In this document: in pieces, positions 1 to 61,780 of the stretch | How the letters are laid out: every line of letters begins with the position of its first letter | Position numbering within the stretch: the stretch's first letter is position 1 | Source of the DNA: Bacilli bacterium | Lineage (GTDB): Bacteria > Bacillota_I > Bacilli_A > RFN20 > CAG-826 | Assembly (NCBI GenBank): GCA_024680795.1 | Contig: JAILBR010000043.1 | Coordinates: forward strand, 1 to 61,780 | DNA length: 61,780 nt | Direction of reading: 5' to 3' | The notes under the pieces: generated by a model | What the model was told of the DNA's origin: nothing | Seen by the model: the letters and a program-made list of their open reading frames with translations, nothing else | Databases searched by the model: none | Made by a program: the position numbers and the translations under genes

Positions 1-25
1 GGAAAGCCTAATTCACTTTCCCTAT

Positions 26-2185
26 CTATCCTAAGTATTTATCTAATACTGCGACTAGTTCTTCAATGTTAATTGGCTTAGCAATATGAGAATTCATACC
101 CGCTTCTTTTGCATTCACTTTATCATCACTAAACGCATTAGCGGTTAAAGCGATAATTGGAATATCTTTTAACGGGCTATCTAAGCTTCTAATTTCTCTA
201 GTGGTTTGGTAACCATCTATACCTGGCATTTGCACATCCATTAAGATGAGGTCAAAGTCTCCAACTTTTGCGTTCTTTATTTTTTCTAAAGCTTTATAAC
301 CATCTTCTGCTTCATCAGTGTCATAATCTAAATCTTTTAAGATTTCAGTAGCGATGATACGGTTAACTTCGTTATCATCGACAACAAGAATGCGATATTT
401 AACATCGTCTTTCTTCTTGTTTTCTACTTTTTCTTCATTCTTTGTTTCTTCAACTGGTTTATCAGTGATTGGGAATTCTAATGTAACAACAAATTCACTT
501 CCTTCACCTAATTTAGAAGTTAATGAAATTGTTCCTCCCATTAATTCGATAAGGCTCTTAGTAATAGACATACCTAAGCCTGTACCAGTAATCTTACTAA
601 CTGTCGTAGATTTTTCTCTTTCAAATGGTTCAAAGATCTTGGCTTGGAATTCTTCTGACATACCAATACCGTTATCTTTAATCTTGATAATAAACTTGGC
701 TTTCTCGCTATCTTCACTTTCCACTTCTTTCAAGTTAACAGATATACGTCCTCCCTCATTTGTATATTTAATCGCATTGGAAATCAAATTGATTAACACT
801 TGATTAAACTTCAATCTATCAACGAGGATATATTCATGTTGAACATCATTTTCAAAAATGAGTTCTTGTTTCTTATCACTAGCTTGTCCACGTAAAATCG
901 CATCGATTTGATTCATGATATCAATGATGCTTTCTGGTAAGACACTTAATGTAGCTTTACCATTTTCAATCTTTGACATTTCTAAGATGTCATTAATCAG
1001 ACCTAAAAGTAATTCACTAGAAGTGGATATCTTCGCTAGATAATCTTTTAATAAAGCTTCTTCACCGATATGCTTCTTCGCTAAGTTAGTAAAACCAATA
1101 ATCGCATTCATCGGTGTGCGAATATCATGAGACATGTTAAATAAGAAGCTAGACTTAGCTTCGCTAGCTTTCTTAGCCTCTTGATGGGCAATAACTAGTT
1201 CTTGGTTTTGTTTATTGATGATATCAATATTCTTTTGCAATTCAATAGAATAGGCTTTTTGTTTTTTAGAATTACTATAAGCAATAATGGCAAAGATAAC
1301 CGCTAAAATGATCATTTGAACAGCGACAATGATTAAAACAATGATATATGGATGACGTTCTAAAACATCTTGAACAGAGAAAGATGTATATCGATTAGTG
1401 ACCCACTTTTCATCGAGTTTTTCAATGAATCCTTCAATTTGTAATTGTTTAATTACTTCATTAAGTTCTTTGCATAGTTCTCCATCAGTGGCTTTTAAAG
1501 CCATACAGCCATACATGTAGCTCACTTGATAACTAGACACTATTTCTCCTCTAGCACCAAGTTTATCCACGAAAGAATTACCAACTTGAATTGGACAAAT
1601 AACATAATCTAATTCATTAGAGAGTAACATCTCAAACATTTGTTGATAAGTATATCCAGTAATAACATCAATACCTAGTTCATCAAATTTGTTATAGGCA
1701 GCAACTCTCTTGCCGTATAATTCACCAACGTATTTGACTTTAGTTTTGCCATACACAACATATTGTTTTTCATCAGTTGGGATAGTGCCGATAATATCAT
1801 CATCTCTTAAGATGGCGTTAGCTTCCATATTTAAGATGACTTGATATTTACCACTCTTTAAGCCAGATTGAACATCTTCCCAATCTAAAAGTTCTAATTC
1901 AAGATTCATCTCCATGCGATTAGCGACTTCGGCGATTAATTCAACATCTAGTCCTTTATATTCACCATCTTCAATATAGGAGAATGGTTCATAATCATGG
2001 TCAGTAGCGACATATAAGGTTTCCGCTGCTGGACCGAAGTCTTTTGGTTTAATTGTGACTGTCGGTTTCTTATCAAAGGCACCATTATAATTAAGGAATG
2101 TGAAAACAATGGCGATGATTGTCACCACAATAAAAGATGACAAAATTGCTGCAATGATCTTGTTTAGATTCCTCTTTTTTTCCAT
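26..2185 (-). CDS. Hybrid sensor histidine kinase/response regulator with extracellular amino-acid-binding (SBP family 3) domain
   Basis: N-terminal TM, PBPb motif (ATDHDYEPFSY...GLDVEL), second TM, H-box MSHDIRTPMN, N/G boxes (NLISNAIKYT, DNGIGMS, GTGLGM), C-terminal REC (ILVVDD, DLILMDVQMP, KP). Confidence 0.93.
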   Translation of the reverse strand: MEKKRNLNKIIAAILSSFIVVTIIAIVFTFLNYNGAFDKKPTVTIKPKDFGPAAETLYVATDHDYEPFSYIEDGEYKGLDVELIAEVANRMEMNLELELLDWEDVQSGLKSGKYQVILNMEANAILRDDDIIGTIPTDEKQYVVYGKTKVKYVGELYGKRVAAYNKFDELGIDVITGYTYQQMFEMLLSNELDYVICPIQVGNSFVDKLGARGEIVSSYQVSYMYGCMALKATDGELCKELNEVIKQLQIEGFIEKLDEKWVTNRYTSFSVQDVLERHPYIIVLIIVAVQMIILAVIFAIIAYSNSKKQKAYSIELQKNIDIINKQNQELVIAHQEAKKASEAKSSFLFNMSHDIRTPMNAIIGFTNLAKKHIGEEALLKDYLAKISTSSELLLGLINDILEMSKIENGKATLSVLPESIIDIMNQIDAILRGQASDKKQELIFENDVQHEYILVDRLKFNQVLINLISNAIKYTNEGGRISVNLKEVESEDSEKAKFIIKIKDNGIGMSEEFQAKIFEPFEREKSTTVSKITGTGLGMSITKSLIELMGGTISLTSKLGEGSEFVVTLEFPITDKPVEETKNEEKVENKKKDDVKYRILVVDDNEVNRIIATEILKDLDYDTDEAEDGYKALEKIKNAKVGDFDLILMDVQMPGIDGYQTTREIRSLDSPLKDIPIIALTANAFSDDKVNAKEAGMNSHIAKPINIEELVAVLDKYLG

Positions 2186-2188
2186 ACT

Positions 2189-2545
2189 TTAGTCTTTACA
2201 AATTTCCGCTAATTCGGATCTTTTTTGTTCAATTATATCTAATAGGGGTTGGTAATCCATTTCTTTACCAGCTCTTAAATATTCAGTGATTTCAAAGATT
2301 GGTTCATATAATGGTTCTAAAGCTAAATTAGCGACAACGCCTTTTAATCCATGAGCGGCTTGAAAGCCCGCTTCATAATCTTTATTAGCGATTGCTTGTG
2401 GTAATTTAACAAAACCATCATTACTTGGAACCATCTTTACTAAACGTAAATAAAGTGACTCTTTATTCACGCATCTTTTTAATCCGGTTTCAATATCAGC
2501 CCCAAAGGCCACTAAGCTATCTAGAGTTAACATATTATTTACCAA
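2189..2545 (-). CDS. Hpt (histidine phosphotransfer) domain protein
   Basis: AHGLKGVVANL Hpt motif; sits between REC-EAL gene and hybrid kinase. Confidence 0.9.
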   Translation of the reverse strand: MVNNMLTLDSLVAFGADIETGLKRCVNKESLYLRLVKMVPSNDGFVKLPQAIANKDYEAGFQAAHGLKGVVANLALEPLYEPIFEITEYLRAGKEMDYQPLLDIIEQKRSELAEICKD

Positions 2546-4229
2546 ATCCTTTCTCGATCAATAATTCGAATTCTTTAGCGGGAACTGGTTTAGAAAAATA
2601 ATATCCTTGGATAATATTGTAGCCCATACTTTGTAAGGCCACGACTTGTTCTCTAGTCTCCACACCTTCAGCGACAAGATTGACCTTTAAATATTTAGCG
2701 ATGTCGGCAACAATTCCTACCATCTTAAATGTCTTATCATTTTTAAACATTTCTTTGACGAACTTCATATCGAGTTTTAATACGTCAAATGGCAAAATTG
2801 AAATCGTATTCAATGATGAATACCCACTACCGAAGTCATCAATCTCAACAGTGAAGCCTTCTTCTTTAAATTTCTCAACAATCGCCACAGCTTGATCGAT
2901 TTCATTGTTATAAGCGGATTCAGTGATTTCTAAATATAAATCTTTTACACTGATACCGACTTCATCAATGATTTCACGAATGTGATTGACTAAGTTCTTA
3001 TCAAACATATCAATACGAGAGATGTTAACGGAAATAGGTATGGTATAACCATATTTCTCCTTCCATTTTTTCACCTGCATCGCGGCTTCTTTCCAAACGA
3101 ATCTATCCACTAAACGAATCGCCCCATTTTCTTCGAAAATAGGAATGAAAACGCCAGGGGAAATAAACCCTAATTCTGGATGGATCCATCTGATTAAAGC
3201 TTCCGCGCTAGAAAGAACGAATTTATTACCGGAGATATTGACCTTTGGTTGGTAATAAACTTGGAATTGTTTTTCTTCGATAGCTCGTTTAACTTCTCTA
3301 ACTAATCTCTCTTTGAATAATTGTTTCTTTTGGGCTTCTTGGTCAAAGATGTGATATTTTTCTTTGTTACTATTTCTAACTTCATCGCAAACTTGTTTAG
3401 CTAAATCGATTCGTTTATCAACAGATTCTTCTTTGCTATCAACTTGATAGATACCTAAATGGAATCTTAAATTGTTGACGTTATATTTCTCGATTAATTC
3501 TTTATCAATTTCACTCATCAATTCGCTGTAATTAGAGATACGATTCGTATATAAAACAAAGTATTCAGATCTTAATCGACCGACGATACCATTATGTTTT
3601 CTCACGATTTCTTTTAAGATATCCGCTAAAGAACGTAAAGCATAATCCCCAGCATCTCGACCATATAATTCGTTATATAGATTTAATTTATCTACACCGA
3701 CAACAACGACATCAGTCTCATCATCTGGGTGATATAAGTCAATCTTAGAAGCATATTCAATAAAGACATGCTTATTATATGTATCAGTTAATTCATCTCT
3801 TTCTGCTGCTTGAATAATCATTCTATCTTCACTTAATTCAATAGAACGACGAACACGGGCAATAACTACTTCTGGTAAATCATATGGTTTAGTAATAAAG
3901 TCTGCTGCACCTAATTCAAGCGCATCTAATTCACTTTGTTTTTCACTAGTTAAAACAATAACTGGAATTCTTTTATATTTTTCATCAGCTTTAATAATCT
4001 TCAAGAATTCTAAACCGCCCATCACCGGCATATTGATATCTAAAAGAATTAATGAAATAGGGGTTAATGCGGTTTTAACAACATCTAAAGCTTCTTTACC
4101 ATTTTCTGCGGTTAACAATTCATAACTATCAGATAAGATTTCAGATAAGATTTCTGTATTAATAAATTCATCTTCAACGATTAAAATCGTTCTTCTGATT
4201 TGTCTAATGATGTTGTTGTTTTTGCTCAT
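2535..4229 (-). CDS. REC-GGDEF(degenerate)-EAL response regulator, probable c-di-GMP phosphodiesterase
   Basis: REC (ILIVEDE, LLDINMP), degenerate GGDEF (GRLRSEYF), intact EAL motifs (AEALIRW, DDFGSGYSSL, KLD, AEGVET, QGYYFSKP). Confidence 0.93.
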   Translation of the reverse strand: MSKNNNIIRQIRRTILIVEDEFINTEILSEILSDSYELLTAENGKEALDVVKTALTPISLILLDINMPVMGGLEFLKIIKADEKYKRIPVIVLTSEKQSELDALELGAADFITKPYDLPEVVIARVRRSIELSEDRMIIQAAERDELTDTYNKHVFIEYASKIDLYHPDDETDVVVVGVDKLNLYNELYGRDAGDYALRSLADILKEIVRKHNGIVGRLRSEYFVLYTNRISNYSELMSEIDKELIEKYNVNNLRFHLGIYQVDSKEESVDKRIDLAKQVCDEVRNSNKEKYHIFDQEAQKKQLFKERLVREVKRAIEEKQFQVYYQPKVNISGNKFVLSSAEALIRWIHPELGFISPGVFIPIFEENGAIRLVDRFVWKEAAMQVKKWKEKYGYTIPISVNISRIDMFDKNLVNHIREIIDEVGISVKDLYLEITESAYNNEIDQAVAIVEKFKEEGFTVEIDDFGSGYSSLNTISILPFDVLKLDMKFVKEMFKNDKTFKMVGIVADIAKYLKVNLVAEGVETREQVVALQSMGYNIIQGYYFSKPVPAKEFELLIEKGFGK

Positions 4230-4392
4230 GATAATATCCTTTAGATTAATAGTGAGGGTGATAAAATACCGATTTAACTTGATATATACGCATTATATCT
4301 ATTTTAGTTAACTAAATTAGTATAAAACTTATTTGCACGCGTGACAAATAACTTGTGAAATATATTAGTGATTTTTTTATAAAAATTTGAGG

Positions 4393-4446
4393 GTGACATA
4401 CTCCCACCACTTATAAAAGTGGGGGCTTCTTGCAAGTTATGTTAAA
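4393..4446. mobile_element. Isolated IS200/IS605-type terminal hairpin remnant
   Basis: gtgacatactcccaccacttataaaagtgggggcttcttg forms a CCACTT-ATAA-AAGTGG hairpin and resembles IS200/IS605/IS1341 end sequences of Firmicutes (recognition from memory); no transposase adjacent. Confidence 0.5.
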
Positions 4447-4569
4447 TATAACCATTTAAGCATTTAGAAAAATTATCGATTCAAATATTCATCTTTTTGT
4501 TTAACTAACAAAAGGTTTTGTTGTGAGACAAAGTGTATTGGTGTAAAATGCAAGCACAGATCAAAGAAT

Positions 4570-5937
4570 ATGAGAAAAGAAGAAGAGGCAAAGCGGCTTA
4601 AAAAGAGTTTCAAGGTTTCTCAAGCCGCAATTGCAAAAGCGTTAGCGTCAGACTTTATTTGTAGTTTTTACGTGAACATCAAAACCAAAAGATATATTGA
4701 AAATTCATCAAGTGATGTTTATAAATCATTGAACTTACCCGCATTGGGAAATGATTTTTTCTCCGCTGAAAAAAATGGGTTTTTAGATATCATTCATCCT
4801 TTAGACCGTGACTTATTTCTCACTGCTTTTAACCAGAAAAATGTCACACGAGTTTTATCTATTGATAAAAGTATGTCTTTAGAATTCCGCGTTGTCATTA
4901 ACAATCAACCTATCTATATGCAGATGAAAATCACCAAGATGATTGATGATGAAGATCATATCGTTGTCGGTTTAAGAAATATCGATGCTCATATGAAACG
5001 TATCGAAGAATATGAAAAAGTGAGAAAGAACAATCTCACATTTGCCGGTATCGCTACCGCTTTAGCGGCCGACTATGTCTCTTTAGTCTACGTCAACACT
5101 AAGGATGATTCTTATAAAGAATATTATTCAACTGAGAAATTTAAAAAGCTCGGTGTTCCTCAACAAGGTAAAAGAGTGTTCTGGGGTGAAGAAGGCTTAT
5201 TTAAACATGTTTATGAAGACGACGTTCCTCTATTTGAAGCAGCCTGTAGTAAAGAAAATATTTTAAGAGTTCTCTCTATTGATACTAGCTTTGCTATCAA
5301 TGTTAGATTGTTGTATGAAGGTAATCCGATATATGTTCGTATCAAAATCTCAAAAATGATGTTAGAAGATGAATATCATGTTGTTATTGGTATATCAAAT
5401 ATTGATGAGCAAATGAAACGTGAACAAGTCTACAATCAATCATTAAATGAAGTAAGAGAAATCGCTTATCGAGATTCATTAACTGGAGTAAAAAGTAAAC
5501 ATGCTTTTTCAGAATTTGAAGCCAGTTTTGATGAAGAAATTAAGCAAAACTCCAATTTTTCATGCACAATCTTAGTTTGTGACGTTAATGGTTTAAAGAA
5601 GGTAAATGATACATTAGGACACAGCGTTGGTGACCAATATATCAAAGATTCTTGTTACTTAATTTGTCATACATTCAAACACTCTCCAGTCTATCGAGTA
5701 GGTGGAGATGAATTCGTTGTCGTCCTTAGTGGTGATGACTACACTAACCGTAAAGAATTACTAAAAGAGATTAATGATACGATTGATGTTAACCACACTC
5801 AAGGAGGCATCAGTATCTCGATAGGCTATGCTGATTACATCCCTAATGTTGATCACTGCTTACAAGATTTATTCAAGCGAGCAGATGAGATGATGTATCA
5901 AAGAAAGAAAGAATTAAAAGCAGAGCGAGTTAACTAA
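4570..5937 (+). CDS. Diguanylate cyclase with two tandem PAS-like domains
   Basis: Two ~125-aa repeats (IAxALAxD...VIG.xNIDxxMKR), then DSLTG, DVNGLKKVND, YRVGGDEF. Confidence 0.92.
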   Translation: MRKEEEAKRLKKSFKVSQAAIAKALASDFICSFYVNIKTKRYIENSSSDVYKSLNLPALGNDFFSAEKNGFLDIIHPLDRDLFLTAFNQKNVTRVLSIDKSMSLEFRVVINNQPIYMQMKITKMIDDEDHIVVGLRNIDAHMKRIEEYEKVRKNNLTFAGIATALAADYVSLVYVNTKDDSYKEYYSTEKFKKLGVPQQGKRVFWGEEGLFKHVYEDDVPLFEAACSKENILRVLSIDTSFAINVRLLYEGNPIYVRIKISKMMLEDEYHVVIGISNIDEQMKREQVYNQSLNEVREIAYRDSLTGVKSKHAFSEFEASFDEEIKQNSNFSCTILVCDVNGLKKVNDTLGHSVGDQYIKDSCYLICHTFKHSPVYRVGGDEFVVVLSGDDYTNRKELLKEINDTIDVNHTQGGISISIGYADYIPNVDHCLQDLFKRADEMMYQRKKELKAERVN

Positions 5938-5949
5938 CCCGCTCCTTTT
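5923..5949 (+). terminator. Intrinsic terminator of diguanylate cyclase gene
   Basis: GAGCG..CGCTC stem followed by a T-run, overlapping the stop codon. Confidence 0.55.
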
Positions 5950-5957
5950 ATTTATAA

Positions 5958-5987
5958 AAAGAATGGTGATTACTTTCACCATTCTTT
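5958..5987. terminator. Bidirectional intrinsic terminator
   Basis: AAAGAATGGTGA / TCACCATTCTTT perfect inverted repeat between convergent regions. Confidence 0.7.
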
Positions 5988-6140
5988 AGCTTCTAATTTG
6001 CTAATCTCCCATTTCACTGGATGAGAGTCTCAATATTTCACATCACAATGACCGCAAAATTGATGTGGTGTCCTTAGAAAATCAATAATCTCTTTTTTAC
6101 TATGGTCGTAAATAGATATCCCGTCATTAGTGTTATCTAT
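5971..6140 (-). pseudogene. C-terminal remnant of a probable radical SAM-type protein
   Basis: Manual translation NDGISIYDHSKKEIIDFLRTPHQFCGHCDVKY*DSHPVKWEISKLEAKEW* with CxxC and a W..SK....EW tail; in-frame TGA, no intact start. Confidence 0.4.
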
Positions 6141-6220
6141 ATTTCATTAAAAAGGGGCAAATTCCATGAAAATTAATCACAAAATATTGATAATGCCTTT
6201 TCGGGTGGTTAGACGAATAT

Positions 6221-7474
6221 TTATAAATCTAGACTATTTTGATTTAATAGAAATTCCTCTAATGAGATTATCAGGATGCCATCTTTATTTGTATAACTTA
6301 ATAGTGGTTTGTTGATGACTACTATTTTCTTAAAAGACCCAGGAACTGCTAGCAAAGCATCGTATTCGTTATTAAAATGCTTGCCAACTGGCACCTCATC
6401 CATAACTTGAATGTAGTACTCCTTGCTTCCTCTTCTCACTATGAAATCTACTTCGAGTTGAGCATAAACCCATTTACCTAATTTATTCTTTACTTTGGTT
6501 TCAACAAAGCCGACATCAACGAGATATTCTCGAGTTTTCAATTCGTTATATATAGCGTTTTCAATAAGAAATCCTTCGTTTGGTTCTCTGAAATTTATTC
6601 TCACGTTCCTTAAGCCAATATCTTGACAGTAAAACTTGCTTGGAGTGTTGAGATAAGCCATTCCTTTAATGTTATATCGTTTAACTTTATCGAATAAAAA
6701 CGCGTCTTTTATACCTTCAATAAATTTTGTAACCGTTTCATTATCAATTTTGATTTGTCTTTCGCTCTTTAAGTAATTTGTCATATTAAGTGGGTTTGTT
6801 AAATTGCCCGTAACAGAACATAAGGCATCAACAGTCGCACTTAATTCATCAATTAAAGATGTGTTGATATTTCTTCTAATATCATCTATGTAAACTTTTT
6901 TCATTAAATTATCTAAGTATTTGATTTTGCCTTGTTCAGTATTTTCTTCGAACAATCCAGGCATTCCACCAAATCTTAAATACTCCTGTAATGCGAATCT
7001 TTTATCCCCCTCGAATGCGGGATAATATTCTGAAAACGAAAGAGGTCTTACATTAATCTCTGTTCCCCTATCTTTGAATTCATCATTTATGTCTTTTGAT
7101 AGAAATCTTGAATTGCTTCCAGTGATATATAAATCATAATTTTTGTGCTTATTTAATGAGTTAGCCGAACGAACGAAATCATCGGCAAGTTGTATCTCGT
7201 CAATAATTATGTAATATTGCTTATTTTCATCGTTGGCGATTTTTTCAATGTACTCTCTCAGTTTTCCTTTTTCTAATAAACTATCATTTTTCTCATCATC
7301 CAGCTCAACGTTGATAATTTGTTCTTCTTTTACTCCATTATCTAAAAGATATTGCTTGAAAAATACGCCAAGTAAATATGATTTGCCAGATCTTCTTAAG
7401 CCAGTGATAATTTTAATTTTCGATGAATGTCTTTTTTCAATAAGTTATTTTAAATAATAGTTTCTGTTAATCAT
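6221..7474 (-). pseudogene. AAA+ ATPase (AAA_14/DUF4143 family) with premature stop at codon 10
   Basis: ATG at 7474 gives MINRNYYLK*LIEKRHSSKIKIITGLRRSGKS (Walker A)...IIIDEIQ (Walker B)...ITGSN, in frame with track ORF 6221-6964 (KFYCQDIGLRN, LEVDFIV); TAA at 7445-7447. Confidence 0.85.
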
Positions 7475-7674
7475 ATTGTTCTCCGCAATTTTCTGACAAT
7501 TTCCGGTTTTTTGCGATTTAATCATAACATTTGGATCATACTTTTCAATCTGATGTTGTGTTTTTAGTCTACTTTTCCATTTCTGATTATCAGACAAAAA
7601 AAGAAAAAATCAAAATCATTATACTTTTATCGATAATAAAATTATAATTATCTTTTTGAAGGAGGAGGACTAAT

Positions 7675-9444
7675 ATGAAAAATAAAGTCATCAGTGTCAT
7701 CGCTATTACAGGGGGACTAGTATTATCTAGCTGTGGAGGTAGTAATACCGAAGACACCACCAAAGAAAGAATTGTCACTAGAAATGTTTTTTCTCTTAGT
7801 GAAGATCAAAAAAGAGTAGAAAGTGTTGGAACATTAAACCTATTGTTTAAGGCTAATGGAGATATCCCATATATCTCTTTAAAAGATGGACTAGAATATA
7901 TCAACTTAATCCGTCACGCTAGAGTGAGTAAAGATTCTTCTATTTCACTTAAACAAGAAGAGAATAAAGCCACTTACACTTCTACTGATAACGCTCAAGT
8001 TGTTATCGACATGCAAGAACAAAGTATCACCTATAATGATTTCACTGGTTTCCTAAACCATGTTCAGCCATATAAAGATACATATTCTTTATTAACACCC
8101 TTTAAAGGTTCATCAATTCATCTAATCGATAACAAATATGAAAAAGGAAATAATTATACGGTTAGTTTAAAAAACTATAGTCAGATTGATATCTATAAGC
8201 ATGGTAATGATTTTTATATGCCACTAACGACATATAACGATTTATTTATCAACCCAAATACAATGACTAATCTTGTCTATAACTTTGAAAGGGTTTATCT
8301 ATTTTCAGGGAATGAAATCTTCTCCACAAAAAATGATGAAGGAGAAGATGTTTTAACCACATTAGGTAAATCATACTATAGTAGGAAAGCCACTGATCCA
8401 ACAGTGAGTAAAGAATACGCTGAATATTTTTATCAAAATATCTGTTTAAACTTTGATTACTTATATGGAGTTAAAGGATTAAAGGGAAGAGAATATACAA
8501 CATTTGATAACTATTTATCCACTAAAGGATATAAAACTGACTTATTAAGTGGAAATGTGAAAAAGATGGATGCCGCTTATGCATACGCTTTATCAGCATT
8601 AAAAGATTTCCATACCGTAGCGAGCAATTACTCTCCATTATATGAATTTGGTAAACATGATATCGATGTTGATAAATATGATGCTGAAAAAGTCAAAGAG
8701 GAGAAAGAAGAAGATACTCTTAATTTAGCAAGAGTGTTCTCAGGAGCATCTCTTGGTTTTTCAGTAGACACCACTAATAAGATTGCTTATATCGCTTTCA
8801 ATAACTTCTCTTCTGTTGATGAAAAAGCATTAAGCAAGAGTTCTTGGACTGAAGAAGACTTAGATAATAGCGCTACTCTATTCGCACATGCATATAAAGA
8901 AATCACTACCAAATATTTAGGTAGCATTGATTATGTCGCTGTCGATTTAGCCACTAATGATGGTGGAGCCGCTGATGGTATGGCGTATATGCTTGGTATT
9001 TTACTTGGTAGATACTCAATCGAGATACAAGATCCATGTACTGGTGCTCACGCAAAATCAACATATGCGGTTGATATTAATAGAGATGGCAAAGTCGATG
9101 AAGGTGATATCTCTTTAAGAGAATATGGTAAGAAAATCGTTTTCATTGATTCCCACTTCACTTTTAGCTGTGGCAATGCTTTACCAGTATTTGCAAAGCT
9201 CAATTATCCAAGCCAAGTTACCGCGATTGGTGAAACCACTGGTGGAGGTACATGTGTAGTGAGACCAGCCTATACTGCATTAGGTAGTTTATATAATATT
9301 TCTGGTATCCAAATGCTATCAAAAAGAAACGGTGAAAAACTTGTTAACATCGAAGATGGGGTAACTGCAGATATCCCTCTAAATGATGTCAGAGCGACAA
9401 TTGATAGAAACGCAGTTGCAAAAGCACTGTTAGAAAAAAAATAA
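7675..9444 (+). CDS. Lipoprotein, S41 family peptidase
   Basis: RBS GGAGGAGG; lipobox LSSC; VDLATNDGG, TFSCGN (catalytic Ser), IGETTGGG motifs. Confidence 0.8.
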   Translation: MKNKVISVIAITGGLVLSSCGGSNTEDTTKERIVTRNVFSLSEDQKRVESVGTLNLLFKANGDIPYISLKDGLEYINLIRHARVSKDSSISLKQEENKATYTSTDNAQVVIDMQEQSITYNDFTGFLNHVQPYKDTYSLLTPFKGSSIHLIDNKYEKGNNYTVSLKNYSQIDIYKHGNDFYMPLTTYNDLFINPNTMTNLVYNFERVYLFSGNEIFSTKNDEGEDVLTTLGKSYYSRKATDPTVSKEYAEYFYQNICLNFDYLYGVKGLKGREYTTFDNYLSTKGYKTDLLSGNVKKMDAAYAYALSALKDFHTVASNYSPLYEFGKHDIDVDKYDAEKVKEEKEEDTLNLARVFSGASLGFSVDTTNKIAYIAFNNFSSVDEKALSKSSWTEEDLDNSATLFAHAYKEITTKYLGSIDYVAVDLATNDGGAADGMAYMLGILLGRYSIEIQDPCTGAHAKSTYAVDINRDGKVDEGDISLREYGKKIVFIDSHFTFSCGNALPVFAKLNYPSQVTAIGETTGGGTCVVRPAYTALGSLYNISGIQMLSKRNGEKLVNIEDGVTADIPLNDVRATIDRNAVAKALLEKK

Positions 9445-9476
9445 CACAGCGATATTTGCTTTGTGAAAAGAAAAAC

Positions 9477-9498
9477 AACTCCCATTAATGGGAGTTTT
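9477..9498. terminator. Intrinsic terminator (bidirectional)
   Basis: AACTCCCA-TTAA-TGGGAGTT followed by a T-run. Confidence 0.7.
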
Positions 9499-9790
9499 TA
9501 TTATTATCTAATCTTTGTCTTTCGACAAGTTCAGCAAACTTACCATTCTTAGCGATTAAGGAATCATAAGTGCCTTCTTCGATACGTTTGCCATCAAATA
9601 AAATTTATCCTGACCATGGGGAATATAAGCCTGAGATGAGTTTAGATATTGTGGATTTGCCACTTCCAGTGCCACCGACAATTGCCACTTTTTGTCCTTG
9701 TTTAATCTTGAGGTTGAAGTTAGTGATAACTGGTTTATCTAATCTAGAATAACCAAATGTTAAATCTCTAAGGACAAGGTTACCTTTGAT
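9485..9790 (-). pseudogene. Chimeric fragment of NHLP-type bacteriocin ABC exporter genes
   Basis: [94 protein letters not shown]: Walker A region joined directly to an ABC C-terminal tail; TAA at 9605-9607; Q-loop, signature and Walker B missing. Confidence 0.7.
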
Positions 9791-9799
9791 TTTGATTTG

Positions 9800-9957
9800 T
9801 AATGTATATAAACAAATGACCAAACAAAAAACGCGATCATTGTAACAATCACAGCGCCCAAAACAATCCAAGTCACTGGGGAAGAGGATTGCAAATGTTT
9901 ATTTAAATCATCTGGATTAGTAATGCTGATGTCTTCTTTTCTAGTTGTATTTTTAAA
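9800..9957 (-). pseudogene. N-terminal fragment of NHLP-system secretion/membrane-fusion protein
   Basis: Manual translation [50 protein letters not shown] matches the SSPEQLN..L.VTSP..W..L pattern of that family. Confidence 0.55.
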
Positions 9958-10029
9958 TTGTGTTAACAGGTATAGGTAATGATGGTGCCAGTGACTCTCG
10001 CCGAGACATCATTTTTATTTTTCTATAAA

Positions 10030-10230
10030 AAATCCCCAAAGGTTTTAACGCTCATCCATTGGGGATCCGGACATGCCGTCGCATAATCCTAGTTAGAAAA
10101 TTTCACGAAAGGAGTATTATGACCAAATGCGTCTAATCTCGATTCCCACTTGCACTCATGGAAATCTTATGTGCAAACCCTCTATAGGCAACTAGAGGGG
10201 ACGTCATAGGAGGTGAGTATGACGGATTTA
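10030..10230. other. Structured intergenic element (putative cis-regulatory RNA or small RNA)
   Basis: Stems ATCCCCAA/TTGGGGAT (T-run follows on minus strand), TTGCAC/GTGCAA, CCCTCTA/TAGAGGG, GTCATA/TATGAC, plus long-range CCGTC/GACGG. Confidence 0.4.
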
Positions 10231-10301
10231 TTTTCTGAAAACATGATATATCCCCCTTATTTCCAATACAATGTACAGATTGTTCAAAAATAAATGACCC
10301 T

Positions 10302-10517
10302 CTAAATTAGAAGGCCATCGATTGAGGTGGAAAGGATTTTTGCTATCTTAATTAATTGATCATAACTAGGACATCTTTGACCACTTTGCCAGAAGTAGAC
10401 CGCTCGAGTTGAGACATCTAATTCATCAGCGAGTGATTCTTTTGTCACTTTCCTCTCTTTCATCAACTGATAGAGATTTGTACTGAATCGGTTGATGTTG
10501 TGCTTTTTCACATTCAT
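10302..10517 (-). CDS. XRE-family helix-turn-helix transcriptional regulator
   Basis: LADELDVSTRAVYFWQSGQRCPSYDQLIKIAKIL. Confidence 0.9.
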   Translation of the reverse strand: MNVKKHNINRFSTNLYQLMKERKVTKESLADELDVSTRAVYFWQSGQRCPSYDQLIKIAKILSTSIDGLLI

Positions 10518-10580
10518 CTTCTCTTTCCTCCAAATATTCGAATCCAGTACCAGATGAATGAGTGTGTTTATTTTATATAA

Positions 10581-11738
10581 CTATTTATAAATTGGAAAGT
10601 ATTTCTTGTAATATTCTTTTAAGTTTTCCTCAGTTGCATGTCTATATTGTTCTATAACTTTGAGGAACTCTTTATAACAACTATCAGCGACATCAATACC
10701 ATCGATAAGAAGTACATCGTTTGTTTCAGAAGAAGTGAATTTATATAACTCACTTATTCCGTTTGTGAGAATGACCGACAACTCTAAAAAGTTAAAAAGC
10801 GGATATTCATGTCCGAGGTTAGAACCATGAACATATCCATGGCACAATTTGTAATATCCAGTTAAATTAGAGAAATGCTGCCCAGAGCGTGAGTCTAAAT
10901 ATGTTATCAAGCCTTCAATGGAATATGGTCTTTCTTTGACGATATCATGATATCCTTCAATCGTGTCTACCCAGCCAAAGTGAAGATAATTGCTTAAGGA
11001 ACGTTCGGTTTTATTACTTCTATCTTCAAAGAATGTTCGAACGTCTTTTTTATTTTCTTGGCCCAAACTCTTTTGTAAATCTAGTTCGATACATTTTGAA
11101 AACATAGTTATAGAATTTGGATTTAGCTTTAAAACGTTAAGCTTTATCGCTGCTTCTAGCATCGCTCTTGCGTGTGGATAGGCGTTTGCGAATAAGTTAT
11201 CGCTCATGAGAGATATCGTGGTTAAAGATTCAGTGAATAAACTTAAGTATAAAGGTATGTACTTGCTTTCTTTCAATGCTGCGATATATTCACGACATTT
11301 AGAGTGAATGACCGCAAGATCGAAAAGGATTGGCATATAGATAAATCTATCGCCCAAAATTAATGGCCTTCTAATTAATAGTCCTTGCACACGATTTCTT
11401 AGTTTAATTTGATAGATGACTTTGTTTATTAAGTTCTTACGATATTCTTTATCTTCTTCTAATTTCTTTCTATCTTCATCATTTAAATACATCACGTTAG
11501 AACGATGAACGTAGACAATATGTAAACACACTTCATAAAAAGCGAAGTTATCTAAATCTAATTTAATCGCAGACTCCAACTTTCCATCTAGTGTTCGATA
11601 ATAATTATCATATTCAGGGAACAACTTAAAAATGTCATACATCATTTTAATCATAAAGTTGACATTTATCTGCCCTTTGAACACAGTTTTTAGAGCTTTG
11701 TGTCCTTGTTTTTGAAGTTGTTCAATTTCATTTTCCAT
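10581..11738 (-). CDS. DUF5677/HEPN-like protein
   Basis: C-terminal half AYPHARAMLEAAIKL...HFGW...YKLCHGYVHGS; start taken at ATG 11738 (track uses upstream TTG). Confidence 0.6.
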   Translation of the reverse strand: MENEIEQLQKQGHKALKTVFKGQINVNFMIKMMYDIFKLFPEYDNYYRTLDGKLESAIKLDLDNFAFYEVCLHIVYVHRSNVMYLNDEDRKKLEEDKEYRKNLINKVIYQIKLRNRVQGLLIRRPLILGDRFIYMPILFDLAVIHSKCREYIAALKESKYIPLYLSLFTESLTTISLMSDNLFANAYPHARAMLEAAIKLNVLKLNPNSITMFSKCIELDLQKSLGQENKKDVRTFFEDRSNKTERSLSNYLHFGWVDTIEGYHDIVKERPYSIEGLITYLDSRSGQHFSNLTGYYKLCHGYVHGSNLGHEYPLFNFLELSVILTNGISELYKFTSSETNDVLLIDGIDVADSCYKEFLKVIEQYRHATEENLKEYYKKYFPIYK

Positions 11739-11833
11739 GCTTATAGCATAGCAAAAAGATTTGCCTATAGGTATGAACAAATTGTTCGATTTTATAAGTT
11801 AGGTTTCAAAAACTCAACATAGTCCGCCTATTT

Positions 11834-11976
11834 TTATAATTTAAATGTTTCGTCGCTACAAATTATTTCTATTTTTTTATGTAATGGTCCAATGAATTCT
11901 TTATCCACAATTGATAAGAATTTTACTTTGGTGCCATTATAGGTGATGGAGGTCAATTTGCCACATAACATGAAAG
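11834..11976 (-). pseudogene. 3' end of BspA-type LRR (LRR_5) gene, separated from its 5' part by IS607
   Basis: AFMLCGKLTSITYNGTK...IICSDETFKL* is a typical terminal LRR_5 repeat and cap; joins in frame to ...PASLKKMDKW on the other side of the IS. Confidence 0.7.
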
Positions 11977-12150
11977 CCGTTATAACAAACCTATAAAAAC
12001 ATGTAAATAAATAAGAATACCTATAAACATGCTTTTTGTTGTTTTCCTTCTTCAATCTTAAACACATCAATATTCGAAGTTTTAAACTTCTTAATCAATA
12101 TATTAAAGTCCAAAGGCGTAAGTTCGGACGTAACTCGCCCTACAAGATTT
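11977..12150 (-). ncRNA. Predicted TnpB omegaRNA (reRNA) scaffold
   Basis: Region overlapping the tnpB 3' end to the right end; CATGTTT(TT)ATAGG direct repeats; position follows established TnpB biology, 5' boundary is a guess. Confidence 0.55.
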
Positions 12151-13256
12151 TTTAAATTAATCGCCGCATTAATGTCTCTATCGATAACAAGTCCACATTT
12201 AAAACACTTATAAGTTCTTGTGTTTAATTTAAGTATTTCGACTTTATTACCACAAAAAGAACAGGTTTTAGATGATGGATAATATTTATCCGCGATAATA
12301 ATTTGGCAGCCATATAATTGGCTTTTATATTCTAACTCTTTTCTAAAACGATATAAGCCAAGCTTTTGTAATCTTCTCGCAACATTCCTATCACCTTTCA
12401 TTTTTTGAATTGATAAGTCTTCAATACAAATGTAACGATAGGAATTAGTTAAGATATAGCTAACTTTATGTTCAAAATCTCTTTTGATGTTATCTAGTCT
12501 TTCCAATTGATTATCAAGTTTTCTTTTTTGTTTGAAATAATTTTTCGAAAAGATTTTAGGATCATCTTTGGTTCTCGGATGAACTTTTCTAGATAACACC
12601 TTTTGAGTTTTGATTATCTTGCTTATTTGCTTATTAATGCTTTCTGGATAATTAACGATCAATCCATTAGATAAAGCGATATTGTTCTTAATTCCTAAAT
12701 CTAAACCGATTGCATCGTAATTATCATTGTTTATACTTTTGATTGTTTCATCAACTTCGACATTGATAGAGACATAATATTTATCAAATTTTCTTGTTAT
12801 TCTACAGCCAGTGATATGACCGGCAAACCTTATATGTTCATTGAGTTTAATAGGAAGCATTTTTGGAAGTTTAATATAATCTTTATCAACGCCTTCTTTT
12901 TTAATCATTTTCATTTGATCTCCACCAATATAGAAGGATTGAAAGGTATCTTTCTTGCTTTTGAAATGAAGCATATTCCCATTCATTTTAAAGGATTTAA
13001 TACTTCTTAATGAATCCTTAAAATCCATAAAAGGTTCTTGAGAAACATATTTACTCATTTCATAAACAAATGGGAACTCAACTTTCTTTAAAGCATTGAA
13101 TTTCTTTTTTAATTTATAAATATCAAAATCAATAGAATTCTTGTTATATTGTTCTAATATCCAGTTATAAGTAAATCTTGCCACCCCAAAAGACTTTTCA
13201 ATAAATGTTCTTTGTTTATTATTTGGATATATCCTGATCTTCTGAGAGAGTATCAT
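12021..13256 (-). CDS. tnpB: RNA-guided endonuclease TnpB
   Basis: HTH_OrfB N-terminus (KIRIYPN...SFGVARFTYNW), RuvC-I GLDLG, RuvC-II IEDL, zinc finger PSSKTCSFCG...CFKCG, RuvC-III DRDINAAINL. Confidence 0.95.
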   Translation of the reverse strand: MILSQKIRIYPNNKQRTFIEKSFGVARFTYNWILEQYNKNSIDFDIYKLKKKFNALKKVEFPFVYEMSKYVSQEPFMDFKDSLRSIKSFKMNGNMLHFKSKKDTFQSFYIGGDQMKMIKKEGVDKDYIKLPKMLPIKLNEHIRFAGHITGCRITRKFDKYYVSINVEVDETIKSINNDNYDAIGLDLGIKNNIALSNGLIVNYPESINKQISKIIKTQKVLSRKVHPRTKDDPKIFSKNYFKQKRKLDNQLERLDNIKRDFEHKVSYILTNSYRYICIEDLSIQKMKGDRNVARRLQKLGLYRFRKELEYKSQLYGCQIIIADKYYPSSKTCSFCGNKVEILKLNTRTYKCFKCGLVIDRDINAAINLKNLVGRVTSELTPLDFNILIKKFKTSNIDVFKIEEGKQQKACL

Positions 13257-13875
13257 TTACTACTTTATTCATCCCTTCTATTAGTTTTTTATTCTTTTTA
13301 CTTCTAGAGCCATATAATCTAGCAGATAGCACTGTTATTATTTCTAAAACATCTTTTGCAAGCTCTTCTTCAAATGATGGGTTTTCTTCCCCTTTGTTAA
13401 TGATAATAACTTCTACTTCTTTAGCTTCGCATATAGAGAATATTAGTTCAGCACCGAAACGAAGAAGTCTATCTTTATGAGTGATAACTAGCCTTTTGAC
13501 CTGACCATCTAAAATAAGATTTATGAGATTAGTAAGACCTTTTTTATAGTAATTCATCCCCGAACCTAAATCGGATATAATTTCATATTTATATCCTTTT
13601 TGGGCACAGTATAATTCTAGAACTTGAATCTGTCTTTCTAGGTCTTTCTTTTGGTCGTTAGAACTAACTCTAGCATAGGCGATAGTTTTCAAATCATCTT
13701 GATTGGTTATTATTCTTCTATCAATCTTTTTTAAAGAATCAATATTATATCTTCTCGCCCCGCCAGGAGTAATTTCATCTGGCTTTAATTTGCCATCTTT
13801 ATCCCAGTTTCTTAATGTTTGAATGGTTACTCCAAGCATTTTAGAAGCTTTACCTATAGACACTAGTTTACTCAT
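13219..13875 (-). CDS. tnpA: IS607 TnpA serine recombinase
   Basis: MerR-like HTH (SIGKASKMLGVTIQTLRNWD), YARVSS catalytic Ser, DRLLRFG. Confidence 0.95.
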   Translation of the reverse strand: MSKLVSIGKASKMLGVTIQTLRNWDKDGKLKPDEITPGGARRYNIDSLKKIDRRIITNQDDLKTIAYARVSSNDQKKDLERQIQVLELYCAQKGYKYEIISDLGSGMNYYKKGLTNLINLILDGQVKRLVITHKDRLLRFGAELIFSICEAKEVEVIIINKGEENPSFEEELAKDVLEIITVLSARLYGSRSKKNKKLIEGMNKVVNDTLSEDQDISK

Positions 13876-13967
13876 GACTTTATGGTACCATATTCAAAAG
13901 ATAATTTCTATATTTTCTTTACACTTTTTTATTGAATTTTATAGATATTTTGTTGCAGTTAGTAGCC

Positions 13968-14583
13968 CATTTATCCATTTTCTTTAATGAGGCTGGTCTG
14001 GTAAAGAATTTTTAATCTTTTCCACTTTAGTGGATGTAGGTGTTCCAATATCTAAATAAATGATTTCGTCTTTGAAGATATTTAAAAGGAACTTATATTT
14101 CTTTTCACTAATTTTATTTTCTTTATAGATTCTTTCGATTAGTTCTCTTAATGATTCTTTTTCTTTAGAAATTAAGATAGCCATGAATGGTTTATTGTAT
14201 CCTTTAACTGATTTAATTTCTTCCATCACTGCGTCACTAGTCAATGAATTTTCACTGACATAAAATAATGTGCCCTTACATGCATATGGAGCGATAAATC
14301 TTGTTGCTACTTCTTTCCAATTTTTTCCTACAGGTATTCCACGATCATACCAAATAGGTAGTCCCTCCATTTGTAAATCAAAAATATCGCAGTACACATC
14401 TACATAATCTTTATGTGAATAGGAAACGAAATAATACTCGTTGGTGATAATATCAGGAAGATATATTGTTGGTATTGAATATAAGTCGTTTGACCTAATA
14501 ATATTCTTCTTGATTTGAACCTGTTCTTTAGGGGAACGCGTTTCTAATTCTTTGATCTCAATAAAGGTTGCTTTTTCCATCAT
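13968..14583 (-). pseudogene. TIR-domain protein, 5' part of a disrupted TIR-LRR gene
   Basis: TIR motifs FVSYSHKD, IWYDRGIPVGKNW, SLTSDAVMEEI; ORF 13984-14583 ends at a frame jump, and the alternative frame reads PASLKKMDKW up to the IS left end. Confidence 0.75.
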
Positions 14584-14671
14584 GAAAATATTATATGTCT
14601 ATATAAATATAATTGTCATTTATAGTTGGAAAGAAGTATTATATTTTTTGAGCGAAAAGGAAGATAAAAAT

Positions 14672-15196
14672 ATGTTTGGAAAAGAATTAGCCCATGATGA
14701 AACTTACTATAAGGAATATGGTGAATATAAAATCACAAATTCTTATACCGTATATGAAGCATATATCGAAGAGATGCACGATAAAGAAGGCAAATTAGTC
14801 ACTAATAAAGATGGTTCTCCACGTTATCGTTATATCGATGATAGAGATATTTCTACAGTAAACGAAGATAAACTCGTTAAAGAAATTAGACCAGGCTTAT
14901 ATAAAGATGTTTATCAAGTCAATGGTGACTATGTTGAAAAAGTTGAAAAAGAAGGTAAAAGAATTTACTTTGTTGTCGAACAAGCAAGAGTTAAAACTTT
15001 AGCGAAAGATAGCAAAGTCGTTGCTAGAAATGGCACATATCGCTTATTAAGTGAAGTTGGCTATGTCCTTGTTGATGATTATGAAATCGAAAATCCAAAA
15101 GTGATTGCGGTTCGTAAATTCAAAACCGAAGATCACGAGCAAGAAGCCAAAGATATCATCAAAAATAAAATTAGAAGATTCTCTGGAGAAGAATAG
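14672..15196 (+). CDS. Hypothetical acidic/basic soluble protein
   Basis: AAGGAAG RBS-like sequence before ATG 14672; 174 aa; followed by its own terminator. Confidence 0.7.
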   Translation: MFGKELAHDETYYKEYGEYKITNSYTVYEAYIEEMHDKEGKLVTNKDGSPRYRYIDDRDISTVNEDKLVKEIRPGLYKDVYQVNGDYVEKVEKEGKRIYFVVEQARVKTLAKDSKVVARNGTYRLLSEVGYVLVDDYEIENPKVIAVRKFKTEDHEQEAKDIIKNKIRRFSGEE

Positions 15197-15218
15197 ACCG
15201 CAAGGTCTTTTTCTTTTT
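15195..15218 (+). terminator. Intrinsic terminator
   Basis: AGACC-GCAA-GGTCT followed by T-run. Confidence 0.75.
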
Positions 15219-15226
15219 ATATAAAT

Positions 15227-15245
15227 AAAAAGGTCATTTCTGACC
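15227..15245 (-). terminator. Intrinsic terminator of ZIP gene remnant/lipase
   Basis: Minus strand GGTCA-GAAA-TGACC-TTTTT. Confidence 0.6.
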
Positions 15246-15249
15246 CACG

Positions 15250-15462
15250 TTATCCTAAAGCGATATCAAGTATCATCATGACCACAAATCCGACCGCTAA
15301 ACCGATGGTAGCGAGGTTTGAGTGTGGTCCTTCATTGGCTTCTGGAATCAATTCTTCAACAACGACATAAATCATGACGCCTGCCGCAAAGGCAAGGGTA
15401 TATGGAAGGATTGTGGTTACTGCCGAAGTTAATAAAATGGCGAGTAACCCAGCGATAGCCTC
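15250..15462 (-). pseudogene. C-terminal fragment of ZIP/ZupT family metal transporter
   Basis: [69 protein letters not shown]; no start; begins directly after the lipase stop. Confidence 0.85.
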
Positions 15463-15463
15463 T

Positions 15464-16807
15464 TTATTTGAAAATTATGTTATCGTGTGTTTCGTGATAT
15501 TTCTTTAATAGCAAATACGTGGTCTTAGCTTCATGGAATATTGGTAATCTAGTAAAGTTATCTGCATATGGAACAACAACTTCTAAGACAAGTGACAAAT
15601 ATGCAGTTGCAAATTTTTCTACGGAATCACAAGACGCTCTTAATTTTGTTTCATCATAATTTACATGGTTTTCGTTTAGATAAGGAGTAATAAAGTTATA
15701 TAACTTATTGCTCTTAAATAATGCTATTTTTTGGAATAACGAATATGAATTAATGGTTTCTATCATTTCTTCAACTGCATCTGGATGATAAGTATATAGA
15801 GTCCCCATAATACCAGCTATATAGCCAAGTCCGTCTTGATAATTATTGGCGAAGGCCGCTCTAGAGTTCATCAATTCATCTTCTTTTTCGCTTGTGTATG
15901 TAGTTAATCTAGAAATCAAATACGCAACATACTCGGCTTCGTTTTGGAAGTTATCGCTTGAAATAAATGGTTTAAAATCGCCCTCTTCGATTATCTTGTC
16001 AGTTACTTCTTTATCGAAAATATCTAAGAATACACCGTCTTGGCTCATGCCATATGACGATGGATAAAATTTAGAAATGAAGTCATTGCTATTAGCGTGG
16101 TTAAAAACATTTTTATATTGTTTTACGTTTTGAGTCTCAATTGTAGAAGGAGCTTCAAAATTATAGACATATAAATCTTTCATATCGGTCTTCATGCTTT
16201 TATCTTCCATGACTTTACCAGCAAGGTTTTGCATAAGGGCCGCCGAACGTGAATATCCCGATAACCAGATTTTGACTTTCTTTTGTTGGGTAGACACTAC
16301 ACTCTTTAATTCTTCGTACATCTTTTCAGCACTATTTTCAAACCCGATTGCGTTACCTTCCAAACCGATATGGAAGTTTGCAGACCACTGCATACAGTAA
16401 TAGTAACTTCTTGCGGATAAGGACAAAATGACAAAATCGTTATATTCTTTCTTCCCAATTACAAATGAATCATATTGTTCACTTTCATTAGAATCATAGT
16501 TATCACTTTTATACACAGTAGTATATTCTAGATCTCTATAAAATTTATCGATTGTGGCGTTTTGTGAAGCAGCAAGAGAGAAACCAAGAGATAAAAGCGC
16601 TAAGTCCTTACTATAAGTTGTTGAGTCGTTATAAAAGGGATCTAGTCTATAATTGCATATGAAATGTTCATCTTGTGTATTTGGAATATATACTTCAAGT
16701 TGTCTATTATCAGTTTCTTTTGGTTTAGGTTCAGTAGAAGAGTTATTACAACTGCAAAAAACGAATAATAACGGGAAAATTAATAGGGATTTGCTGAATA
16801 TTTTCAT
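15464..16807 (-). CDS. Lipoprotein, lipase class 3-like alpha/beta hydrolase
   Basis: Signal peptide with lipobox (FCSC); [11 protein letters not shown] nucleophile elbow; YNFEAP; NSNDFI. Confidence 0.75.
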
Positions 16808-16837
16808 AATATTAATATATATCTTTCTTTTTAATAT

Positions 16838-18541
16838 TTATACGTTTTGTAGATTACTATAGTAGTCTTCTAGTTTCTTTCTTGAGGCAACATAGAACTT
16901 TTTTAAACTTGGATCGAAGTGTTTTCCCATGCCTTCCATAATTATCTTATTAGCCTCTTCAAACGACATGCTTTCTTTATAGACACGTTTACTGACAAGC
17001 GCATCATAAACATCTGCGATGGCCATAATACGCGCTTCAAAAGGAATGCTTTCGCCTTTAAGTTTATTTGGATATCCACTACCATCCCATCTTTCATGAT
17101 GATAATGAGCTACATTGACTGCGATATTCATAAAATCAATATCATCAGTGCCTTCTAGAATTTGTTTAACGATCCTTGCTCCTTCGGAAGCATGTGTTTT
17201 CATTATCTCAAATTCCTCTGGGGTAAACTTTCCTGGTTTTCTTAATATTGCATCATCAACTGCAATCTTCCCTAAATCATGCATAGGAGCGGCTTTAATT
17301 AGATTATTACAGAAGGTATCAGAAAGATTTAATGTGTTATCTTTCTTAATCTCACCCACTATGATTCTTATGCAATCACTAGTTCTTTTAATATGGCCGC
17401 CTGTAGAGTTATCTCTACCTTCAACCATAGTAGCCATACCAACAACCAGCTTTTCTTGCATTTCAATAACGCTTTTAGTTTTCTTATTAACTTCTTCTTC
17501 AAGTTGATTATTATACTGCTTGATAAGTTTGATATATTGCTGGTTTGCGGTATCATCCGTCATTAAAAATTGATATCCGCGGTGCATGCTTCCAACTGAC
17601 AATCTGTTAATATAGACGAGATATGTTTTGTTTTCGCGTTCAAATAGCCTTGTATTTTTAGTTTCATCGTTTTCAAATTCTGCTACCCAAGGGAGCAAAT
17701 TCTCTTTTAACCATTGGCTGTTATCAACGCGATGATCCACTACTAGAACGTTGAGCTCTGGTAACATCTCTTTTGCGGTTTCGTTGCTTCCTAGATATCT
17801 CATCTTATTATCAAAGGAAATAAACCCTGTTTCACCTTTTTGCACTAATGAATCAATAACGGAGTCAGAAGCATCATATAATCTTAATCGAGAAGCAATG
17901 ACCATATAAATTATCATGCCCATGTTATACGTGGCTGGTAATAGTTCCATCTCTTTAGTAATGAGTCTGCTGCCAAAGAAACCGATAACGGAAGTAGATA
18001 TAGCTATAACAATTAAGATCAAAATGGTCTTAGACACTTGTTTCTTTTTAAAGAAAGAATAAATGATAACTCCTATTGTAACAGCATAGAATAGGCCAAT
18101 CATGACGTAAAACACAGTGTGCATTGGTCCATAGTGTTTATCAGTGATATAGGCCGCTTCACCATAATAAGCAATAGAGGGCATACCTTGGTAGAAGATA
18201 TCAGTTTGCCCAATAGTAGTTGCACAAACATAAACACCAGTGGAAATAGCAATAATTAGAGTACGTATCCACGGTTTTAGAGGAATACCACAGGTATTAA
18301 ATATCAAAAACATGGCAGCTACTAAAACATAACAACCACCAATATAAGTGAATTTCAAAGCATTTAGTGCTCCTTCAACAGTAGTAGAATTTCCCATTAA
18401 AACGAACGCTAAGTTAATAACAGGGACTAGCACTGTCATGATGGTCAAGTTAGCGTCAAAATGCTTATGAAAAATAAACGCGTATATAATGACTAACGCT
18501 AGTGATAATCCAAGCATCGAATAATAAAACACCATTACCAT
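16838..18541 (-). CDS. Membrane HD-GYP phosphodiesterase with N-terminal 7TM (HisKA_7TM-like) sensor
   Basis: ~7 hydrophobic segments; TGGHIKR, MHDLGK, HHERWDGSGYP, IADVYDAL. Confidence 0.9.
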   Translation of the reverse strand: MVMVFYYSMLGLSLALVIIYAFIFHKHFDANLTIMTVLVPVINLAFVLMGNSTTVEGALNALKFTYIGGCYVLVAAMFLIFNTCGIPLKPWIRTLIIAISTGVYVCATTIGQTDIFYQGMPSIAYYGEAAYITDKHYGPMHTVFYVMIGLFYAVTIGVIIYSFFKKKQVSKTILILIVIAISTSVIGFFGSRLITKEMELLPATYNMGMIIYMVIASRLRLYDASDSVIDSLVQKGETGFISFDNKMRYLGSNETAKEMLPELNVLVVDHRVDNSQWLKENLLPWVAEFENDETKNTRLFERENKTYLVYINRLSVGSMHRGYQFLMTDDTANQQYIKLIKQYNNQLEEEVNKKTKSVIEMQEKLVVGMATMVEGRDNSTGGHIKRTSDCIRIIVGEIKKDNTLNLSDTFCNNLIKAAPMHDLGKIAVDDAILRKPGKFTPEEFEIMKTHASEGARIVKQILEGTDDIDFMNIAVNVAHYHHERWDGSGYPNKLKGESIPFEARIMAIADVYDALVSKRVYKESMSFEEANKIIMEGMGKHFDPSLKKFYVASRKKLEDYYSNLQNV

Positions 18542-18620
18542 ATGATAGATTTTATCACTTTATATATAAAGAGATAATATGAACATATAATTTATTACAT
18601 ACAATCAGAAAAAAGTGCGA

Positions 18621-18652
18621 AAAAAAAAGTGGCTTTTCTAACCGATTGCCAC
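18621..18652 (-). terminator. Terminator-like 3' end of the large ncRNA
   Basis: Minus strand GTGGC...GCCAC followed by TTTTTTTT. Confidence 0.55.
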
Positions 18653-19690
18653 AAACCGTCCCGCTGAAGCAGGGGCGAGCCCTGCGACAGTTTCAAGTTA
18701 AGTTCCATTAGGCTGGTGGTGCTTCTTGTCGTCGACTTGTTTTGAACTGATTAGCAAGTCGGTGGCCAGCTTCCTCTAGTTATTAGCTTTGAGGCTGTTT
18801 CCCTTTTTGTCATGACCGGTACTGGATTTACTCCGTCAAACTTTAACGCGGATGCCAGTGAGTGCAAGCACTCAGGGAGGGACGTACCGATGATTGAGGC
18901 TTTCGCTTCAACCCTTTGCTAGTGCAACCATTTAACTGCGGCTCTTTAATCCTCAGAAGTCCACCATCAATTTCATGGACTTGGTTGGCTTACCTAGTCT
19001 TAAGCTCATTAGACCTTTTCTTCGCGATAGATACCAGGAGTTTGCAGCTCTATCGCTATCTCCACACATTAGGTTGAGGAATGTGGATTAGGCTTGCCTT
19101 CTCCTATTGGAAGTTGGCTATTTCTACCTCTTCGATCATGTCCGGCGGTGGTATTACGCTGTTAAGCTATAACTCAGCGACCACTGTAACAGGGAGGCTT
19201 GCCGTTTAGCCACAACTGAATTGTGGACAGGTCCCTTGCGATCATTGACCAGAGGATTTAACTCTGGAGGCCTTACTATCAACGTCGTGTAATGGCTGAT
19301 CGTCTCTTTTAAGGGGCCAAACTCTTTAATGCCTATCTTCGTGGAGTGTTTGGCTTCACTTATTTCGCGCTTTGAGTTGACTTTAACGCGACTTGGCTCT
19401 TCACTAGGTTATTGGCCTCGTGAATTCGTTTTTCAATTCTCCTCTTCGTTCGTGTCGGGCGGTGGTATTACGCTGTTAAGTTCTAACTCAGCAACCACTC
19501 TAGGAGGGAGGAGGGACCCTTGGAAGGCTCCGAGGAGCCGACCTGCCAGTGCAACCTTTAATCCAAGACTTTTTAACCTTGGAACCACTGTGTCAACTTC
19601 GTTAACGCGTAGGTTGTCTTACCTGGTCTTGAGATACAAATAACTATCGTTATTTTTATCTCATCCACTCGGTTTCCCGTGTGGATTAGT
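18625..19690 (-). ncRNA. Large ORF-less ornate ncRNA candidate (~1.06 kb; ROOL/GOLLD-class by size and style, family unassigned)
   Basis: GC roughly 45-50% by eye versus very AT-rich flanks; dense hairpins; internal 59-nt repeat at 53/59 identity; sigma-A promoter and terminator on the minus strand; no credible ORF; no group I/II intron, RNase P, tmRNA or rRNA signatures recognised. Confidence 0.75.
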
Positions 19691-19692
19691 AT

Positions 19693-19721
19693 AGTATGCG
19701 CTTTTTTATTTTTTTCGTCAA
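19693..19721 (-). promoter_or_regulatory. Sigma-A promoter of the large ncRNA
   Basis: TTGACG (19721-19716) - 17 nt - CATACT (19698-19693), with A-rich UP-like region upstream. Confidence 0.6.
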
Positions 19722-19898
19722 TACATTTTTTTAATTTTTTTTACTTTTTTTCAAAATAATAAAGTATATCTCTTTAGAGATATAAAAATTTTAATTTTTT
19801 TAAAAAATATTTTTGTACTTATTTTACTACTATTAATATACGCGCATGCGTATAAATATTTATTTAATATATAGATATATAAAAGAAAAAAGGCTTTT

Positions 19899-21887
19899 TT
19901 ATAATTCAGCCTTCATTTCCATAATAATATCTCTTAATTCGATAGCTCTTTCGAAGTCAAATTCTTTGGCGGCTTGTCGCATTTGTTTCTCTAATTCCTT
20001 AATTCGAGCCTCGATTTCTTTTCTAGAACCATGCTTTGTGATCTTAACCATATCCGCAATTTCATCGTCTGAATTATGGATTGGCGGCCTAATCTCTTTA
20101 ATGATGGTTTGAGGAACAATGCCATTTTCGAAGTTATATTGTTCTTGAATATGCCTTCTTCTATTGGTTTCATCAATTGCGTTACGCATTGAATCGGTAA
20201 CTGTATCTGCGTACATTATTACTAAACCGTTCGCGTTTCTAGCTGCTCTACCGATGACTTGAATTAAACTTCTAGTGCTTCTTAAGAATCCTTCTTTATC
20301 TGCATCTAAAATAGATATTAAAGATACTTCAGGGATGTCTAATCCTTCTCTTAATAAGTTGATACCCACTAAAACATCATATTTACCTTTTCTTAGTTGA
20401 TAAATAATCTCACTTCTTTCCAAAGTTTTGGTCTCATGATGAAGATATATAACCTTAATACCTCTTTGTTTTAAGTATTCTGTAAGGTCTTCCGCCATTT
20501 TGATGGTCAAAGTTACAAGCATAACGCGTTCGTTTTTCTCCACTCTTTTCTTAATCTCAAAAAGAATGTCATCAATTTGACCCATTGTAGGTCTAATTTC
20601 CACTTTAGGATCAAGTAGACCTGTAGGTCTAATAATCTGTTCAGCGATAGGGGCATCGGTTTTATTTAACTCATAATCCCCTGGAGTAGCAGATGTACAA
20701 ATGACTTGTGGCATCAATTCTTCAAACTCATTAAAGTTAAGTGGTCTATTATCTAAAGCACTTGGAAGTCTAAAGCCGTATTCCACAAGTGTTTCTTTTC
20801 TACTTCTATCACCAGCGTACATACCTCTAATCTGTGGGAATGATACGTGCGACTCATCAACAAATAGTAAAAAGTCTTTAGGAAAATAATCGATTAAGCA
20901 AAATGGTCTTTGTCCTGGCTCTCTTTTATCGATATGTCTTGAATAATTCTCAATGCCAGGGCACATTCCAAATTCTTGCATGTTTTCAATATCTTGATTT
21001 GTTCTCATTTCAAGACGTTCGGCTTCAAGAAGTTTTCCTTCTTTTCTAAAGTATTCCAATCTTTCTTCTAACTCAGCACGTATTGTTTCACACGCTTCTT
21101 TGATTCTTTGTCTTGTGGAAGCATGGTCATAGGCTGGAAAAATAGGATACGTATGATATGAGTGTTTAATTTCACCTGTCAAAAGATCAACTTCATATAT
21201 CTTTTCTATCTCATCACCAAAAGTATCAATTCTAATAACTGTATTATCTTCAGCATTAGCAGGAACTATCTCAATGATATCTCCTCTTACTCTAAAGCTT
21301 CCTGGCGGGGTATCGAGATTATTTCTCTTATATTGAGCATCCACTAACGACTTATAGAATTCTTTTCTATCTATTTCTTCTCCAACACGGATTTCAAAAA
21401 CGAGATCACGGTATTCATCTGGATCAATTAAGCCATAGATAGAAGCAACAGAAGCAACGATAATCGTATCTCTTCTTTCAATGACAGAATTAATAGCGGA
21501 TGTTCTGAGCATTTCAATCTCATCGTTCATTACCGCGTTCTTATCAATATATGTGTCGCTTTTTGGAATGTAAGCTTCTGGTTGATAAAAATCGAAGTTA
21601 CTGACAAAATACTCAACACGATTATTTGGAAATAATTCTTTAAACTCAGAATAAAGCTGGCCTGCAAGTGTTTTGTTATGAACCATGATTAAAGCAGGAC
21701 GTTGAACACGCTCGATAATGTTGGCCATAGTAAAGGTTTTTCCAGTACCTGTTGCACCTAATAGCACTTGGAACTTTTTACTAGATTCTATACCCTTTAC
21801 AAGTTGGTCAATTGCGGTGGGTTGATCACCAGTTGGTTTGAATTTAGAAACTAACTCAAATTTATGTGAATTATCGATATTTTTCAT
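19899..21887 (-). CDS. uvrB: Excinuclease ABC subunit B
   Basis: [51 protein letters not shown]-terminal UVR motif. Confidence 0.98.
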
Positions 21888-21898
21888 GTAAAAACCTA

Positions 21899-22861
21899 TT
21901 ATTTTTCTTTATTCTGTCTATTTTTCTTAGTTTTTTTATTACTTGCAAAACCTTCTCCATATACCGCATTAGTTTGGGTAAATGTGACAAATGCATTCGG
22001 GTCAACCATAGCGATAAACTCTCTAATTTTGTTATATTGCGTTCTATCAAAAACTACACGTAAAATAATTCTTTCTTCACCTTTATATCCGCCTTCAGCG
22101 TGGATGATTGTTGCACCTCTTTCAAGAACATCTTGAGCGAATTGACTAATCTCTTTCCAGTGTTCAGAAATAATATCAACTTGGTAACTTGTCTGATGTC
22201 TAATATAAATTAAATCAACCAAAATCGCAGTCATGACGCTAGCGAGAATACCGCATAATGCTGGCACCCACATTCGCATTGCAATCATACCAGCAATAAT
22301 AATTGCAACATCGACGACAACACAGCTGATCGATTCTTTAATGTTCAAATACTTTCTTAAAATAACCTGAATAACGTCAACACCACCAGTGGAACCTCCT
22401 CCAATAAATGTGATAGCGACGCCTGTCCCAACAGAGACACCACCAAAAATACCACATAAAATAAGATTTCCTACTTCCGGTTGAGTGTAACCAGTAACAA
22501 CACCACTTTCATAAATAGGTTCAATACCAGCAATTTGGTTAGCGATTTGATCAAACACAGGAACTCTGTTAAATAAGAATGTTGCTAAGATGTATAAAAA
22601 TGATGAATATAAAGTTCTTAATGCAAATATTTTTCCTACAAAGATAAGCCCTAGTAACCATGTGATTACCATTAAACCCGCAACAACATAGTCATAAATG
22701 TTATATGTTACAAAGTGTTGCACAATGATGGCGATGCCAGAGGCTCCGCCAGCAACTAATTCACATTTGGTAAGAAACATAACTGAGCCAAAGGCTAAAA
22801 TAATAGTTCCAACAGAAACCAAAATATAAGCATGTATCTTTCTCAAAGTAACTTTAGACAT
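21899..22861 (-). CDS. YitT family membrane protein (DUF161/DUF2179)
   Basis: [34 protein letters not shown]; start at ATG 22861 overlapping the prfB stop. Confidence 0.9.
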
Positions 22862-23958
22862 TGTTTTTTGCCTCCATTTGTAGATATGCATATAAGAAGT
22901 TATCAATCGCACCATTCATTACGGACTCGACATCAACTTCTTCATAATTTGTTCGATTATCTTTCACTAATGTGTATGGACAAAAAACATAGGAACGAAT
23001 TTGACTGCCCCATTCAATATTCTTCTTTTCACCAACAATAGAATTAAGAGCATTGTTTCTTTTTTCTAATTCAAGTAAATATAATTTGCTTTTTAACATA
23101 TTCATAGCTAGTTCTTTATTAGATAGTTGACTTCTTTCCACTTGGCAAGAAACCACAATTCCAGTTGGTAAGTGTGTAATTCTAACAGCGGTTTCAACTT
23201 TATTAACATTTTGACCGCCAGCACCCCCACTACGATATGTATCAACTTTTAAATCTGCATCATTAATTTCAATATTTATTGAATTATTTAGGAATTCAGG
23301 GATGACATTAACCGAAGCAAAAGATGTGTGTCTTCTCTTATTCGCATCAAAAGGAGATATTCTCACTAAACGATGAACACCTTTTTCGCCCTTCAATAGG
23401 CCATAGGCATTCTTTCCAATGATTTTAAATGTAACTGATTTAATACCAGCTTCTTCACCTGGTTCAAAAGAGATGAGCTGCATCTTAAAACGATGGGTTT
23501 CAGCATATAAAACATACATTCTATAAAGCATATCCGCCCAATCTTGAGCTTCAGTGCCCCCTGCACCTGGATGTATCTCTAAAATAGCGTTCAAAGAATC
23601 AAACTCACCAGAAAATAGTCTTTGTGTCTCAAATTCTTTAGTTTCAGCTTTTAATTCATTCAATGATTCTTCAATTGAATCAAAAATAGATTCATCTTCA
23701 AGAGATAAAAGTTCATCTAAATCGTTATATGTAGAAAGTAGGTGGCGATAAGTATCCACCATGTTTCTTTTATAATTCAATTCAGCAATAACTTCTAAGG
23801 CAGCAGCCTGGTCATTCCAAAAATCAGGGCTCTCGCTTTTAGCAGTTAATATTTCTACTTCTTTATCTAATTTTTCGAGGTCAAAGAGAAGACCCGAGTT
23901 GACGGATTCTCTCGCCAACAGCACCAAGTTCTTGTCTTAAGCTAACTAGGTCTTTCAT
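22854..23958 (-). CDS. prfB: Peptide chain release factor 2 (programmed +1 frameshift)
   Basis: ATG 23958, 25 codons to CTT TGA C (23886-23880), then +1 frame; [13 protein letters not shown] anticodon motif, GGQ. Confidence 0.97.
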
Positions 23959-23963
23959 CTAAA

Positions 23964-26369
23964 TTATTCCTCTTTTTTAGGCTCTTCTTTAGCTGGAGCA
24001 GCATTAACAGGTTCTTTATTTGTAGGTTGAGCAGCTGGTTGTTCTTGTCTTTCTATTTTAACGTTAACTAAGTTCAAAACAGCGTCAACACTAGCGATAT
24101 CTAAGCACTCTCTAAACATTGAGTAGCCTTCATTAACATAATCTTGAAGTGGGTTAACATTTGCGTAGCTTCTTAGGAAAATACCTTCTCTTAATCTAGC
24201 CATCGCATCAATATGTTTTGTCCAGTTTTGGTCAATACATCTTAAGATATAACTTCTTTCAACTTGAGTAGCAATTTCTTCTGGCCACTCTGCGCGTTTT
24301 TCTTGATAGTAGTCGTAAATCCATTCACCCATTTCGGTTCCAACATCATCAACATCTGCTTCATCATATAAGGAAGCGTTGATTGATCCTTCAGGTAAGA
24401 ATCTTGGTTCGACTTCTTTGACTAAAAGTTCACCAGAAACACTCTTATCTTCTGAACCTTGTGGAACAGCTTTCTTAGCTAAGAAATGACCAGTTGTCTT
24501 AAAGATTTCATCAATAATATCATCGATATTCTTACCTTCAATAATACGATCACGTTTATCGTAAACAATTTGTCTTTGCTTCGCTAAGACGTCATCGTAA
24601 TCAAGTAATGATTTACGAGTATCAAAGTTTTGACCTTCGATACGTTTTTGAGCACTGGTAATAACATTGGTGACCATTTTTGCTTCTAATGCCTCATCAC
24701 CAAAGTTCTTTTCAATAAAGTCTCTCATTTTGTCGGCAGCGAATCTCACTAAAAGTGTGTCATCAAAAGAGACATAGAATCTAGAGAATCCTGGGTCGCC
24801 TTGACGTCCACTACGACCACGTAATTGGTTATCAATACGTCTTGATTCGTGTCTTTCAGTTCCGAAAACACATAAGCCGCCTAATGCTCTGACTTCGTCA
24901 TCAATCTTAATATCAGTACCACGGCCTGCCATGTTGGTAGCAAGGGTGATATGTCCTTTTTTACCAGCTTCTTTAATGATTTCAGCTTCACGTGCGTGGT
25001 TTTTCGCGTTTAACATTTCGTGTGGAAGTCCTGCTTGTGTTAATAAAGCAGAAATTTCTTCAGAAGATTCAACTGAGACAGTACCAATTAAGATTGGTTG
25101 TCCTTTTTCGTGTCTTTCTTTAACTTCTTTAATTAAAGCAGCGAGTTTTGGTCCTTTATGCGCATATACGTAATCGATTGCGTCAATACGTTGCACTGGT
25201 CTATTTGGTGGAACACAAACAACACGCATGTTATAAATCTTTCTAAATTCTTCTTCTTCAGTTTTTGCGGTACCAGTCATACCTGCCATCTTTTTATATA
25301 AACGGAAGAAGTTTTGATATGTAATAGTAGCCATTGTGATGGTTTCTTGTTTGATTTCAACGTTTTCTTTAGCCTGAACAGCTTGGTGTAAACCATCTGA
25401 CCATTCTCTACCTGGAAGAACACGGCCTGTGAATTGGTCAATAATTTGAACCTGTCCTTCGGCATCCACTAAATAGTCAACATCTCTAATCATGATATAG
25501 TTTGCTCTTAGAGCATTACTAATTCTATGAACTAAATCTGCATATTGTGGATCATATAAGTTTTTAATGCCAAACATCTTATCTGCTTTGGCATTACCTT
25601 CATCAGTTAAGTTGATGGTCTTTTCTTTTACGTCAATGACGTAATCTCTATCTTTCTTTAGGGTTTTAACAAATCTATCCGCTACTGTATATTGAGAAGC
25701 ACTTGCTCTAGCACCACCAGAAATAATAAGTGGGGTCCTAGATTCATCAATTAAAATTGAGTCAGCTTCATCGATAATACAGAAGTTTAATCCTCTTAAG
25801 ACACGGCCCTTCATATCAACTGCCATATTGTCTCTTAAGTAGTCAAAACCTAATTCAGAGTTTGTGGTATATGTAATATCGCATAAATATGCTTCCTTTT
25901 TCTCGCTTGTGGTCTTGGCTCTTAAGTTAATACCAACTGTTAAACCTAAGAATCTATAGATTTGTCCCATCCAGTTCGCGTCACGTTCTGATAAGTATTC
26001 GTTAACAGTAATAACGTGAACACCTTTGCCACCAAGAGCGTTTAAATAAACTGCCATTGTGGCTGTTAATGTTTTACCTTCACCAGTTTTCATTTCAGCG
26101 ACATCGCCATCATGTAAAACTAATGATCCAATAACTTGAACCTTATAAGGGAATTCGTTTAATGTTCTTCTCGCAGCTTCTCTTGCAACCGCAAAAGCTT
26201 CTACTTTGATATCGTCTAATGTTTCGCCTTTAGCAAGTCTTTCTTTAAAATATGGCGTCTTGGCTCTTAATTCGTCATCACTTAGAGCCTTCATTGATTC
26301 TTCTAACGCTAAGACCTTGTCGGCAATTTTGCTATATTTTCTTATAGCCATCTTGTCAAAAAATCCCAT
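23964..26369 (-). CDS. secA: Preprotein translocase subunit SecA
   Basis: AEMKTGEGKT, TVNEYL, DEADSILIDE, ATNMAGRGTDI, NQLRGRSGRQGDPG; lacks SEC-C zinc tail. Confidence 0.98.
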   Translation of the reverse strand: MGFFDKMAIRKYSKIADKVLALEESMKALSDDELRAKTPYFKERLAKGETLDDIKVEAFAVAREAARRTLNEFPYKVQVIGSLVLHDGDVAEMKTGEGKTLTATMAVYLNALGGKGVHVITVNEYLSERDANWMGQIYRFLGLTVGINLRAKTTSEKKEAYLCDITYTTNSELGFDYLRDNMAVDMKGRVLRGLNFCIIDEADSILIDESRTPLIISGGARASASQYTVADRFVKTLKKDRDYVIDVKEKTINLTDEGNAKADKMFGIKNLYDPQYADLVHRISNALRANYIMIRDVDYLVDAEGQVQIIDQFTGRVLPGREWSDGLHQAVQAKENVEIKQETITMATITYQNFFRLYKKMAGMTGTAKTEEEEFRKIYNMRVVCVPPNRPVQRIDAIDYVYAHKGPKLAALIKEVKERHEKGQPILIGTVSVESSEEISALLTQAGLPHEMLNAKNHAREAEIIKEAGKKGHITLATNMAGRGTDIKIDDEVRALGGLCVFGTERHESRRIDNQLRGRSGRQGDPGFSRFYVSFDDTLLVRFAADKMRDFIEKNFGDEALEAKMVTNVITSAQKRIEGQNFDTRKSLLDYDDVLAKQRQIVYDKRDRIIEGKNIDDIIDEIFKTTGHFLAKKAVPQGSEDKSVSGELLVKEVEPRFLPEGSINASLYDEADVDDVGTEMGEWIYDYYQEKRAEWPEEIATQVERSYILRCIDQNWTKHIDAMARLREGIFLRSYANVNPLQDYVNEGYSMFRECLDIASVDAVLNLVNVKIERQEQPAAQPTNKEPVNAAPAKEEPKKEE

Positions 26370-26473
26370 GATACATTCCTCCTTCTAATTCTTTAAACTT
26401 TAAAAAATTGGACGTTCGCTAATTAATATACCATTTATGTATTAGTATTTGCTAATACAAAATAGCTAATATT

Positions 26474-27118
26474 CTATTTATTTTTATGTAAAACATTCTT
26501 TGCTATAACTAATACCTCTATTTTCTTTGGTTTTCCTGTCATAACTAAGTTAATAGCAGCGTTCATACTAGAACCAGTTGTATAGACATCATCAACTATT
26601 AAAATTTTCTTGTTATTTACAGCGTCTAGATCAGTAATTGTGAAGTTTTTTTGAGATGATATTCTTTGCTTTCTGGTCTGTTTAGCCTGCTTATGATTTT
26701 CTACTTTTTTCAGGATGTTCAGCACAGGAAGATTTAACCCACTATAAATCTCAACAACATGATTGAATCCTCTCTTCTTATCATCTAATTCAAATGAGGG
26801 AACCGGAACTATGTAATATCCTCTATATTTGATTCTTAAAAACCATAAGTATCTCGCTAAAAACACATCCTTAAGTTCAATGTCATAACATCCCTTAAAC
26901 TTAAATAATAGCTCTTTTATCGTTTGATCATACTCATATATCGCCATGCCTTTGATGTCTCTAACATGAAAATGTATAAATCGTGGATTAAACTTAGAAA
27001 AGCACTCTTCACATAATACATTCTCTCCGTCAATTAAGTTATGAAATGAGTTATCTTTAATCTCTTGGAAGCATATCTTGCAATGCTTTATTGGACTTGA
27101 TAATACTAGCACGTGCAT
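26474..27118 (-). CDS. comFC: ComF family (ComFC) phosphoribosyltransferase-like competence protein
   Basis: CKIC...CEEC zinc finger, RGFNHV, ILIVDDVYTTGSS. Confidence 0.9.
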   Translation of the reverse strand: MHVLVLSSPIKHCKICFQEIKDNSFHNLIDGENVLCEECFSKFNPRFIHFHVRDIKGMAIYEYDQTIKELLFKFKGCYDIELKDVFLARYLWFLRIKYRGYYIVPVPSFELDDKKRGFNHVVEIYSGLNLPVLNILKKVENHKQAKQTRKQRISSQKNFTITDLDAVNNKKILIVDDVYTTGSSMNAAINLVMTGKPKKIEVLVIAKNVLHKNK

Positions 27119-28220
27119 CCTCCATTTCTTTGGTTATTTTTTTAGCAATAAAGACCACATCACCGTGTGGATCATCTATCTTTCTTCCTGCTCTTCCAGC
27201 TATCTGAACGAGTGTACCTTTATCGTATATTTTGTTGTCTGAATTAAAGACAATGACATCAGACTCTTTTATGGTTACTCCTCGCTCTAAAACCGAAGTT
27301 GTTACTAAAAATTTCCATGTTTTGCACCTAAATTCATGAATTACGCTATTTCTTCCATCTCTTTTCGAATGAACGTAATTGCCATGTTTAAATAGCATTG
27401 ATAGAATTTTATATAGCGATTCACATTCGCTAATTGTTGGAGTAAAAACAAAAGCTTGTCTATTTCTTCTTAATATATTTTTAAGCGTAATATATAGATG
27501 ATAGTATCTTGATATCAAATGGCCTATTTTAAAAATCGGGACCGGTAATGGATGTCCATGAAATCTTGTGTTTAGTGACAAGATATCTTTTCCAGCTTGT
27601 TTAAATAAATTAATCACTTCCTCACTTGGTGTTGCAGACATTAAAATATAGTGCCCATTTAAAGAATTAAAGAAAATGTTTTTCAACACTTCATTATCTT
27701 TGAAAGGGAAAGCATCTATTTCATCTAGCACAATTAGGGCAAAATATTTTTTGTATCGATATAATTGGTGTGTGGTTAAAACAACAAGGTCTGCTTCTAC
27801 TTCATCATGGTGCCCACCATAGACAGATATTACAGTGTTTTTAATGAATATTTCTTTTAACCTATTTGTTAGTTCTATAACAACATCTCTTCTAGGTACT
27901 GCGAATGCCACTTTGTCGCCACAATTAATCGCGTATTTAATAACATTTAGCGATATTTCTGTTTTGCCAGATCCACACACGGCAAAAACTAAACTATCTA
28001 TGCCTTTCTTATAGTTCTCAACTAACTTATTCGATAATTCTTTTTGCTCTGGAGATAATTCATACTCGAGATGAATAGGCGCTTTTTTAGGGTATGAAGG
28101 TTTATGTTCTACTTCTTCGCCTCGAAAAGAGATACACCTACGACAATAGGGTTTACCGTTGAGATATCCTATAGAATGTATATCAGTATTACCACATATT
28201 GGGCATTTATAAGTTTCTAT
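27057..28220 (-). CDS. comFA: Competence DEAD/DEAH helicase ComFA
   Basis: CPICG...CRRC, AVCGSGKTE, DEIDAFP, MSATP, TTSVLERGVT, QIAGRAGR; start appears to be ATA at 28220 behind an AAGGAG RBS. Confidence 0.9.
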   Translation of the reverse strand: METYKCPICGNTDIHSIGYLNGKPYCRRCISFRGEEVEHKPSYPKKAPIHLEYELSPEQKELSNKLVENYKKGIDSLVFAVCGSGKTEISLNVIKYAINCGDKVAFAVPRRDVVIELTNRLKEIFIKNTVISVYGGHHDEVEADLVVLTTHQLYRYKKYFALIVLDEIDAFPFKDNEVLKNIFFNSLNGHYILMSATPSEEVINLFKQAGKDILSLNTRFHGHPLPVPIFKIGHLISRYYHLYITLKNILRRNRQAFVFTPTISECESLYKILSMLFKHGNYVHSKRDGRNSVIHEFRCKTWKFLVTTSVLERGVTIKESDVIVFNSDNKIYDKGTLVQIAGRAGRKIDDPHGDVVFIAKKITKEMEDARASIIKSNKALQDMLPRD

Positions 28221-28296
28221 ATTGCAACATCTCCTTTCTTTTGATTTAATATTTGTAGTGAGCAAGCACATAGGGGCTGTAAAAGGCGCGTGTAGC

Positions 28297-28656
28297 TCAT
28301 TTTTTCTTTTGTATCTTTTTTACCTTTTTTCTGTCATCTTTATGCACTCTAAATTGTTCATAAGGATAAGGGTGTTTAAAATTCTCATACTTAACTATTT
28401 GTGGCTGCGTAATCACAAAGCTTTTTGCACCTGTGTTTTCTAATGCTGGATCAATTTGATGCAGTAATAATTCTCTATGCCTACCATCGGAATCAGTAAA
28501 ACGAACAATCCAATACTTATTTTTCTTAGTGTTCTTTTTGTATAACCTTGAATAATGCCCACCACTTGAATCCATTATTCTATAGAATTTGCCTTTAATA
28601 AGAGGCTTTTTAAATCTTCTTTCATATGTTGATTTACGCTTTTTCTTTTTACTCAT
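28297..28656 (-). CDS. Small basic protein, PemK/MazF-like fold suspected (paralog A)
   Basis: AAGGAGG RBS; 119 aa; homologous to 29019-29342 (FY...D..GGH...LYKK..KKN.Y..V.FT.S.G...L.H.I.P...SFV..P). Confidence 0.75.
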   Translation of the reverse strand: MSKKKKRKSTYERRFKKPLIKGKFYRIMDSSGGHYSRLYKKNTKKNKYWIVRFTDSDGRHRELLLHQIDPALENTGAKSFVITQPQIVKYENFKHPYPYEQFRVHKDDRKKVKKIQKKK

Positions 28657-28671
28657 ATTTCCTCCTTTATG

Positions 28672-28944
28672 TTATGGATTTGTTGTCTTCGGGGATCCGC
28701 ATACGGCAAAAACCAAGCTATCAATACATTTCTTATAGTTTTCAACAAGTTTATTTGATAGTTTTTTTTGCTCAGGAGAGAGTTCATATTCTAGGTGAAT
28801 AGGCGCTTTCTTGGGATAAGAAGGTTTGTGTTCAAATTCTTCACCTTTAAAAGAAATGCATTTTCGGCAATATTGTTTGCCATTCAGCATTCCGATTGAA
28901 TGGATATCTGTGTTACCACAAATAGGACATTTATAAGTTTCTAT
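28672..28944 (-). pseudogene. comFA: Truncated alternative 5' copy of comFA (84 aa homologous, breaks at Walker A)
   Basis: 77/84 aa identical to the full copy with many synonymous differences; AVCGS|PKTTNP* instead of AVCGS|GKTE. Confidence 0.9.
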
Positions 28945-29018
28945 ATTGCATTGCCTCCTTTATTTTGGTTTAATATATCTAGTGATTCGCAGGTGAGATC
29001 CATTGTTGGTCTGGTGAA

Positions 29019-29342
29019 TCATTTTTTTCTTTTTATAGACTCAATAAGTGGTTTATCTTCTTTGTTTATTTTTATGCCTTCTAATGGCCTACTGCCAAGA
29101 TCTCTTCTTTTGCTTTTCGAAGGCGTATTGTGAACAAACGACACTTTAACTTTAATTGGTTCTATGCTGTGCTTTAATTTAATTCTTTTAGGGCCTGGCG
29201 ATGATGTAAACACAATAACAAAATAACTGTTTTTCTTGTCACTCTTCTTATAAAGAAGAGCTGGATGTCCACCATGTCCATCACTATGTATATAAAATCT
29301 TCTTCTTTCTAAATGTTTGTTATAAATCTTTTTCTTGCTCAT
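29019..29342 (-). CDS. Small basic protein, PemK/MazF-like fold suspected (paralog B)
   Basis: AAGGAG RBS; 107 aa; GHPALLY...YFVIVFTSS...SFV pattern resembles the PemK/MazF RP.LV...VVPITS...S.I core. Confidence 0.75.
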   Translation of the reverse strand: MSKKKIYNKHLERRRFYIHSDGHGGHPALLYKKSDKKNSYFVIVFTSSPGPKRIKLKHSIEPIKVKVSFVHNTPSKSKRRDLGSRPLEGIKINKEDKPLIESIKRKK

Positions 29343-29549
29343 GATTTCTCCTTTCTTGTTTGTGTTTAGTCATCTGAATTTTTATCTCTCATTAAACTAA
29401 TAGTGATTTTTTTCGTTTTTATGACCAAAAAAATTAATATTTTGTTAAATATTGTTGCGTTGCTGATGTTATATAAATCAGAGATTTATATTCAAAAAAA
29501 ACAAAAAAGTCACTTTAAAAGTGACAAAACCATAATCTATAATTAGGCG

Positions 29550-30974
29550 ATGAATTTTATTAAGAACATAATCCAAAAATTTGAACTTAAATGGAGCGAT
29601 TTGCTTTTAGCGGTTGGCTTTTTGTTTTCAAGCGTTTTTTATGCATTCTCATGGCAATTCATGGTCAATAGCAATCCAAACGATCTATTCCTTAAACCAT
29701 GGATGATTATCATAAGTTTTATAATCGTTTTTTCGTGTTGGGGTGGCTATTTATTTCTCGAACATAGAGCAAATAATCTTCCAAAACCTTACATATCCGG
29801 CCTATTTTTCTTTGTAGCCATATGGAGCGTGATATCAATTCTCATTCAACCATCGCAAGTAATTGAAGAAGTTGTGATGCGTGTTGTCAATGACACAAAC
29901 TCGGTAGCTTATCCTGGGCATAGTGTTGGTGATATCATTACTATCACCTTACAATTATCTCCGGTTCATAAGATGTTTTTCGCTATGGCGGCTTTCGTTA
30001 TAGTCGAGGTTTTTTATATTACATTCTTTGTGCTCCCAAAAAGATTTAAAAATTTAAACTTCCTCATCCTTGTTGGATGTGTGACATTCGCGTTCTTGTT
30101 TATCATGGTTGGATATAGTTATGTAACCGAATGGGATCACTATATACCATTCTTAAAAGCATTATTCGGTGACGGAACTATAGAAGATGTATATGAGAAC
30201 GCTGTATGTAGTTTTATCGTTCATAGAGTTCCATATGGAGTTTGCATGATGATGGGTTTAACATTCACAATTGTTGTTCATTCTATACATCAAAAATGGT
30301 ATTGGTATTTATTAACTGTATTCTTCTATATAAATATGGTTTTCTCATATTGTAAGACAGCTTTAATCATTTCAGCACTTATCGTTGTGGCATATGTCGT
30401 ATTCAGACTGATTTATACTTATAAAGAGTATAGAAAAAGAAACAAGATATTATTAATATCTTTTGGTTCATTATTTGGCTTATTCATCCTTTTGGTTGGA
30501 GTCAGTTATATAAGTAAAGGCACAATTCTTTCACCTATCTATAAAATGATTACTTCCGTTACAGGAACTAACACCATCGATACAAGAAGTTATATTTGGG
30601 ATAATGAATATCAATTACTAAGAAATGGTTGGTGGATTATCGGAAGAGGCTTTGGAACTTTTAACGAAGTGTTATATGTTATGAATATTGTTAATGGCGA
30701 CCCAGTAGCACCATCACACTCTTCTTATAATGCAATGTTAGGATATGGCGGCATTGTCTACTTACTTGGATTTATAGCCATAATTGTATATGCGGCTTAT
30801 ATGGTCATTAAGTGTTATAAAAAAGACCCAGCTCGTACATTCGGTTTTGCCATATGTGTTGCAGGATATCTTCTCTATGCTTTTACAGAAGGAGTTCACC
30901 ACTTACTATTAACGTTTGTGATTCCAATCTGCATCTTAAATCAAATCTTAAATGGTAATGAAAATAAGCAATAA
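29550..30974 (+). CDS. Polytopic membrane protein, O-antigen ligase/Wzy-like
   Basis: ~12 TM segments; TIDTRSYIW, WIIGRGFG, PSHSSYNAMLGYGGIV. Confidence 0.7.
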   Translation: MNFIKNIIQKFELKWSDLLLAVGFLFSSVFYAFSWQFMVNSNPNDLFLKPWMIIISFIIVFSCWGGYLFLEHRANNLPKPYISGLFFFVAIWSVISILIQPSQVIEEVVMRVVNDTNSVAYPGHSVGDIITITLQLSPVHKMFFAMAAFVIVEVFYITFFVLPKRFKNLNFLILVGCVTFAFLFIMVGYSYVTEWDHYIPFLKALFGDGTIEDVYENAVCSFIVHRVPYGVCMMMGLTFTIVVHSIHQKWYWYLLTVFFYINMVFSYCKTALIISALIVVAYVVFRLIYTYKEYRKRNKILLISFGSLFGLFILLVGVSYISKGTILSPIYKMITSVTGTNTIDTRSYIWDNEYQLLRNGWWIIGRGFGTFNEVLYVMNIVNGDPVAPSHSSYNAMLGYGGIVYLLGFIAIIVYAAYMVIKCYKKDPARTFGFAICVAGYLLYAFTEGVHHLLLTFVIPICILNQILNGNENKQ

Positions 30975-30989
30975 CGCGACAGGGATTGC

Positions 30990-32021
30990 TTATTTTTCTT
31001 CTTGAGCAGAAATAATATCCACTCTAGTAGCATGCCTTCCACCAGCAAATTCTGTGCTTAAAAAGATATCTACTCTTCTTAGAACGTCTTCAAGTTTCAT
31101 GAACTTTTGTCCAAAACTAATGACGTTTGCGTTATTATGCTCTCTCATAAGTCTAGCTACATCATCGTTATAAGCGATTCCGCATCTCACACCTTTGACT
31201 TTGTTGGCCGCTATAGCGATTCCTTCGCCACTAGTGCATACTAAAACGCCAAAATCACATTCTTTAGAAGCGACTTTTTCTCCAACAGCGATGCCAAAGG
31301 TTGGATAATGACAAGAATCATGATTAAATGTGCCAACATCCACTACTTGGTGGCCTGATTTTTCTAAATGTTCTTTGATTGCGTTCTTATATTCAAGTCC
31401 GCCATGATCACATCCAACTGCAATTTTCATAATTCTTACACTCCTTTTAATATCTTCTAAAGAAATAGGTCCTTCTCTTATTATCTTAACATCATCGTTT
31501 GTGAGGTCAATTATTGTCGAAGGCTTTGCTCCTAAAGCATTTTCTTTATAAATATATCCTAATTCATTTCCAAATTCTTTTTCCACTTCTTGATAGGATA
31601 TGAATGGTTTTTCTCCTGACCTATTTGCACTTGGAACTAATAGAGGTTTTTCTAAATATTCGAGCAAATCTCTAATATTTTTCATGTTTGGCACTCTAAT
31701 TCCAATAATTCCTGTATTGTGAGTAACATAACTTGGAACACTAGATTTTGCTCTTAATAGCACTGTTATTGGGCCAGGCATAAAGACATTAATGATTTGT
31801 CTATCTCTTAAAGTTAGATAAGCATATTTATCTATCTCTTCTTTATTGCTCACCATTAATGTATATGGTTTATCTTCTGGCCTTCTTTTAATATCATTGA
31901 GAAGGTTATATGCCTTTTCATCATCAAAATAAACACCTAATCCCATCACTGTTTCCGTTGGGAAAGCGATAACTTTAGATTTTTCTAATGCTTTTTTAGC
32001 TAACTCAAACTCGCTAGGCAT
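30990..32021 (-). CDS. tsaC-rpiB: In-frame fusion of threonylcarbamoyl-AMP synthase (TsaC/Sua5) and ribose-5-phosphate isomerase B
   Basis: FPTETVMGLG, KRRPEDKP, PGPIT, PSANRSG then without a stop MKIAVGCDHGG, CTSGEG, HNNANV, FAGGRHATRV; internal AAGGAG RBS before ATG 31430. Confidence 0.9.
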   Translation of the reverse strand: MPSEFELAKKALEKSKVIAFPTETVMGLGVYFDDEKAYNLLNDIKRRPEDKPYTLMVSNKEEIDKYAYLTLRDRQIINVFMPGPITVLLRAKSSVPSYVTHNTGIIGIRVPNMKNIRDLLEYLEKPLLVPSANRSGEKPFISYQEVEKEFGNELGYIYKENALGAKPSTIIDLTNDDVKIIREGPISLEDIKRSVRIMKIAVGCDHGGLEYKNAIKEHLEKSGHQVVDVGTFNHDSCHYPTFGIAVGEKVASKECDFGVLVCTSGEGIAIAANKVKGVRCGIAYNDDVARLMREHNNANVISFGQKFMKLEDVLRRVDIFLSTEFAGGRHATRVDIISAQEEK

Positions 32022-32862
32022 AATTATCAAATTCCTTCTTCTTTAAAATATATAGGAAACGAACCTTACCATACATATCTTTTTCAAAGTTATATCCAAC
32101 CCCTGGATATTCGTTTTCTAATAAATCAGTTAACTCTTCTTCCATATCTTCACCAATTTCAAAAGCAAGCAATGCTTCATCACTCATGTTTTTTAAGTTA
32201 GCAATCATCTCTTCATAATATTTGGTCTTTGGAGAAGCAAATAATGCAAGGTGTGGCTCATATTTAAGTGTTTGTTCGCTAACTGTTTCTGGTCCACCGA
32301 TATATGGGGGGTTAGAAACAATGACATCTAGCTTTTCTTTTATTGGAGAAAGCATATCACCACATCTAAAATCAATATCAACGTTATGAAGCTTCGCATT
32401 CTTCTTTGCAACTTCTAGAGCTTTTTCAGATATATCAGTAGCAATAATCTTTGCGGTTGGAAGGTTTTCTTTTAAATAGATAGCTAAAATTCCTGATCCA
32501 GTTCCAATGTCAGCGATTGATATATATGGATCTTTGCCAAAATGTTTAACAATATACACTAAAGCTCCAATAGCGAGTTGTTCTGTTTCTTGACGAGGAA
32601 TTAAAACATCGGGATTCACTATATAATTACTATTTATAAAATAGGTATAGCCTAAAACATATTGGAGAGGTTCTCCGTTCATAACTCTTTTAAGATTATC
32701 ATCTATTTTGTTTTCATTTTTTAGTTCATTGTCAAAATGAACAATAAGCTCAGTAAAATCATGAAAACCTCCATCATCGGTGAGGAGGGTTTTTACTACT
32801 GTGCTATTAACGTATTCGTTTTTTATTTTTTTAAGTTCAAAAAATTTTTGACGGTAAGTCAT
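32014..32862 (-). CDS. prmC: Release factor glutamine methyltransferase
   Basis: GEPLQY, VLIPRQETE, DIGTGSG, VSNPPYI; follows prfA. Confidence 0.95.
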   Translation of the reverse strand: MTYRQKFFELKKIKNEYVNSTVVKTLLTDDGGFHDFTELIVHFDNELKNENKIDDNLKRVMNGEPLQYVLGYTYFINSNYIVNPDVLIPRQETEQLAIGALVYIVKHFGKDPYISIADIGTGSGILAIYLKENLPTAKIIATDISEKALEVAKKNAKLHNVDIDFRCGDMLSPIKEKLDVIVSNPPYIGGPETVSEQTLKYEPHLALFASPKTKYYEEMIANLKNMSDEALLAFEIGEDMEEELTDLLENEYPGVGYNFEKDMYGKVRFLYILKKKEFDNYA

Positions 32863-32864
32863 TA

Positions 32865-33941
32865 TTAATTCTCGCCTGCGATTTTTTGCGATTGATCGTA
32901 ATGGATTAAGGCTTCAATGATATCTTCGATATCGCCTTCCATAACACGGTCAAGAGCTTGGATGGTATAACCAATTCTATGATCGGTTACACGGTTTTGT
33001 GGATAATTATAAGTTCTAATCTTTTCACTTCTTTCGCCAGTACCGATTTTAAGTCTTCTTTCGTTACCAATTTCTTCTTGCTGTTTTTCAAGCATTGTGG
33101 AATACATCTTAGTTCTTAACATCTGCATAGCGATTTCACGGTTTTGGATTTGTGATTTTTCAGTTTGGCATGCGACAACTATACCAGTTGGGATATGAGT
33201 GATACGAACAGCAGACTCAGTTTTATTAACATTTTGTCCACCAGCACCTTGTGAGTGATATGTATCAACTTGTAAATCATTTGGATTGATTTCAATATCG
33301 ATTTCTTCGGCTTCAGGCATAACTAAGACAGTAGCGGTTGAAGTATGAATACGTCCACTAGCTTCTGTTTTAGGAACTCTTTGTACACGGTGAGCGCCTG
33401 ATTCAAATTTGAGTTTAGAATACACCATTTTCCCTTTAATCATGAAAGAAACTTGGGAGAATCCACCTGCTTCTGATTCGTAAGAATCAAGCATTTGAAT
33501 TTTCCAGTTTTGTGATTCAGCATATCTCGTATACATTCTAAATAAGTCACCAGCGAAAATATTAGCTTCATCTCCACCAGCGGCGCCTCTAATTTCAACA
33601 ATGATATTCTTGTCGTCATTAGGATCTTTTGGAATAAGTAATTCTCTAAGTTCTTCTTCTAGCGCAGTTTGCTCTTCGTCAATTCTTTTCATTTCTTCTT
33701 TTCCCATTTCGGCGATATCAGGATCGCTATCATGAGACATTTCTAAAGCACCTTGATATTCTTCTTCGTTTTTTTGGTAACGGTCAAAAGCTTCAACTTG
33801 TGGTTCAAGGTTGGCTCTTTCTTTAGAAATATCACGGAAATGTTTTAAATCTTTCATTGTGTCAGGGTTTAAAAGTTCTTCATCAATCTCATGAAGTCTT
33901 TTGCGAGCCGCTAACAATCTTTGATACATACTTTCTTCCAT
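32865..33941 (-). CDS. prfA: Peptide chain release factor 1
   Basis: EIRGAAGGDEA, HRVQRVPKTE (PxT), [29 protein letters not shown]; start at ATG 33941 with GAGG RBS. Confidence 0.97.
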   Translation of the reverse strand: MEESMYQRLLAARKRLHEIDEELLNPDTMKDLKHFRDISKERANLEPQVEAFDRYQKNEEEYQGALEMSHDSDPDIAEMGKEEMKRIDEEQTALEEELRELLIPKDPNDDKNIIVEIRGAAGGDEANIFAGDLFRMYTRYAESQNWKIQMLDSYESEAGGFSQVSFMIKGKMVYSKLKFESGAHRVQRVPKTEASGRIHTSTATVLVMPEAEEIDIEINPNDLQVDTYHSQGAGGQNVNKTESAVRITHIPTGIVVACQTEKSQIQNREIAMQMLRTKMYSTMLEKQQEEIGNERRLKIGTGERSEKIRTYNYPQNRVTDHRIGYTIQALDRVMEGDIEDIIEALIHYDQSQKIAGEN

Positions 33942-34065
33942 AATTAACCTCAATTTTGCGATTGCTATTGTATCATATATCTCTAACAATAAAAAGATGG
34001 TTAATATTTATTATTAATTCTTCAAAGATTGGACATATTTTTGTATACTAATAAAAGGTAAATTT

Positions 34066-35772
34066 ATGGCGTACAAAGCATTATATAGAACATATCGTCC
34101 TCAGACATTTGACGAGGTCGCAGGGCAACAACACATCGTCAAGACTTTAAAAAATGCGTTAGCAACTGGGAAAATTGCTCATGCATATCTTTTTGCTGGT
34201 CCTCGTGGAACTGGTAAAACCACAATGGCAAAATTGTTTGCCAAAGCGCTAAACTGTGATAACGGCATTGGCCATCAGTGCAATGAATGTAAAAACTGCT
34301 TGGCGATTATGGATGGCTCTCATCCAGATGTTTTAGAACTCGACGCAGCTAGTAATAATGGCGTTGATGAAATTAGAGAACTAATCGATAAAGTCAAATA
34401 TGGCACTATTTTAGGTAGATACAAAGTCTACATTATCGATGAAGTTCATATGCTATCTACAGGTGCATTTAATGCATTATTAAAAACATTAGAAGAACCA
34501 CCAGAGCATGTCATTTTCATCCTTGCCACTACTGAACCGCATAAGATTCTTCCAACCATTCTTTCTAGATGTCAAAGATATGACTTTGAAAAAGTCAGTG
34601 ATAAAGATATCAAGGAAAGATTACGTATCGTTTTAGATGAAGAAGGTGCTTCTTATCAAGAAGAAGCCATCGATTTAATTGTTAAACTCGCTGATGGAGG
34701 AATGCGTGATGCTCTTTCAATTCTTGAAAAGGTTTTAGCGTACTCTGGCAATTCATTAATTGAACAAGATATCTTAGATATTTTCTCTTTAGAATCAACT
34801 GAAGAAAAGATTAACCTTTTAAAATCGATTATTAATCATGATGTCAAAGATGTTTTGGGCCGTTTGAATCGTTATGTGACAAGTGGCACAGATATCAAAA
34901 GATTAACTGAAGACTTATTAACAATCTTAAAAGATGTTTTGGTCTATAACTCTTCTAACAACGCTTCTTATTTAGAACTACTAAAGGAAAACGAAGTTGA
35001 AGAAATTGCACCTCTATTAGACGAAGATACTACTTTAAAGATGATTGATGTCTTAATGAATGCGGTCAAAGATTATAAGAATGTCACTTCTATTACTCCG
35101 TTATTTGAAATTACACTTCTTAAATTGACCTCACTTAATAACGCACAAAAACCAGTGCCTCCAGTTGAGAAAGTAGTAGAAAAACCAATCGAAAAACATA
35201 TCGAAAACCCAACACGTCCTTCTTATATTGAACCTAAACCAGTTGAGAAGAAGGTTGAAGAGCCTATTAAGATAGTTAAGGAAGAAAAGCCTGTTGAAGA
35301 GCCAGTATACTCCACTGAAATAAAGATGAATGACACAGTTATTTATCTTAAAGATGCGGATGCGGAAGACTATTTCTCAATTAGCGATGACCTCATGATT
35401 AAAGTTATGGTTACCTCTAAGAAGGATATTAAAACTGAATTGATTGACGGCTGGAAGAATGTGAAGAAGTTTGTCACTCATCCAGTTGTTGGAAAAGCTG
35501 CCTCGTTATTAATTGATGGTCATCCATTAGTGGCAAGCAACAAAATTGTTATCTTGGAATATCAACTTCCAAAAGCAGCGGAAAAAGTTAATCTAAAAGA
35601 AAATCAATTAGGATTACAAACTGTTCTAGAGCAAATCTTCCATAGAAAGATGTTTGTTTACGCAGTAAGTAGAAATAAGTCTATTGATTTACAAGGTGAA
35701 TACATGAACCTATTACAAATTGGACAACTTCCAAAAGCCAAAGAAGTGTTCCTAGAATTTGAAGGAGAATAA
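34066..35772 (+). CDS. dnaX: DNA polymerase III subunit gamma/tau
   Basis: ALYRTYRPQTF, GPRGTGKTT, DAASNNGVD, IIDEVHML, ILSRCQ. Confidence 0.97.
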   Translation: MAYKALYRTYRPQTFDEVAGQQHIVKTLKNALATGKIAHAYLFAGPRGTGKTTMAKLFAKALNCDNGIGHQCNECKNCLAIMDGSHPDVLELDAASNNGVDEIRELIDKVKYGTILGRYKVYIIDEVHMLSTGAFNALLKTLEEPPEHVIFILATTEPHKILPTILSRCQRYDFEKVSDKDIKERLRIVLDEEGASYQEEAIDLIVKLADGGMRDALSILEKVLAYSGNSLIEQDILDIFSLESTEEKINLLKSIINHDVKDVLGRLNRYVTSGTDIKRLTEDLLTILKDVLVYNSSNNASYLELLKENEVEEIAPLLDEDTTLKMIDVLMNAVKDYKNVTSITPLFEITLLKLTSLNNAQKPVPPVEKVVEKPIEKHIENPTRPSYIEPKPVEKKVEEPIKIVKEEKPVEEPVYSTEIKMNDTVIYLKDADAEDYFSISDDLMIKVMVTSKKDIKTELIDGWKNVKKFVTHPVVGKAASLLIDGHPLVASNKIVILEYQLPKAAEKVNLKENQLGLQTVLEQIFHRKMFVYAVSRNKSIDLQGEYMNLLQIGQLPKAKEVFLEFEGE

Positions 35773-36080
35773 TGATTATGAACATGCAACAAATGATGAT
35801 ACAAGCTCAAAAAATGCAAAGAGAGCTTCAAAAAGCACAAGCTGAACTCGCCAAAAAAGAATTCAAAATTACGAAAGCTGGTTTAGTGACAGTTACTGTT
35901 TTAGGAAGTAAAGAAGTAGTATCAGTAAGCATTGAAGAAGAAGGATACGATAAAGATAACAAAGAAATGGTCGAAGAGATGATTGCTTTAGCGTTAAACG
36001 AGCTCTTTGAACAAATCGATGCTGAAAATGAAGCAATTCAAGAAAGAATCACCGGTAGAGCTGGAGGATTTGGCTTCTAA
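35772..36080 (+). CDS. ybaB: YbaB/EbfC nucleoid-associated protein
   Basis: MQQMMIQAQKMQREL; dnaX-ybaB-recR synteny. Confidence 0.92.
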   Translation: MIMNMQQMMIQAQKMQRELQKAQAELAKKEFKITKAGLVTVTVLGSKEVVSVSIEEEGYDKDNKEMVEEMIALALNELFEQIDAENEAIQERITGRAGGFGF

Positions 36081-36676
36081 TGGAAAAACTTAAATCATTA
36101 GAAAGATTAGAAGAGGCGCTTTCTAGACTTCCTGGAGTAGGAAAAAGAAGCGCAGAACGTATGGCGTACGCTATGCTGGATTTTTCTGATGAAGATTTAG
36201 CGGAAATTGGTGACGCTATAAAAGAAATAAAAACAAACATTAAGAGATGTAAAGTATGCGGAATGATTACCGAGGAAGAAGAGTGCTCAATTTGTACGGA
36301 TAGCGATAGAGATGAATCATTATTAATGATTGTTTCCTATCCAAAAGATGTCTTCACCATTGAAAAAAGCGAATCATTTAAAGGCAAATATCACATTTTA
36401 AATGGCGAGATTTCTTTAGGAAAAGGGATGCATACAGAGCACTTAAATATTCCTTCTCTTTTAGAGAGATTAAACAAAGGCAAAGTAAAAGAAATCATTA
36501 TTGCTACCAGCCCAACAGTGGATGGAGAAACTACCGCTTTATACTTAGCCAAAATATTAGAATCATATAAAATCAACGTCACTCGTTTAGCCTATGGCTT
36601 ACAAATGGGTGGAAATTTAGATTATGTCGATCCTCTAACACTTTCAAAGGCATTAGAAGGCAGACACAAATTATAG
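36080..36676 (+). CDS. recR: Recombination protein RecR
   Basis: LPGVGKRSAER, C4 zinc finger, TOPRIM EIIIATSPTVDGETTA. Confidence 0.97.
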   Translation: MEKLKSLERLEEALSRLPGVGKRSAERMAYAMLDFSDEDLAEIGDAIKEIKTNIKRCKVCGMITEEEECSICTDSDRDESLLMIVSYPKDVFTIEKSESFKGKYHILNGEISLGKGMHTEHLNIPSLLERLNKGKVKEIIIATSPTVDGETTALYLAKILESYKINVTRLAYGLQMGGNLDYVDPLTLSKALEGRHKL

Positions 36677-36687
36677 GAGGCCACGAT

Positions 36688-37308
36688 ATGTTTATCACGC
36701 TTGAAGGTCCTGAAGGTTCAGGAAAGACCACCGCAATCGAAAGTACAGTACAAAAATTAAAAGAAATGGGTTACGAAATCGTCAGAACTCGCGAACCAGG
36801 CGGAACTCCTATTGCTGAAGAAATTAGAAATGTCATTCTCGATAAGAAAAACACAGCAATGGACCCACGTACTGAGGCTTTATTATATGCAGCAAGCAGA
36901 AGGCAACACCTTGTTGAAAAAGTGTGGCCAGCTTTAAAAGAAGGCAAGATTGTCATTTGTGATAGATATTTAGATTCTTCCTTAGCCTACCAGGGTGGCG
37001 CAAGAGATTTAGGTATTGATGAAGTATTAAACATCAATTTATTTGCCACCGAAAACACATGGCCAGATTTAACATTATTATTTGACATCACTCCTGAAGA
37101 AGGATTAAAAAGAATAGCGGCAAACGCATCTAGAGAAGTTAATAGACTCGATTTAGAAAAATTAGAATTCCATCATAAAGTTCGTGATTCATTTTTGCTT
37201 TTAGCAAAAAGATATCCAGATAGATTTGTGATAATCGACGCTAGTAAATCGAGAGAAAAAGTTGCAAAAGCCACTCTTGATGCAGTCTTATCACGTTTAT
37301 GCAAATAG
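36688..37308 (+). CDS. tmk: Thymidylate kinase
   Basis: FITLEGPEGSGKTT, TREPGG, DRYLDSSLAYQG. Confidence 0.97.
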   Translation: MFITLEGPEGSGKTTAIESTVQKLKEMGYEIVRTREPGGTPIAEEIRNVILDKKNTAMDPRTEALLYAASRRQHLVEKVWPALKEGKIVICDRYLDSSLAYQGGARDLGIDEVLNINLFATENTWPDLTLLFDITPEEGLKRIAANASREVNRLDLEKLEFHHKVRDSFLLLAKRYPDRFVIIDASKSREKVAKATLDAVLSRLCK

Positions 37309-38306
37309 AAAAGTATTTAAAAGAAAACCAACATATCGTTTATCAAACATTTGTTAATGCTTTAAATAACAAAACTCTTTCGCATGCCTATCTTTTAGTG
37401 GGAAATCCAGGAACACCACTTTTTGATGTTGCTAAATATCTCGCTAAATCTATTTTGTGTGACGATCCAAGCCCTTTAGCGTGTGAGAACTGTATTACAT
37501 GCTTAAGAATTGAAAGCAATAATTACCCAGACATTATTCAAGTTGATGGCAGTAAAGGCACAATTAAAAAAGAAGATGTTTTAAATATCGAGAGTAGATT
37601 CGAAAAAACCGCTTTTGAAAATAAAGGGGTGATGATTTATATCATCAACTTAGTTGAAAATATGACTGTAGAAGCGGTTAATAGTATGCTTAAGTTCCTT
37701 GAAGAGCCAGAAAGCACTGTTTACGCCTTCTTAACAACAAATAACGAGAACAACGTTTTACCTACTATTTTATCTAGATGTCAAATTCTACATTTAAAGA
37801 CGATTGATAGGCAAAAAGTTATCGAAGATGCAGAATCGTTAAATGTTCCTAGAGACGACGCTGAGTTATTATCTTATTTTTATAATGATTCAGAACTGAT
37901 ATATGATGTATTAAATCCAAACAACGAAGAAGAGGAAATAGAGAAAGAAGCCTATATAAAAAGTAAAAACGCATTTGTCGGCTTGTTAGATACATTAGCT
38001 AAAGGCGAGGCAAGAGATGCAATATACTTCACCGATAAAGAAATAATACCTCTAGTTAAAACAAAGGAAGCAGCAAGATTCTTTATCGATATGTTAACTC
38101 AAGCATTTGAAGATTTGCTTAACATTCAATATTCTCGTGAGATAACTTTGCAAAGTTATGATACAATATTAAAAGTTTTAGCCAATAAGTTGCCTCATAT
38201 CAAAGAGAGTTTAGTAGAAATATTAAAGCAGAGAAACTTGGTTAACATGAATGTGAATATCTCACTTCAACTAGATCACTTAATTATTTACATCACAAAG
38301 GATTAA
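37299..38306 (+). CDS. holB: DNA polymerase III subunit delta'
   Basis: SHAYLL, CENCITC, LKFLEEP, LPTILSRCQ; follows tmk. Confidence 0.9.
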   Translation: MQIEKYLKENQHIVYQTFVNALNNKTLSHAYLLVGNPGTPLFDVAKYLAKSILCDDPSPLACENCITCLRIESNNYPDIIQVDGSKGTIKKEDVLNIESRFEKTAFENKGVMIYIINLVENMTVEAVNSMLKFLEEPESTVYAFLTTNNENNVLPTILSRCQILHLKTIDRQKVIEDAESLNVPRDDAELLSYFYNDSELIYDVLNPNNEEEEIEKEAYIKSKNAFVGLLDTLAKGEARDAIYFTDKEIIPLVKTKEAARFFIDMLTQAFEDLLNIQYSREITLQSYDTILKVLANKLPHIKESLVEILKQRNLVNMNVNISLQLDHLIIYITKD

Positions 38307-38308
38307 CT

Positions 38309-39187
38309 ATGAACGAAGAAATAAATGTAACACAAGAATCATTAGTACGTGACTTCACGCATTTCGCTGGAATTAGTTTTAATAACTCTAGTAGAGCGTA
38401 CTATTTTGGTGTGAAAAATATCAACCTACAAAAAGGAGATAAAGTCGTCGTTGAAACCGTGCGTGGACCAGAACTTGGAACCGTTGCATATGATCTCATT
38501 GAAATCTCCAATTACAAGAACGATTTACCACTTAAGCCAGTGTTAAGAAAAGCAACCGATGTTGACATCAGATTATATGAAAACAATATCAAAGATGCCG
38601 AAATTGCGCTAGAAATATGCAAAACTGAGGTTGAAAAGCTTGGTTTAGACATGAACCTAATCTCTTGTGAATATACACTTGATAAAGCTAAAGTTATATT
38701 CTCTTATTTAGCAGATGAAAGAGTGGATTTCCGTGAATTATTAAAGGTACTTGCAAGTAAACTACATACACGTATTGAACTACGTCAAATTGGTTCAAGA
38801 GATAAGGCCAAATTAATCGGCGGAATTGGTATGTGTGGATTGCCTTTATGCTGTGCAACTTTCTTAAATGAGTTCGATGGCATTTCCATCAGCAGAGCCA
38901 AAAATCAAATGCTCGCTATTAATATTCCAAAACTATCTGGACATTGTGGAAAGCTAATGTGCTGCCTTAAATTTGAAGATGATGCTTATACTGAATTAAA
39001 GCTTCAATTCCCAGATGTTGGCACAAAAGTCTTTATCGATAAAGTCGAATACACCGTTACATCAATCAACGTCATTTCAAAAACTGTAAAAGTTGATAAT
39101 CCTGATGACAGCAAAGTATTGAGCCTTGAAGAATTTAAAAAGCAAACAGGATATAGACGCAGAGAAAAAAGACATGAAGAAAATTAA
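38309..39187 (+). CDS. ricT: PSP1-domain protein RicT/YaaT
   Basis: ERVDFRELLK, RIELRQIGSRD, GMCGLPLCC, KLSGHCGKLMCCL. Confidence 0.93.
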   Translation: MNEEINVTQESLVRDFTHFAGISFNNSSRAYYFGVKNINLQKGDKVVVETVRGPELGTVAYDLIEISNYKNDLPLKPVLRKATDVDIRLYENNIKDAEIALEICKTEVEKLGLDMNLISCEYTLDKAKVIFSYLADERVDFRELLKVLASKLHTRIELRQIGSRDKAKLIGGIGMCGLPLCCATFLNEFDGISISRAKNQMLAINIPKLSGHCGKLMCCLKFEDDAYTELKLQFPDVGTKVFIDKVEYTVTSINVISKTVKVDNPDDSKVLSLEEFKKQTGYRRREKRHEEN

Positions 39188-40013
39188 ATCATTTGATTCT
39201 TCTCACCCACTTTTATATTTGATTGCTACCCCTATTGGAAACTTAGGGGAGTTTTCATCTCGCGCCATTGATATAATCAATGAAATGGACTTTATTGCTT
39301 GTGAAGACACCAGAAACACTAAAGAGCTTTTAAGAAAGTTTGATATTAACAAGCATTTAGTGTCACTTAGAGAACATAACGAAGTTGAAATGTCAAATTA
39401 TGTTATTAAAGAAATATTAAATGGCAAGAAAGTTGCTTATGTTTCTGATGCTGGATATCCTGCTATCAGTGATCCAGGCAATATATTGGTTAAAATAGCC
39501 AATGAAAATGACATTGCCATCAGTGTCGTTTCTGGTAGTTCTGCTTTTATCAACGCTCTCGTATCATCTAATCTAGATACCGACCATTTTTACTTCCACG
39601 GATTTCTCCCTGCAAAAGAAGGAGAAGCTAAAAGAGAATTAGAAGAACTCAAAAGCAAGAAAGAAACACTTATTTTCTATGAATCACCACATCGTATTGA
39701 AGACACATTAAAAATATTTTTAAGCGTATTAGGTGATAGAGAGATTGTTTTGCATAGAGAACTAACTAAAATCAACGAAGAAAAAATCTATGGCACCATT
39801 AGTGAGCTCCTCACTTTAGATTTCAATTTAATCAAAGGTGAAATCGTTTTAGTGGTAGAAGGAAGTAAGGAAGAAAAAACGCTTTCAGACTCCGAAATCC
39901 AGACATATGTCGCCTATTTTGTATCTAAAGGCATGTCTAAAAAGGATGCAATCGAAACTGTAAGTGACATTTACAAAGTTAAGAAAAATTACATAAAAGA
40001 TTTAATCAAATAA
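39174..40013 (+). CDS. rsmI: 16S rRNA C1402 2'-O-methyltransferase
   Basis: LYLIATPIGNL, CEDTR, SDAGYPAISDPG, YESPHR, RELTK; start taken at ATG 39174. Confidence 0.95.
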   Translation: MKKIKSFDSSHPLLYLIATPIGNLGEFSSRAIDIINEMDFIACEDTRNTKELLRKFDINKHLVSLREHNEVEMSNYVIKEILNGKKVAYVSDAGYPAISDPGNILVKIANENDIAISVVSGSSAFINALVSSNLDTDHFYFHGFLPAKEGEAKRELEELKSKKETLIFYESPHRIEDTLKIFLSVLGDREIVLHRELTKINEEKIYGTISELLTLDFNLIKGEIVLVVEGSKEEKTLSDSEIQTYVAYFVSKGMSKKDAIETVSDIYKVKKNYIKDLIK

Positions 40014-40082
40014 TTAATTTTCTTGAAATTATGTTTTTGCTTCTCTATGATAGAGAAGATTTTTTATAAGGAGGAAGGAAAA

Positions 40083-41915
40083 ATGGAAGTTAGAAACATC
40101 GCAATTATTGCTCACGTTGACCATGGAAAAACTACATTAGTTGACCAATTATTAAAATCATCCTCCACATTCCGCAGCAACGAAGAGCTTAATGATAGAG
40201 CAATGGATTCCAACGATATCGAAAGAGAAAGAGGAATCACCATTTTAGCTAAAACCACTTCGATCATTTATAACGATACAAAAATTAATATTTTAGACAC
40301 TCCAGGGCACGCTGATTTTGGCGGTGAAGTCGAAAGAATTATGAACATGGTGGATGGATGTCTACTTTTAGTAGATGCCTTTGAAGGAACCATGCCACAA
40401 ACAAGATTCGTTTTAAAGAAAGCGCTAGAATCACACGTTAAACCAATTGTGGTTGTTAACAAAGTTGATAGAGCAAATATTAACATTGAAGAAACATTAG
40501 ACGAAATCTTAACTCTATTTATCGAGTTAGGTGCTCCTGATGAATTCTTAGATTTCAAAACTGTCTATGCTTCAGCACTAAAAGGTACTTCATCATTAGA
40601 TAGTGATCCAGATAGCCAAAAAGAAGGTATGGACGCAATCTTACAAACCATCATTGACGAAATCCCAGCACCAAGTTTAGATAAAGAATCACCACTTCAA
40701 ATGCAAATCGCGTTATTAGACTATAACGATTTCGTTGGAAGAATCGGTATTGGTACAATCAAACATGGCACAATCAAGGTTAACGATAACGTCACAGTGT
40801 GTAGAAACGATGGCTCCACTACTAACTTCAGAGTTTTAAAGCTATTCGGTTATCAAGGATTAAAGAGATTAGAAATTGAAGAGGCACATGCTGGTGATAT
40901 CGTTGCTGTTGCTGGTTTAGCAGACATTAACGTTGGTGAAACCATCTGTAAATATGGCCAGCCAAATCCCCTACCAAAAATTAGATTAGATGAGCCAACC
41001 TTACAAATGACATTTGGTACAAACTCATCTCCATTATCTGGCAAAGATGGAAAATTATTAACCGCTAGAAAGATTGAAGAAAGATTATTCCGTGAAACAC
41101 AAAAAGACGTCGCTTTACGTGTTGAACGTATCGTAAATACTGAATCTTGGATCGTTTCTGGGCGTGGCGAATTACACTTATCCATTCTTATTGAAAACAT
41201 GAGAAGAGAAGGCTTTGAACTAGAAGTTAGCAAGCCACAAGTTATTATCAAAGAAATCAATGGTCAAAAATGTGAACCATATGAAGATTTGACAATTGAT
41301 ATTCCTAATGAATATGTTGGAGATATAATGACCACCATCGGAGAAAGAAATGGTGAATTAATAAATATGGATGCAAAAGAAACAGTCACTATTCTCCAAT
41401 ATGTCATTCCTAGCCGTGGATTATTAGGATACATGACAAGTTTTATGACCTTAACCAAAGGTTATGGCATATTATCTCATACATATAAAGAATACCGTCC
41501 GGTTACAACTAACTCTATTGGTGAAAGGAATATTGGTGTTCTTGTATCAGTTGAAGCTGGTCAAGCTACTCCATATGCAATTGAGCATACTGAAGAAAGA
41601 GGAACAATGTTTATTGGTCCAGGAACTGAAGTATATGAAGGTATGATTGTTGGTGAACATCGTTATGATTTCGACTTAGCAGTTAATGTTACACAAAAGA
41701 AAAACTTAACCAACGTTAGAAGTAGTACAAAAGACAACACTGTGGTCTTAAAAACACCTAGAAGAATGTCTTTAGAAGCATGTTTGGATTATATTAACTC
41801 AGACGAATTAGTAGAAATCACTCCTACAACATATCGAATGAGAAAGAAAATCTTAAATACTGCTGAAAGAAAGAAATACGAAGCACATGTAAAAAGAGAG
41901 CAAGAGAATCAATAA
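40083..41915 (+). CDS. typA: Translational GTPase TypA/BipA
   Basis: RNIAIIAHVDHGKTTL, ERERGITI, DTPGHADFGGEVER, GRGELHL; start at ATG 40083 after GGAGG. Confidence 0.97.
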   Translation: MEVRNIAIIAHVDHGKTTLVDQLLKSSSTFRSNEELNDRAMDSNDIERERGITILAKTTSIIYNDTKINILDTPGHADFGGEVERIMNMVDGCLLLVDAFEGTMPQTRFVLKKALESHVKPIVVVNKVDRANINIEETLDEILTLFIELGAPDEFLDFKTVYASALKGTSSLDSDPDSQKEGMDAILQTIIDEIPAPSLDKESPLQMQIALLDYNDFVGRIGIGTIKHGTIKVNDNVTVCRNDGSTTNFRVLKLFGYQGLKRLEIEEAHAGDIVAVAGLADINVGETICKYGQPNPLPKIRLDEPTLQMTFGTNSSPLSGKDGKLLTARKIEERLFRETQKDVALRVERIVNTESWIVSGRGELHLSILIENMRREGFELEVSKPQVIIKEINGQKCEPYEDLTIDIPNEYVGDIMTTIGERNGELINMDAKETVTILQYVIPSRGLLGYMTSFMTLTKGYGILSHTYKEYRPVTTNSIGERNIGVLVSVEAGQATPYAIEHTEERGTMFIGPGTEVYEGMIVGEHRYDFDLAVNVTQKKNLTNVRSSTKDNTVVLKTPRRMSLEACLDYINSDELVEITPTTYRMRKKILNTAERKKYEAHVKREQENQ

Positions 41916-41929
41916 CCTCTTGCTTTCTT

Positions 41930-42154
41930 TTATATCTTCTTAATCACTTTATTATCTGGAATATCTTTTATAACTTTTGGGCATTCTCCACCAACTTGAA
42001 TGTCGTACATTATTTGTCCATCTTCTAATAATTTTATGCTATATATTGTTCCCTGAGTTGCATCATTTTTATGATCTTTAAACAAGACAAAATCATCAAT
42101 TTTGAAACGAGAATCAATCATATCTGGCTTCTTTTTCTTTTTTAGCCAACACAT
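41930..42154 (-). CDS. Small hypothetical protein (possible SH3/KOW-like beta barrel)
   Basis: 74 aa; start overlaps the stop of the upstream nuclease gene (TAATG); FKIDDFVLF...GTIYSI...YDIQV pattern. Confidence 0.65.
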   Translation of the reverse strand: MCWLKKKKKPDMIDSRFKIDDFVLFKDHKNDATQGTIYSIKLLEDGQIMYDIQVGGECPKVIKDIPDNKVIKKI

Positions 42155-43356
42155 TATTGTTTCCTCTTCCTTAGTAAAATTAGTGAAACCCCTAATAATG
42201 AAATGGTGGATAAAATAACACTTGTTGTAACAATGCTACCACCACACTTTGCTTGCGAGGTTGGATTTTCTGGTTCTTCTGGAGTAACTGGTGTATCTCC
42301 AATAACCACTATTTTGCATTCGGCATATTTACTCTTATCTGAAACATATGCCTTGATAGACACTTCTCCCGCCTTTATTAATCTTACATTGCCATTAGTA
42401 GATACTGTGGCAATGCTTTCATCACTAGATTCCCATATAACTGTTTTATCTAGATATTCTTCCGGAGTGATTGTAGCGGTTAATTTAATCTCATTACCGA
42501 CTCGTAATCTTAAAGAGGTATAATCTATCGTTATTTCTGGCTCTTTGAAATAGTTAGCACATATCTTTTCAGTTTCAGAATTATATTTGCCCCATATTCT
42601 GCAAGCATACTCTGGATGATCTATAAATGGGTTTCTATTTCCTTGAAGGCCTTCCACCGCTTCATTTCTCGTTATTTCTCTACTTGTAACACTATATTGA
42701 ATATTCCATTTCAAAAGAGTGGATAATTTACCCATTGTATGGTTATCTTTATTATCAAAATCTTTGTCTACAAGGGATAATTGAGGGTCAGCAACAACAC
42801 AATAAAATATAATTCGAGCGGCATCTCCACGATATGTATAATCTCCTAATGAGCCAGGATCCCATCCTGCTCCTGATGGATCGGTGAAGAAGCTATTTCC
42901 TCTACCTTCATTGTCATCCTTTAAAGCAGGTCTAATCATGTGCATATCATTTTCAATATCGTTTTGTCCTCTTTCCCCAGTATTAATAACTAGTTTAGAA
43001 AAAGGCCAAACATGTTCTCTATTCATATTTCCGCTGAAAGAAGCAGACTTTCCACTATAATAAGCGGTTACCTGTCCGTTTCTTGTTCCTGGATCGGTTG
43101 TAGAAAAATAAGACGACATATTGTCATAGTAAATAAGTCTTTGTCTCTTGGTGGCATTTAGTGATTGCAAAGAAGTCAATAATTCTGTACTTATTAGTTT
43201 ATAATCGATGTTTGCATAATAGGTTGCTGCATCATTATTCTGATAAGCTTCAACAGCTATATATTCACCGTTTTTTGATGTAGATAAAGTGGCAAGAGAA
43301 AAGAATGCAACAAATGTTGCAAAAAGACTGAATCTAAATGCCACTTTTTTATCCAT
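42154..43356 (-). CDS. Secreted/surface endonuclease I family protein with one Ig-like domain and C-terminal anchor
   Basis: Signal peptide; NREHVWP, DMH, RGDAARIIFY, RNE...QGNRNPFIDHPEY; Big_2 (VIWESSDESIATV); CGGS-TM-basic tail; start ATG 43356. Confidence 0.9.
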   Translation of the reverse strand: MDKKVAFRFSLFATFVAFFSLATLSTSKNGEYIAVEAYQNNDAATYYANIDYKLISTELLTSLQSLNATKRQRLIYYDNMSSYFSTTDPGTRNGQVTAYYSGKSASFSGNMNREHVWPFSKLVINTGERGQNDIENDMHMIRPALKDDNEGRGNSFFTDPSGAGWDPGSLGDYTYRGDAARIIFYCVVADPQLSLVDKDFDNKDNHTMGKLSTLLKWNIQYSVTSREITRNEAVEGLQGNRNPFIDHPEYACRIWGKYNSETEKICANYFKEPEITIDYTSLRLRVGNEIKLTATITPEEYLDKTVIWESSDESIATVSTNGNVRLIKAGEVSIKAYVSDKSKYAECKIVVIGDTPVTPEEPENPTSQAKCGGSIVTTSVILSTISLLGVSLILLRKRKQ

Positions 43357-46216
43357 TGACTTTTCTCTTTTTAATAACAACTAGAACAATACCTACTAGA
43401 GATAGAGCGGAAAGAATCGCGCTCGTTGCAACAATGTTGCCTCCGCAAGAACTGCCTGATGATTGATTTTGTGGCACGGCATCTAACGCTGCTTTAGCAT
43501 TGGCCAAAGCTGAATTAACACCCGAGATATCAGCGGCTGCGTCGATTGCAGAAATTCCTTTTGAAAGTTCTTGCGCTAACTTTGCTTTATTTTCATCACT
43601 ATATTTATTCAAATTTAACGATGCATAATAAGAATTTAGTTCTCTCTTTGCATTATTCTTTACACTAATAGTTGGGTCAACAATAGTTAACGTGAATTTA
43701 TCTGTTTTTCCTTCATAAGAAACAATTATTTCTTTTTCACCAGCGGTTGATAAATTAACATCACTCAAAGTATAGCCAGTTTCAATTGGTTTGGTTGAAT
43801 CATTATCATAATGTGCAACAACATTTAAACCAGCAGGATCAAATGTTTCTCCAACGTTATATGTAGTCTTTGTAGGTCCAGAAACAGTTATTTTTACTAA
43901 TGATGGTTCAATTGGCTTTTCATTAATAGTGATAGTACATGAAGTAGAGAATCCACCATCGAGTGTCACAGCAGTAATTGTTACTATTCCACCTTCTCTA
44001 GCGGTAACGACTCCATCATTTACACTAGCAACTGATGAATCACTACTTTCCCAGGTAATATTTTTATTTGTAGCGTCATTTGGTGAAACGGTTGCCGCTA
44101 ATGTATAGGTATCACCTGCATCCATTTCCAATTCTGTTTCGCTTAATGCGATACCGGTGACCTTTATTTCTTCTGCTTCTGCAGGCTTAACTGTAATGGT
44201 ATAAGAAGTTTGTACCTCAATATCACCATCTTTATATTTAACAACAATTGTTTTATCACCCGATGTAGTCATGTCTGGCTCGGTGACAAAAGTTGGTGTT
44301 ACTTGTTTTGTTTGGCTGTTTGAATAGTTGGCAACACAAACACCATCAAAACTAAATTCATCATTTAAATCATAAACAGCGGTATAAAGACTGATTGAGA
44401 TAGACTCTAATGTTCCGGTATCAGGCACAACGCTACCACCGATTTTATATATATAAAAAGGCGTATAACTTCCAACAGAAGCATAGAATCTATTATATTG
44501 ACCATTAGCAACTAAAAATCTGTTGTGACATGTTAAATAACCTTGACTGGTTACATTACAAAGTCCACCTGTATCTTGATAATAGAAAACATTAGAAGTT
44601 TCAGAACAATCAATATATTGTTGTTCCTCTGCGTCATATAAGCAGAATCCACTACTTGAATAATTCTCAACAGTGAATTTTCTCCAATCCTTTAAATCAT
44701 CTGAAATTCCAGCTGTATTGCTATATGTAGCGTGTTTCCCAGAAATGCCTGCGGCAGTTTCGCTTTGGGCCAAAACAACTTTATCGCCTTCCTTTAATTG
44801 AGATGTTGCAGTTATTGGAGTTAATTTATCATCACTGACATGGGTAACAGTAACATCAACAGTTGCTGTTTTGGTAATATCGCCTTGTTTGGCTTTCACC
44901 ACTATTTGAGTTGTTCCTTCTTTAACACCAGTTACATTTCCTTCGCCATCAACAACAGCAATAGTGGTATTTTTTGATTCAAATTCAAAAGCTGCAAAAG
45001 GATAAATAAAACTCGGAACAGTTGTGACGTTAATCTTTCTAACATCACCTTCATCAATAGTTAATGAAGAGCGGTCGACTTCAATATCAGTAATAGCAAT
45101 TGGACTAGGTTCAACAACAGTGACTGAACAGGTTGCTTTTACTGATTTATCCCTAGTAGAAGTTGCAGTTATTACGGCAGATCCCAACCCTTTTCCTTGA
45201 ATTAGGCCATCTTTACTAACTGTTACAACACTATCATTACTAGTTGACCATGTGACATCTTTGGCAGCTTCACTAGGTGTAACAGAAGCAACAGATAAGG
45301 TTGATGTTTCATATAAAGCAATGGTTAATTCTTCTTTGTTTAGTGTAATACTTTCTGGCTTATTTCCTTCATATGGATCGTTAGCGCATAACGCTTTTGT
45401 GGCTTCGTTTGTATTGCCCCAAATGCGACATACATATTCTGGGTGATCTATGAATGGGTTTCTATTTCCTTGAAGATATTCAGCGCCTTCATTTCTATTA
45501 TTTTCTCTTTCGCTAATTGGGTAGCTTAAATGCCATTTAATGAGGTCTGATAATTTACCCATTGTGTGGTTACCAGTCGAATCATCTGTTTTATCGACAA
45601 GAGAAAGCATATTGGAAGCAACCACACTATAAAATGTAATTCTTGCTGAGTCACCTCTATATGTTTCATCTCCAAATGATTCCATAGCCGGGTCCCAACC
45701 ACCGCTTGAGCTTTTCATTCCTTCTACGAAGAACGAATTTCCTCTTGAACCATTTTCGCTTTGTATAGTAGGTCTTGGCATGTGGACATCTTTTTCAACA
45801 TAGTTTCCACCTCTACTATCTGGCCAAACATGTTCCCTATTCATTCCACTAGCTTTATAAGCAACTGTGCCAGAATAGAAACCGGTTATATAATCACTAT
45901 ACGGTTGTCCGTTTGAATCATATTCAACATGTTCGGGGTCATAATCAGTATATTTTCCAGCTGTATATAAAATTGCGTCATATCCAACTTGGCTCTTTCT
46001 TTTCGTATTATTTAAAGATCTAAGAGAACTTAACAAATCATTTCCTTCAAGCGTATCATCAACACCTTGATAATATGTTGCTGCATCATGGTTTTCGTAA
46101 GTGGCAAAAGAAGGTATATAAACTTCCTCTTTATTTAACAAAGCAACGCTTGCAGAAATTGTCCCAACGCTTAGGAACGACATAAAGGCAAGCGAAACGA
46201 TTCTTTTAATATTCAT
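43349..46216 (-). CDS. Large surface endonuclease I family protein with multiple Ig-like domains and C-terminal anchor
   Basis: NREHVWP, RGDSAR, QGNRNPFIDHPEY; three Big_2 and two Big_3-like (TYNVGETFDPAGL) repeats; helical FIVAR/SCP-like segment; CGGN-TM-basic tail; start ATG 46216 after GGAG. Confidence 0.9.
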   Translation of the reverse strand: MNIKRIVSLAFMSFLSVGTISASVALLNKEEVYIPSFATYENHDAATYYQGVDDTLEGNDLLSSLRSLNNTKRKSQVGYDAILYTAGKYTDYDPEHVEYDSNGQPYSDYITGFYSGTVAYKASGMNREHVWPDSRGGNYVEKDVHMPRPTIQSENGSRGNSFFVEGMKSSSGGWDPAMESFGDETYRGDSARITFYSVVASNMLSLVDKTDDSTGNHTMGKLSDLIKWHLSYPISERENNRNEGAEYLQGNRNPFIDHPEYVCRIWGNTNEATKALCANDPYEGNKPESITLNKEELTIALYETSTLSVASVTPSEAAKDVTWSTSNDSVVTVSKDGLIQGKGLGSAVITATSTRDKSVKATCSVTVVEPSPIAITDIEVDRSSLTIDEGDVRKINVTTVPSFIYPFAAFEFESKNTTIAVVDGEGNVTGVKEGTTQIVVKAKQGDITKTATVDVTVTHVSDDKLTPITATSQLKEGDKVVLAQSETAAGISGKHATYSNTAGISDDLKDWRKFTVENYSSSGFCLYDAEEQQYIDCSETSNVFYYQDTGGLCNVTSQGYLTCHNRFLVANGQYNRFYASVGSYTPFYIYKIGGSVVPDTGTLESISISLYTAVYDLNDEFSFDGVCVANYSNSQTKQVTPTFVTEPDMTTSGDKTIVVKYKDGDIEVQTSYTITVKPAEAEEIKVTGIALSETELEMDAGDTYTLAATVSPNDATNKNITWESSDSSVASVNDGVVTAREGGIVTITAVTLDGGFSTSCTITINEKPIEPSLVKITVSGPTKTTYNVGETFDPAGLNVVAHYDNDSTKPIETGYTLSDVNLSTAGEKEIIVSYEGKTDKFTLTIVDPTISVKNNAKRELNSYYASLNLNKYSDENKAKLAQELSKGISAIDAAADISGVNSALANAKAALDAVPQNQSSGSSCGGNIVATSAILSALSLVGIVLVVIKKRKVNG

Positions 46217-46270
46217 AATCACTCCAAACAAGTTATTCTTGCCCACACATTATACATTATGTGCGCAAAC

Positions 46271-46296
46271 AAAAAAAGCGAACTAAGTCGCTTTTT
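46271..46296. terminator. Intrinsic terminator after DUF2188 gene
   Basis: AAAAAGCG...CGCTTTTT inverted repeat. Confidence 0.65.
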
Positions 46297-46312
46297 CTTA
46301 ATTTGATAAGGC

Positions 46313-46612
46313 TTATTTCTTTTGGATTTTGCCTTTGTTCTTTCCTTTTGAAGCGTGAGAAAGATAGGCTACACCTTGGTTTTCTGCCATTTGCTTTGTG
46401 TATGCTTCGGCTTCGGCTTTAGTGTCAAATAATTTGATTACTTTGTCACTTCCAGCTCTGAAAACTTGCCATTTGCCATCACTAGCTCTTTTGGAAATGT
46501 GATAAGAAGCTGTATTCTTTTTTGGTGCTTCTTTTTCACCAGGTTTTTTTGCTTTTGCAGTTGGTTTCTTTGTTTCAACTTTCTTTGCAACAGGTTTTTT
46601 TGCAGCTGCCAT
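46313..46612 (-). CDS. DUF2188-domain protein with Lys/Ala/Pro-rich histone-like N-tail
   Basis: YHISKR..GKWQV...FDTKAEA...H...GKIQ; N-terminal AKKP repeats. Confidence 0.8.
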   Translation of the reverse strand: MAAAKKPVAKKVETKKPTAKAKKPGEKEAPKKNTASYHISKRASDGKWQVFRAGSDKVIKLFDTKAEAEAYTKQMAENQGVAYLSHASKGKNKGKIQKK

Positions 46613-46636
46613 AATTAAAATCTCCTATAAATAACT

Positions 46637-49108
46637 TTATTTATTATATCTTCTTTTTCTTCTAAAAGTTAATAGGCAAAAACCAATTAATGAAATAGAA
46701 GACAAAATTATACTTGTTGTAACAATGCTTCCACCACATCCATTAGATGAATTATTTGTTTTACCGTCATCTCCAGAAGGTTGATCTGGAGTTGTTGGAG
46801 TTGGCTCACTAGGTTCATCAGTATTTGTAGGTGTATCTGACTCTGTTGAATCATCTTGATTTATTGGTGTGGTTGGTTCGGTTGTCTCTGCTGAATTAGG
46901 ATCTGGGTCTCCCGAATCATCATTTGTCGTTGATTCATTAACCACGACTTCCAATGTTGCTGTTTTGGTTATTTCTCCATCAGTAAACGAGATTGTTATT
47001 ATAGCCTTTCCAGCAGAAACACCAAATGTTGAATGCTCTTCTAAGGCATCGATAGTTAAGTCTTTTAATTCTACTATTTTAGTTGATCCATCAGAATAAT
47101 TAGCGGTCACTTCTAAACCTGTAGAATCAAATGATTCACCTACGATATACGAGGCCTTTGTTGGGTTATTCGACACTATAATGCTTGTTAATGATGGTTT
47201 TTGAGGTGGCTCAACAGGTGTAGTTTTTGATTCATACGCTACCTCTATTTTGTCTAAATATGCAACACCAGTATCACTATATTCGAGTTTGAAATATTTA
47301 TATCCTTCATCAACTTCCCATATCGTTCCATCTGTCGTTATAGACTTTACGCCTAAATCAGTTCCAATGTCGCCCCTGCCCATAGAAGAATCAGAAACAT
47401 ATAGTCTCCAATTCTTTGAACCAGAAGAAGCACTAACTGAAATAGATTTAATATCTGCAGGAAGCTCAGTGATGTTATAAACTGCTTTACCAGGTTTACT
47501 ATCATTAAACTGCATTTTATCTTTTGTTCCAGCATAAATATATGCTTCTCCACTCAAATCCCCAGCTTTCCATTCATGCCAATCATAATTTGTTGTGGCA
47601 GCAAATGAAGAACGACTTATGGTTAATACATCTGATATAGTTGGTTTAGATAAAACGCTAAAGTTAATCTGTTTTGAATCTTTTGTTACACCATTTTGTT
47701 GAGCAATAACTGTGATAGTTACGTTTCCTTCTCCTACAGCTGAAACTTCACCACTATTAACAGTGGCGATAGATGCATCTGATGTTTGGAAAATAAATTC
47801 CGGAACAGGATAAGCTTTGCTTGGAGTAAATGATGTTTCAATTAGAGCTTTATCACCAACATATAATGTTGTTTTATTAGCAGATGCACTTATTGATTCT
47901 AATTCTGTTGGTTCTGGTGGATTCACAGTTACACTAACATTAGCAAACACTGTGGAATCATAACTTGATGTTGCAGTAATGATGCATTTTCCTTCACCAA
48001 CGCCAGTCACAACTCCATTGGAGTTGATTGTTACTATATTGCTGTTGCTTGATTTCCAAGAGACCATGTTACTAGCATCAGATGGTGTAACAGATGTGAC
48101 CGATAGTTGAGACATTTCATAAACTGAAATAGTCAAAGAGTCATTACTTAGTGTAATGGATGTTGGAGCAGATGCGACATATCTGTCTGCAGAACATATT
48201 TGTCGAGTTTTTTCATTTGTGTTTCCCCACACTCTACAAGCATATTCTGGGTGATCGATATAAGGGTTTCTATTGTGTTGAAAAGTTTGGACAAGTCCGT
48301 TTCTATTAACTTCAAAACTATCTGGCTCATCTTGTTGATTCCATAACAACAAATCTTCAATTCCACCCATAGTTCCTGTGCTTCCGCTTTCAGATTGAAG
48401 AGTTAATTTTGCTCCAGCACCATCACCACTATAATATCGAGTTGCCATATACATAAGGGCACGAGCTATATCACCTTTATATTCATCTGCTGGTTCGAAA
48501 ACGCCAGATAAATAGTTAGTTGTTTTGTTTCCGAAGACATCTTCACAAGCATTTTTAGTTGAGACATTTCCAAAATCAAAACTACTTCTAGAATTATTTA
48601 GCTTTTTATCTGCCGCCATTAAATGATGTAAATCACTCTTAGCAGCACCAGAAATACCATTTGATTGTGCCCAAATATGCTCTTTATTCCAAATAGCGTC
48701 TTTACCACCATTTGCGTTTATACCATATGTAACTCCATCGTCAGTAATTGAACCATGAAATGTTCCCCATAATTGAGGGTTTGACTCGTTATATTGAGCA
48801 TATAATAATCTCATTTTTGGATTCTTATCATTTGGGTCAGGGGATAATTCCCAATTTCTATCTGTTGTTCGCATTGCGATTTCAGCACTATTGTATCCGT
48901 AAACAGTATGGCCTTTTATGAGGTTATATAATGAGATTTTCAAATCATTACCAGTAGATGTTGAACTAATATTTGAGTAATATGTCGCAACATCAATTTC
49001 TTCAGCATTTACTTTTAAAATAGAGGGGATATGTTTGATTCCCAAAGTAAAAACCGTTCCAAAAGCCATTAACGATAATGAAATTGATATTAATTTTTTA
49101 TGGTTCAT
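46637..49108 (-). CDS. Surface endonuclease I family protein with Ig-like domains, acidic Pro/Thr linker and C-terminal anchor
   Basis: NKEHIW, DLHHL, KGDIARALMYM, RNPYIDHPEY; two Big_2 and one Big_3-like domain; GCGGS-TM-RRKRR tail; AAGGAG RBS. Confidence 0.9.
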   Translation of the reverse strand: MNHKKLISISLSLMAFGTVFTLGIKHIPSILKVNAEEIDVATYYSNISSTSTGNDLKISLYNLIKGHTVYGYNSAEIAMRTTDRNWELSPDPNDKNPKMRLLYAQYNESNPQLWGTFHGSITDDGVTYGINANGGKDAIWNKEHIWAQSNGISGAAKSDLHHLMAADKKLNNSRSSFDFGNVSTKNACEDVFGNKTTNYLSGVFEPADEYKGDIARALMYMATRYYSGDGAGAKLTLQSESGSTGTMGGIEDLLLWNQQDEPDSFEVNRNGLVQTFQHNRNPYIDHPEYACRVWGNTNEKTRQICSADRYVASAPTSITLSNDSLTISVYEMSQLSVTSVTPSDASNMVSWKSSNSNIVTINSNGVVTGVGEGKCIITATSSYDSTVFANVSVTVNPPEPTELESISASANKTTLYVGDKALIETSFTPSKAYPVPEFIFQTSDASIATVNSGEVSAVGEGNVTITVIAQQNGVTKDSKQINFSVLSKPTISDVLTISRSSFAATTNYDWHEWKAGDLSGEAYIYAGTKDKMQFNDSKPGKAVYNITELPADIKSISVSASSGSKNWRLYVSDSSMGRGDIGTDLGVKSITTDGTIWEVDEGYKYFKLEYSDTGVAYLDKIEVAYESKTTPVEPPQKPSLTSIIVSNNPTKASYIVGESFDSTGLEVTANYSDGSTKIVELKDLTIDALEEHSTFGVSAGKAIITISFTDGEITKTATLEVVVNESTTNDDSGDPDPNSAETTEPTTPINQDDSTESDTPTNTDEPSEPTPTTPDQPSGDDGKTNNSSNGCGGSIVTTSIILSSISLIGFCLLTFRRKRRYNK

Positions 49109-49134
49109 AGTACTCCTTTAGTTTGATATCCAAA

Positions 49135-50052
49135 TTACAAATCAGGGAACAATATTTTAAACTCTTTTGGGGTTTGAGCAGTAAACTTCATTAGTTTTCC
49201 AGTAAATGGATGTTTAAACTCAAGCTCATACGCATGTAAACCTAATCTTTTAATCGGATTAGCAGGATCACCATATTTATCGTCACCTATAACATGATGG
49301 CCCATTTCACCTAGATGAACACGAATTTGGTTTTTTCTACCTGTATCGATATGCACATCAAGCAAAGAATACCCTTCGACCTCTTTTAAAACTTTATAAT
49401 GTGTGATCGCAAATTGCCCATCACCACTTTTCTTTGAAGAATACATCATGTTTTGGCTATTCTTCTTAAGATAAGACTTTATAGTTCCTTGCTTTTCTTT
49501 TAATTGACCCTCAACAATAGCAAGGTAGCCTCTTTTTGTGACTATATCATTCCAGTTATCTTGCATCGCTTGTTGAAATTTAACATTTTTTGCCACCATA
49601 AGGACACCAGAAGTGTCTTCATCTAATCTATGAACAACAAAAACGCGGTTATGTTTATCTTTTTGTTGCACATAATCAGTTAACATACGATATGCAGTTG
49701 AACTTTTTTCTTTGTCACTAGCAATGCTAAGTAGTCCGCTTGGCTTATTAATGACAATCATGTCATCATTTTCAAAAATAATTGGTAAGTTACTTCTTGT
49801 TTTTCGATGAATTGGGCTTTTAGAAACAATAACAACGTCACCTGGATATAGTTTGAAATTATATTGGCTAATTGGTGCTCCATCAACCGCTACACGATGG
49901 TTGGTAAGCATTGATTTTACCGAGTTTCTTGACTGGTCTTTGAAGGTTAATAATAAAAATTCTAAAAGCTCACATTCTTTTTCAACTTTATATTCGCGAA
50001 TATTTTTAAAGTCTTTACTAACGTGCTGAACTCTTTGTTTGTTTTTATTCAC
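49135..50052 (-). CDS. RluA family pseudouridine synthase
   Basis: S4-like N-terminus, NKPSGL, VHRLDEDTSG, TGRKNQIRVH, GDDKYG. Confidence 0.95.
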   Translation of the reverse strand: MNKNKQRVQHVSKDFKNIREYKVEKECELLEFLLLTFKDQSRNSVKSMLTNHRVAVDGAPISQYNFKLYPGDVVIVSKSPIHRKTRSNLPIIFENDDMIVINKPSGLLSIASDKEKSSTAYRMLTDYVQQKDKHNRVFVVHRLDEDTSGVLMVAKNVKFQQAMQDNWNDIVTKRGYLAIVEGQLKEKQGTIKSYLKKNSQNMMYSSKKSGDGQFAITHYKVLKEVEGYSLLDVHIDTGRKNQIRVHLGEMGHHVIGDDKYGDPANPIKRLGLHAYELEFKHPFTGKLMKFTAQTPKEFKILFPDL

Positions 50053-50053
50053 T

Positions 50054-50929
50054 TTATTTACCTACCTTACTTATAACCATTTTAGCGAATTTTTCTGCAA
50101 CATTAATGCCGGTCACTTTTTCAAATTCCTCAAAGAATGCATTGGAATTAATTTCACATAAAATTGGCTCTTCATCTTCTCCAAATAGTAAATCAATTCC
50201 AGCATATTCAATTTTTAATAATTTCGCTATTTTGGACGCAAAATCATAATATCTACCACAATTTTCTAGTTTTTTGCTAGTTGCGGTGTTTCCAAAATTA
50301 CTTCTAAAATCGTCTGCATTATATCTAACAAACGCACCAACAACTTCCTCATCCATGACCAAAACTCTAATTGATCTGCCATAGCTAGTTGGGATGTATT
50401 CTTGAAATTGGAGAGGCTGTCTACAGTATTCACTATATACTTTTATAAGTTCTTCTTTGGAATGAATTAAATGAACTCCTTCGCCCAAAGATCCATAAAC
50501 TCTTTTAAGAATCAATGGTAGTCCTAACTCGCTTATCACTTTATCTAAGAAGGTTAAGTTTTCCTCTTTGATTTCATTAGAATAAAATAAAGGTCCGCCA
50601 ATGGTTTTTGGCATTTTAATTCCTGCGTTTGAACAGGCTATATTTGTAAGCATTTTATCATCACAAAGCTTAATAAAGTCCGCTCTATTAAATAATCGAT
50701 ATCCATTTTTTTCTAGCTCTTTTGCAAGATAAATATCTTTATCTAAATAAATAACAAAATCATATTTAGGGAATGAGAATTCTATGCTGTTGTTTTTAAT
50801 AATAGCAAGTGAGCCGTCATTTTTTAAAACGTCTAAACTGACACCCAATTTAAAAAACTCTTCATTAAATCTTTTTACTTTATATTTATTATGTCCAAGT
50901 TCTTGGTTTGTAATAATAAGACCGTGCAT
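50054..50929 (-). CDS. RimK family ATP-grasp alpha-L-glutamate ligase
   Basis: DDKML, GSLGEGV, QEYI, FRSN, AGIDLL, CEINSN. Confidence 0.88.
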   Translation of the reverse strand: MHGLIITNQELGHNKYKVKRFNEEFFKLGVSLDVLKNDGSLAIIKNNSIEFSFPKYDFVIYLDKDIYLAKELEKNGYRLFNRADFIKLCDDKMLTNIACSNAGIKMPKTIGGPLFYSNEIKEENLTFLDKVISELGLPLILKRVYGSLGEGVHLIHSKEELIKVYSEYCRQPLQFQEYIPTSYGRSIRVLVMDEEVVGAFVRYNADDFRSNFGNTATSKKLENCGRYYDFASKIAKLLKIEYAGIDLLFGEDEEPILCEINSNAFFEEFEKVTGINVAEKFAKMVISKVGK

Positions 50930-50931
50930 TT

Positions 50932-51444
50932 TTATTTAAATACGCAAAAGTCATTCAATATAGATTCAATATAATCGCTTTTAACTATTTGATATTGGCT
51001 CATATCACCATTATATTTTTCAAGAAGCGCACTTCTGAACTCGTTATATTTTCTGACATTGCTGTCTCTTTCTTTTAAATAATATTTAAAGGCCATGATA
51101 CGGTTATATACATCTGAGCCGTATTCAACTAGTCTAATCGTTGCAACAATTTGCTTATTAGGATTTCTTCTCACGAAAAGTAAGTGGCTTAAATAATCAC
51201 TTTGATTTTCAATGAATGTATATCCTTGTCTTATAAGTATGTTTTTAATAGTAATAAAGTCGAGGCTTGTTTGTATACCGCAAAGCACATCAATTGTGCC
51301 ACAAGTTCCACACATTACTACTGATGTAGCACCAACATGTTCGATATTAACGATTTTTTGCCCTTTTAGAACGTGTAAAAGGAGTGCTTTTTCATAAGCA
51401 TAAAATTCTTTCCACTTGTTATCAAAAGGTAAAAGGTTCTTCAT
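50932..51444 (-). CDS. GrpB/UPF0157 family protein
   Basis: W...Y..E, IEHVGATSV, IDV, Y.Q.KSDYI. Confidence 0.85.
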   Translation of the reverse strand: MKNLLPFDNKWKEFYAYEKALLLHVLKGQKIVNIEHVGATSVVMCGTCGTIDVLCGIQTSLDFITIKNILIRQGYTFIENQSDYLSHLLFVRRNPNKQIVATIRLVEYGSDVYNRIMAFKYYLKERDSNVRKYNEFRSALLEKYNGDMSQYQIVKSDYIESILNDFCVFK

Positions 51445-51447
51445 CTA

Positions 51448-52767
51448 TCATGCTCCATCAATGTGTCGATCACAAATCGGTAATTCGTCCGATGGTTGTG
51501 CGTTTTGTTCATCTAATATTCTTTTATCTTCTCCGACGATGTTGCTTGGAATACCACTAGAGGCATAGCTCTTATTAGCTAATCTACCAACATATTCTTC
51601 GAAAATTTTAATATCTTTTTCATCACTAAATTTTGCCATGTAATATCTATCACCCATCAAACCTGCAAAAACATCTGGGTAATCACCATATTGGCACATA
51701 TTATTTTTAAATGTTCTCAAAATATCTTCTTCACTAAAGAAATATTCTTTTCCTCTTCTTCTAGAAGCAGCGCATGAATAATATCTTGGACCGACTGGTT
51801 CATCTGATTTTCCAAAGCAAATTATATCTGCAAACATTTGATATAGGTTTGTTGATAAACCATAGTTTAATAGGTCTGGTGTATATCCACCAGGAGTTCT
51901 AATATTAACCTCTAATGGAACAATGTCGCCTTCTTTAAAATGCCCTTTAACACTATTTTCAGCTAAAAATAATTCAGTGTGGAAGAATCTATTTTTAAGT
52001 CCTAATGCTTTTATAATTTTTTTGCCTAAAGAAAGGATCTTTTCTGGAACTTCTTTGTTCACATAATAGAACATATCTTTTTTTGTAATATGATATGAAT
52101 ATATTTCTCTAGGGAATCTTTCATTAGCAGCAATAACAACATTGCTATTTGCGTCAGCAATACCATCAAAGGTCACAATTAAACCAGTAACATATGCTTC
52201 ACAGATGTAATCTACGTATGGTTTTTCACGATGGAAAGCCTGTAATTCGGCTTCATTATTGATTTTATAATTACCAAATGCACCGACACCAATATCTGGT
52301 TTAGCAAATAGAGGATAACCATATTTATCGGCAAATTCTTTTAATGATTCATAATCTCTAACAATGATATATGGAGCGACATGGGCGCCAGCATCAATAA
52401 ATGCTTTTTTCATTGAAGACTTTCTTTGATATTCATCTAATTCAGCTGGATAAATGCCACTTCTAATGCCAAAATGTTCTCTTATAATTGAGTCATTTCT
52501 TAGCCAATATTCGTTATTACTCTCTAAGAAATCGATAGGTCCGTATTTATTGATAAAATAACCTACTATTTCAAACATTTTATTGATATTTTCCATCTCA
52601 AATGTTTGATAATATTCGGTCGCAGATTCTCTTAATCCTTGTTCAATTTCATTATATGGAGTACTGCCAATAACCAAGACATTACATCCATTTTTTCTAA
52701 ATGCTTGAGCAAACTTGTAATATGTTCTTGGGAAGTCTGCGGAAATAAGTACAACATTCTTAATCAT
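51448..52767 (-). CDS. ATP-grasp domain protein (carbamoyl-phosphate synthase/biotin carboxylase-like)
   Basis: IDFLESNNEYWL, KPDIGVGA, TFDG, FFHTELF, LEVNIRTPGG; start at ATG 52767 after AGGTGA. Confidence 0.85.
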   Translation of the reverse strand: MIKNVVLISADFPRTYYKFAQAFRKNGCNVLVIGSTPYNEIEQGLRESATEYYQTFEMENINKMFEIVGYFINKYGPIDFLESNNEYWLRNDSIIREHFGIRSGIYPAELDEYQRKSSMKKAFIDAGAHVAPYIIVRDYESLKEFADKYGYPLFAKPDIGVGAFGNYKINNEAELQAFHREKPYVDYICEAYVTGLIVTFDGIADANSNVVIAANERFPREIYSYHITKKDMFYYVNKEVPEKILSLGKKIIKALGLKNRFFHTELFLAENSVKGHFKEGDIVPLEVNIRTPGGYTPDLLNYGLSTNLYQMFADIICFGKSDEPVGPRYYSCAASRRRGKEYFFSEEDILRTFKNNMCQYGDYPDVFAGLMGDRYYMAKFSDEKDIKIFEEYVGRLANKSYASSGIPSNIVGEDKRILDEQNAQPSDELPICDRHIDGA

Positions 52768-52856
52768 AAAAATCACCTAATTTCTTGCTTACAATTATAC
52801 TCGAAAATTTCAAATTATGTATTGATATTTCAATCATAAGGTTTTAATATTTTGGT

Positions 52857-52872
52857 TGACTAAACTGTCAAT
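52857..52872. promoter_or_regulatory. Probable TetR operator overlapping promoter
   Basis: TTGAC-taaact-GTCAA inverted repeat 8 bp upstream of the tetR start. Confidence 0.65.
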
Positions 52873-52880
52873 TAAAAAAT

Positions 52881-53492
52881 ATGCCAAAGACAAAAGAACA
52901 ATTTGAACAAATTAAAAAAGAAAGAATGGACGCCATTTTAAATGCTTCCTTATTTCTATTTGCAACAAAAGGATATAACGCCGTTACGACAGACGAGATA
53001 ACAAACTATGTTGGTTGTTCGCATGGACTTTTATACCACTATTTCGGTAGTAAAGAGGATCTATTTAGTACATTGATGGACAAAAAAGTTATCACTATCA
53101 TGGATTCTATTCTTGCTGATATTGATTTCAAAGCAAAACCAAAATTCGTGTTGTTAGATGTGATAGATGCACTTTTAGAAGCCACAAAATCTAATGATGA
53201 TGAAAAAGCGTGTGCCATCTACTTAGTTTTAAATCTTCATTTACAAAGGAAATATATACCTAAGCCAAAAATAAAGCCTGGTGATTGCAAAAAACACTGG
53301 ATGGAATATGCAATCGAAATTATAGATAAAGGTAAGGCAAGTGGCGAATTCTATGATTACAACACAAAAGAAATGCTTGTAGCATTATTAGCGTTTTTCA
53401 AAGGCTTGACATATAGCAGAATATATCTTGGAGCAAAGAAATTCACTTGTCCAAAAGCGGAAATCATTTCCAAGATGATTATAAAGAGTTAA
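52881..53492 (+). CDS. TetR/AcrR family transcriptional regulator
   Basis: ILNASLFLFATKGY..VTTDEI...GCSHGLLYHYFGSKEDL. Confidence 0.95.
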   Translation: MPKTKEQFEQIKKERMDAILNASLFLFATKGYNAVTTDEITNYVGCSHGLLYHYFGSKEDLFSTLMDKKVITIMDSILADIDFKAKPKFVLLDVIDALLEATKSNDDEKACAIYLVLNLHLQRKYIPKPKIKPGDCKKHWMEYAIEIIDKGKASGEFYDYNTKEMLVALLAFFKGLTYSRIYLGAKKFTCPKAEIISKMIIKS

Positions 53493-53505
53493 GAAAGGAG
53501 AAATT

Positions 53506-55326
53506 ATGTGGCAAAACATTAAACTGATTTTAAAAAGTGTAAGGCAATACAAAAAACCCGCACTTATCACACCACTATTTATGATTGGTGAGGCAGCTGC
53601 GGAATGCATTATGCCTTTTATCATGGGTATTTTTGTTGATGAAATCAAATTGCTAAATACCCCAGATAATTTCTTTCATACCGATGGAGGAATTCCTGTA
53701 TTCTACATTGCTCTAATTCTATTAGGATTAGCAATCTTTTCCTTGATATGTGGAATTATGGGTGGAAAATATGCTTCCATTGCTTCGGTTGGTTTAGCAG
53801 CAAATTTAAGAAGTGATCTATACAAGAAATTAACAAGTTTCTCATTTGAAAACATTGATAAGTTTTCCACTTCATCACTTGTTACTAGAATGACAACGGA
53901 CATTAACAATGTCCAAATGGCATTCCAAATGATGATTCGTATTGTTATTAGAGCACCATTAATGCTTATTTTCTCTGCTGTTATGACATTCGTCGGTGGT
54001 GGACCAATGGGCTTTGTATTCGTTGCATTAGTGCCAATCGTTTCATTTGGTTTATTCCTTATTGTTAAACATGCGATGAAAGTATTTACTCGTGTATTTA
54101 AACGTTATGACGCTTTAAATCAATCTGTTCAAGAAAATGTTTCTGGTATTAGAGTTGTTAAATCTTACGTCCGTGAAGACTTTGAAAAAGATAAATTTGA
54201 TAACGCAAGCGATGGCTTAGCAAAAGAATTTATTTTAGGTGAAAAGATTGTTGCGTTAAATGGACCATTATTAAATACCGCAATTCACTTATCCAACATC
54301 ATTATCATTGCTGCTGGTTGTTGTTTGATTTACACAACGGGTACATGGACATGGTCTGATGCTTCCCATACAACAGGTGACTGGATTGGTGGAATATTGA
54401 CCTTAGGTCAATTATCAGCATTAATCACTTATGGTATTCAAATTTTAATGTCATTAATGATGATTTCTATGATTGCAGTTATGCTCACATTATCATTAGA
54501 AGCTATCAAACGTATCGGCGAGGTTTTAAAAGAAGAACCAACCATCAAAGATTGTGAAAATCCATTATACGATGTCCCAGATGGATCTGTTAAATTTGAT
54601 AAAGTCTACTTTAAATACAAAAGCGAAGCTGAAAAGTACACTCTTGAAAATATCAACATCGACATTAAATCTGGACAATTTATCGGTATTCTTGGATCAA
54701 CAGGTTCAGGAAAAACCAGTGTTATTAACCTCATCTCTCGTTTATATGAAGTAACCGAAGGCGAGTTATTAGTCGGTGGTCACGATGTAAAAGAATACGA
54801 CCTTGCAACATTAAGAAATAATGTTTCTGTTGTTTTACAGAAAAATGTCTTATTCTCTGGAACAATCGCTTCTAACCTCCAATGGGGTGATATTAACGCC
54901 AGCGAAGAAGAAATGATGAAAGCTTGTAAAATCGCTCAAGCAGAAGAGATTGTTAATGCAAAACCTGAAGGTCTACAAAGTAGAGTAGAACAAGGCGGAG
55001 CCAATTTCTCTGGTGGTCAAAAGCAAAGATTATGTATCGCTAGGGCGATTATGAAAAAACCAAAAATCCTAATCCTTGATGATTCAACTTCCGCAGTTGA
55101 CACCAAGACAGATAGATTAATTAGACGGGGTTTAAAAGAAGATCTGCCTGAAATGACAAAAATCGTCATTGCGCAACGTATTTCTTCTATTGAAGACGCT
55201 GATCAAATCATCATTTTAGACGATGGTAAAATCAACGCCATCGGAACCCACGAAGAACTTCTTAAATCTAATAAGATTTATCAAGAAGTCTACTACACTC
55301 AAAACAAAGTGGGAGGTGATAAATAA
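53506..55326 (+). CDS. ABC exporter, fused permease/ATPase (heterodimer subunit A)
   Basis: SSLVTRMTTD, GSTGSGKTS, FSGGQKQRL, ILDDSTSAVD (degenerate Walker B). Confidence 0.95.
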   Translation: MWQNIKLILKSVRQYKKPALITPLFMIGEAAAECIMPFIMGIFVDEIKLLNTPDNFFHTDGGIPVFYIALILLGLAIFSLICGIMGGKYASIASVGLAANLRSDLYKKLTSFSFENIDKFSTSSLVTRMTTDINNVQMAFQMMIRIVIRAPLMLIFSAVMTFVGGGPMGFVFVALVPIVSFGLFLIVKHAMKVFTRVFKRYDALNQSVQENVSGIRVVKSYVREDFEKDKFDNASDGLAKEFILGEKIVALNGPLLNTAIHLSNIIIIAAGCCLIYTTGTWTWSDASHTTGDWIGGILTLGQLSALITYGIQILMSLMMISMIAVMLTLSLEAIKRIGEVLKEEPTIKDCENPLYDVPDGSVKFDKVYFKYKSEAEKYTLENINIDIKSGQFIGILGSTGSGKTSVINLISRLYEVTEGELLVGGHDVKEYDLATLRNNVSVVLQKNVLFSGTIASNLQWGDINASEEEMMKACKIAQAEEIVNAKPEGLQSRVEQGGANFSGGQKQRLCIARAIMKKPKILILDDSTSAVDTKTDRLIRRGLKEDLPEMTKIVIAQRISSIEDADQIIILDDGKINAIGTHEELLKSNKIYQEVYYTQNKVGGDK

Positions 55327-57296
55327 TGCCACCAGTACGTATTAAAGAAAGAGCAAAAGCCAAAAAAGGCACAATGAAGCGCTTACTAAAAATGCTTTTT
55401 AAGCATTATCCATGGCACTTAATAGTATCCCTCATTTGTTTGATTTTAAATGTTATCACTAACTTATCTTCATCTATTTTCGTTTCTCTCGCTGTTAACG
55501 CATTAACTGCTGCCGGTGTTCAAGGAACAAATCCATTTATTGAAAAATTTGAAGTTAGCAGTACCTTTGGCTTTGTCATTGAAACCAATGTTACATATCT
55601 AGTTATTGTCTTAGCGTGTATTTATGTGGTTGGCATTTTCGCTATTTGGTGGTGGAACCGTACCATGGCGATTGTTACACAAAAATTCTTAAATACATTA
55701 AGAAAAGAAATGTTCAATCACATGCAAGATTTACCTATCAAATATTTTGATACACACGCTCATGGTGCAATCATGTCGCTATATACAAACGATATCGACA
55801 CAATCAGACAATTTATCTCACAAGCTTTACCAAGCTTAGTGCAAACCGGTTTAATTTCACTTCTCGTCTTTATCGTAATGCTTTCAGCATCGGTTTGGAT
55901 GACACTTGTCGTTGTGGTCGGACTTATTGTTATGACAATTGTTGTTAAGAAGATCGGTGGAAAATCATCCAAATTCTTCATCAAACAACAAGAAGCACTT
56001 GGTCGTGTTGAAGGTAACATTGAAGAATCAATTAAAGGCTTAAAAGTCATTAAAGTATTCTCTCACGAAGAAAAGAGTTCAGAAGACTTTGACGCTCTTA
56101 ATAACGAGTTAAAAGACTACGCTACAACAGCAAATATTCATGGTAATATCATGATGCCAATTAACGGCAATATCGGTAACTTCTTATACATCCTTTGTGG
56201 ATTAATGGGGGCATTCATCTATATATTTGGATGGAGAAACTTATCATTAACTGGGTTTGAAGTTATTAAAGGTGATACTGCGAGATTTGCAGGTATGATT
56301 TCACTATTCTTAATGCAAAGCAGAATGTTTGCTAATAATGTCAACCAATTCTCACAACAAATCATCTTCATTGTTATGGGTATGGCGGGTGCATCTAGAT
56401 GTTTAGACTTATTAGACGAAAAACCAGAAGTTGATAATGGTTATGTTTACTTATGTAACGTTAAAGAAAAAGAAGATGGAACGTTAGAAGAAACTGAAGA
56501 AAGAACAAGAAAGTTTGCTTGGAAGCACCAACACGGTGATGGCACACTTGAATATGTCCCACTTAAAGGTCATATCGTCTTAGATCATGTTGACTTCTCC
56601 TATGATGGTAAAAAGCTTGTCCTTGAAGATGTTTCTATCTACGCTAAACCAGGACAAAAAATTGCATTCGTCGGTGCAACTGGTGCTGGAAAGACCACCA
56701 TCACAAACTTAATCAATAGATTCTACGATATCGCTGATGGAAAAATCAGATATGATGGAATCAACATTAATAAAATTAAAAAAGCTGATTTAAGAAGAAG
56801 TTTAGGTATTGTTTTACAAGATACAAACTTATTCACTGGCACCGTTATGGATAACATCAGATATGGACGATTAGACGCAACTGATGAAGAATGTATCGAA
56901 GCAGCAAAGATTGCTAATGCACACGACTTCATCACTCGTTTACCTGATGGCTATAACACTATGTTATCTGGAGATGGGGGCAACTTATCACAGGGTCAAA
57001 GACAATTATTATCTATCGCCCGTGCTGCGGTTGCAGATGCCCCTGTCATGATTCTTGATGAAGCTACTTCTTCTATCGATACTCGTACTGAAAAATTAGT
57101 GCAACAAGGTACCGATAAGTTGATGGAAGGAAGAACCGTATTCGTCATCGCACATAGATTATCCACGGTTCAAAATAGTAAGGCAATCATGGTCTTAGAC
57201 CATGGTCACATCATAGAACGTGGTAATCATGATGACTTAATCAAACAAAAAGGCATGTATTACAACTTATATACAGGTGCCTTCGAGTTAGAATAA
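55326..57296 (+). CDS. ABC exporter, fused permease/ATPase (heterodimer subunit B)
   Basis: GATGAGKTT, LSQGQRQLL, ILDEATSSID, IAHRLST. Confidence 0.95.
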   Translation: MPPVRIKERAKAKKGTMKRLLKMLFKHYPWHLIVSLICLILNVITNLSSSIFVSLAVNALTAAGVQGTNPFIEKFEVSSTFGFVIETNVTYLVIVLACIYVVGIFAIWWWNRTMAIVTQKFLNTLRKEMFNHMQDLPIKYFDTHAHGAIMSLYTNDIDTIRQFISQALPSLVQTGLISLLVFIVMLSASVWMTLVVVVGLIVMTIVVKKIGGKSSKFFIKQQEALGRVEGNIEESIKGLKVIKVFSHEEKSSEDFDALNNELKDYATTANIHGNIMMPINGNIGNFLYILCGLMGAFIYIFGWRNLSLTGFEVIKGDTARFAGMISLFLMQSRMFANNVNQFSQQIIFIVMGMAGASRCLDLLDEKPEVDNGYVYLCNVKEKEDGTLEETEERTRKFAWKHQHGDGTLEYVPLKGHIVLDHVDFSYDGKKLVLEDVSIYAKPGQKIAFVGATGAGKTTITNLINRFYDIADGKIRYDGININKIKKADLRRSLGIVLQDTNLFTGTVMDNIRYGRLDATDEECIEAAKIANAHDFITRLPDGYNTMLSGDGGNLSQGQRQLLSIARAAVADAPVMILDEATSSIDTRTEKLVQQGTDKLMEGRTVFVIAHRLSTVQNSKAIMVLDHGHIIERGNHDDLIKQKGMYYNLYTGAFELE

Positions 57297-57303
57297 GAAA
57301 CAT

Positions 57304-57331
57304 AAAAGCAAGCTTTTGACGGCTTGCTTTT
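57304..57331. terminator. Bidirectional intrinsic terminator
   Basis: AAAAGCAAGC / GCTTGCTTTT between convergent genes. Confidence 0.8.
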
Positions 57332-57352
57332 TTCATACGTTTTTTCTAAATA

Positions 57353-58912
57353 TTAGAACCTCTTTGTAAATTTATTGATGTGTTTATATACACCTTTAAG
57401 TTTTGGGTACATCTCTAAATACACTTTTCTATATAAATCATTATATTGTGCATGTGCTTCTGGATTTGGGGTAAATGTAACTGTCTTATGTGACATTTCC
57501 TTCATTGCTTCTTCTACATTAGCGAATTCACCTAAAGCAGTGAAAGTGGCAATAGCAGCGCCTAAAGAAGTTGTTTCATAAGTTTGCACTCTTGAAACTG
57601 GCAAACCAAAGATATCAGCGGTAATTTGGCAAATTGCATCGCTTTGTGATCCACCACCAGAAATCATTAATTCATTAATCTTGTGTTTTTGACTCTTTTC
57701 AATGGATTCAAGGCCTTCTCTTAATGCATAAACGATACCTTCAATAATCGAACGATAAAGGTGGGCTCTAGTATGGATATCAGAGAAACCAATAATGCCA
57801 CCTTTAGCAAGAGGTCTTCTTAATCCTGGACCCCAATATGGTTGTAATACTAATCCATCGCTTCCAGGTGGGACATTTGCTAAATCTTTATTCAACATTT
57901 CTTCAACAGACATCTTTTGAATTTTGGCTTCATCTATCTTTTCGCTAGCGAAATTCTTGGTAAACCAAGAAAGCATCCAGAATCCACGATAAACTTGTAC
58001 TTCCATGTTATACCATCCAGGAACAGCAGCAGGATAGGCTGGTAAGAAAGGCTCTGGTTCATGATATTTTTTGTTACTAACTTCAATCGTGGAGGCGGTT
58101 CCAAAAGAAACAGCGCCAACTTCATTACTTAAAGCACCTAAACCTATGGTTTCACATGCTTTATCACTACCACTAGCAAACAATTTAATACCATTTGGTA
58201 ATCCTGTTAATTTTGCAAATTGTTCACTGATTACACCAAGCTCTTCACCTGGTTGTTTTAATGGGAAAAGCATGTCACTTGAAACACCAAAAATACAGCC
58301 CTTTAATGATTTGGTACTATCCCATTGTCTTTTTTTGAAGTTTATTGGATAATGTCCAATAACACTGGCAGCGGAATCCACTAGATTACCAGTAATTTTG
58401 TATGTTAAGTAAGTTGAAATATTGACATATTTTTTGGTTTTGCCCCATGTATTTGGCTCATTTTCTTTAAGCCAGTGAGCGGGAGTACGGCATCTATTCA
58501 ACGAGATAGTTGGACCCATACCAACAAGGTTGAAAATTGCTGTATAGATACTTGGAATTTTTTCACTGGCTTTAGCCATACGTTGATCAAGCCATAAGAT
58601 TGAATCTCTGACTGGATTATTATTTTCATCTAGTTGAACAGATGTATCTCTAAATGTGGCGATGGTTGCGCCAACGATTCTATCTAATTTATCTTTGTTT
58701 TTACTTGTTAATTCTTTAACTGCTTCGACAAGATTATTGAAATAGAAGTCTGGTTTTTGCTCAGCAAACCCTTTTTCTTTTGAAAAATAAGGTTCCGGAC
58801 TATAGTTTCTTTTAATAAGTGCTTCTATTTCGCCTTTTTTATTGGTTAAAGCAGCACGAACAGATTGTGTTCCAAAGTCAAATGTTAACACTAGTGGTTT
58901 GTCATTACCCAT
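57353..58912 (-). CDS. FGGY family carbohydrate kinase
   Basis: FDFGTQSVRA, WLDQR, SGSDKACE, GTAST, SGGGSQSD..CQITAD, ETTSLGAA. Confidence 0.92.
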   Translation of the reverse strand: MGNDKPLVLTFDFGTQSVRAALTNKKGEIEALIKRNYSPEPYFSKEKGFAEQKPDFYFNNLVEAVKELTSKNKDKLDRIVGATIATFRDTSVQLDENNNPVRDSILWLDQRMAKASEKIPSIYTAIFNLVGMGPTISLNRCRTPAHWLKENEPNTWGKTKKYVNISTYLTYKITGNLVDSAASVIGHYPINFKKRQWDSTKSLKGCIFGVSSDMLFPLKQPGEELGVISEQFAKLTGLPNGIKLFASGSDKACETIGLGALSNEVGAVSFGTASTIEVSNKKYHEPEPFLPAYPAAVPGWYNMEVQVYRGFWMLSWFTKNFASEKIDEAKIQKMSVEEMLNKDLANVPPGSDGLVLQPYWGPGLRRPLAKGGIIGFSDIHTRAHLYRSIIEGIVYALREGLESIEKSQKHKINELMISGGGSQSDAICQITADIFGLPVSRVQTYETTSLGAAIATFTALGEFANVEEAMKEMSHKTVTFTPNPEAHAQYNDLYRKVYLEMYPKLKGVYKHINKFTKRF

Positions 58913-59097
58913 AACGTCTTCTCCTTAAGGATTATTATATTTATTTTATCACGATATGCCTTAATTTAGTCCCAAATAACATGAATTTTAATGTAATTTG
59001 CAGTTTTAGTGATTTTCTACTTTTGTGTACTCGCGTGTATATGATACGATAATGGATGTGGGTGTAGATGCACCCGATTGCCTGTAGGAGGAAAAAT

Positions 59098-61743
59098 ATG
59101 GCTGAAAAGAAGTATGTTTACGCCTTTGATGAAGCCCATGGCTTGGGAAAAGAAATCTTAGGTGGTAAAGGCGCTGGCTTAGCGGAAATGACACACATTG
59201 GTGTACCAGTTCCAGAAGGTTTTACAATCACAACCGAAGCTTGCACACTCTATTATGATAGTGGAAAACAAATCCCAGAATTTGTTAAAGAACAAATCTT
59301 CGCCGCAATCAAAGAAGTTGAAAGAAAAACTGGCAAAGTCTTTGGTGGAGATCACAATCCATTATTAGTTTCTGTCCGTTCTGGTGCACGTGTTAGTATG
59401 CCAGGTATGATGGATACAATTTTAAACTTAGGTTTAAATGAAAAAACAGCTGCTGCTCTCGCAAGAGAGACAAACAATGAAAGATTTGCGATGGATAGCT
59501 ACCGTAGATTCATTCTTATGTTCACAAACATCGCAAAAGGTCATCCAAGAACCGAAATGGACAAAATGCTTGATGACTTAAAGAAATCAAAAGGTTACAA
59601 ACTCGATACAGAAGTTACAACCGAAGAATTAAGAGATTTAGTAGCTAGATATAAAGAATATTACAAGAAGACATTTGGTGAAGAATTCCCATCTGATCCA
59701 TATGAACAATTATTAGAGGCAGTCGCCGCTGTCTTTAGAAGCTGGGACAACCCACGTGCCAATATTTATCGTATGCAATATTCTATCCCATATTCATGGG
59801 GTACTGCAGTTAACGTTCAATCAATGGCGTTCGGTAACAAGGGCGAAACTTCCGGTACTGGTGTCGCATTCTCAAGAAATGCTGCAACTGGTGAAAAAGA
59901 AATCTCCGCTGAATACTTACCAAATGCACAAGGTGAAGACGTCGTTGCAGGTATTCGTACACCTCTTCACATCGACGAATTAAAGAGACGTATGCCAGAA
60001 GTTTACGATCAATTCGTCAAAACTATCAAAAACATGGAACTCCATTATCGCGATATGCAAGATATGGAATTCACAGTCGAAGAAGGAAAATTATATTTCT
60101 TGCAAACACGTTCTGGCAAGAGAACACCTGCTGCTGCCTTAAAGATGGCATGTGACATGGTTGATGAAGGCTTAATTTCCAAAGAAGAAGCAGTCTTAAG
60201 AATCGATCCAGTTTCCTTCGACAAATTATTATTACCAAACTTCGATAAAGACGATTTAGCAAAAGCTGCTAATAGATTAATCGCAAAAGGTAACCCAGCT
60301 GGTCCAGGCGCTGGCACAGGTGCTATCGCATTTACAGCTGAAGAAGCAGAACAAAGACACGCTGCTGGTGAAAAAGTTGTCTTAGTCCGTGCTGAAACTT
60401 CCCCAGAAGATTTAGCAGGTATGATTGCTTGTGAAGGTATTCTCACTATGCGTGGTGGTATGACCTCACACGCTGCTGTTGTTGCTCGTGGTATGGGTAA
60501 ATGCTGTATCACAGGTTGTGCTGCTGCTTTAATTGATGAAGAAGCAAGAACCTTAACAATCAATGGCAAAGTTTATACAGATAAAGATGTCTTATCTTTA
60601 GATGGCTCTACAGGTAACGTCTACGAAGGCGATATCAAGAAAGTTGCACCAGATCTCTCTAGCGGTAACTTCGGCAGATTAATGGGCTGGGTTGATGAAG
60701 CAAGACAACTCAAAGTTAGAACAAACGCTGACACTCCAAGAGATGCTCACCAAGCAAAACTCTTCGGTGCTCAAGGTATTGGTCTATGCCGTACAGAACA
60801 TATGTTCTTCGATAAAGACAAGATCTTCTCATTTAGAAAGATGATTCTTGCTGAAACAAAAGAAGAAAGAGTCGCTGCTTTAGCAGAAATCGAACCATTA
60901 CAACAAAAAGACTTCGAAGGATTATTCGAAGAAATGCAAGAATTAGGTGTCAACGTTCGTTTACTCGATCCACCACTACATGAATTCTTACCACAAGAAG
61001 AAGAAAAGATTGCTGAATTAGCAGAAGCAACAGGTCACTCTGTTGAATTCATCCATAAGAGAATTAGCGACTTACACGAATTCAACCCAATGATGGGTCA
61101 CCGTGGCTGCCGTCTCGACGTTTCTTATCCAGAAATTGCTGAAATGCAAACACGCGCTATCATCAAGGCTGCTCTTGCTGTCAGTGCTAGAAAAGGTTAT
61201 CACATTGAACCAGAAATCATGATTCCTCTAACATTAGACATTAGAGAATTCAGATTCGTCAAAGCAATCGTTTGCAAAACTGCTGATGAAGTCATCAAGG
61301 CTGCTGGCAAAGATATGAAATATCACGTTGGTACAATGATTGAAATTCCACGTGCTGCATTATTATCTGGCGAAATCGCTGAAGAAGCAGAATTCTTCTC
61401 CTTCGGTACAAATGACTTAACACAAATGACATTTGGTTTCAGCCGTGATGATGCTTCCAAATTCTTACCAGATTACTACTCCAACAAGATCTTTGAAGAA
61501 GATCCATTCAAGACCTTAGATCAACACGGTGTTGGTAAACTCATCAAGATGTCTGTCCAAGATGGTCGTAGAACCAGACCAGACTTCCACGTCGGTGTCT
61601 GTGGCCAAACTGGCGGAGAACCAAACTCCATACACTTCTACCATGTTGCAGGCATAGATTATGACTCCTGTTCACCATTCGGTGTTCCAGACGCAAGACC
61701 TGCTGCTGCACAAGCCGCAATCCGTAGCAAAGGCAAAAAATAA
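59098..61743 (+). CDS. ppdK: Pyruvate, phosphate dikinase
   Basis: LGGKGAGLAEM, SVRSGARVSMPGMMDT, GGMTSHAAVVARG, GIGLCRTEHM, FSFGTNDLTQ; start ATG 59098 after AGGAGG. Confidence 0.98.
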   Translation: MAEKKYVYAFDEAHGLGKEILGGKGAGLAEMTHIGVPVPEGFTITTEACTLYYDSGKQIPEFVKEQIFAAIKEVERKTGKVFGGDHNPLLVSVRSGARVSMPGMMDTILNLGLNEKTAAALARETNNERFAMDSYRRFILMFTNIAKGHPRTEMDKMLDDLKKSKGYKLDTEVTTEELRDLVARYKEYYKKTFGEEFPSDPYEQLLEAVAAVFRSWDNPRANIYRMQYSIPYSWGTAVNVQSMAFGNKGETSGTGVAFSRNAATGEKEISAEYLPNAQGEDVVAGIRTPLHIDELKRRMPEVYDQFVKTIKNMELHYRDMQDMEFTVEEGKLYFLQTRSGKRTPAAALKMACDMVDEGLISKEEAVLRIDPVSFDKLLLPNFDKDDLAKAANRLIAKGNPAGPGAGTGAIAFTAEEAEQRHAAGEKVVLVRAETSPEDLAGMIACEGILTMRGGMTSHAAVVARGMGKCCITGCAAALIDEEARTLTINGKVYTDKDVLSLDGSTGNVYEGDIKKVAPDLSSGNFGRLMGWVDEARQLKVRTNADTPRDAHQAKLFGAQGIGLCRTEHMFFDKDKIFSFRKMILAETKEERVAALAEIEPLQQKDFEGLFEEMQELGVNVRLLDPPLHEFLPQEEEKIAELAEATGHSVEFIHKRISDLHEFNPMMGHRGCRLDVSYPEIAEMQTRAIIKAALAVSARKGYHIEPEIMIPLTLDIREFRFVKAIVCKTADEVIKAAGKDMKYHVGTMIEIPRAALLSGEIAEEAEFFSFGTNDLTQMTFGFSRDDASKFLPDYYSNKIFEEDPFKTLDQHGVGKLIKMSVQDGRRTRPDFHVGVCGQTGGEPNSIHFYHVAGIDYDSCSPFGVPDARPAAAQAAIRSKGKK

Positions 61744-61780
61744 TCAATTACTTTGATTTAGATTACTCCAACTTCGGTTG

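Follow-up and report, generated by a model that had tools for sequence, protein, structure and literature searches.

The locus described here raises the question of whether an IS607-family element with a TnpB nuclease is complete and mobile, and whether its ends, its guide RNA and the motif recognized by its nuclease can be read from natural sequences. The stretch of DNA that we analyzed, here called the window, is 61,780 nt long, and its host is an uncultured rumen bacterium. On the minus strand of the window we found an IS607-family element of 1,989 bp, to which one GG core is added (11977-13967 with both GGs counted); its left end of 90 nt is followed by tnpA (218 aa), by tnpB (411 aa), which overlaps tnpA, and by the right end (Table 1). 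We consider it highly probable that this is a complete and recently mobile insertion sequence whose right-end transcript forms an omegaRNA, working by a mechanism drawn from its homologues; by analogy we infer that the RNA is transcribed and processed, how long its guide is, which exact TAM TnpB uses and that TnpB is active as a nuclease.

Table 1. Positions of the element, its parts and the flanking host gene in the window.
Feature	Positions	Strand	Basis
Whole IS607-family element, GG core at each junction	11977-13967	-	Homology limits of copies, contigs skipping the element, empty site in L031
TGGG adjoining the left end: motif that may serve as TAM and as TnpA target; the left GG core is formed by its last two G (13967-13966)	13966-13969	-	Sequence, clade flanks
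Left end, 90 nt, GG core to tnpA start, without intron	13876-13965	-	Sequence; identical in L016-L018; Rfam
tnpA, 218 aa, MerR-type HTH then serine-recombinase catalytic domain	13219-13875	-	Pfam, NCBIfam, PDB
tnpB, 411 aa, 38-nt overlap with tnpA	12021-13256	-	Pfam, NCBIfam, alignment to ISDra2 TnpB
Predicted omegaRNA scaffold, 170 nt, ending ...UAUAACGG	11977-12146	-	RNAalifold consensus, covariation, MFE
Predicted guide, 16 nt, CTTTCATGTTATGTGG, equal to the target in the empty allele	11961-11976	-	Sequence; L031
Host gene 5' part, 199-aa TIR-only ORF	13984-14583	-	Pfam TIR_2; comparison with P0123
Host TIR+LRR_5 gene 3' remnant, downstream of the insertion	11834-11976	-	98% identical to L031 1639-3610

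Gene content and ends of the element

The assignment to the IS607 family, made in a preliminary description of this DNA, was borne out by the transposase, the tnpA ORF being full length as that description had also claimed. TnpA is a serine recombinase of small size, in which a MerR-like HTH at the N-terminus (Pfam MerR, residues 6-43) precedes a C-terminal catalytic domain (Resolvase, residues 65-197), and it scored 218.8 bits against NF033518, the NCBIfam equivalog for IS607 family transposases (cut-off 110). Matches to the IS607-type TnpA catalytic domains of PDB 6DGC, 3LHK and 6DGB had E-values of 1e-17 to 3e-30, the value of 3e-30 belonging to 6DGC (ISC1926 TnpA), with which the YARVSS motif aligned; the Ser of this motif, S71, is presumably the catalytic one. 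TnpB combines HTH_OrfB_IS605 (PF12323), OrfB_IS605 (PF01385, RuvC) and the zinc-ribbon Cas12f1-like_TNB (PF07282), all above their gathering scores, and scored 212.9 bits against NF040570 (cut-off 100), while the narrower "exception" models IS607_TnpB (148.7 vs. 350) and IS200_TnpB (248 vs. 425) remained below cut-off. Its relatives in PDB include structures 8BF8 and 8IAZ. Alignment with ISDra2 TnpB (8BF8/8EXA) placed D186 on D191, E279 on E278 and D361 on D361, so that the three RuvC acidic residues noticed earlier are indeed present in an intact ORF; together with the zinc-finger cysteines C332, C335, C351 and C354 (CxxC...CxxC), they are invariant in 12 relatives.

On the minus strand the left junction reads AAATG/GG/CTACTAAC (GG at 13967-13966, with the T of TGGG at 13969, next to the left end as previously stated) and the right junction reads TTATAAC/GG/CTTTCATG (GG at 11978-11977), with slashes setting off the core; deletion of 11977-13967 with retention of one GG yields ...AAAATGGATAAATGGGCTTTCATGTTATGTGGC.... 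Independently of this reconstructed joint, the exact boundaries proposed earlier were upheld, and shown not to be due to chance, by: 1) the copies L016, L017 and L018, 99% identical, from other metagenomes and placed in other genomic contexts, which match the window from the left-end GGG to the right-end CGG and no further; 2) a 373-nt contig of run X5, in which the match begins at 11977 and is followed by other DNA; 3) contigs of runs X5 and X7 and contig L031, in which the element is missing. At the right end, 10 distinct flanks, the window's included, each come after ...TTATAACGG or a near variant. The exact right-end pattern matched 4 times in the genome contigs, and 3 of these matches were contig ends of one MAG in which the element is represented by its last ~54 nt only, thus providing right flanks but no left ends.

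As expected of IS607, there is a GG core at both junctions with neither target-site duplication nor long terminal inverted repeats, and excision would leave no scar, the empty allele carrying a single GG. In a search for terminal inverted repeats the sole outcome was a weak subterminal pair of 19 nt (11993-12011 and 13914-13932, 84%), plausibly a product of chance in AT-rich DNA. The 90-nt left end had been judged too short for an IStron intron, and this held: Rfam families, including the group I intron, RAGATH-18 and catalogued omegaRNAs, gave no match at E<=1 on either strand of 11500-14500, so we found neither a group I intron in the left end nor, downstream of the tnpB coding sequence, an RNA with the RAGATH-18 motif.

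Occupied and empty sites

The search for other copies and empty alleles that the preliminary description had suggested yielded both. Runs X5 and X7 belong to two other gut-metagenome studies, and in their Logan contigs 11974 is joined to 13964 with exactly 1,989 nt skipped, 4 letters at the junction (GGCT) being compatible with either side. The occupied allele is present in runs X1-X4. Contig L031 carries the uninterrupted site ...AAATGGG/CTTTCATGTTATGTGG, encoding ...SLKKIDKWAFMLCGKLTSITYNGT... within a 517-aa protein (P0123) that represents the intact host gene (Pfam TIR_2 and LRR_5, E 1.4e-30). Excision had been predicted to restore a seamless LRR_5 repeat; the joined sequence is as claimed and exists in L031, but in the window LRR_5 is present just as a 3' remnant, the gene being broken by a 793-nt frameshifting deletion in this strain (junction at 13991-13997 by comparison with P0123), which has reduced it to the 199-aa TIR-only ORF. 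The remnant, which continues from 13968-13997 across the insertion, encodes the C-terminus ...AFMLCGKLTSITYNGTK...SDETFKL. Judged by this comparison, the host gene in this strain is a decayed TIR+LRR_5 gene and not an intact LRR_5 gene.

Near-identical copies of the element in at least 3 contexts (among them L016, L017 and L018, with their other flanks) and a site that some of the ~98%-identical strains have occupied and others empty point to recent movement. Within the MAG of the window, which is 74% complete, no further copy was detected by DNA or by an omegaRNA covariance model, and at this completeness others may have escaped detection. In 60 related genomes the search for copies or empty sites returned only short matches at chance level, and a TnpB-based search of the genome contigs confirmed no related locus. 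With one copy in the MAG and none in the 60 relatives, no sign of transposition was seen within a genome.

Many TnpBs in nature have weak activity, and one may ask whether this copy, intact in sequence, is nevertheless dead or dormant, that is, a stranded single copy of which the TnpB or omegaRNA is unexpressed or inactive. This weakness of TnpBs in general would be in keeping with dormancy, as would the single copy in the MAG, the lack of a convincing promoter (promoter-like sites in the scan were no commoner than in shuffles) and the 7 amino-acid differences of tnpB from its sister copy. We regard dormancy as rather unlikely, considering that neither ORF is truncated and no catalytic residue is lost, that the ends are identical to those of the sister copies, and that near-identical copies and a polymorphic site exist. 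The differences between tnpB and the 99% copy (7 non-synonymous, 5 synonymous) seem compatible with function and do not bespeak strong purifying selection. The lone minus-strand terminator-like site, at 12129-12108, falls within the predicted scaffold and is hence uninformative on transcription.

The predicted omegaRNA and the flank motif

The right end had been proposed to encode an omegaRNA, and the computed fold agrees with a structure made of the tnpB 3' end and the right end and running into the flank. With only 43 nt between the tnpB stop and the right-end GG, the scaffold overlaps the coding sequence, comprising 126 nt from the end of tnpB, its stop codon counted, and the 44-nt right end, with ACGG at its 3' terminus. 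The RNAalifold consensus has 43 pairs; 93% of the cells in the alignment are paired, vs. 38-51% with partners slid, and 18 of the 43 pairs are changed on both sides, with 0 of 500 shuffles as good. The scaffold of the window folded by itself has an MFE of -40.5 kcal/mol (z = -3.64), and its two substitutions at paired positions relative to L016 are both from G-U to A-U. These data suggest that this conserved, covarying structure is an omegaRNA scaffold. The flank 3' to the predicted scaffold is identical to the natural empty site, since in L031 TGGG is followed by a 16/16 match to the predicted guide; the length of 16 nt is set by analogy with the omegaRNA of ISDra2, the guide of which is ~16 nt (PMC8612924).

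A reading in which the same structure reflects a TnpA-binding DNA end together with codon-level conservation of the TnpB C-terminus, and not a guide-RNA scaffold, has to be weighed here, given that 126 of the 170 nt are coding and that the final ~40 nt are also needed as a recombination site (excision in C. botulinum requires 60 bp of the right end; bioRxiv 10.1101/2023.11.20.567912). We hold this reading to be very improbable. Neither a protein nor a DNA-site constraint predicts the compensatory double changes or the collapse of pairing upon a one-column slide; in addition, the first ~20 nt of the scaffold are identical, synonymous positions included, across TnpBs of just 53-59% identity, and indels are limited to the hairpin loop.

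The putative TAM, TGGG, is deduced from the flanks and from a distant homologue. In the IS607 IStron of C. botulinum, TGGG has been shown to be both the TAM and the TnpA target, with a TGGG consensus in the CboTnpB TAM library, while integration strictly required GG alone (bioRxiv 10.1101/2023.11.20.567912). Among 7 insertion sites of the clade, 4 have TGGG, the window's included, and 3 have AGGG; L019/L020 and L023 were left out of this tally, their left ends being absent or replaced. GAAGGG precedes the 99%-identical copy L016-L018, and AGGG precedes L027 as well as the two solo copies, L025 and L029. WGGG thus fits the sites of the clade better than strict TGGG, and with a 99% copy behind AGGG and a 4:3 tally the T is not required for integration; it may not be required by TnpB either. 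Accordingly, the element and mechanism may be as proposed with a TAM that is not strict TGGG, TnpB (and TnpA) accepting WGGG/NGGG or needing a longer or different motif. We would put the chance of this somewhat below even: the AGGG sites, the GG requirement in C. botulinum and the AGGAG or GAGGG TAMs of other characterized IS607 TnpBs (PMC11061315) speak for it, and the CboTnpB consensus and the T at 4 of 7 sites speak against it. Furthermore, integration preference need not equal the nuclease TAM, so that at AGGG sites the element could have inserted where TnpB is unable to defend it.

Proposed cycle and comparison with known systems

In the cycle that we favor, TnpA would excise the element scarlessly as a double-stranded circle, leaving the donor joint ...AAATGGGCTTTC..., and would re-integrate it by crossover at the GG dinucleotide in a (T/A)GGG motif. 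The tnpB mRNA's 3' terminus and the right end would fold into the ~170-nt scaffold bound by TnpB, with transcription into the flank supplying a ~16-nt guide, CUUUCAUGUUAUGUGG. TnpB-omegaRNA would then recognize the emptied site, TGGG followed by the guide sequence, and cut it with the RuvC site D186/E279/D361, and repair from a sister copy would restore the element.

Judged by its described features, the C. botulinum IStron (CboIStron; bioRxiv 10.1101/2023.11.20.567912) resembles this element in its gene order (a TnpA of the serine-recombinase type, then TnpB), in the GG core of its two junctions, in the TGGG that lies 5' of the left end, in an empty site without scar and in an omegaRNA scaffold that ends in (U/A)CGG before a flank-derived guide (UCGG in Cbo, ACGG here); in contrast, the element of the window has no group I intron and its clade includes AGGG sites. 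The family prototype, IS607 of H. pylori, shares family and gene order, and homology to the H. pylori TnpB cluster P0017 extends over the full length; however, the identity is only 40-41%, and the TnpB of the window belongs to a rumen/gut metagenome clade with members 53-99% identical to one another. The ISFba1-type TnpB (PDB 8IAZ; PMC11061315) is likewise an IS607-associated RNA-guided nuclease, homologous over its full length (E 1.5e-36), but its RNA lies fully outside the coding sequence, carries RAGATH-18 and goes with a TAM of AGGAG or GAGGG, whereas in the window the scaffold extends into the 3' end of tnpB, Rfam gave no RAGATH-18 and the flank motif is WGGG. ISDra2 TnpB (IS200/IS605; 8EXA/8BF8; PMC8612924) has the same domain architecture, D-E-D RuvC triad and zinc finger, and an omegaRNA that is drawn from the 3' end of tnpB and the right end and takes a guide of ~16 nt from the flank; it differs by its Y1 (HUH) transposase, movement as single-stranded DNA and TTGAT TAM, as opposed to a serine recombinase and GG core.

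One could also surmise that the clade represents an uncharacterized omegaRNA/TnpB type, with a compact ~170-nt coding-overlapping scaffold, a relaxed WGGG TAM and retained tnpA-less copies, a proposal to which we give little credence. Copies without tnpA occur in several species at a single syntenic locus next to a tRNA (L025, L029 and L028, and the P0012 locus), and the DNA past the right end of L025 and L029 resembles a tRNA T-arm fragment; a domesticated TnpB with a fixed guide would account for this better than a selfish one.

The element of the window is an ordinary IS607-family jumping gene with TnpB, unusually well documented, and it does not represent a new kind of biology, as system type, mechanism and TGGG motif have already been published. 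What it offers is a clean natural example of an IS607/TnpB system, with an occupied allele, a scarless empty allele bearing the putative TAM and target, sister copies and a covarying scaffold, all in public data. On account of these alleles, copies and scaffold, the 411-aa TnpB, with its 170-nt scaffold and short G-rich putative TAM, is ready for bench testing as a compact editor, and the mixture of TGGG and AGGG sites provides a small test of the coupling between transposase target and nuclease TAM.

Element boundaries and the interrupted host gene

The element is an intact IS607-family insertion with a TnpB/omegaRNA module, and its boundaries, which the preliminary description had fixed from a restored reading frame, are confirmed to the base by sister copies, gap-skipping contigs and a natural empty allele. 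A protein search yielded TnpBs 98, 82, 74 and 73% identical to that of the window, and their contigs were fetched. On contigs L016, L017 and L018, DNA copies 99% identical to the window element lie in other gene contexts, with BLAST homology that begins at the G preceding the left GG and stops at the right GG. The copies at 79-83% identity and the relatives at 53-59% all terminate in ...GTTTRTYRTAACGG, followed by unrelated DNA, and the same right-end pattern was found at three contig ends of another MAG.

Features of the element and its host gene (window coordinates)
Feature	Position	Strand	Remarks
Whole element	11960-13990 (including flanks)	minus	left flank ...AAAGAAAATGGATAAATG, GG, left end CTACTAACTGCAAC...
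Right terminus		minus	...TTTTATAGGTTTGTTATAAC, GG, then flank CTTTCATGTTATGTGGC... (read from sequence)
tnpA	13875-13219	minus	218 aa
tnpB	13256-12021	minus	411 aa; 38-nt overlap with tnpA
omegaRNA scaffold (predicted)	12146-11977
Guide (predicted)	11976-11961
Host gene pieces	13984-14583 + 11834-11976		counterpart L031:230-1783

Logan contigs of four public sequencing runs were compared with window 9500-16500. In X1 and X4, from one study, contigs bridged both junctions of the occupied allele; in X5 (goat gut) and X7 (gut), from two other studies, one contig each runs directly from 11974 to 13964 and omits the intervening 1,989 nt, four letters (GGCT) being assignable to either side, as a crossover at GG predicts. 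Moreover, among the proteins clustered at 90% identity with the neighbouring TIR protein is one of 517 aa, encoded on a contig of 5,650 nt (L031), where the uninterrupted site reads ...GATAAATGGGCTTTCATGTTATGTGGCAAATTG... inside a gene with Pfam TIR_2 and LRR_5 domains (E 1.4e-30) whose product reads ...SLKKIDKWAFMLCGKLTSITYNGT....

L031 comes from a ~98%-identical goat-gut strain, in which the host gene encodes a BspA-type TIR_2+LRR_5 protein. The LRR_5 repeat restored by excision in silico is encoded without interruption in L031, but in the window strain this stretch is only a 3' remnant, because the host gene there is broken twice, by the IS and by a 793-nt loss in the LRR region (junction 13991-13997) whose frameshift truncates the coding sequence to a 199-aa TIR-only ORF. 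Another deletion affects this gene on the X7 contig (13998-14102 replaced by 22 nt matching L031 1586-1607), and decay of the gene appears to be proceeding independently in several strains. Just past the right flank (10302-11780), two proteins are encoded, one with DUF5677 (399 aa) and one with an HTH (71 aa). Both neighbours recur in the L031 strain, and with the TIR+LRR gene they may make up a small variable island of defence-like character.

The TnpA and TnpB proteins

In TnpA, a MerR-type HTH (residues 6-43) precedes a resolvase catalytic domain (65-197). The protein scores 218.8 bits against the NCBIfam equivalog model for IS607 transposases, above the cut-off of 110, and can be aligned to IS607-type TnpA catalytic domains of known structure, with the YARVSS serine motif falling within the alignment. 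TnpB carries HTH_OrfB_IS605, OrfB_IS605 and Cas12f1-like_TNB domains and passes an NCBIfam TnpB subfamily model. In agreement with the intact tnpA and three RuvC acidic residues originally described, both genes are full length, and D186, E279 and D361 of TnpB align with the catalytic D191, E278 and D361 of ISDra2 TnpB (8BF8/8EXA), of which D191A and E278A mutants are inactive (Karvelis et al., PMC8612924). This triad and four zinc-finger cysteines are invariant across 12 relatives, including the H. pylori IS607-type TnpB (41% identity).

The predicted right-end RNA, its guide and the flank motif

Eight non-redundant relatives were aligned over their final 240 nt and subsequently over their final 170 nt. 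A ~20-nt block (12143-12124) is identical at every position although the TnpB proteins are only 53-59% identical, and indels occur in a single hairpin loop only. RNAalifold gave a consensus of 43 pairs, from which a covariance model (R1) was built; R1 matched every relative (E 1e-20 to 1e-40) and, in the window's genome, this site alone. In the model-based alignment, which is fitted to R1 and hence biased toward structure, 93% of cells were paired vs. 38-51% when the 3' partners were slid by 1-3 columns, and 18 pairs had changed on both sides vs. 1-8 in these controls (shuffles reaching the observed values, 0/500); the raw MAFFT-based count, with 14 compensatory pairs, points in the same direction as the slid controls. 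The window's own scaffold folds at -40.5 kcal/mol (z = -3.64), and its two substitutions on paired positions relative to the 99% copy are both G-U to A-U. Based on the conserved block, covariation, slid and shuffled controls and fold energy, we place the predicted omegaRNA scaffold at the right end with its terminus at ...UAUAACGG, as compared with ...UCGG in C. botulinum IS607 (bioRxiv 10.1101/2023.11.20.567912). The predicted guide comprises the ~16 nt immediately beyond this terminus, which match exactly the 16 nt after TGGG in L031, in keeping with the flank-derived guide proposed earlier.

With only 43 nt between the tnpB stop and the right GG, part of the scaffold must lie within the tnpB coding sequence, a difference from the RAGATH-18 reRNA type (PMC11061315). 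A search with 4,227 Rfam families (E<=1, both strands) gave zero matches in window 11500-14500, and hence neither a group I intron nor a RAGATH-18 motif. Together with a left end of 90 nt, this is consistent with the earlier view that there is no IStron intron.

The preliminary description had also assigned a TGGG TAM. TGGG does abut the left end of the window copy and is found at the independent sites L021, L022 and L024 of the clade, but AGGG adjoins L016-18, L027 and the syntenic solo copies L025/L029. In C. botulinum IS607, TnpA strictly needs GG alone, with TGGG preferred, and TnpB required TGGG in a TAM library (Sternberg-lab preprint, bioRxiv 10.1101/2023.11.20.567912); other IS607 TnpBs have AGGAG or GAGGG TAMs (PMC11061315). 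Given the mixed clade sites and differing published TAMs, GGG is secure as the flank motif, WGGG fits the flank data better than TGGG, and carrying TGGG over from the published system as the TAM of this nuclease is reasonable yet unproven.

Activity, relatives and significance

We infer from sequence that the element is probably active, as suggested by: 1) full-length genes; 2) ends identical to those of sister copies; 3) 20 substitutions in 1,991 nt relative to copies at other loci; and 4) an insertion site that is polymorphic among strains with ~98%-identical flanks. Against this, the element is single-copy in its MAG (74% complete), no further copies were found in 60 relatives searched, and tnpB differs from the 99% copy by 7 non-synonymous and 5 synonymous changes. 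A promoter scan was uninformative.

TnpB relatives lacking tnpA (53-56% identical; L025:1140-2780, L026, L029:1-1560, L028:1215-2760) retain the RuvC triad and zinc-finger cysteines; those of L025 and L029 lie directly 3' of two tRNA genes and 5' of a DHODB_Fe-S_bind gene (in L025, Ppx-GppA also lies upstream), and the DNA directly after their ...AATAACGG end looks like a fragment of a tRNA T-arm (GGTCGTGTGTTCGAATC, GATCGCTGGTTCGAATC). L028 and the P0012 locus have a common 2Fe-2S_thioredx ... tnpB context. These relatives could be stranded, or domesticated fixed-guide TnpBs. L016:4281-7236 and L017:4281-5059, from different samples, have a common left flank and 99% IS copy with unrelated right flanks (YunG/TetR/DegV vs. 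an ABC-transporter ATPase), reflecting either a chimeric assembly joining two copies or an IS-associated rearrangement. In an 83%-identical copy (L019:1-234, L020:1-132), there is no left end, and tnpA begins directly next to high-GC DNA, with a 78-nt inverted left-end fragment at the very start of L019; this reflects either chimeric assembly of the contig or truncation of the element. Finally, three contigs belonging to the MAG 'Actinobacillus sp. MAG017', a label that seems odd given the AT-rich DNA, have the last ~54 nt of the right end at one terminus (L032:1-54, L033:1-54, L035:5464-5518), each with a different flank; apparently, a multi-copy relative broke this assembly.

Taken as a whole, the original reading stands, with the TAM relaxed to (T/A)GGG and activity kept as an inference. 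By analogy, the module would operate as published for C. botulinum and other IS607 systems, minus the intron. Its value lies not in novelty but in the completeness of a documentable natural history, comprising an occupied allele, an empty allele, sister copies and a covarying RNA.

Follow-up and report, generated by a model that had tools for sequence, protein, structure and literature searches.

The 61,780 nucleotides (61.8 kb) of Bacilli DNA analysed here, referred to as the window, contain a kilobase-long gap between uvrB (19899-21887, with Pfam UvrB domains) and a gene coding for a 7TM protein with HD_5/HD domains (16838-18541), both on the minus strand, which raises the question of what this segment encodes. 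The ORF listing contains no frame longer than 104 aa in the gap, and GC content is 0.45-0.49 over positions 18600-19700 vs 0.15-0.39 in the flanks, in a genome of about 33% GC. A sequence-only reading had drawn attention to the lack of a credible ORF and to the GC contrast, and had proposed a stand-alone structured noncoding RNA of ~ 1.06 kb with its own promoter and terminator; orthologous loci, covariation and conservation of both signals bear this out. Among 30 orthologues, the longest ORFs measure 42-104 aa and vary in strand and position, and no ORF is conserved. With gene boundaries, fold, homology of modules, pseudoknots and distribution established by comparison, the segment is almost certainly a free-standing gene for a highly structured noncoding RNA of ~ 1,065 nt, representing a class not described so far and restricted to a single family of uncultured rumen Bacilli with small genomes.

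All elements of the gene lie on the minus strand. The promoter (19693-19721) is composed of TTGACG (19721-19716), a 17-nt spacer and CATACT (19698-19693), as located in the earlier reading. Taken in isolation it is close to chance expectation, the scan having returned five promoter-like sites vs 4.3 expected. Its position, both hexamers and the upstream A-tract are conserved in 15 aligned loci, and it is nearly identical in two paralogous loci on contig C53. Abutting the -35 hexamer on its 5' side is an A/T-rich, A-tract region (19722-19760) that resembles an UP-element and may act as one; the block TTTAAAAAAA(C/T)G(C/T) just 5' of the hexamer is kept in the 15 loci. About 45 nt upstream of the same hexamer is a palindromic hairpin, TATATCTCTAAAGAGATATA (19765-19784), followed by a T-rich run. 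Other loci have a palindrome of different sequence in the same place, which would fit a hairpin better than a fixed protein-binding site, and the structure is probably an insulating terminator against read-through from uvrB. The predicted start of the RNA is the A at 19686, which lies 7 nt downstream of the -10 hexamer, and the RNA extends to the end of a U-run (18620-19686). The closing stem and U-run expected from the sequence were found as an intrinsic terminator (18620-18652), in which GUGGC (18652-18648) pairs with GCCAC (18633-18629) across a 14-nt loop, followed by U9 (18628-18620). A simple terminator scan overlooked it because the loop is longer than the 8 nt allowed in the scan. The stem covaries in the 15-locus alignment, with AU6/CG6/UA3 at one pair and CG7/UA4/UG3/AU1 at another.

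Between these ends, the RNA is built of a leader, three homologous modules of ~ 315 nt and a 3' trailer. The 5' leader (19631-19686) forms two hairpins, the GAAA-capped one anticipated earlier (19686-19663) and another with a GAUAG loop (19662-19631). The first retains a GNRA loop while its stem sequence varies between species, and the stem of the second (19655-19649/19644-19638) has compensatory changes in 6/7 pairs. Unit alignments delimit module 1 (19319-19630) and module 2 (19002-19318). Each has a core (19630-19439 and 19319-19125, respectively), a linker, and then the 3' strand of its own pseudoknot (1 or 2); the linker of module 2 carries two hairpins, 19087-19061 and 19055-19025. Module 3 (18700-19001) combines a core (19001-18799) with the beginning of the trailer as far as the 3' strand of pseudoknot 3, and has an extra hairpin (18874-18859) and a helix of 18882-18877 with 18805-18800. 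In module 1, the core is comprised of the P1 three-way junction, a variable hairpin, the CCUC/GAGG helix (19513-19508 with 19444-19439) and a hairpin matching the Rfam family cow-rumen-1; P1 helices 19626-19623/19549-19546 and 19616-19611/19557-19552 covary. The three-way junction of each module is closed by CUAG and CAAUCA/UGAUUG, and the CCUC/GAGG helix surrounds an almost invariant internal loop, with CCUGNUAN on one side and CGCCGGACAYGAUCGAA on the other. Conservation is extreme for about 25 unpaired nucleotides in each module, throughout all modules, all species and the single-module relatives described below, and conserved AUUAAA and GUUGA loops and GNRA tetraloops are present in the RNA as well. 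The trailer domain (18653-18798; helices 36-41 of the covariation count, also used in a pattern search) contains a hairpin with a UAAUAAC loop (18794-18773), helix 18770-18766/18716-18712 around hairpin 18760-18734, the very conserved CAAGAAGCACCACCAGCC block and the hairpin CAGGG/CCCUG. Leader and trailer are kept as unique elements among loci.

The three modules can be aligned with each other over about 200 nt, and P1 and P5 covary between paralogous units. Tandem Repeats Finder did not detect this threefold repeat since the modules are too diverged. Neither the repeat nor the three matches to cow-rumen-1 (RF02946) had been noticed in the sequence-only reading. These matches are full-length, 314 and 326 nt apart, and are located at 19501-19441 (78.6 bits), 19187-19127 (83.9 bits) and 18861-18802 (65.2 bits), where the model has 61 positions and a gathering score of 53.4 bits. 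Cow-rumen-1 was the only Rfam family recognized: models of ROOL, GOLLD, OLE and introns gave no match at the gathering threshold in the window or at E<=10 in 18400-19900. Likewise, no group I or group II intron, RNase P, tmRNA or rRNA was detected by Rfam (and ARAGORN for tmRNA), as the first inspection had concluded, and Rfam ribozyme families showed no similarity at E<=10. Matches to MIR1886, tpke11 and PhotoRC-I at E<=10 are weak and at chance level. The suggestion of an expanded ROOL-like RNA is thus not upheld, the RNA being made instead of three covalently linked homologous modules. Its alternative, a new class, fits the RNA, and every module includes an already catalogued hairpin.

The cow-rumen-1 motif reportedly appeared in the supplement of Weinberg et al. 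2017, NAR 45:10811. It is not discussed in the main text of the 2017 survey (PMC5737381), and our literature search returned no mention of cow-rumen-1 or RF02946. The RNA described here shares with that family a rumen origin and one full-length match per module. The Rfam model, however, spans 61 nt of the ~ 315-nt module, about 17% of the whole RNA, and draws an unpaired 3' tail and a 3-bp inner stem where covariation supports a long-range pseudoknot at the loop. In addition, the family is filed as a small RNA, while the tandem arrangement, leader, trailer, promoter and terminator lie outside the Rfam entry.

The fold was evaluated on 15 loci that align from promoter to terminator. RNAalifold proposed 206 pairs, 97 of them with compensatory change. 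Paired cells amount to 95.5% vs 30-41% with slid partners, covarying pairs to 97 vs 18-27 in slid controls, and none of 500 shuffles reached the observed values of pairing or covariation. In a larger set of 30 orthologues (1045-1102 nt, at least nine genera, mean identity 68%), 97.1% of cells are paired vs 27-41% in controls, with 89 covarying pairs vs 21-31. All stems listed in the sequence-only reading are present, most with compensatory changes. Such changes occur in every pair of stems 19267-19262/19254-19249 (6/6), 19228-19222/19215-19209 (7/7) and 19055-19051/19029-19025 (5/5), in 4/5 pairs of 18874-18870/18863-18859 and in 5/6 pairs of 18760-18755/18739-18734. The CCUC/GAGG helix shows covariation at its flanks in modules 1 and 3.

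A covariation scan also disclosed a pseudoknot in each module. For pseudoknot 1, the cow-rumen-1 hairpin of module 1 supplies GAACUU (19478-19483) from its apical loop as the 5' strand, which pairs with GAGUUU (19324-19319) immediately 5' of module 2; in 30 sequences only 1/180 cells is non-canonical, and pairs include CG19/UA9/UG2 and AU25/GC5. In pseudoknot 2, UAGCUU in the hairpin loop of module 2 (19164-19169) meets GAGCUU (19007-19002) immediately 5' of module 3 P1, with pair types GC23/AU7 and CG21/UA7 in the same number of sequences. Pseudoknot 3 joins AAGUUU in the module 3 hairpin loop (18838-18843) to GAACUU (18705-18700) in the trailer (UA25/CG4/UG1). In a five-module paralogue, all five modules form the equivalent pseudoknot by inspection, each with a different sequence. 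The 6-bp pairing between a loop and a downstream strand indicates that each module closes on itself and docks to its successor. No inter-module tertiary contact beyond the pseudoknots was found by the covariation scan. Several proposed structures were rejected, namely an RNAalifold helix between the 5' GAAAG and the terminator U-run (spurious), RNAalifold helices at columns 463-468/804-809 and 933-938/1110-1115 of alignment A1, and the 3-bp inner stem of the Rfam model; the RNAalifold helices and the Rfam stem use bases of the better-covarying pseudoknots or CCUC/GAGG helices. A kink-turn or hammerhead-like reading of the CCUC-CCU-GA segment was dropped, as modules 1 and 2 do not conserve the GA.

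We detected the RNA in 43 of 251 sampled genomes, belonging to 11 of 48 genera of one rumen Bacilli family, and in none of the sampled genomes from other families of the order. Hits per genome come in threes, multiples of three, or fives, and the trailer pattern matched 23 genome contigs and 47 metagenome contigs. More than 60 full-length homologues can now be retrieved. The source genome has two further loci, of three and five modules respectively, whose promoter and terminator are nearly identical. The five-module form, about 1.7 kb long and corresponding to n=2 in the scheme (U1-U2)n-U3, was found both there and elsewhere. Only odd numbers of modules were seen, with U1-type and U2-type modules in alternation. 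Members of the class share a leader, modules in the order (U1-U2)n-U3, each having a cow-rumen-1 hairpin whose loop forms a pseudoknot with bases downstream, a trailer, and their own promoter and terminator, all of which are found at the locus studied here.

Genes flanking the RNA loci are different at each locus, being housekeeping genes that vary between genomes, and downstream genes vary in strand and identity from locus to locus. No conserved partner emerged among 20 flanking proteins. The downstream gene in the window is putatively of HD-GYP type, and in one relative (L043) a c-di-GMP-I riboswitch is located downstream of the RNA. The locus was correctly described as chromosomal and without phage or tRNA context: there is no tRNA in the 61.8-kb window, viral contigs did not match the trailer pattern, and no transposase, inverted ends or viral context was found for the RNA locus.

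Single-module relatives (L055 at ~ 2890-3330, L057, L058 and L097-L099) occupy other loci as genes with their own terminator. Shared with the kilobase RNA are a three-way junction, closed by P1 and bearing a GUUGA loop as well as a hairpin with a UUAAA loop; the CCUC(N)CUGA segment; a hairpin resembling cow-rumen-1 (40-58 bits); the tail CCAGACAUG..CGAA; and a UAAUGAC-loop hairpin like that in the trailer. The pseudoknot is also common to them, with compensatory change (GGACUU/GAGUCC vs GAGCUU/GAGCUC). They differ in having one module, about 350-400 nt in total, and in forming a recurring cassette between a convergent gene for a very basic protein of ~ 100 aa and a comFA 5' fragment, whereas the kilobase RNA has no fixed neighbours. 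The small basic protein beside them, encoded at 2568-2870 in L055, belongs to no Pfam or PADLOC family, and PADLOC reported nothing for small basic proteins elsewhere in the window, two of which are encoded at 28297-28656 and 29019-29342. As a candidate partner, the protein beside the single-module relatives occurs in 20 of 43 genomes with the RNA and in 18 of 208 without it, a difference confounded by phylogeny. A class-level search with the single-module core pattern, which was too strict, returned 0 of 401 genomes.

Transcription can be approached through 15 flank-free contigs of metagenome collections, 1004-1052 nt or 1681-1693 nt long and derived from 10 JGI sample ids. The JGI records concerned are Ga0255060-62, Ga0256869/70/72, Ga0352976, Ga0138317 and Ga0326508/9. 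The 5' ends of these contigs fall 0-25 nt downstream of the equivalent of the predicted start at 19686, and their 3' ends in the terminator hairpin, while contigs from other samples carry kilobases of flank. This suggests that the 1.0- and 1.7-kb contigs represent full-length transcripts, although contigs broken during assembly at either end of a conserved, multi-copy element could partly mimic the pattern.

GOLLD is about 800 nt long, and ROOL and GOLLD are often associated with tRNA genes or a phage/prophage context. Lengths given for ROOL and OLE are about 580 nt (PMC5737381) and about 600 nt (PMC9723947), respectively. The RNA studied here resembles these three in its large size, in a GC content above that of the host, in the lack of ORFs and in a heavily structured fold that leaves many conserved nucleotides unpaired; ROOL too was first seen in rumen data. 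Unlike them, it is longer (1045-1102 nt, or about 1.7 kb with five modules), is made of covalently repeated homologous domains instead of one unique fold, and is confined to one bacterial family; in contrast to ROOL and GOLLD, it lacks a tRNA or phage context. Sponges such as CsrB/RsmZ and the repeats of type III antitoxin ToxI are multivalent RNAs that bind one protein many times, the latter as short (about 34-36 nt) tandem repeats directly upstream of a same-strand endoribonuclease toxin gene. They have in common with our RNA a tandem structured unit in a stand-alone transcript and a repeat number that varies between paralogues. Their hairpins or repeats, however, measure ~ 20-36 nt vs pseudoknotted units of ~ 315 nt here, where neither a CsrA-type GGA loop pattern nor an adjacent toxin gene is known. 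A ToxI-like antitoxin was rejected on unit size, the 7TM-HD nature of the downstream gene and the varying neighbours.

Variable module number combined with an invariant loop implies that each module may be a semi-independent binding unit. On this model an insulated promoter of UP-element type would drive strong transcription of the RNA, which would act as a multivalent scaffold or sponge, its invariant internal loops providing three identical binding surfaces (five in the 1.7-kb variants) for one partner, most likely a protein. The RNA class and multivalent scaffold together make the best explanation as a whole, which we favour at just short of an even chance; the mechanism itself, a scaffold or sponge with a strong insulated promoter, is proposed only tentatively. 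Against it, no gene is consistently adjacent to the RNA and the small basic protein overlaps only partly with RNA-bearing genomes, while the strict leader-(U1-U2)n-U3-trailer grammar and docking could equally mean an integrated RNA-only architecture. Modules would then pack through pseudoknot/P1 junctions into one pseudo-symmetric particle whose function lies in its shape, for example a cage or platform, as a single-chain counterpart of ROOL, GOLLD and OLE homo-oligomers. This we consider rather doubtful. The 3' strand of a pseudoknot abuts the next P1, which would let successive modules stack coaxially, the last module finds its partner strand in the trailer, module numbers are odd with alternating types, and the conserved AUUAAA and GUUGA loops, like the GNRA tetraloops, are candidates for tertiary contacts; moreover, ROOL, GOLLD and OLE are described as forming RNA-only multimers (PMC12286853). 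On the other hand, covariation shows no contact between modules beyond the pseudoknots, and three and five modules cannot give the same closed symmetric object.

That the kilobase transcript is a polycistronic precursor, cut into three separately acting RNAs of ~ 315 nt, is unlikely. Modules are autonomous folds, and other loci encode single-module RNAs of the same fold, pseudoknot included, each ending in a terminator of its own, but flank-free contigs cover the whole 1.0- and 1.7-kb forms, leader and trailer are conserved as unique elements, cutting would have to be very precise where pseudoknot strands abut the next module, and neither RNase P nor a tRNA-like or other processing signal came to light (Rfam at E<=10, tRNA search). 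A catalytic RNA, with the invariant internal loop of each module as an active site for self-processing or for action in trans, appears highly improbable. The ~ 25 extremely conserved unpaired nucleotides per module and the large size are of the kind on which large bacterial RNAs are usually proposed as ribozymes (PMC5737381); yet Rfam ribozymes show no similarity at E<=10, triplication of an active site has no obvious rationale, and there is no conserved substrate gene or adjacent target. Scarcely tenable is the view that there is no RNA gene at all and that the segment is instead a leader controlling the downstream HD-domain gene in cis, a repeat acting as DNA (satellite or protein-binding array) or the remains of a mobile element. 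Tandem repeats, and the riboswitch in L043 and putative HD-GYP-type gene in the window as downstream elements, could be cited for it. Opposed to this are hundreds of compensatory changes, long-range pseudoknots included, specific to the fold of one strand, and the failure to find a transposase, inverted ends or viral context; a leader or riboswitch was rejected on the conserved intrinsic terminator at the element end and on downstream genes that change strand and identity at every locus. As to the relation to the monomer, it is conceivable, if somewhat speculative, that the RNA is a natural single-chain concatemer of a self-closing pseudoknotted ~ 315-nt domain. The monomer would persist as the comFA-proximal gene, and a chain of three or five modules would build in cis what ROOL, GOLLD and OLE build in trans, or would titrate several copies of the small basic protein encoded beside the monomer.

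Few large structured bacterial RNAs without assigned function are known, and every one studied has brought surprising biology to light, for instance cages made of RNA alone or membrane ribonucleoprotein complexes. The RNA described here is larger than all of those RNAs and follows a different principle, in which one chain carries three or five copies of a complex domain with a pseudoknot, each docked to the next. If the concatemer reading is true, this would be the longest class of bacterial noncoding RNA apart from rRNA and introns, built on a previously undescribed design principle. The monomer, trimer and pentamer can be compared, offering a natural system for the study of duplication, divergence and assembly of RNA domains. 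A short motif filed in Rfam as an sRNA is in reality a fragment of a kilobase RNA that is strongly conserved, and probably abundant, in a poorly known uncultured rumen lineage.

The minus strand between uvrB (19899-21887) and a gene for a 7TM and HD_5/HD-domain protein (16838-18541), both of which also lie on that strand, encodes a kilobase RNA that we securely recognise as new: it is very large, structured and modular, and each module has so far been catalogued only as a 61-nt fragment. The 1.36-kb gap between the two genes (18542-19898) contains no ORF longer than 104 aa, and GC content at 18600-19700 is 45-49% vs 15-39% in the flanks. A Rfam scan of the whole window gave exactly three matches, all to the 61-nt cow-rumen-1 family (RF02946), full length and on the minus strand (19501-19441, 19187-19127 and 18861-18802, spaced by 314 and 326 nt). 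Relaxing the cut-off to E<=10 over 18400-19900 disclosed nothing credible beyond cow-rumen-1, and no match to ROOL, GOLLD, OLE, introns, RNase P or tmRNA. Of the two identities suggested in the sequence-only reading, an expanded ROOL-like RNA is thus not supported, and a new class fits. ARAGORN detected neither tRNA nor tmRNA in the whole window, in agreement with the absence of tRNA context proposed in that reading.

Transcription signals are arranged on the minus strand as a TTGACG-17-CATACT promoter (19721-19693) with a long A-tract upstream, a GAAA-capped hairpin formed by the first transcribed bases (19686-19663), and a terminator of GUGGC/GCCAC followed by nine U (18652-18620). The promoter scan returned five sites against 4.3 expected, and the match alone is at chance level, but its position and sequence are kept in every homologous locus, which supports the earlier claim that the RNA has its own promoter; all previously listed stems were also found in the region. 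Most loci (window 19765-19784, and L040, L045, L047, L048, L049 and L051 among the homologous loci) have a palindrome followed by a T-rich stretch, located 40-60 nt ahead of the -35 hexamer. It stays symmetric while its sequence varies by species, and it probably forms a terminator hairpin that insulates the RNA promoter. In genome G001, a short GC-rich stretch (45-52%; L040:2450-2600, plus strand) was noted ~220 nt before the promoter of the RNA; it closes with a hairpin and a T-run, and has no Rfam match at the gathering threshold.

Regions around the three Rfam matches align mutually over ~200 nt. The modules run collinearly, not in a permuted order, and units 1 and 3 are more similar to each other than to unit 2. 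The RNA is comprised of a leader (19686-19631), module 1 (19630-19319), module 2 (19318-19002), and module 3 with the trailer (19001-18653), all on the minus strand, the terminator being next. Each module includes P1 (CUAG/CUAG and CAAUCA/UGAUUG), which closes a three-way junction, a GUUGA-loop stem, an AUUAAA-loop hairpin, a variable hairpin, CCUCCCU, P5, which is the cow-rumen-1 hairpin, and the tail CGCCGGACAYGAUCGAAGAGG. Both P1 and P5 covary across species and across paralogous units (e.g. UA28/CG14; GC26/UA11/AU4). Within each unit, CCUC pairs with the terminal GAGG of the tail. The helix so formed is invariant in its core and covaries in its flanks in units 1 and 3 (UA13/AU2, UA14/CG1, UA10/AU2); it surrounds P5 together with an asymmetric internal loop that is nearly invariant.

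Fifteen loci were aligned from promoter to terminator. The RNA is 1045-1102 nt long in these loci, and the -35 and -10 hexamers, the upstream A-tract and the terminator are conserved. RNAalifold predicted 206 pairs, 97 of them with compensatory changes. In the structure count, 95.5% of cells are paired vs 30-41% when 3' partners are slid by 1-3 columns, with 97 covarying pairs vs 18-27 in the slid controls, and none of 500 shuffles matched the observed values. Extending the set to 30 sequences (at least nine genera, with a mean identity of 68%) gave 97.1% of paired cells (27-41% in controls) and 89 of 145 pairs covarying (21-31 in controls). No ORF is conserved among homologues, the longest (42-104 aa) differing in strand and position. 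The predicted fold is real, and both the covariation check proposed in the sequence-only reading and its statement that no credible ORF is present come out in its favour.

A search for stacks of covarying columns that are not part of the nested structure revealed three equivalent 6-bp pseudoknots, in all of which the P5 apical loop pairs with a segment ~155 nt downstream (19483-19478 with 19324-19319, 19169-19164 with 19007-19002, and 18843-18838 with 18705-18700; minus strand). The 3' segment is located directly before P1 of the next module or, for the last module, in the trailer. Because the pseudoknots end directly before the next P1, the functional repeat is a self-closing module of ~315 nt, ending exactly at the start of the following one. 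Among the 30 sequences, one to seven of 180 cells do not pair in each pseudoknot, and changes are cleanly compensatory (GAACUU/AAGUUC, GAAUUU/AAAUUC, GAGUUU/AAACUC, GAGCUU/GAGCUU). In the 15-sequence alignment, the pseudoknots are 98.5% paired vs at most 64% when slid, with five covarying pairs vs 0-1. The pseudoknots supersede a 3-bp inner stem drawn in the Rfam model, as well as two long-range helices from RNAalifold, all three without covariation.

The genome of the window (1.33-Mb assembly, 74% complete) harbours 11 cow-rumen-1 matches, three in the window and eight on another contig. The latter make up two paralogous loci (L011:9050-10752 and 12063-13157), one with three and one with five matches, and their promoter, first hairpin and terminator are nearly the same as in the window; the genome therefore carries three loci, with 3, 3 and 5 modules. 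In 61 relatives, matches occur mostly in threes. A profile built from the 15-locus alignment picked up full-length copies in additional genera as well as in 47 metagenome contigs. Five-module RNAs follow profile positions 5-711 and then 90-1067, i.e. leader-(U1-U2)2-U3-trailer, where U1-U3 are the module types, and are present in the genome of the window, in two further genera and on metagenome contigs. By inspection, all five pseudoknots pair in the five-module paralogue of the window's genome, each with a sequence of its own. Whole-gene duplications are frequent, and copies are often in tandem or one small gene apart (L011; L105, L135, L136, L145; L048; L053). Directly upstream of an intact three-module gene in genome G019, a decayed one-module remnant was observed (L050:3998-4314, minus strand), which joins the first half of unit 1 to the latter half of unit 3 and the trailer, and has lost the CCUCCC motif.

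Fifteen of the 47 metagenome-collection contigs, from ten JGI sample ids, have no flanking DNA at all. Their first bases lie 0-25 nt into the predicted RNA (in one case precisely at the position matching 19686), they stop inside the terminator hairpin, and they are 1004-1052 nt (three-module) or 1681-1693 nt (five-module) long, whereas contigs from the remaining samples have kilobases of flanking sequence. Such a division between samples is what metatranscriptome assemblies would produce and, as indirect evidence, speaks for a transcript of full length whose ends are those predicted. Two otherwise flank-free contigs (L120 and L144; JGI Ga0255061 and Ga0255060) reach 65-67 nt upstream and include the promoter, which could indicate a second upstream start, read-through, or DNA in those samples. 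A candidate signal for such a second start, TTGAAA-18-AAAAAT, is located at window 19754-19725.

Of the 251 genomes sampled in the window's bacterial family, 43 carry the cow-rumen-1 motif, as do 11 of its 48 genera; an order-level sample of 301 genomes yielded 14 positives, all in the same family. Searching the trailer pattern over genomes of 185,579 species matched 23 contigs, all of them from rumen MAGs that bear the labels uncultured Bacilli, Bacillales or Erysipelotrichaceae (hosts: cattle, goat, water deer and reindeer). The pattern was not found in viral contigs, consistent with the earlier view of an RNA without phage context. Flanking genes differ at every examined locus (uvrB/HD, HAD/Mbeg1-like, MscS, AraC, nitroreductase, amylase/ZIP and others), and the RNA is therefore without a cis target or fixed partner gene. 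In one relative, a c-di-GMP-I riboswitch (L043:2585-2659, minus strand) lies ~220 nt downstream of the RNA's terminator, and the downstream gene in the window encodes a 7TM HD_5/HD protein that might be a c-di-GMP phosphodiesterase of the HD-GYP type; coincidence or a remnant of shared synteny may explain the parallel.

Weak single cow-rumen-1 matches elsewhere correspond to a distinct single-module RNA, about 350-400 nt in length and ended by a terminator of its own (L055:~2890-3330, minus strand; L056, L057, L058, L097, L098 and L099). It shares the junction, loop motifs, tail and pseudoknot with the module of the kilobase RNA, including a compensatory change in the pseudoknot (GGACUU/GAGUCC vs GAGCUU/GAGCUC), and may be the ancestral monomer. 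This RNA recurs between a convergent gene for a very basic protein of ~100 aa, a candidate partner, and a 5' fragment of comFA. In the window, comFA (27057-28271) is preceded by two small ORFs for very basic proteins (28297-28656 and 29019-29342) within 27057-29342 on the minus strand, and a truncated second comFA start was noted at 28672-28890 (minus strand). The products of the two small ORFs, without a Pfam or PADLOC family, are 23-40% identical to the protein beside the single-module RNA in other genomes; the single-module RNA is absent from this copy of the cassette.

Regarding function, explanations of the element other than RNA are highly improbable. A ribozyme is improbable as well, and a precursor of three RNAs is unlikely, if somewhat less so. 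A single integrated RNA-only architecture, for which module-to-module docking and the strict module grammar speak, is a possibility of more weight. Our favoured proposal, a tentative one, is that the kilobase RNA would act as a multivalent scaffold or sponge, because conservation is strongest in an unpaired internal loop that is present once per module, and because module number varies between three and five with each module intact.

Follow-up and report, generated by a model that had tools for sequence, protein, structure and literature searches.

A large non-coding RNA of rumen Bacilli built from three head-to-tail copies of a pseudoknotted module that contains cow-rumen-1

The window, that is, the whole stretch of 61,780 nucleotides analysed here, carries on its minus strand a gene of about 1,071 nt for a large RNA, running from about 19690 to about 18620. 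The data show it to be a stand-alone gene for a structured non-coding RNA, with a promoter and an intrinsic terminator of its own. Read 5' to 3' on the minus strand, the order is promoter, leader, units 1, 2 and 3, trailer and terminator, and the parts are as follows.

19693..19721, minus strand: sigma-70-type promoter, TTGACG, 17-nt spacer, CATACT (consensus scan)
19631..19690, minus strand: 5' leader, 60 nt (RNAalifold and pair counts)
19685-19682/19667-19664, minus strand: leader hairpin one
19662-19649/19644-19631, minus strand: leader hairpin two, GAUAG loop
19319..19630, minus strand: unit 1, 312 nt (unit profile positions 1-308, E 2.4e-63)
19002..19318, minus strand: unit 2, 317 nt (unit profile positions 11-308 at 19306-19002, E 1e-57)
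18700..19001, minus strand: unit 3, 302 nt (unit profile positions 1-308, E 6.7e-56)
18620..18699, minus strand: 3' trailer, 80 nt (direct reading and helix pair counts)
about 18700-18696/18657-18653, minus strand: long stem of the trailer, with inner helices
18652-18648/18633-18629, minus strand: intrinsic terminator GUGGC/GCCAC, followed by U9 at 18628-18620

The promoter blocks TTGAC and CATACT are conserved across 11 homologous loci, and an identical promoter stands 5' of the large RNA in three metagenome contigs; the transcript probably starts near 19686-19690. In the homologue alignment, 9 of the 12 pairs of the leader helices change on both sides, and in the stem of the terminator, which is conserved, 4 of the 5 pairs do so. 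The gene is a GC island of 46-49% GC in a genome of 35% GC, and no internal promoters or terminators were found within it. Could the locus code for a protein? No conserved ORF was found there, the longest ORFs having 60-119 codons, and a coding region was ruled out because these ORFs are unconserved.

The neighbours of the window copy are chromosomal genes (uvrB, yitT, prfB and secA). Each gene family beside the RNA occurs at 5 or fewer of 36 loci; uvrB and a 7TM-HD gene flank this copy only, and none of the window's neighbour genes was found beside the metagenomic copies. The RNA does not have the 5'-UTR placement of a riboswitch, since it ends in its own terminator (18652-18620) and its neighbours vary over the 36 loci. 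There are no tRNA genes in the window, and a search of 2.9 million viral contigs gave no match to the large RNA. The large RNA is neither cis-regulatory nor phage-borne.

In the large RNA a module of about 310 nt is present three times, each time complete, and the copies follow one another head to tail. A single unit profile of 308 positions matches 19630-19319, 19306-19002 and 19001-18700 back to back, and the motif-removed profile of each unit matches the other two in register, with E down to 3e-15. The three unit classes align end to end. They have diverged to 60-67% identity, each position having a loop/receptor sequence of its own, and were therefore assembled without ambiguity. The borders of the units are sharp because the receptor of each module directly adjoins helix Pa of the next. 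The repeats R1, R2 and R3 named in a preliminary description of this DNA are distributed over the three copies: unit 1 holds R2 (19632-19612), R3 (19561-19544) and R1 (19499-19441); unit 2 holds R1 (19185-19127) and a diverged R2/R3 helix; unit 3 holds R2 (19003-18983), R3 (18935-18917) and a third R1 (18861-18802), its highly conserved 3' half having at first been taken for a unique tail. The R2/R3 domain of the middle unit (19308-19235) was recognised by profile searches and by a covariance-model match of 24.5 bits and E 0.0013, a rough E-value from a model for which units 1 and 3 of other genomes were the sole input.

Each unit also contains a match to the Rfam family cow-rumen-1 (RF02946), and all three matches exceed the gathering score of 53.4 bits.

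19441..19501, minus strand: cow-rumen-1 match in unit 1 (78.6 bits, E 4.9e-17)
19127..19187, minus strand: cow-rumen-1 match in unit 2 (83.9 bits, E 1.4e-18)
18802..18861, minus strand: cow-rumen-1 match in unit 3, overlooked before (65.2 bits, E 3.9e-13)

The GUGG/CCAC and GCUG/CAGC stems claimed earlier for R1 are the stems of RF02946; they are 94-100% paired in the three units, with compensatory changes. The RF02946 strand CCGGACAYGAUCGAAGAGG is present in all units. The motif comes from a 2017 survey of 224 candidate structured RNAs, whose main text is silent on it (PMC5737381). Rfam files it as a 61-nt sRNA, whereas here its share of a module is about 20% and that of the large RNA about 6%; the 3' strand that is "unpaired" in RF02946 here joins an H-type pseudoknot, and the apical loop finds its partner in a receptor that lies about 160 nt downstream. 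No match is a free-standing sRNA of about 61 nt: every one is embedded in a module of about 310 nt, and the RNAs made of these modules measure about 1.07 kb, about 1.7 kb or about 335 nt, all of them having a promoter and a terminator of their own. A permissive search of the other Rfam 15 families gave no match for the 1.07-kb, five-unit or 335-nt RNAs. At E <= 10 the region 18400-19950 gave, beyond cow-rumen-1, three weak matches of 12-21 bits, at the level of chance and far under the gathering scores of their families, and no large-RNA family, and in the whole window no other Rfam family reached its gathering score. The searchable literature yielded no paper naming cow-rumen-1 or RF02946, and no description of the large RNA.

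How does the module fold? Its elements are, in order, a junction domain, a variable hairpin, an H-type pseudoknot with the cow-rumen-1 hairpin, two linker hairpins, both with conserved loops, and a 6-nt receptor. Every unit has this same fold, including three long-range pairings supported by covariation. R2 base-pairs with R3, the two being the strands of one helix, Pa/Pb.

19545..19628, minus strand: domain A of unit 1 (helix pair counts; covariance-model matches)
19628-19623/19549-19545, minus strand: Pa of unit 1
19618-19611/19557-19551, minus strand: Pb of unit 1 (100% paired, 5 of 7 pairs compensatory)
19610-19607/19588-19585, minus strand: Pc of unit 1, enclosed by Pa/Pb
19582-19576/19569-19563, minus strand: Pd of unit 1, UUAAA loop, enclosed by Pa/Pb
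18999-18918, minus strand: unit 3 equivalent of domain A
19318-19314/19234-19230, minus strand: Pa of unit 2 (compensatory changes in the unit 2 R2/R3 helix)
19304-19297/19244-19238, minus strand: Pb of unit 2 (compensatory changes in the same helix)
19483-19478/19324-19319, minus strand: loop-receptor pseudoknot of unit 1, GAACUU/GAGUUU (99.3% of cells paired, 4 of 6 pairs with both-side changes)
19169-19164/19007-19002, minus strand: loop-receptor pseudoknot of unit 2, UAGCUU/GAGCUU (98.6% paired, 3 of 6 compensatory)
18843-18838/18705-18700, minus strand: loop-receptor pseudoknot of unit 3, AAGUUU/GAACUU (98.6% paired, 2 of 6 compensatory)
19598-19593/19380-19375, minus strand: AGUUGA with the UCAACU loop of linker hairpin 2, unit 1 (compensatory variants)
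19284-19279/19077-19072, minus strand: AGUUGA-type pairing of unit 2
18972-18967/18750-18745, minus strand: AGUUGA-type pairing of unit 3
19127..19204, minus strand: H-type pseudoknot of unit 2 (S1 pair variants)
19204-19201/19146-19143, minus strand: S1 of unit 2, CGGC/GCCG
19197-19194/19130-19127, minus strand: closing helix of unit 2, CCUC/GAGG, crossed by S1
19519-19516/19460-19457, minus strand: S1 of unit 1
18889-18886/18820-18817, minus strand: S1 of unit 3
18882-18877/18805-18800, minus strand: closing helix of unit 3 (U-A, A-U and C-G variants)

Domain A gave covariance-model matches of 78.3 and 83.6 bits in units 1 and 3. In the H-type pseudoknot of unit 2 the cow-rumen-1 hairpin lies between the strands of S1 and of the closing helix, and the consensus over all modules is NGGY/RCCN crossing CCUC/GAGG. 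The outer pair of S1 varies among C-G, A-U and G-C and the inner pair among C-G, U-A and U-G; CCUC/GAGG is invariant in units 1 and 2, so that its support comes from unit 3 and the single-module RNAs alone. A second long-range pairing, that of RUUGA with a UCAAY loop, connects linker hairpin 2 with the junction domain. Its GUUGA/UCAAC core covaries, with the variants AGUUAA/UUAACU, AGUCAA/UUGACU, AGUUGC/GCAACU, AAUUGA/UCAAUU and AACUGA/UCAGUU, and one single-unit RNA has GCUGA/UCAGC at this place. The loop/receptor sequences vary too: 18 combinations occur in unit 1 among 78 RNAs, nearly all pairing 6/6, while AGCU/AGCU, AACU/AGUU and AGUU/AACU are found in unit 2, and GAGUUU/GAACUC, AAGCUU/GAGCUU and CAGUUU/GAACUG in unit 3. 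The loop-receptor pairing shares nucleotides with the 3-bp inner stem of RF02946, and therefore the two may alternate.

The structure was evaluated on 23 RNAs sharing 60-76% identity with the window copy. Its 231 pairs are 92.3% paired, against 81.6% for shuffled and 31-43% for slid partners, and 144 of them show compensatory changes; none of 500 shuffles reached the observed values. The compensatory changes are strand-specific, with G-U pairs on the minus strand. Evaluated by themselves, the six tertiary helices reach 96.4% pairing and have 12 compensatory pairs where shuffling would give 5.7 (0 of 500). Among the 78 RNAs, cognate loop/receptor combinations are 99% paired and non-cognate ones 73-96%, with Watson-Crick shares of 74-86% and 41-69%, respectively.

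Are these contacts made within one chain or between chains? Covariation does not separate intramolecular from intermolecular pairing, and ROOL offers an example: what covaried there as a "tertiary" contact is in fact a quaternary kissing loop (PMC12286853). By analogy with ROOL, GOLLD and OLE, some of the covarying contacts might be intermolecular and build RNA-only oligomers, filaments or cages. The best candidate would be the palindromic AGCU loop/receptor of unit 2, whose loop and receptor share one self-complementary sequence in many members; the pairing that non-cognate combinations retain and the existence of both single-module and concatenated forms point the same way. However, every RNA of the family has as many receptors as loops, and the cognate pairs are the best matched, so we regard this alternative as improbable. 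A daisy chain of loop-receptor pairs between neighbouring modules was also considered and rejected, since the single-module RNA has the same pair within one unit. Judged from these pairing patterns, the loop-receptor contact is an intra-unit one, and the receptor merely adjoins the next unit.

The order U1-U2-U3 was found in 55 metagenomic genes and in 23 genomic ones, the latter from one family and spread over at least 6 of its genera. The source of every sequence is a metagenome-assembled genome or a metagenome contig, and the large RNA is confined to this family of uncultured rumen Bacilli, which is represented by roughly 60 genomes. Since homologues retain all copies, as the preliminary description had asked of a genuine duplication, an assembly chimera is excluded. 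The present genome has two more genes on another contig, one of three units and one of five. The five-unit variants are about 1.7 kb long (about 1.68 kb) and show that the number three is not fixed; in the five-unit RNA of this genome each loop matches the receptor of its own unit. In a seven-unit contig the repeated pairs are 100% identical, and therefore its copy number may be an assembly artefact. At the other end of the range is a stand-alone single-unit RNA of about 335 nt, for which six loci match unit profile positions 31-265 with E down to 5e-19; these RNAs have the same covarying loop/receptor (GGACU/AGUCC versus GAGCU/AGCUC). The trimer is the product of a tandem duplication, and the single-module RNA from which it came survives in relatives as a gene of its own. 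For a scan of the genome collection a degenerate motif of 19 nt proved too unspecific, most of its matches being due to chance.

Is the transcript kept whole? Among 64 complete metagenomic genes, 25 lie on contigs of exactly the size of the RNA, about 1.00-1.05 kb or about 1.68 kb, with their first nucleotide inside the leader and their last one ahead of the U tract. These contigs come from other sample series (JGI Ga0255060-62, Ga0256869-72, Ga0326507-10, Ga0352976-79 and Ga0138314-19) than most flanked contigs and possibly reflect expression of the large RNA. Part of this pattern could stem from assemblies breaking off in the flanks, which are very AT-rich, and the promoter is included in three to four contigs of these same series. 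One might suppose that the 1.07-kb transcript is a precursor, to be cut into three monomers of about 310 nt in the manner of a polycistronic sRNA array; in favour of this are the stand-alone gene for a single module, the self-contained structure and sharp borders of each unit, and a unit number that varies from 3 to 5. But the gene has no internal promoters or terminators, the 25 contigs cover the whole RNA only, five-unit forms included, and different genera keep the distinct identities of U1, U2 and U3, a conservation that equivalent products would not need. Processing of this kind seems to us a little less probable still than contacts between chains.

The individual repeats of the preliminary description were all recovered. 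The R1 copies at 19441-19499 and 19127-19185 share 53/59 identity, and the pair stretches to 71-76 nt at 87% identity (BLAST E 1.5e-21). The R2 copies at 19612-19632 and 18983-19003 share 18/21, and the 19-nt core of R2 occurs exactly twice in the 61.8-kb window, with 0.00 expected from shuffles; R3 is present at 19544-19561 and 18917-18935, and its 13-nt core occurs twice, with 0.09 expected. The CCCUCC/CCUCCC tracts recur, as does CGCGUUAAAGU, at 19390 and 18850. That duplicated modules make up the large RNA is borne out by the three unit-profile matches, and the copies correspond to equivalent structures, the fold being identical in each unit. What did not hold is their order. The order R2-R3-R1 ... 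R1-R2-R3, read as about 1.5 units of a circularly permutable domain, looks permuted when only the strongest repeat pairs are visible, and BLAST and a repeat finder pick up only these: self-BLAST detected the R1 pair alone, so that the tandem units needed profiles, and Tandem Repeats Finder reported no long-period array at the locus because the units are only 60-67% identical. That reading overlooked the third R1 copy (18861-18802) and the R2/R3 helix of the middle unit's own, and with these the order is (R2-R3-R1) x3, a plain tandem array. The 308-position profile gives three contiguous full-length matches, and the elements of the stand-alone single-unit homologue follow one another just as they do here; the permuted reading is thus refuted. 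Least probable of all the alternatives, and very unlikely, is that the locus is no RNA gene at all and is instead a repeat at the DNA level (satellite, recombination sites or origin), a degenerate coding region or an artefact of the assembly, as a tandem repeat in a metagenome-assembled genome and a 104-codon ORF on the opposite strand (19329-19643) might suggest, for this is opposed by 144 strand-specific compensatory base pairs, the conserved promoter and terminator, units diverged enough for unambiguous assembly, the same architecture in more than 75 independent assemblies, and the lack of conservation of the longest ORFs.

We consider it highly probable that the locus as a whole is best explained as a stand-alone RNA gene for a covalent head-to-tail trimer, a judgement kept separate from that on its mechanism. 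What might such an RNA do? Our best guess, a tentative model which we hold to be possible and do not favour strongly, is that of a multivalent scaffold. Each module would fold independently and display the same invariant unpaired nucleotides (CCGCCGGACAYGAUCGAA, CCUCCCUG, UAAGACUAG and AAUGAUUGC), and the large RNA would be a stable platform binding three copies of one partner, or five in the longer variants. The partner might be a protein, a small ligand or a further RNA, and the action would be scaffolding or sequestration rather than antisense pairing or cis-regulation. The earlier idea, by which duplication within one molecule might stand in for the contacts between members of a multimer or provide a binding site in several copies, would fit the existence of single-unit, three-unit and five-unit forms. 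Sequestering RNAs such as CsrB and RsmZ, and the glycine tandem-aptamer riboswitch, also carry a repeated binding element per chain whose count varies between homologues, and the large RNA resembles them in its repeated element of variable number. However, CsrB and RsmZ use short GGA hairpins, whereas here the repeated element is a pseudoknotted domain of 310 nt and no array of GGA loops was seen; and the control of a downstream gene, as in glycine-type riboswitches, is absent here, the large RNA ending in its own terminator.

Very few bacterial non-coding RNAs longer than 500 nt exist to our knowledge, and every studied one that we know of (rRNA, RNase P, group II introns, OLE, ROOL and GOLLD) showed unusual biochemistry or architecture. 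ROOL, GOLLD and OLE are large ornate bacterial RNAs that form RNA-only homo-oligomers; ROOL is about 580-660 nt long and GOLLD members exceed 800 nt, and both are found in phages or prophages, in many cases close to tRNA islands (PMC12286853). The large RNA, longer at about 1.07 kb, is like them in its dense structure with several covarying pseudoknots or kissing-type contacts, in its origin from rumen and Bacillota, and in bringing together repeated copies of one fold. It differs in that it has no covariance-model match to ROOL, GOLLD, OLE, raiA or HEARO, lacks the phage or tRNA location of ROOL and GOLLD, and is limited to one bacterial family. Moreover, ROOL and GOLLD assemble non-covalently from identical chains, while here diverged copies are joined covalently. 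No paper in the searchable literature was found to describe diverged pseudoknotted 310-nt domains in one chain together with a surviving single-domain relative.

Does the family record a step from quaternary to tandem-domain tertiary structure of RNA? Under this speculative reading, less probable in our view than the scaffold, the 335-nt RNA would be a homo-oligomer, and the genes of three, five and possibly seven modules would be covalent concatemers of the same particle, whose diverged loop/receptor "addresses" would prevent mispairing between neighbours. If true, no natural pseudo-symmetric repeat-domain RNA would be known before the large RNA, which would also rank among the largest bacterial non-coding RNAs outside rRNA. 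For Rfam, the finding means a correction, the 61-nt "sRNA" entry being a fragment of a much larger RNA. The large RNA also makes a good target for cryo-EM, and it offers a natural system for the duplication and divergence of RNA domains and the avoidance of mispairing between them.

How are the repeated modules of the large minus-strand RNA arranged? The modules themselves had been seen correctly in the preliminary description, and they are beyond chance. R1 recurs at 19441-19499 and 19127-19185 with 53/59 identity (87% over an extended 76 nt; BLAST E 1.5e-21), R2 at 19612-19632 and 18983-19003 with 18/21, and R3 at 19544-19561 and 18917-18935; further recurring elements are the CCCUCC/CCUCCC tracts and CGCGUUAAAGU (19390, 18850). 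In the window the cores of R2 and R3 each occur twice, while shuffles give 0.00 and 0.09 expected occurrences. The arrangement was misread, however, as a permuted order R2-R3-R1 ... R1-R2-R3 of roughly 1.5 units. The R1 copies are matches to the 61-nt hairpin motif cow-rumen-1 (RF02946; gathering score 53.4 bits), and the Rfam covariance model finds three of them on the minus strand, not two. The third lies downstream of the second R2-R3 pair, so that the order reads R2-R3-R1, ?-?-R1, R2-R3-R1. A covariance model whose only input was the R2..R3 domains that other genomes have in units 1 and 3 also detects such a domain in the middle unit. The elements are as follows.

19721-19693, minus: promoter TTGACG-17-CATACT, preceding the RNA
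19690-19631, minus: leader
19630-19542, minus: R2..R3 domain, unit 1 (78.3 bits)
19501-19441, minus: cow-rumen-1, unit 1 (78.6 bits)
19308-19235, minus: R2..R3 domain, middle unit (24.5 bits, E 0.0013)
19187-19127, minus: cow-rumen-1, unit 2 (83.9 bits)
19001-18915, minus: R2..R3 domain, unit 3 (83.6 bits)
18861-18802, minus: cow-rumen-1, unit 3 (65.2 bits)
18699-18620, minus: trailer with terminator
18652-18620, minus: terminator GUGGC/GCCAC + U9, 3' end of the RNA

When the cow-rumen-1 motif is taken out, profiles of each unit's 5' part, built from 11 genomes, still match the other two units in register (E down to 3e-15); thus the repeat extends far beyond the hairpin. With the unit redefined as helix Pa through the receptor, a single 308-position profile gives full-length contiguous matches at 19630-19319, 19306-19002 and 19001-18700 (E 1e-56 to 1e-63), and the unit classes U1, U2 and U3 can be aligned end to end, including the 3' domain at first taken for unique. 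The three units (312, 317 and 302 nt) thus stand between a leader and a terminator-bearing trailer. They form a simple tandem array of 3.0 units with no permutation, and where module order was compared in homologues, all complete loci read U1-U2-U3-trailer.

The repeats lie inside a GC island (46-49%, about 18620-19690) of a genome with 35% GC. Homologous loci conserve the roughly 1,070-nt body in full, as well as the promoter and the terminator; the longest ORFs have 60-119 codons and lack conservation in the homologues. The GC-rich island also produces one artefact, a 104-codon ORF antisense to units 1-2 (19329-19643, plus strand), which annotation pipelines could miscall as a gene. The genes uvrB, yitT, prfB and secA lie upstream of the RNA and a 7TM-HD (HD_5) protein gene (16838-18541) downstream; the window has no tRNA genes. 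At the locus of one relative (L011), the RNA has a 50-54% identical 7TM-HD paralogue on its upstream side instead. Such a gene was seen beside no other RNA copy, and its presence is probably a coincidence. The stretch 11977-14583, which has no relation to the RNA, holds an IS607-type element (a serine recombinase with a MerR HTH at 13219-13875 and TnpB at 12021-13256) and, adjoining it, a TIR-domain ORF (13984-14583). No recurrent gene family was found beside the RNA in the homologous loci examined. A 3' pattern specific to the RNA matched 87 contigs from metagenomes but none from viruses. With neither a recurrent neighbour nor phage carriage, and with its own terminator, the RNA is neither a cis-regulator nor an obvious partner of an adjacent protein.

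The structure was assessed on 23 aligned RNAs that share 60-76% identity with the copy in the window. Their consensus structure has 231 pairs and a paired fraction of 92.3%, compared with 81.6% for shuffled partners and 31-43% for partners slid by 1-3 columns. Changes on both sides occur in 144 of the pairs, and the observed measures were reached by 0 of 500 shuffles. R2 pairs with R3 to form helices Pa and Pb (unit 1: 19628-19611 with 19557-19545), which enclose Pc and Pd (UUAAA loop). Each unit further contains a variable hairpin Pe, two linker hairpins with loops AAUAAC and UCAACU, a 6-nt receptor, and S1, a 4-bp helix (NGGY/RCCN) crossing the closing helix CCUC/GAGG; together S1 and the closing helix make an H-type pseudoknot, within which the cow-rumen-1 hairpin sits. 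Covariation is found in S1 of units 1 and 2 and in the closing helix of unit 3. A covariation scan and inspection revealed a pairing between each cow-rumen-1 hairpin's apical loop and the receptor about 160 nt downstream:

19483-19478/19324-19319, minus: unit 1, GAACUU/GAGUUU, 4 compensatory pairs
19169-19164/19007-19002, minus: unit 2, UAGCUU/GAGCUU, 3 compensatory pairs
18843-18838/18705-18700, minus: unit 3, AAGUUU/GAACUU, 2 compensatory pairs

These helices are 98.6-99.3% paired. Among 78 RNAs, unit 1 alone shows 18 loop/receptor combinations, nearly all 6/6 paired, and cognate pairing is 99% versus 73-96% for non-cognate. The first two R1 copies differ precisely at the loop "address" nucleotides, with corresponding differences in the receptors. 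In the Rfam model, a 3-bp inner stem uses some of the nucleotides of this pairing, so the two may alternate. RUUGA of the R2..R3 junction domain also covaries with the UCAAY loop of linker hairpin 2 (AGUUAA/UUAACU, AGUCAA/UUGACU, AAUUGA/UCAAUU, AACUGA/UCAGUU).

Is the loop-receptor contact formed within a unit? In ROOL, a covarying contact once read as tertiary turned out to be quaternary (PMC12286853), and a rival reading is that the RNA assembles in trans like ROOL, GOLLD and OLE. Isolated cow-rumen-1 matches in six relatives (L026, G022:C21; L027, G034:C37; L028, G021:C38; L157, G247:C31; L025; L156) belong to free-standing RNAs, about 335 nt long, that have a promoter region and a terminator of their own and keep the element order of a unit; these RNAs match positions 31-265 of the unit profile (E down to 5e-19) and no Rfam family other than cow-rumen-1. 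Their loop and receptor covary (GGACU/AGUCC versus GAGCU/AGCUC), as does GUUGA/UCAAC (GCUGA/UCAGC in L026). These single-module RNAs indicate that the contact is intra-unit and that the unit folds on its own. The kilobase RNA is a concatemer of such units; in it each receptor directly abuts helix Pa of the next unit, and in a five-unit RNA of the source genome every loop matches its own unit's receptor. Four of the six single-module genes, in four genomes of at least three genera, lie directly upstream of comFA in divergent orientation; the N-terminus of this ComFA shares 57-85% identity with window 27057-28271. The source genome, which is 74% complete, yielded no single-module copy.

In the source genome (1.33 Mb in 72 contigs), cow-rumen-1 is matched 11 times: three times in the window RNA and eight times on contig C53, where two paralogous genes (locus L024; minus strand, 12143-13093 and 9152-10686) lie about 1.5 kb apart. 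One has three units and the other five (U1-U2-hybrid-U2-U3); the five are only 60-72% identical to each other, so this gene is not an assembly artefact. Units within one RNA are 60-67% identical, while positional orthologues between the paralogous genes are 74-88% identical, so the triplication is old and each position has its own identity. The motif occurs in 19 of 61 relatives, almost always as triplets spaced 300-330 nt. Other genera of this family have it too; beyond the family, sampling of the order (301 genomes) and of the class (399) turned up none. Complete genes from metagenomes number 64: 55 are U1-U2-U3, eight are U1-U2-U1'-U2-U3, and one (L175) has the unusual order U1-U2-U3-U3-U3. 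Four contigs (L160, L216, L217, L234) carry two complete three-unit genes in direct tandem, with 3' motifs 1146-1340 nt apart. An apparent seven-unit contig (L174) may be misassembled, because its three (U1'-U2) pairs are 100% identical.

Is the RNA expressed? For 25 of these 64 genes the contig holds the RNA only, 1.00-1.05 kb long or about 1.68 kb for five-unit forms, beginning 5-30 nt into the leader and stopping before the U tract. The sample series of these contigs are distinct from those giving most flanked contigs. This fits assemblies derived from transcripts; the alternative is assembly breaks in AT-rich flanks, and a few contigs from the RNA-only series include the promoter.

Then what might the RNA do? 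Its most conserved nucleotides are unpaired and occur once per unit: CCGCCGGACAYGAUCGAA, CCUCCCUG, UAAGACUAG and AAUGAUUGC. A rival explanation is that the transcript is processed into monomers. Our best guess, a tentative one, is a stable multivalent platform, which would present three (or five) copies of one site for a protein, a ligand or another RNA. Rfam covers only the 61-nt hairpin, classed as an sRNA; the main text of its source paper does not discuss the motif (PMC5737381), and our literature search found no paper mentioning it. As a whole, the RNA belongs with the large ornate RNAs of bacteria, and its repeat-domain design is unusual.

Follow-up and report, generated by a model that had tools for sequence, protein, structure and literature searches.

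Several described systems come close to the locus analysed here. In integron arrays (IntI, attI, attC) short, co-oriented and apparently promoterless single-gene cassettes accumulate at one fixed site and vary between strains; the newest one seems to lie at the expressed end, and cargo of toxin type is frequent. In the orphan toxin-tip/immunity arrays of Rhs, CdiA and WapA an incoming module recombines via a conserved resident stretch and displaces the earlier module, which remains adjacent as a fragment that retains part of this stretch. The process requires no dedicated recombinase, and the arrays record their history. Gene-restoring integrative elements (tRNA-gene islands, comFA prophages) use a conserved target gene and are flanked by a direct repeat of the target end. 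The comFA prophages of Streptococcus and Bacillus bear an integrase and disrupt the gene (PMC12378983).

The locus studied here is part of a 61,780-nt window (the whole stretch of DNA that was analysed) from the source genome, G000; relatives' genomes and loci are designated G0xx and L0xx, respectively. The hosts belong to one genus of uncultured rumen bacteria, and the competence genes ComEC, DprA, ComFA and ComFC are present. In front of the comFA helicase core, cassettes are stacked in one and the same orientation. Each unit comprises a junction tail of 35 nt, T (crippled Walker A codons, a stop codon and an RBS), one cargo gene, a spacer, and the comFA 5′ module, R, which is a complete spare comFA 5′ end (leader plus 88 codons) ending in GG(A/T)TC. 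Cargo types are numbered T1, T2 and so on. All features of the array are on the minus strand, and the order of transcription is B, truncated comFA 5′ copy, A, intact comFA, comFC, secA:

29343..29356, minus strand: left edge of the variable region, an RBS and a T-like remnant upstream of B (…AAACACAAACAAGAAAGGAGAAATC); the 96%-identical module common with G015 begins here
29019..29342, minus strand: small gene B, cargo type T1, 107 aa (ORF; predicted MazF/PemK-like fold, very basic)
28975..29018, minus strand: spacer following B; TGATTCAC … GCGAATCAC is kept in all T1 cassettes, distant lineages included
28694..28974, minus strand: R1, displaced comFA 5′ module (leader and codons 1-88) ending at GGATC, defined by repeat, ORF and alignment
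28657..28693, minus strand: T junction, where alignment shows comFA codons 88-95 in degenerate form (GSPKTTNP and stop), then the RBS of A
28297..28656, minus strand: small gene A, cargo type T2, 119 aa (ORF; predicted MazF/PemK-like fold)
28256..28693, minus strand: tract of T, A and spacer, the product of a recent exchange with another species (near-identity to L057)
27970..28250, minus strand: R2, working comFA 5′ module up to the GGATC of Walker A (leader, probable ATA start, Zn-ribbon CPxC…CxxC)
27057..27969, minus strand: comFA body, the helicase core from Walker A on (Pfam ResIII/DEAD/Helicase_C)
26474..27118, minus strand: comFC, phosphoribosyltransferase-type (Pfam Pribosyltran), the downstream operon partner, overlapping the end of comFA

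An earlier, sequence-only reading had described an alternation of B, truncated comFA, A and intact comFA. The ORF order bears this out, as does a repeat search of the window, which found a 292-nt direct repeat (27970-28261 and 28694-28985; 79% identity, spacing 724 nt). The comFA 5′ end is repeated at both borders of the cargo, and comFA itself stays an intact ORF (28271-27057, 404 aa; Pfam ResIII, DEAD and Helicase_C), with ATA at 28220-28218 as the probable start in R2. All ComFA hallmarks are present: a 4-Cys zinc ribbon (CPICG…CRRC, within R), the helicase core, and comFC downstream. Exact-protein look-ups for the ComFA and ComFC of G000 returned no record. Neither terminators nor an excess of promoters were detected inside the array, and Rfam gave no match on the array in the window, the sole hits being cow-rumen-1 in two relatives. 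As the same reading had noted, there is no recombinase among the ORFs between sua5 and comFC of G000.

The reading frame of R1 runs to AVCGS at the truncation point, continues with PKTTNP and ends in a stop codon at 28672. It has no canonical start codon, an in-frame TAA standing upstream of the ATA. R1 and R2 are identical in 78 of 85 amino acids, with pN 0.064 and pS 0.80 (pN/pS 0.08). Low pN combined with high pS indicates that the two copies are old relative to each other and have been held under protein-level selection, in agreement with the claim that the near-identical starts, with their many silent changes, are no fresh duplication. The nearest relative of R1 is the intact comFA 5′ end of G015 (93.5% nucleotide identity).

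The homology had also been said to end sharply at GGATC. The junction is conserved, GG(A/T)TC being kept in 15 of 15 truncated copies, but the end is not sharp: past GGATC a degenerate remnant of the next comFA codons continues for 20-25 nt (GGATC CCCGAAGACAACAAATCC vs GGATC TGGCAAAACAGAAATATC). In this T remnant the Walker A glycine is altered (GSGKT to GSPKT) and an early stop follows. The T tail is common to 15 junctions in 11 loci and 10 species, and its mean pairwise identity is 0.77 vs 0.59 at third codon positions of R. A candidate inverted-repeat core at the junction (TTTGCC…GGCAAA in G000, GGAT…ATCC in T) was rejected; it is not conserved in other species.

A and B had been called accessory genes and distant homologues of each other. 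They are 36% identical at the protein level (E 2e-16), and structure prediction sharpens the assignment: the two proteins are predicted to share a MazF/PemK-type fold. Foldseek searches of the PDB with the AF2 models (pLDDT 89 for A, 91 for B) returned as top hits MazF of S. aureus, M. tuberculosis, B. subtilis and E. coli (prob 1.00, TM 0.5-0.58); the top ~30 hits of B were all MazF, and the best hit of A was S. aureus MazF 4mzp (E 5e-4, TM 0.5). The motifs GGHPxLLY and vvFTSS presumably correspond to GxRPxLVI and v.PiTs, which we take to be the MazF motifs. Pfam, PHROG and PADLOC gave no match for A or B, and PDB sequence-profile search found no MazF. B has 208 homologues and falls in no Pfam family; its orthologues differ by pN 0.11 and pS 0.70. 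The MazF-fold cargo family makes up 108 clusters among 1.8 billion representatives, and the A protein recurs exactly in two other array contexts (L057 and L058). Across the arrays the cargo is usually a small, basic MazF-fold protein, of which there are at least nine sequence types, all distant homologues of each other, and sometimes a YhcG PD-(D/E)xK nuclease.

No cognate antitoxin gene was found beside the cargo, the neighbours being R fragments and short spacers (37-75 nt). Each spacer class can fold a spacer-closing stem. In one class the stem beats shuffles (z -3.2), in the others z is -0.2 to -1.7, and the stem after B forms weakly (z -1.6). An attC-type R/L-box consensus was not seen in the spacers.

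That cargo would vary between repeated comFA 5′ copies was confirmed in the genus: 19 of 22 related species carry one to five units between sua5 and comFA. In G004 and G017 sua5 is followed directly by comFA, and G012 retains just degenerate T5 cargo. The comFA N-terminal region was found in 22 of the 23 genus genomes, in 13 of them as more than one copy or fragment. The order of units varies between species (T3-R-T6-R in G016 vs T6-R-T3rem-R in G003; five units in G001), and the content of the co-oriented, apparently promoterless, single-gene cassettes differs among strains. Searches for the system scored 17 of 22 within the genus and one weak hit in 38 outside it; such near-confinement to one genus is expected where spread depends on homology. 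T1 stands upstream of comFA also in the more distant lineages L050 and L053. Versions bearing a recombinase, which the sequence-only reading had suggested looking for, were not found in ~30 arrays (ORF lists of the sua5-comFC interval for 23 genus loci and 6 further contigs); apart from R fragments, the ORFs listed were MazF-fold genes and YhcG, plus one membrane protein in G000.

In outline, these arrays show that the R adjoining the helicase core is the working comFA 5′ end, with older R copies upstream of it that share one truncation point and decay with distance. In G001 the R copies go with growing distance from comFA from pN 0.021 to 0.080, then to frameshifts and stops, then to a fragment. 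Several displaced R copies keep intact ORFs of 87-93 aa immediately upstream of the next toxin-like gene.

Strains of one species can carry different arrays. The flanks of the conspecific strain L061 are 95-97.5% identical to G000, and its array is T7-R-T1b-…-R vs T1-R-T2-R. The left flank is common to ~13 nt past the ATG, after which the first cargo is different (T7). At the other end, the module is ~21% different from the R2 of G000 up to 2 nt before GGATC and 99% identical after it. By count, 50 of 274 nt differ in R, and 2 of the 274 nt beyond GGATC.

Exchange between species was also evident. B and R1 of G000 are 96.4% identical to G015 over 663 bp ending at GGATC, in flanks and background of ~70%; the pS of B between the two genomes, 0.032, indicates recent transfer. 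Fifteen of the 24 differences fall in the 254-nt coding part of R, and 13 of these in its last 135 nt. T, A and the spacer of G000 match L057 with 1 mismatch in ~430 nt; the comFA body is 68% identical, and the R copies flanking the shared tract are 78-87% identical. In L050 host-type R stands on both sides of an incoming T1 block, and R is chimeric; R mosaicism was seen in G008b/G020 too. R is not strictly tied to cargo type, and copies from the same genome never cluster, which rules out concerted evolution or gene conversion within genomes. In outline, these alignments show a turnover of cassettes, by gain, loss and replacement, both among strains and among species.

Discordance between the 5′ and 3′ portions of comFA, the comparison proposed on the strength of the sequence alone, was found in both directions. 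The comFA genes of G018 and G001 have pS 0.18 in the 3′ part and 0.62 in the 5′ part, and those of G014 and G020 pS 0.22 in the 5′ part and 0.62 in the 3′ part. The comFA body of G000 branches with that of the cassette-free G017, and its N-terminus is nearly identical to that of G001. The body is 56-63% identical to genus relatives at the amino acid level vs 89-99% for the 5′ module. These comparisons suggest that the comFA body is passed on along with the rest of the host genome.

ComFA residues 16-90 show 92-97% identity among array-bearing species, with pN 0.05 vs 0.24 for the rest of the protein and pS equally saturated. In G004, G017 and G012 this domain keeps pace with the remainder of the protein. 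A recent sweep of the 5′ module was ruled out, because synonymous divergence is equally saturated in R (median pS 0.655) and in the body (0.678). The ~93% amino acid conservation of R is thus attributable to protein-level selection, with swaps superimposed. The dN of the portable domain is ~5-fold lower than in the two cassette-free relatives and G012, a natural experiment in which one and the same domain has about a fifth of the evolutionary rate where it belongs to a mobile module.

We put at about 0.6 the probability that the whole is best explained by a cassette stack with turnover, moved by RecA-dependent recombination and carrying cargo co-expressed with comFA. For the mechanism taken separately, RecA-dependent recombination on transformed DNA without a cassette-borne enzyme, we lean slightly in favour. 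The portable homology would consist of the protein-conserved R repeats (~280 nt) and the short T/RBS block, and RecA would use R homology on DNA acquired by presumed natural transformation. On the best reading a new cassette ends up beside the comFA body and provides its working 5′ end. Arrays would grow by unequal (sister-bridging) exchange, which the step from one unit to two requires, and shrink by R-R or microhomology deletion; deletion derivatives occur at 5-11 nt microhomologies. In favour of homologous recombination we count these derivatives, the mosaic R copies, the loose tie of R to cargo type, the chimeric R of L050 and the near-confinement to one genus. The cargo is probably co-transcribed with comFA-comFC and would then be made alongside the DNA-uptake machine. 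The exchanged tract would stop at GGATC because donor and recipient cease to resemble each other at that point, T being different from Walker A and a foreign comFA body only ~70% identical. Breakpoints were found at Walker A in three further intact-vs-intact comFA pairs.

Some features of the breakpoints count against this mechanism. All resolvable cassette/host comFA junctions lie within ~10 nt of GG(A/T)TC and none further inside R (five independent comparisons, G001/G018, G014/G020, G008b/G020, G000/L061 and L050, plus the 15 truncated copies), and the right ends of three different microhomology deletions fall no more than 12 nt from GGATC. Such clustering counts against RecA, since a site-specific cut or crossover would give the same. 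So does the L057-shared tract, which stops ~8 nt or less from the repeat edge at either end, almost exactly at GGATC and at the 3′ foot of the spacer stem, since simple arm-mediated exchange predicts a run of 20-30 nt into the arms. T resembles the flank of Walker A, and its conservation above that of synonymous sites is what a functional site would show. A secondary joint occurs in G002 and G007 at the look-alike GTATGTGG, at the first zinc knuckle. These features would suit an integron-like system in which a recombinase or nuclease encoded elsewhere, or a hijacked host enzyme, recognises the R end, GGATC, and T or Walker A, so that circular cassettes are inserted at the Walker A codons of comFA and excised again. 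GATC is, moreover, the site of a DpnII-family endonuclease of G000 and five relatives, which could break DNA exactly at the junction, and is ~2-fold depleted in the window. We nevertheless consider such a system unlikely, though deserving real weight. Neither a recombinase in or beside the ~30 arrays nor a conserved inverted-repeat core was seen; R is mosaic, and tracts sometimes end inside it (G000/G015 at R nt ~59); no special enzyme is needed to account for the junction position, since homology ends at GGATC. The DpnII gene is present in 6 of 23 genomes only, and there are internal GATC sites within cassettes, which also makes restriction-ligation of cassettes as DpnII fragments unlikely.

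A single old tandem duplication of [small gene + comFA 5′ end], inherited vertically without transfer between lineages and varying in copy number by unequal crossing-over, would be in keeping with the one T tail at all junctions, which suggests a single founding event, with the distant homology of the MazF-fold cargo types, and with T1 upstream of comFA even in L050 and L053. As a full explanation it is contradicted, and we give it very little credence; it survives as the origin of the first unit. It does not account for a 96% module in a 70% background or a 99.8% tract in a 68% background, for unrelated arrays in conspecific strains, for the non-homologous YhcG in the same frame, for species-specific cassette orders, or for comFA discordance both ways. 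Divergence within the G000 array is uneven (R 79% at the nucleotide level vs cargo 36% at the amino acid level), relatives and the conspecific strain carry other cargo, and a pN/pS of 0.08 between the R copies is unlike the neutral drift of one copy. We also weighed a functional link, in which the ComFA zinc-ribbon domain, as part of the full-length protein or as a truncated peptide, is a putative neutraliser or partner of the MazF-fold proteins, and toxin and 'antidote domain' travel together. The toxin-fold cargo without an antitoxin gene, the constraint on residues 16-90 in array-bearing species and not in G004, G017 and G012, and the displaced R copies with intact ORFs upstream of toxin-like genes would be compatible with it. 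A near-invariant domain would, however, have to fit at least nine cargo types (<30-40% identical) plus the YhcG nuclease; distal R copies decay, the R1 of G000 lacks a start codon, and R is reshuffled relative to cargo type. We therefore hold this link to be improbable.

We found no paper in which comFA is brought together with MazF and tandem, or with cassette arrays, in the way described here. The locus may represent, though we hold this to be less likely than not, a gene-cassette platform without a recombinase of its own, not previously recognised. Its cassettes would be defined by a portable copy of the first 88 codons of comFA; they would come in at the P-loop codons, provide the gene with its working 5′ end, and pass between species via the uptake machine that they rebuild. 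A platform of this kind would explain the strong constraint on the portable ComFA domain, the source of which could be the need to fit many diverged helicase bodies or a partner/antidote role towards the MazF-fold cargo. Should ordinary recombination on a portable fragment of a housekeeping gene be what builds the arrays, then integron-like arrays can arise without an integrase, and competence would create and maintain an accessory-gene hotspot inside its own gene, the opposite of mobile elements breaking competence genes. The locus also yields an uncharacterised predicted MazF-fold family without antitoxins, placed at a DNA-uptake operon, and the decaying stack of displaced 5′ ends may serve as a readable record of acquisition, usable for strain tracking in rumen metagenomes.

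With integrons the comFA arrays share the array properties listed at the outset. Unlike in integrons, no integrase was found and no attC/attI site was recognised; what recurs between the cassettes is a coding copy, 280 nt long, of the target 5′ end, whose conservation is confined to the protein level, and the platform lies inside an essential competence gene that is rebuilt by each cassette. The likeness to Rhs, CdiA and WapA lies in the displacement of modules and the record it leaves. The polarity is mirrored, the 5′ end being displaced upstream; the scaffold is not a toxin, its variable part is a separate upstream gene and not one of its own domains, and immunity genes are absent. Gene-restoring elements have the conserved target and the flanking repeat in common with the comFA arrays, whereas in comparison with the comFA prophages the cassette inserts are short (0.5-1.2 kb), single-gene and without an integrase, comFA is intact, and events are iterated. 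The cargo resembles the type II toxins MazF, PemK and Kid in size (100-140 aa), in the predicted beta-barrel and C-terminal helix (Foldseek TM 0.5-0.58) and in motif order. It differs from them in having no match to Pfam PF02452 or in PADLOC, no antitoxin gene, apparently His at the position of the catalytic Arg, and very Lys-rich tails, and in standing always upstream of comFA.

Mapping of ORFs and repeats in the window bore out the gene order that had been read from the sequence alone. In the direction of transcription the locus comprises:

29342-29019, minus strand: small gene B, 107 aa
Between B and A, minus strand: truncated comFA 5′ copy, ending in AVCGS followed by PKTTNP and the stop codon at 28672
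28656-28297, minus strand: small gene A, 119 aa
28271-27057, minus strand: intact comFA, with ResIII, DEAD and Helicase_C domains
Downstream of comFA, minus strand: comFC, encoding a phosphoribosyltransferase-type protein, then secA

A repeat search of the window revealed a 292-nt direct repeat (27970-28261 and 28694-28985, 79% identity, spacing 724). This comFA 5′ copy, consisting of a leader and 88 codons and ending in GG(A/T)TC, is called R, and the helicase core from Walker A onward is called the body. The two copies in the genome of the window (G000) have 78 of 85 residues in common, with pN 0.064 and pS 0.80, which agrees with the suggestion that they are not a fresh duplication. A and B are indeed distant homologues, paralogues with 36% identity (E 2e-16). 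The sequence-only reading also had homology stopping sharply at GGATC. The copy is truncated there, but a degenerate remnant of the following comFA codons continues for 20-25 nt; in this T tail Walker A GSGKT has become GSPKT, and a stop codon and the RBS of the next gene follow. Within the G000 array we found no terminators and no excess of promoter-like sites.

Both G000 copies carry ATA (28218-28250 and 28942-28974, minus strand) where relatives have ATG, and the start region reads NIETYKCPICG instead of MESYKCPICG. A short out-of-frame ORF (ATG to TAA, encoding MLQYRNL or MQYRNL) overlaps the ATA position. Upstream and in frame, the intact copy has an ATG at 28271, the truncated copy a TAA. 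The plus strand between sua5 and the array encodes, at 29550-30974, a 474-aa polytopic membrane protein without a Pfam family, present in G000 and the conspecific contigs L059 and L061, and in none of 22 other species. The upstream gene (30990-32030) encodes a 346-aa Sua5/TsaC-RpiB fusion in G000; many relatives have two separate ORFs (tblastn matches in two frames or segments).

The sua5-comFA interval was taken from all genomes of the genus with a match and mapped. All sequences compared are metagenome assemblies: the source MAG of the window (1.33 Mb) and uncultured rumen MAGs labelled Bacilli, Bacillales or Erysipelotrichaceae bacterium. With ComFA residues 1-89 as query, 22 of the 23 genomes gave one intact match each, and 13 of these 22 had up to five extra truncated N-terminal matches. 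Truncated copies with a preserved 3′ end stop around residue 88, and distal copies are shorter fragments. The arrays are built of units, each with a T tail, one cargo gene, a spacer and R, stacked between sua5 and the comFA body.

Arrays in the genus (Rbody, R fused to the comFA helicase core; T1-T7 with subtypes T1b and T2b, types of small basic protein, B being T1 and A being T2)
G000: T1-R-T2-Rbody
G001: T6rem-Rfrag-T3-R-T4-R(1-62)-R-T5-R-T1b-Rbody
G002: T1-R(1-59)-T1b-Rbody
G003: T6-Rfrag-T3rem-Rbody
G008: T1-R-T3-Rbody
G009: T2b-Rbody
G010: T4-R(1-24)-T2b-Rbody
G013: T1-Rbody
G015: T3-R(1-74)-T1-Rbody
G016: T3-R-T6-Rbody
G022: T2rem-R-T7-Rfrag-T6-…-Rbody
G011, G014, G018: YhcG-Rbody

In G004 and G017 sua5 directly abuts comFA, an empty site. 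The proposed conservation of the junction held in 15 of 15 truncated copies with a preserved 3′ end, all of which carry the GG(A/T)TC end and the T tail (consensus CCCAAAGACACGAAATCCATAACAGAAAGGAG; conservation 0.77, compared with 0.59 at synonymous sites). The R copies of G001 decay with growing distance from comFA: pN rises from 0.021 to 0.080, more distal copies have frameshifts and stops, and the last is a fragment, which fits newer units adjoining the comFA body. As noted for the window, a recombinase gene is missing, and none was found in any of ~30 arrays. A cow-rumen-1 RNA (Rfam RF02946; 56 and 54 bits, gathering threshold 53.4) lies in the cassette region of G022 (L025, 4202-4264 minus) and G012 (L041, 98-160 minus), on the strand opposite to comFA, and may be another kind of cargo.

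The two parts of ComFA have evolved differently. Among 19 array-bearing species residues 16-90 are 92-97% identical, whereas from residue 91 on identity is 40-85%, the level also seen against G004, G017 (both cassette-free) and G012 (retaining only a degenerate T5 cargo), whose 5′ ends lack the conserved R form. The 5′ and 3′ parts have similar median pS (0.655 and 0.678) but differ in pN (0.053 and 0.235), so R is an old module under strong protein constraint. A recent sweep of the 5′ module was ruled out by its equally high pS. In codons 1-90 (zinc-ribbon and Q-motif region) pN is 0.05 in the array-bearing species and 0.23-0.26 in G004, G017 and G012: non-synonymous change of the N-terminal region is ~5-fold slower in cassette carriers, with synonymous sites equally saturated, and the rate shift coincides exactly with the repeat boundary. 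The predicted discordance between the 5′ and 3′ parts was seen in both directions: G018/G001 have pS 0.18 in the 3′ and 0.62 in the 5′ part, G014/G020 have 0.62 and 0.22, and G013/G009 0.68 and 0.33. In the nucleotide sequences of G001/G018, G014/G020 and G008b/G020 the switch lies within ~10 nt of GG(A/T)TC. The body tree places G000 beside cassette-free G017, near G004, with weak support (47-72%); the N-terminus of G000 nearly matches that of G001. Copies of R from the same genome never group in the R tree, nor is R strictly linked to the upstream cargo type.

Cargo turns over between strains and species, as the sequence-only reading had proposed; plain old duplication survives only as the source of the first unit. 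L061, a conspecific strain of G000 (flanks 95% and 97.5%, ComFA body 99% identical), carries between these flanks the array T7-R-T1b-(gap)-R, the gap being a scaffold gap. Compared over 274 nt, the working R copies of L061 and G000 show 50 differences, which stop 2 nt short of GGATC; the 274 nt after GGATC contain 2 differences. The left-hand limit of identity is the RBS/ATG of the first cargo. B with the displaced R (29356-28694) has a 663-bp counterpart in G015, 96.4% identical, made up of B and the intact comFA 5′ end; flanking identity is 70-71%, and the common block ends at GGATC. Between G000 and G015 T1 has pS 0.032; for the remaining orthologues the value is 0.62-0.87. Of the 24 differences, 15 lie in the coding part of R (254 nt), 13 of these within its final 135 nt, which places the end of the youngest tract near R nt 59. 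Protein A is encoded exactly on two other metagenome contigs. In L057, with a comFA body just 68% identical to G000 and the array R-T-A-R-T-T7like-R-body, T, A and spacer show a single mismatch over ~430 nt, the flanking R copies being 78-87% identical; the tract runs from GGATC at one edge to the first few nt of R at the other. L050, from a more distant lineage, has a host-type R 3′ end, GGATC and T ahead of T1, and the R after T1 is cassette-type for ~58 nt, then host-type.

Purifying selection acts on the cargo genes: pN is 0.11 and pS 0.70 in T1, and on L058 protein A is 100% identical although part of the gene shows 10-17% synonymous change. A and B matched no family in Pfam, PHROG, PADLOC or a PDB-profile search, and a profile search of 1.84 billion representatives found only 108 clusters. 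Their AlphaFold models are confident (pLDDT 89 and 91), and the best PDB structural matches were all MazF/PemK toxins, with CptN and CcdB lower in the list. The cargo motifs GGHPxLLY and vvFTSS presumably correspond to GxRPxLVI and v.PiTs of MazF; if so, His would occupy the position of the catalytic Arg. No antitoxin gene was found with the cargo. The YhcG arrays carry a 330-aa YhcG/DUF1016 PD-(D/E)xK nuclease (Pfam E 5e-52).

The spacers that separate cargo from R (e.g. 28975-29018, 28251-28296; L021, L033, L036) form at least five unrelated classes, in all of which pairing is possible between bases just past the cargo stop and those immediately ahead of the R leader. Compared with shuffles, only the T4 class has a clearly better fold (z -3.2). 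The T1 class keeps TGATTCAC…GCGAATCAC, distant lineages included, and we take its GCGAATCA to resemble the streptococcal cin-box TACGAATA. In T5 and T6 cassettes (e.g. L033 (G016) 4178-4564; L035 (G006)) the cargo ORF continues through the R leader, reading ATTAAATCAAAA…AAAGAAAGG as a Lys-rich C-terminus; this overlap with the comFA start codon suggests that the cargo may be translationally coupled to comFA.

The most likely mechanism (probability roughly 55%) is RecA-dependent recombination through portable homology on DNA acquired by transformation. R and the short T/RBS block would serve as the homology, cassette DNA would be taken up by transformation, and arrays would grow by unequal, sister-bridging exchange. 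Pneumococcal transformation is reported to yield merodiploids in this way. The presence of ComEC, DprA, ComFA and ComFC supports this mechanism. Such recombination would explain why R copies are mosaic and reshuffled relative to cargo, why L050 has a chimeric R, why there are microhomology deletions, and why the arrays are confined to one genus. Exchange would end at GGATC because similarity stops there, with T distinct from Walker A and foreign bodies at ~70% identity.

A site-specific cut or crossover at the junction, which we consider rather doubtful, would also account for every resolvable junction clustering at GGATC, where three independent deletions likewise end; the joint in G002 and G007 uses GTATGTGG, a look-alike in the first zinc knuckle. 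The L057 tract hardly entering the R arms and the conservation of the T tail above the synonymous level also speak for it and, like the clustering of junctions, against the RecA-dependent mechanism. GGATC contains GATC, the site of DpnII-family endonucleases, one of which is intact in G000 (contig C60, 2060-2908) and 5 of 22 relatives, and the 113 GATC sites of the window represent a ~2-fold depletion (expected: 255 from a Markov model, 196 from base composition). Breaks at the junction could seed both insertions and deletions, but the enzyme has a patchy distribution in the genus and GATC sites also occur inside cassettes.

comFA is a known target of prophages, which disrupt the gene (PMC12378983); we found no description in the literature of cassettes that rebuild it. 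The comFA arrays work like integron arrays, but no IntI and no R/L-box consensus of attC were found, and like polymorphic-toxin orphan-module arrays, but the scaffold gene is not a toxin; they thus differ from both in defining features. We rate them as akin to cassette arrays and gene-restoring insertions, and tentatively raise the possibility that they are a new, recombinase-free platform.
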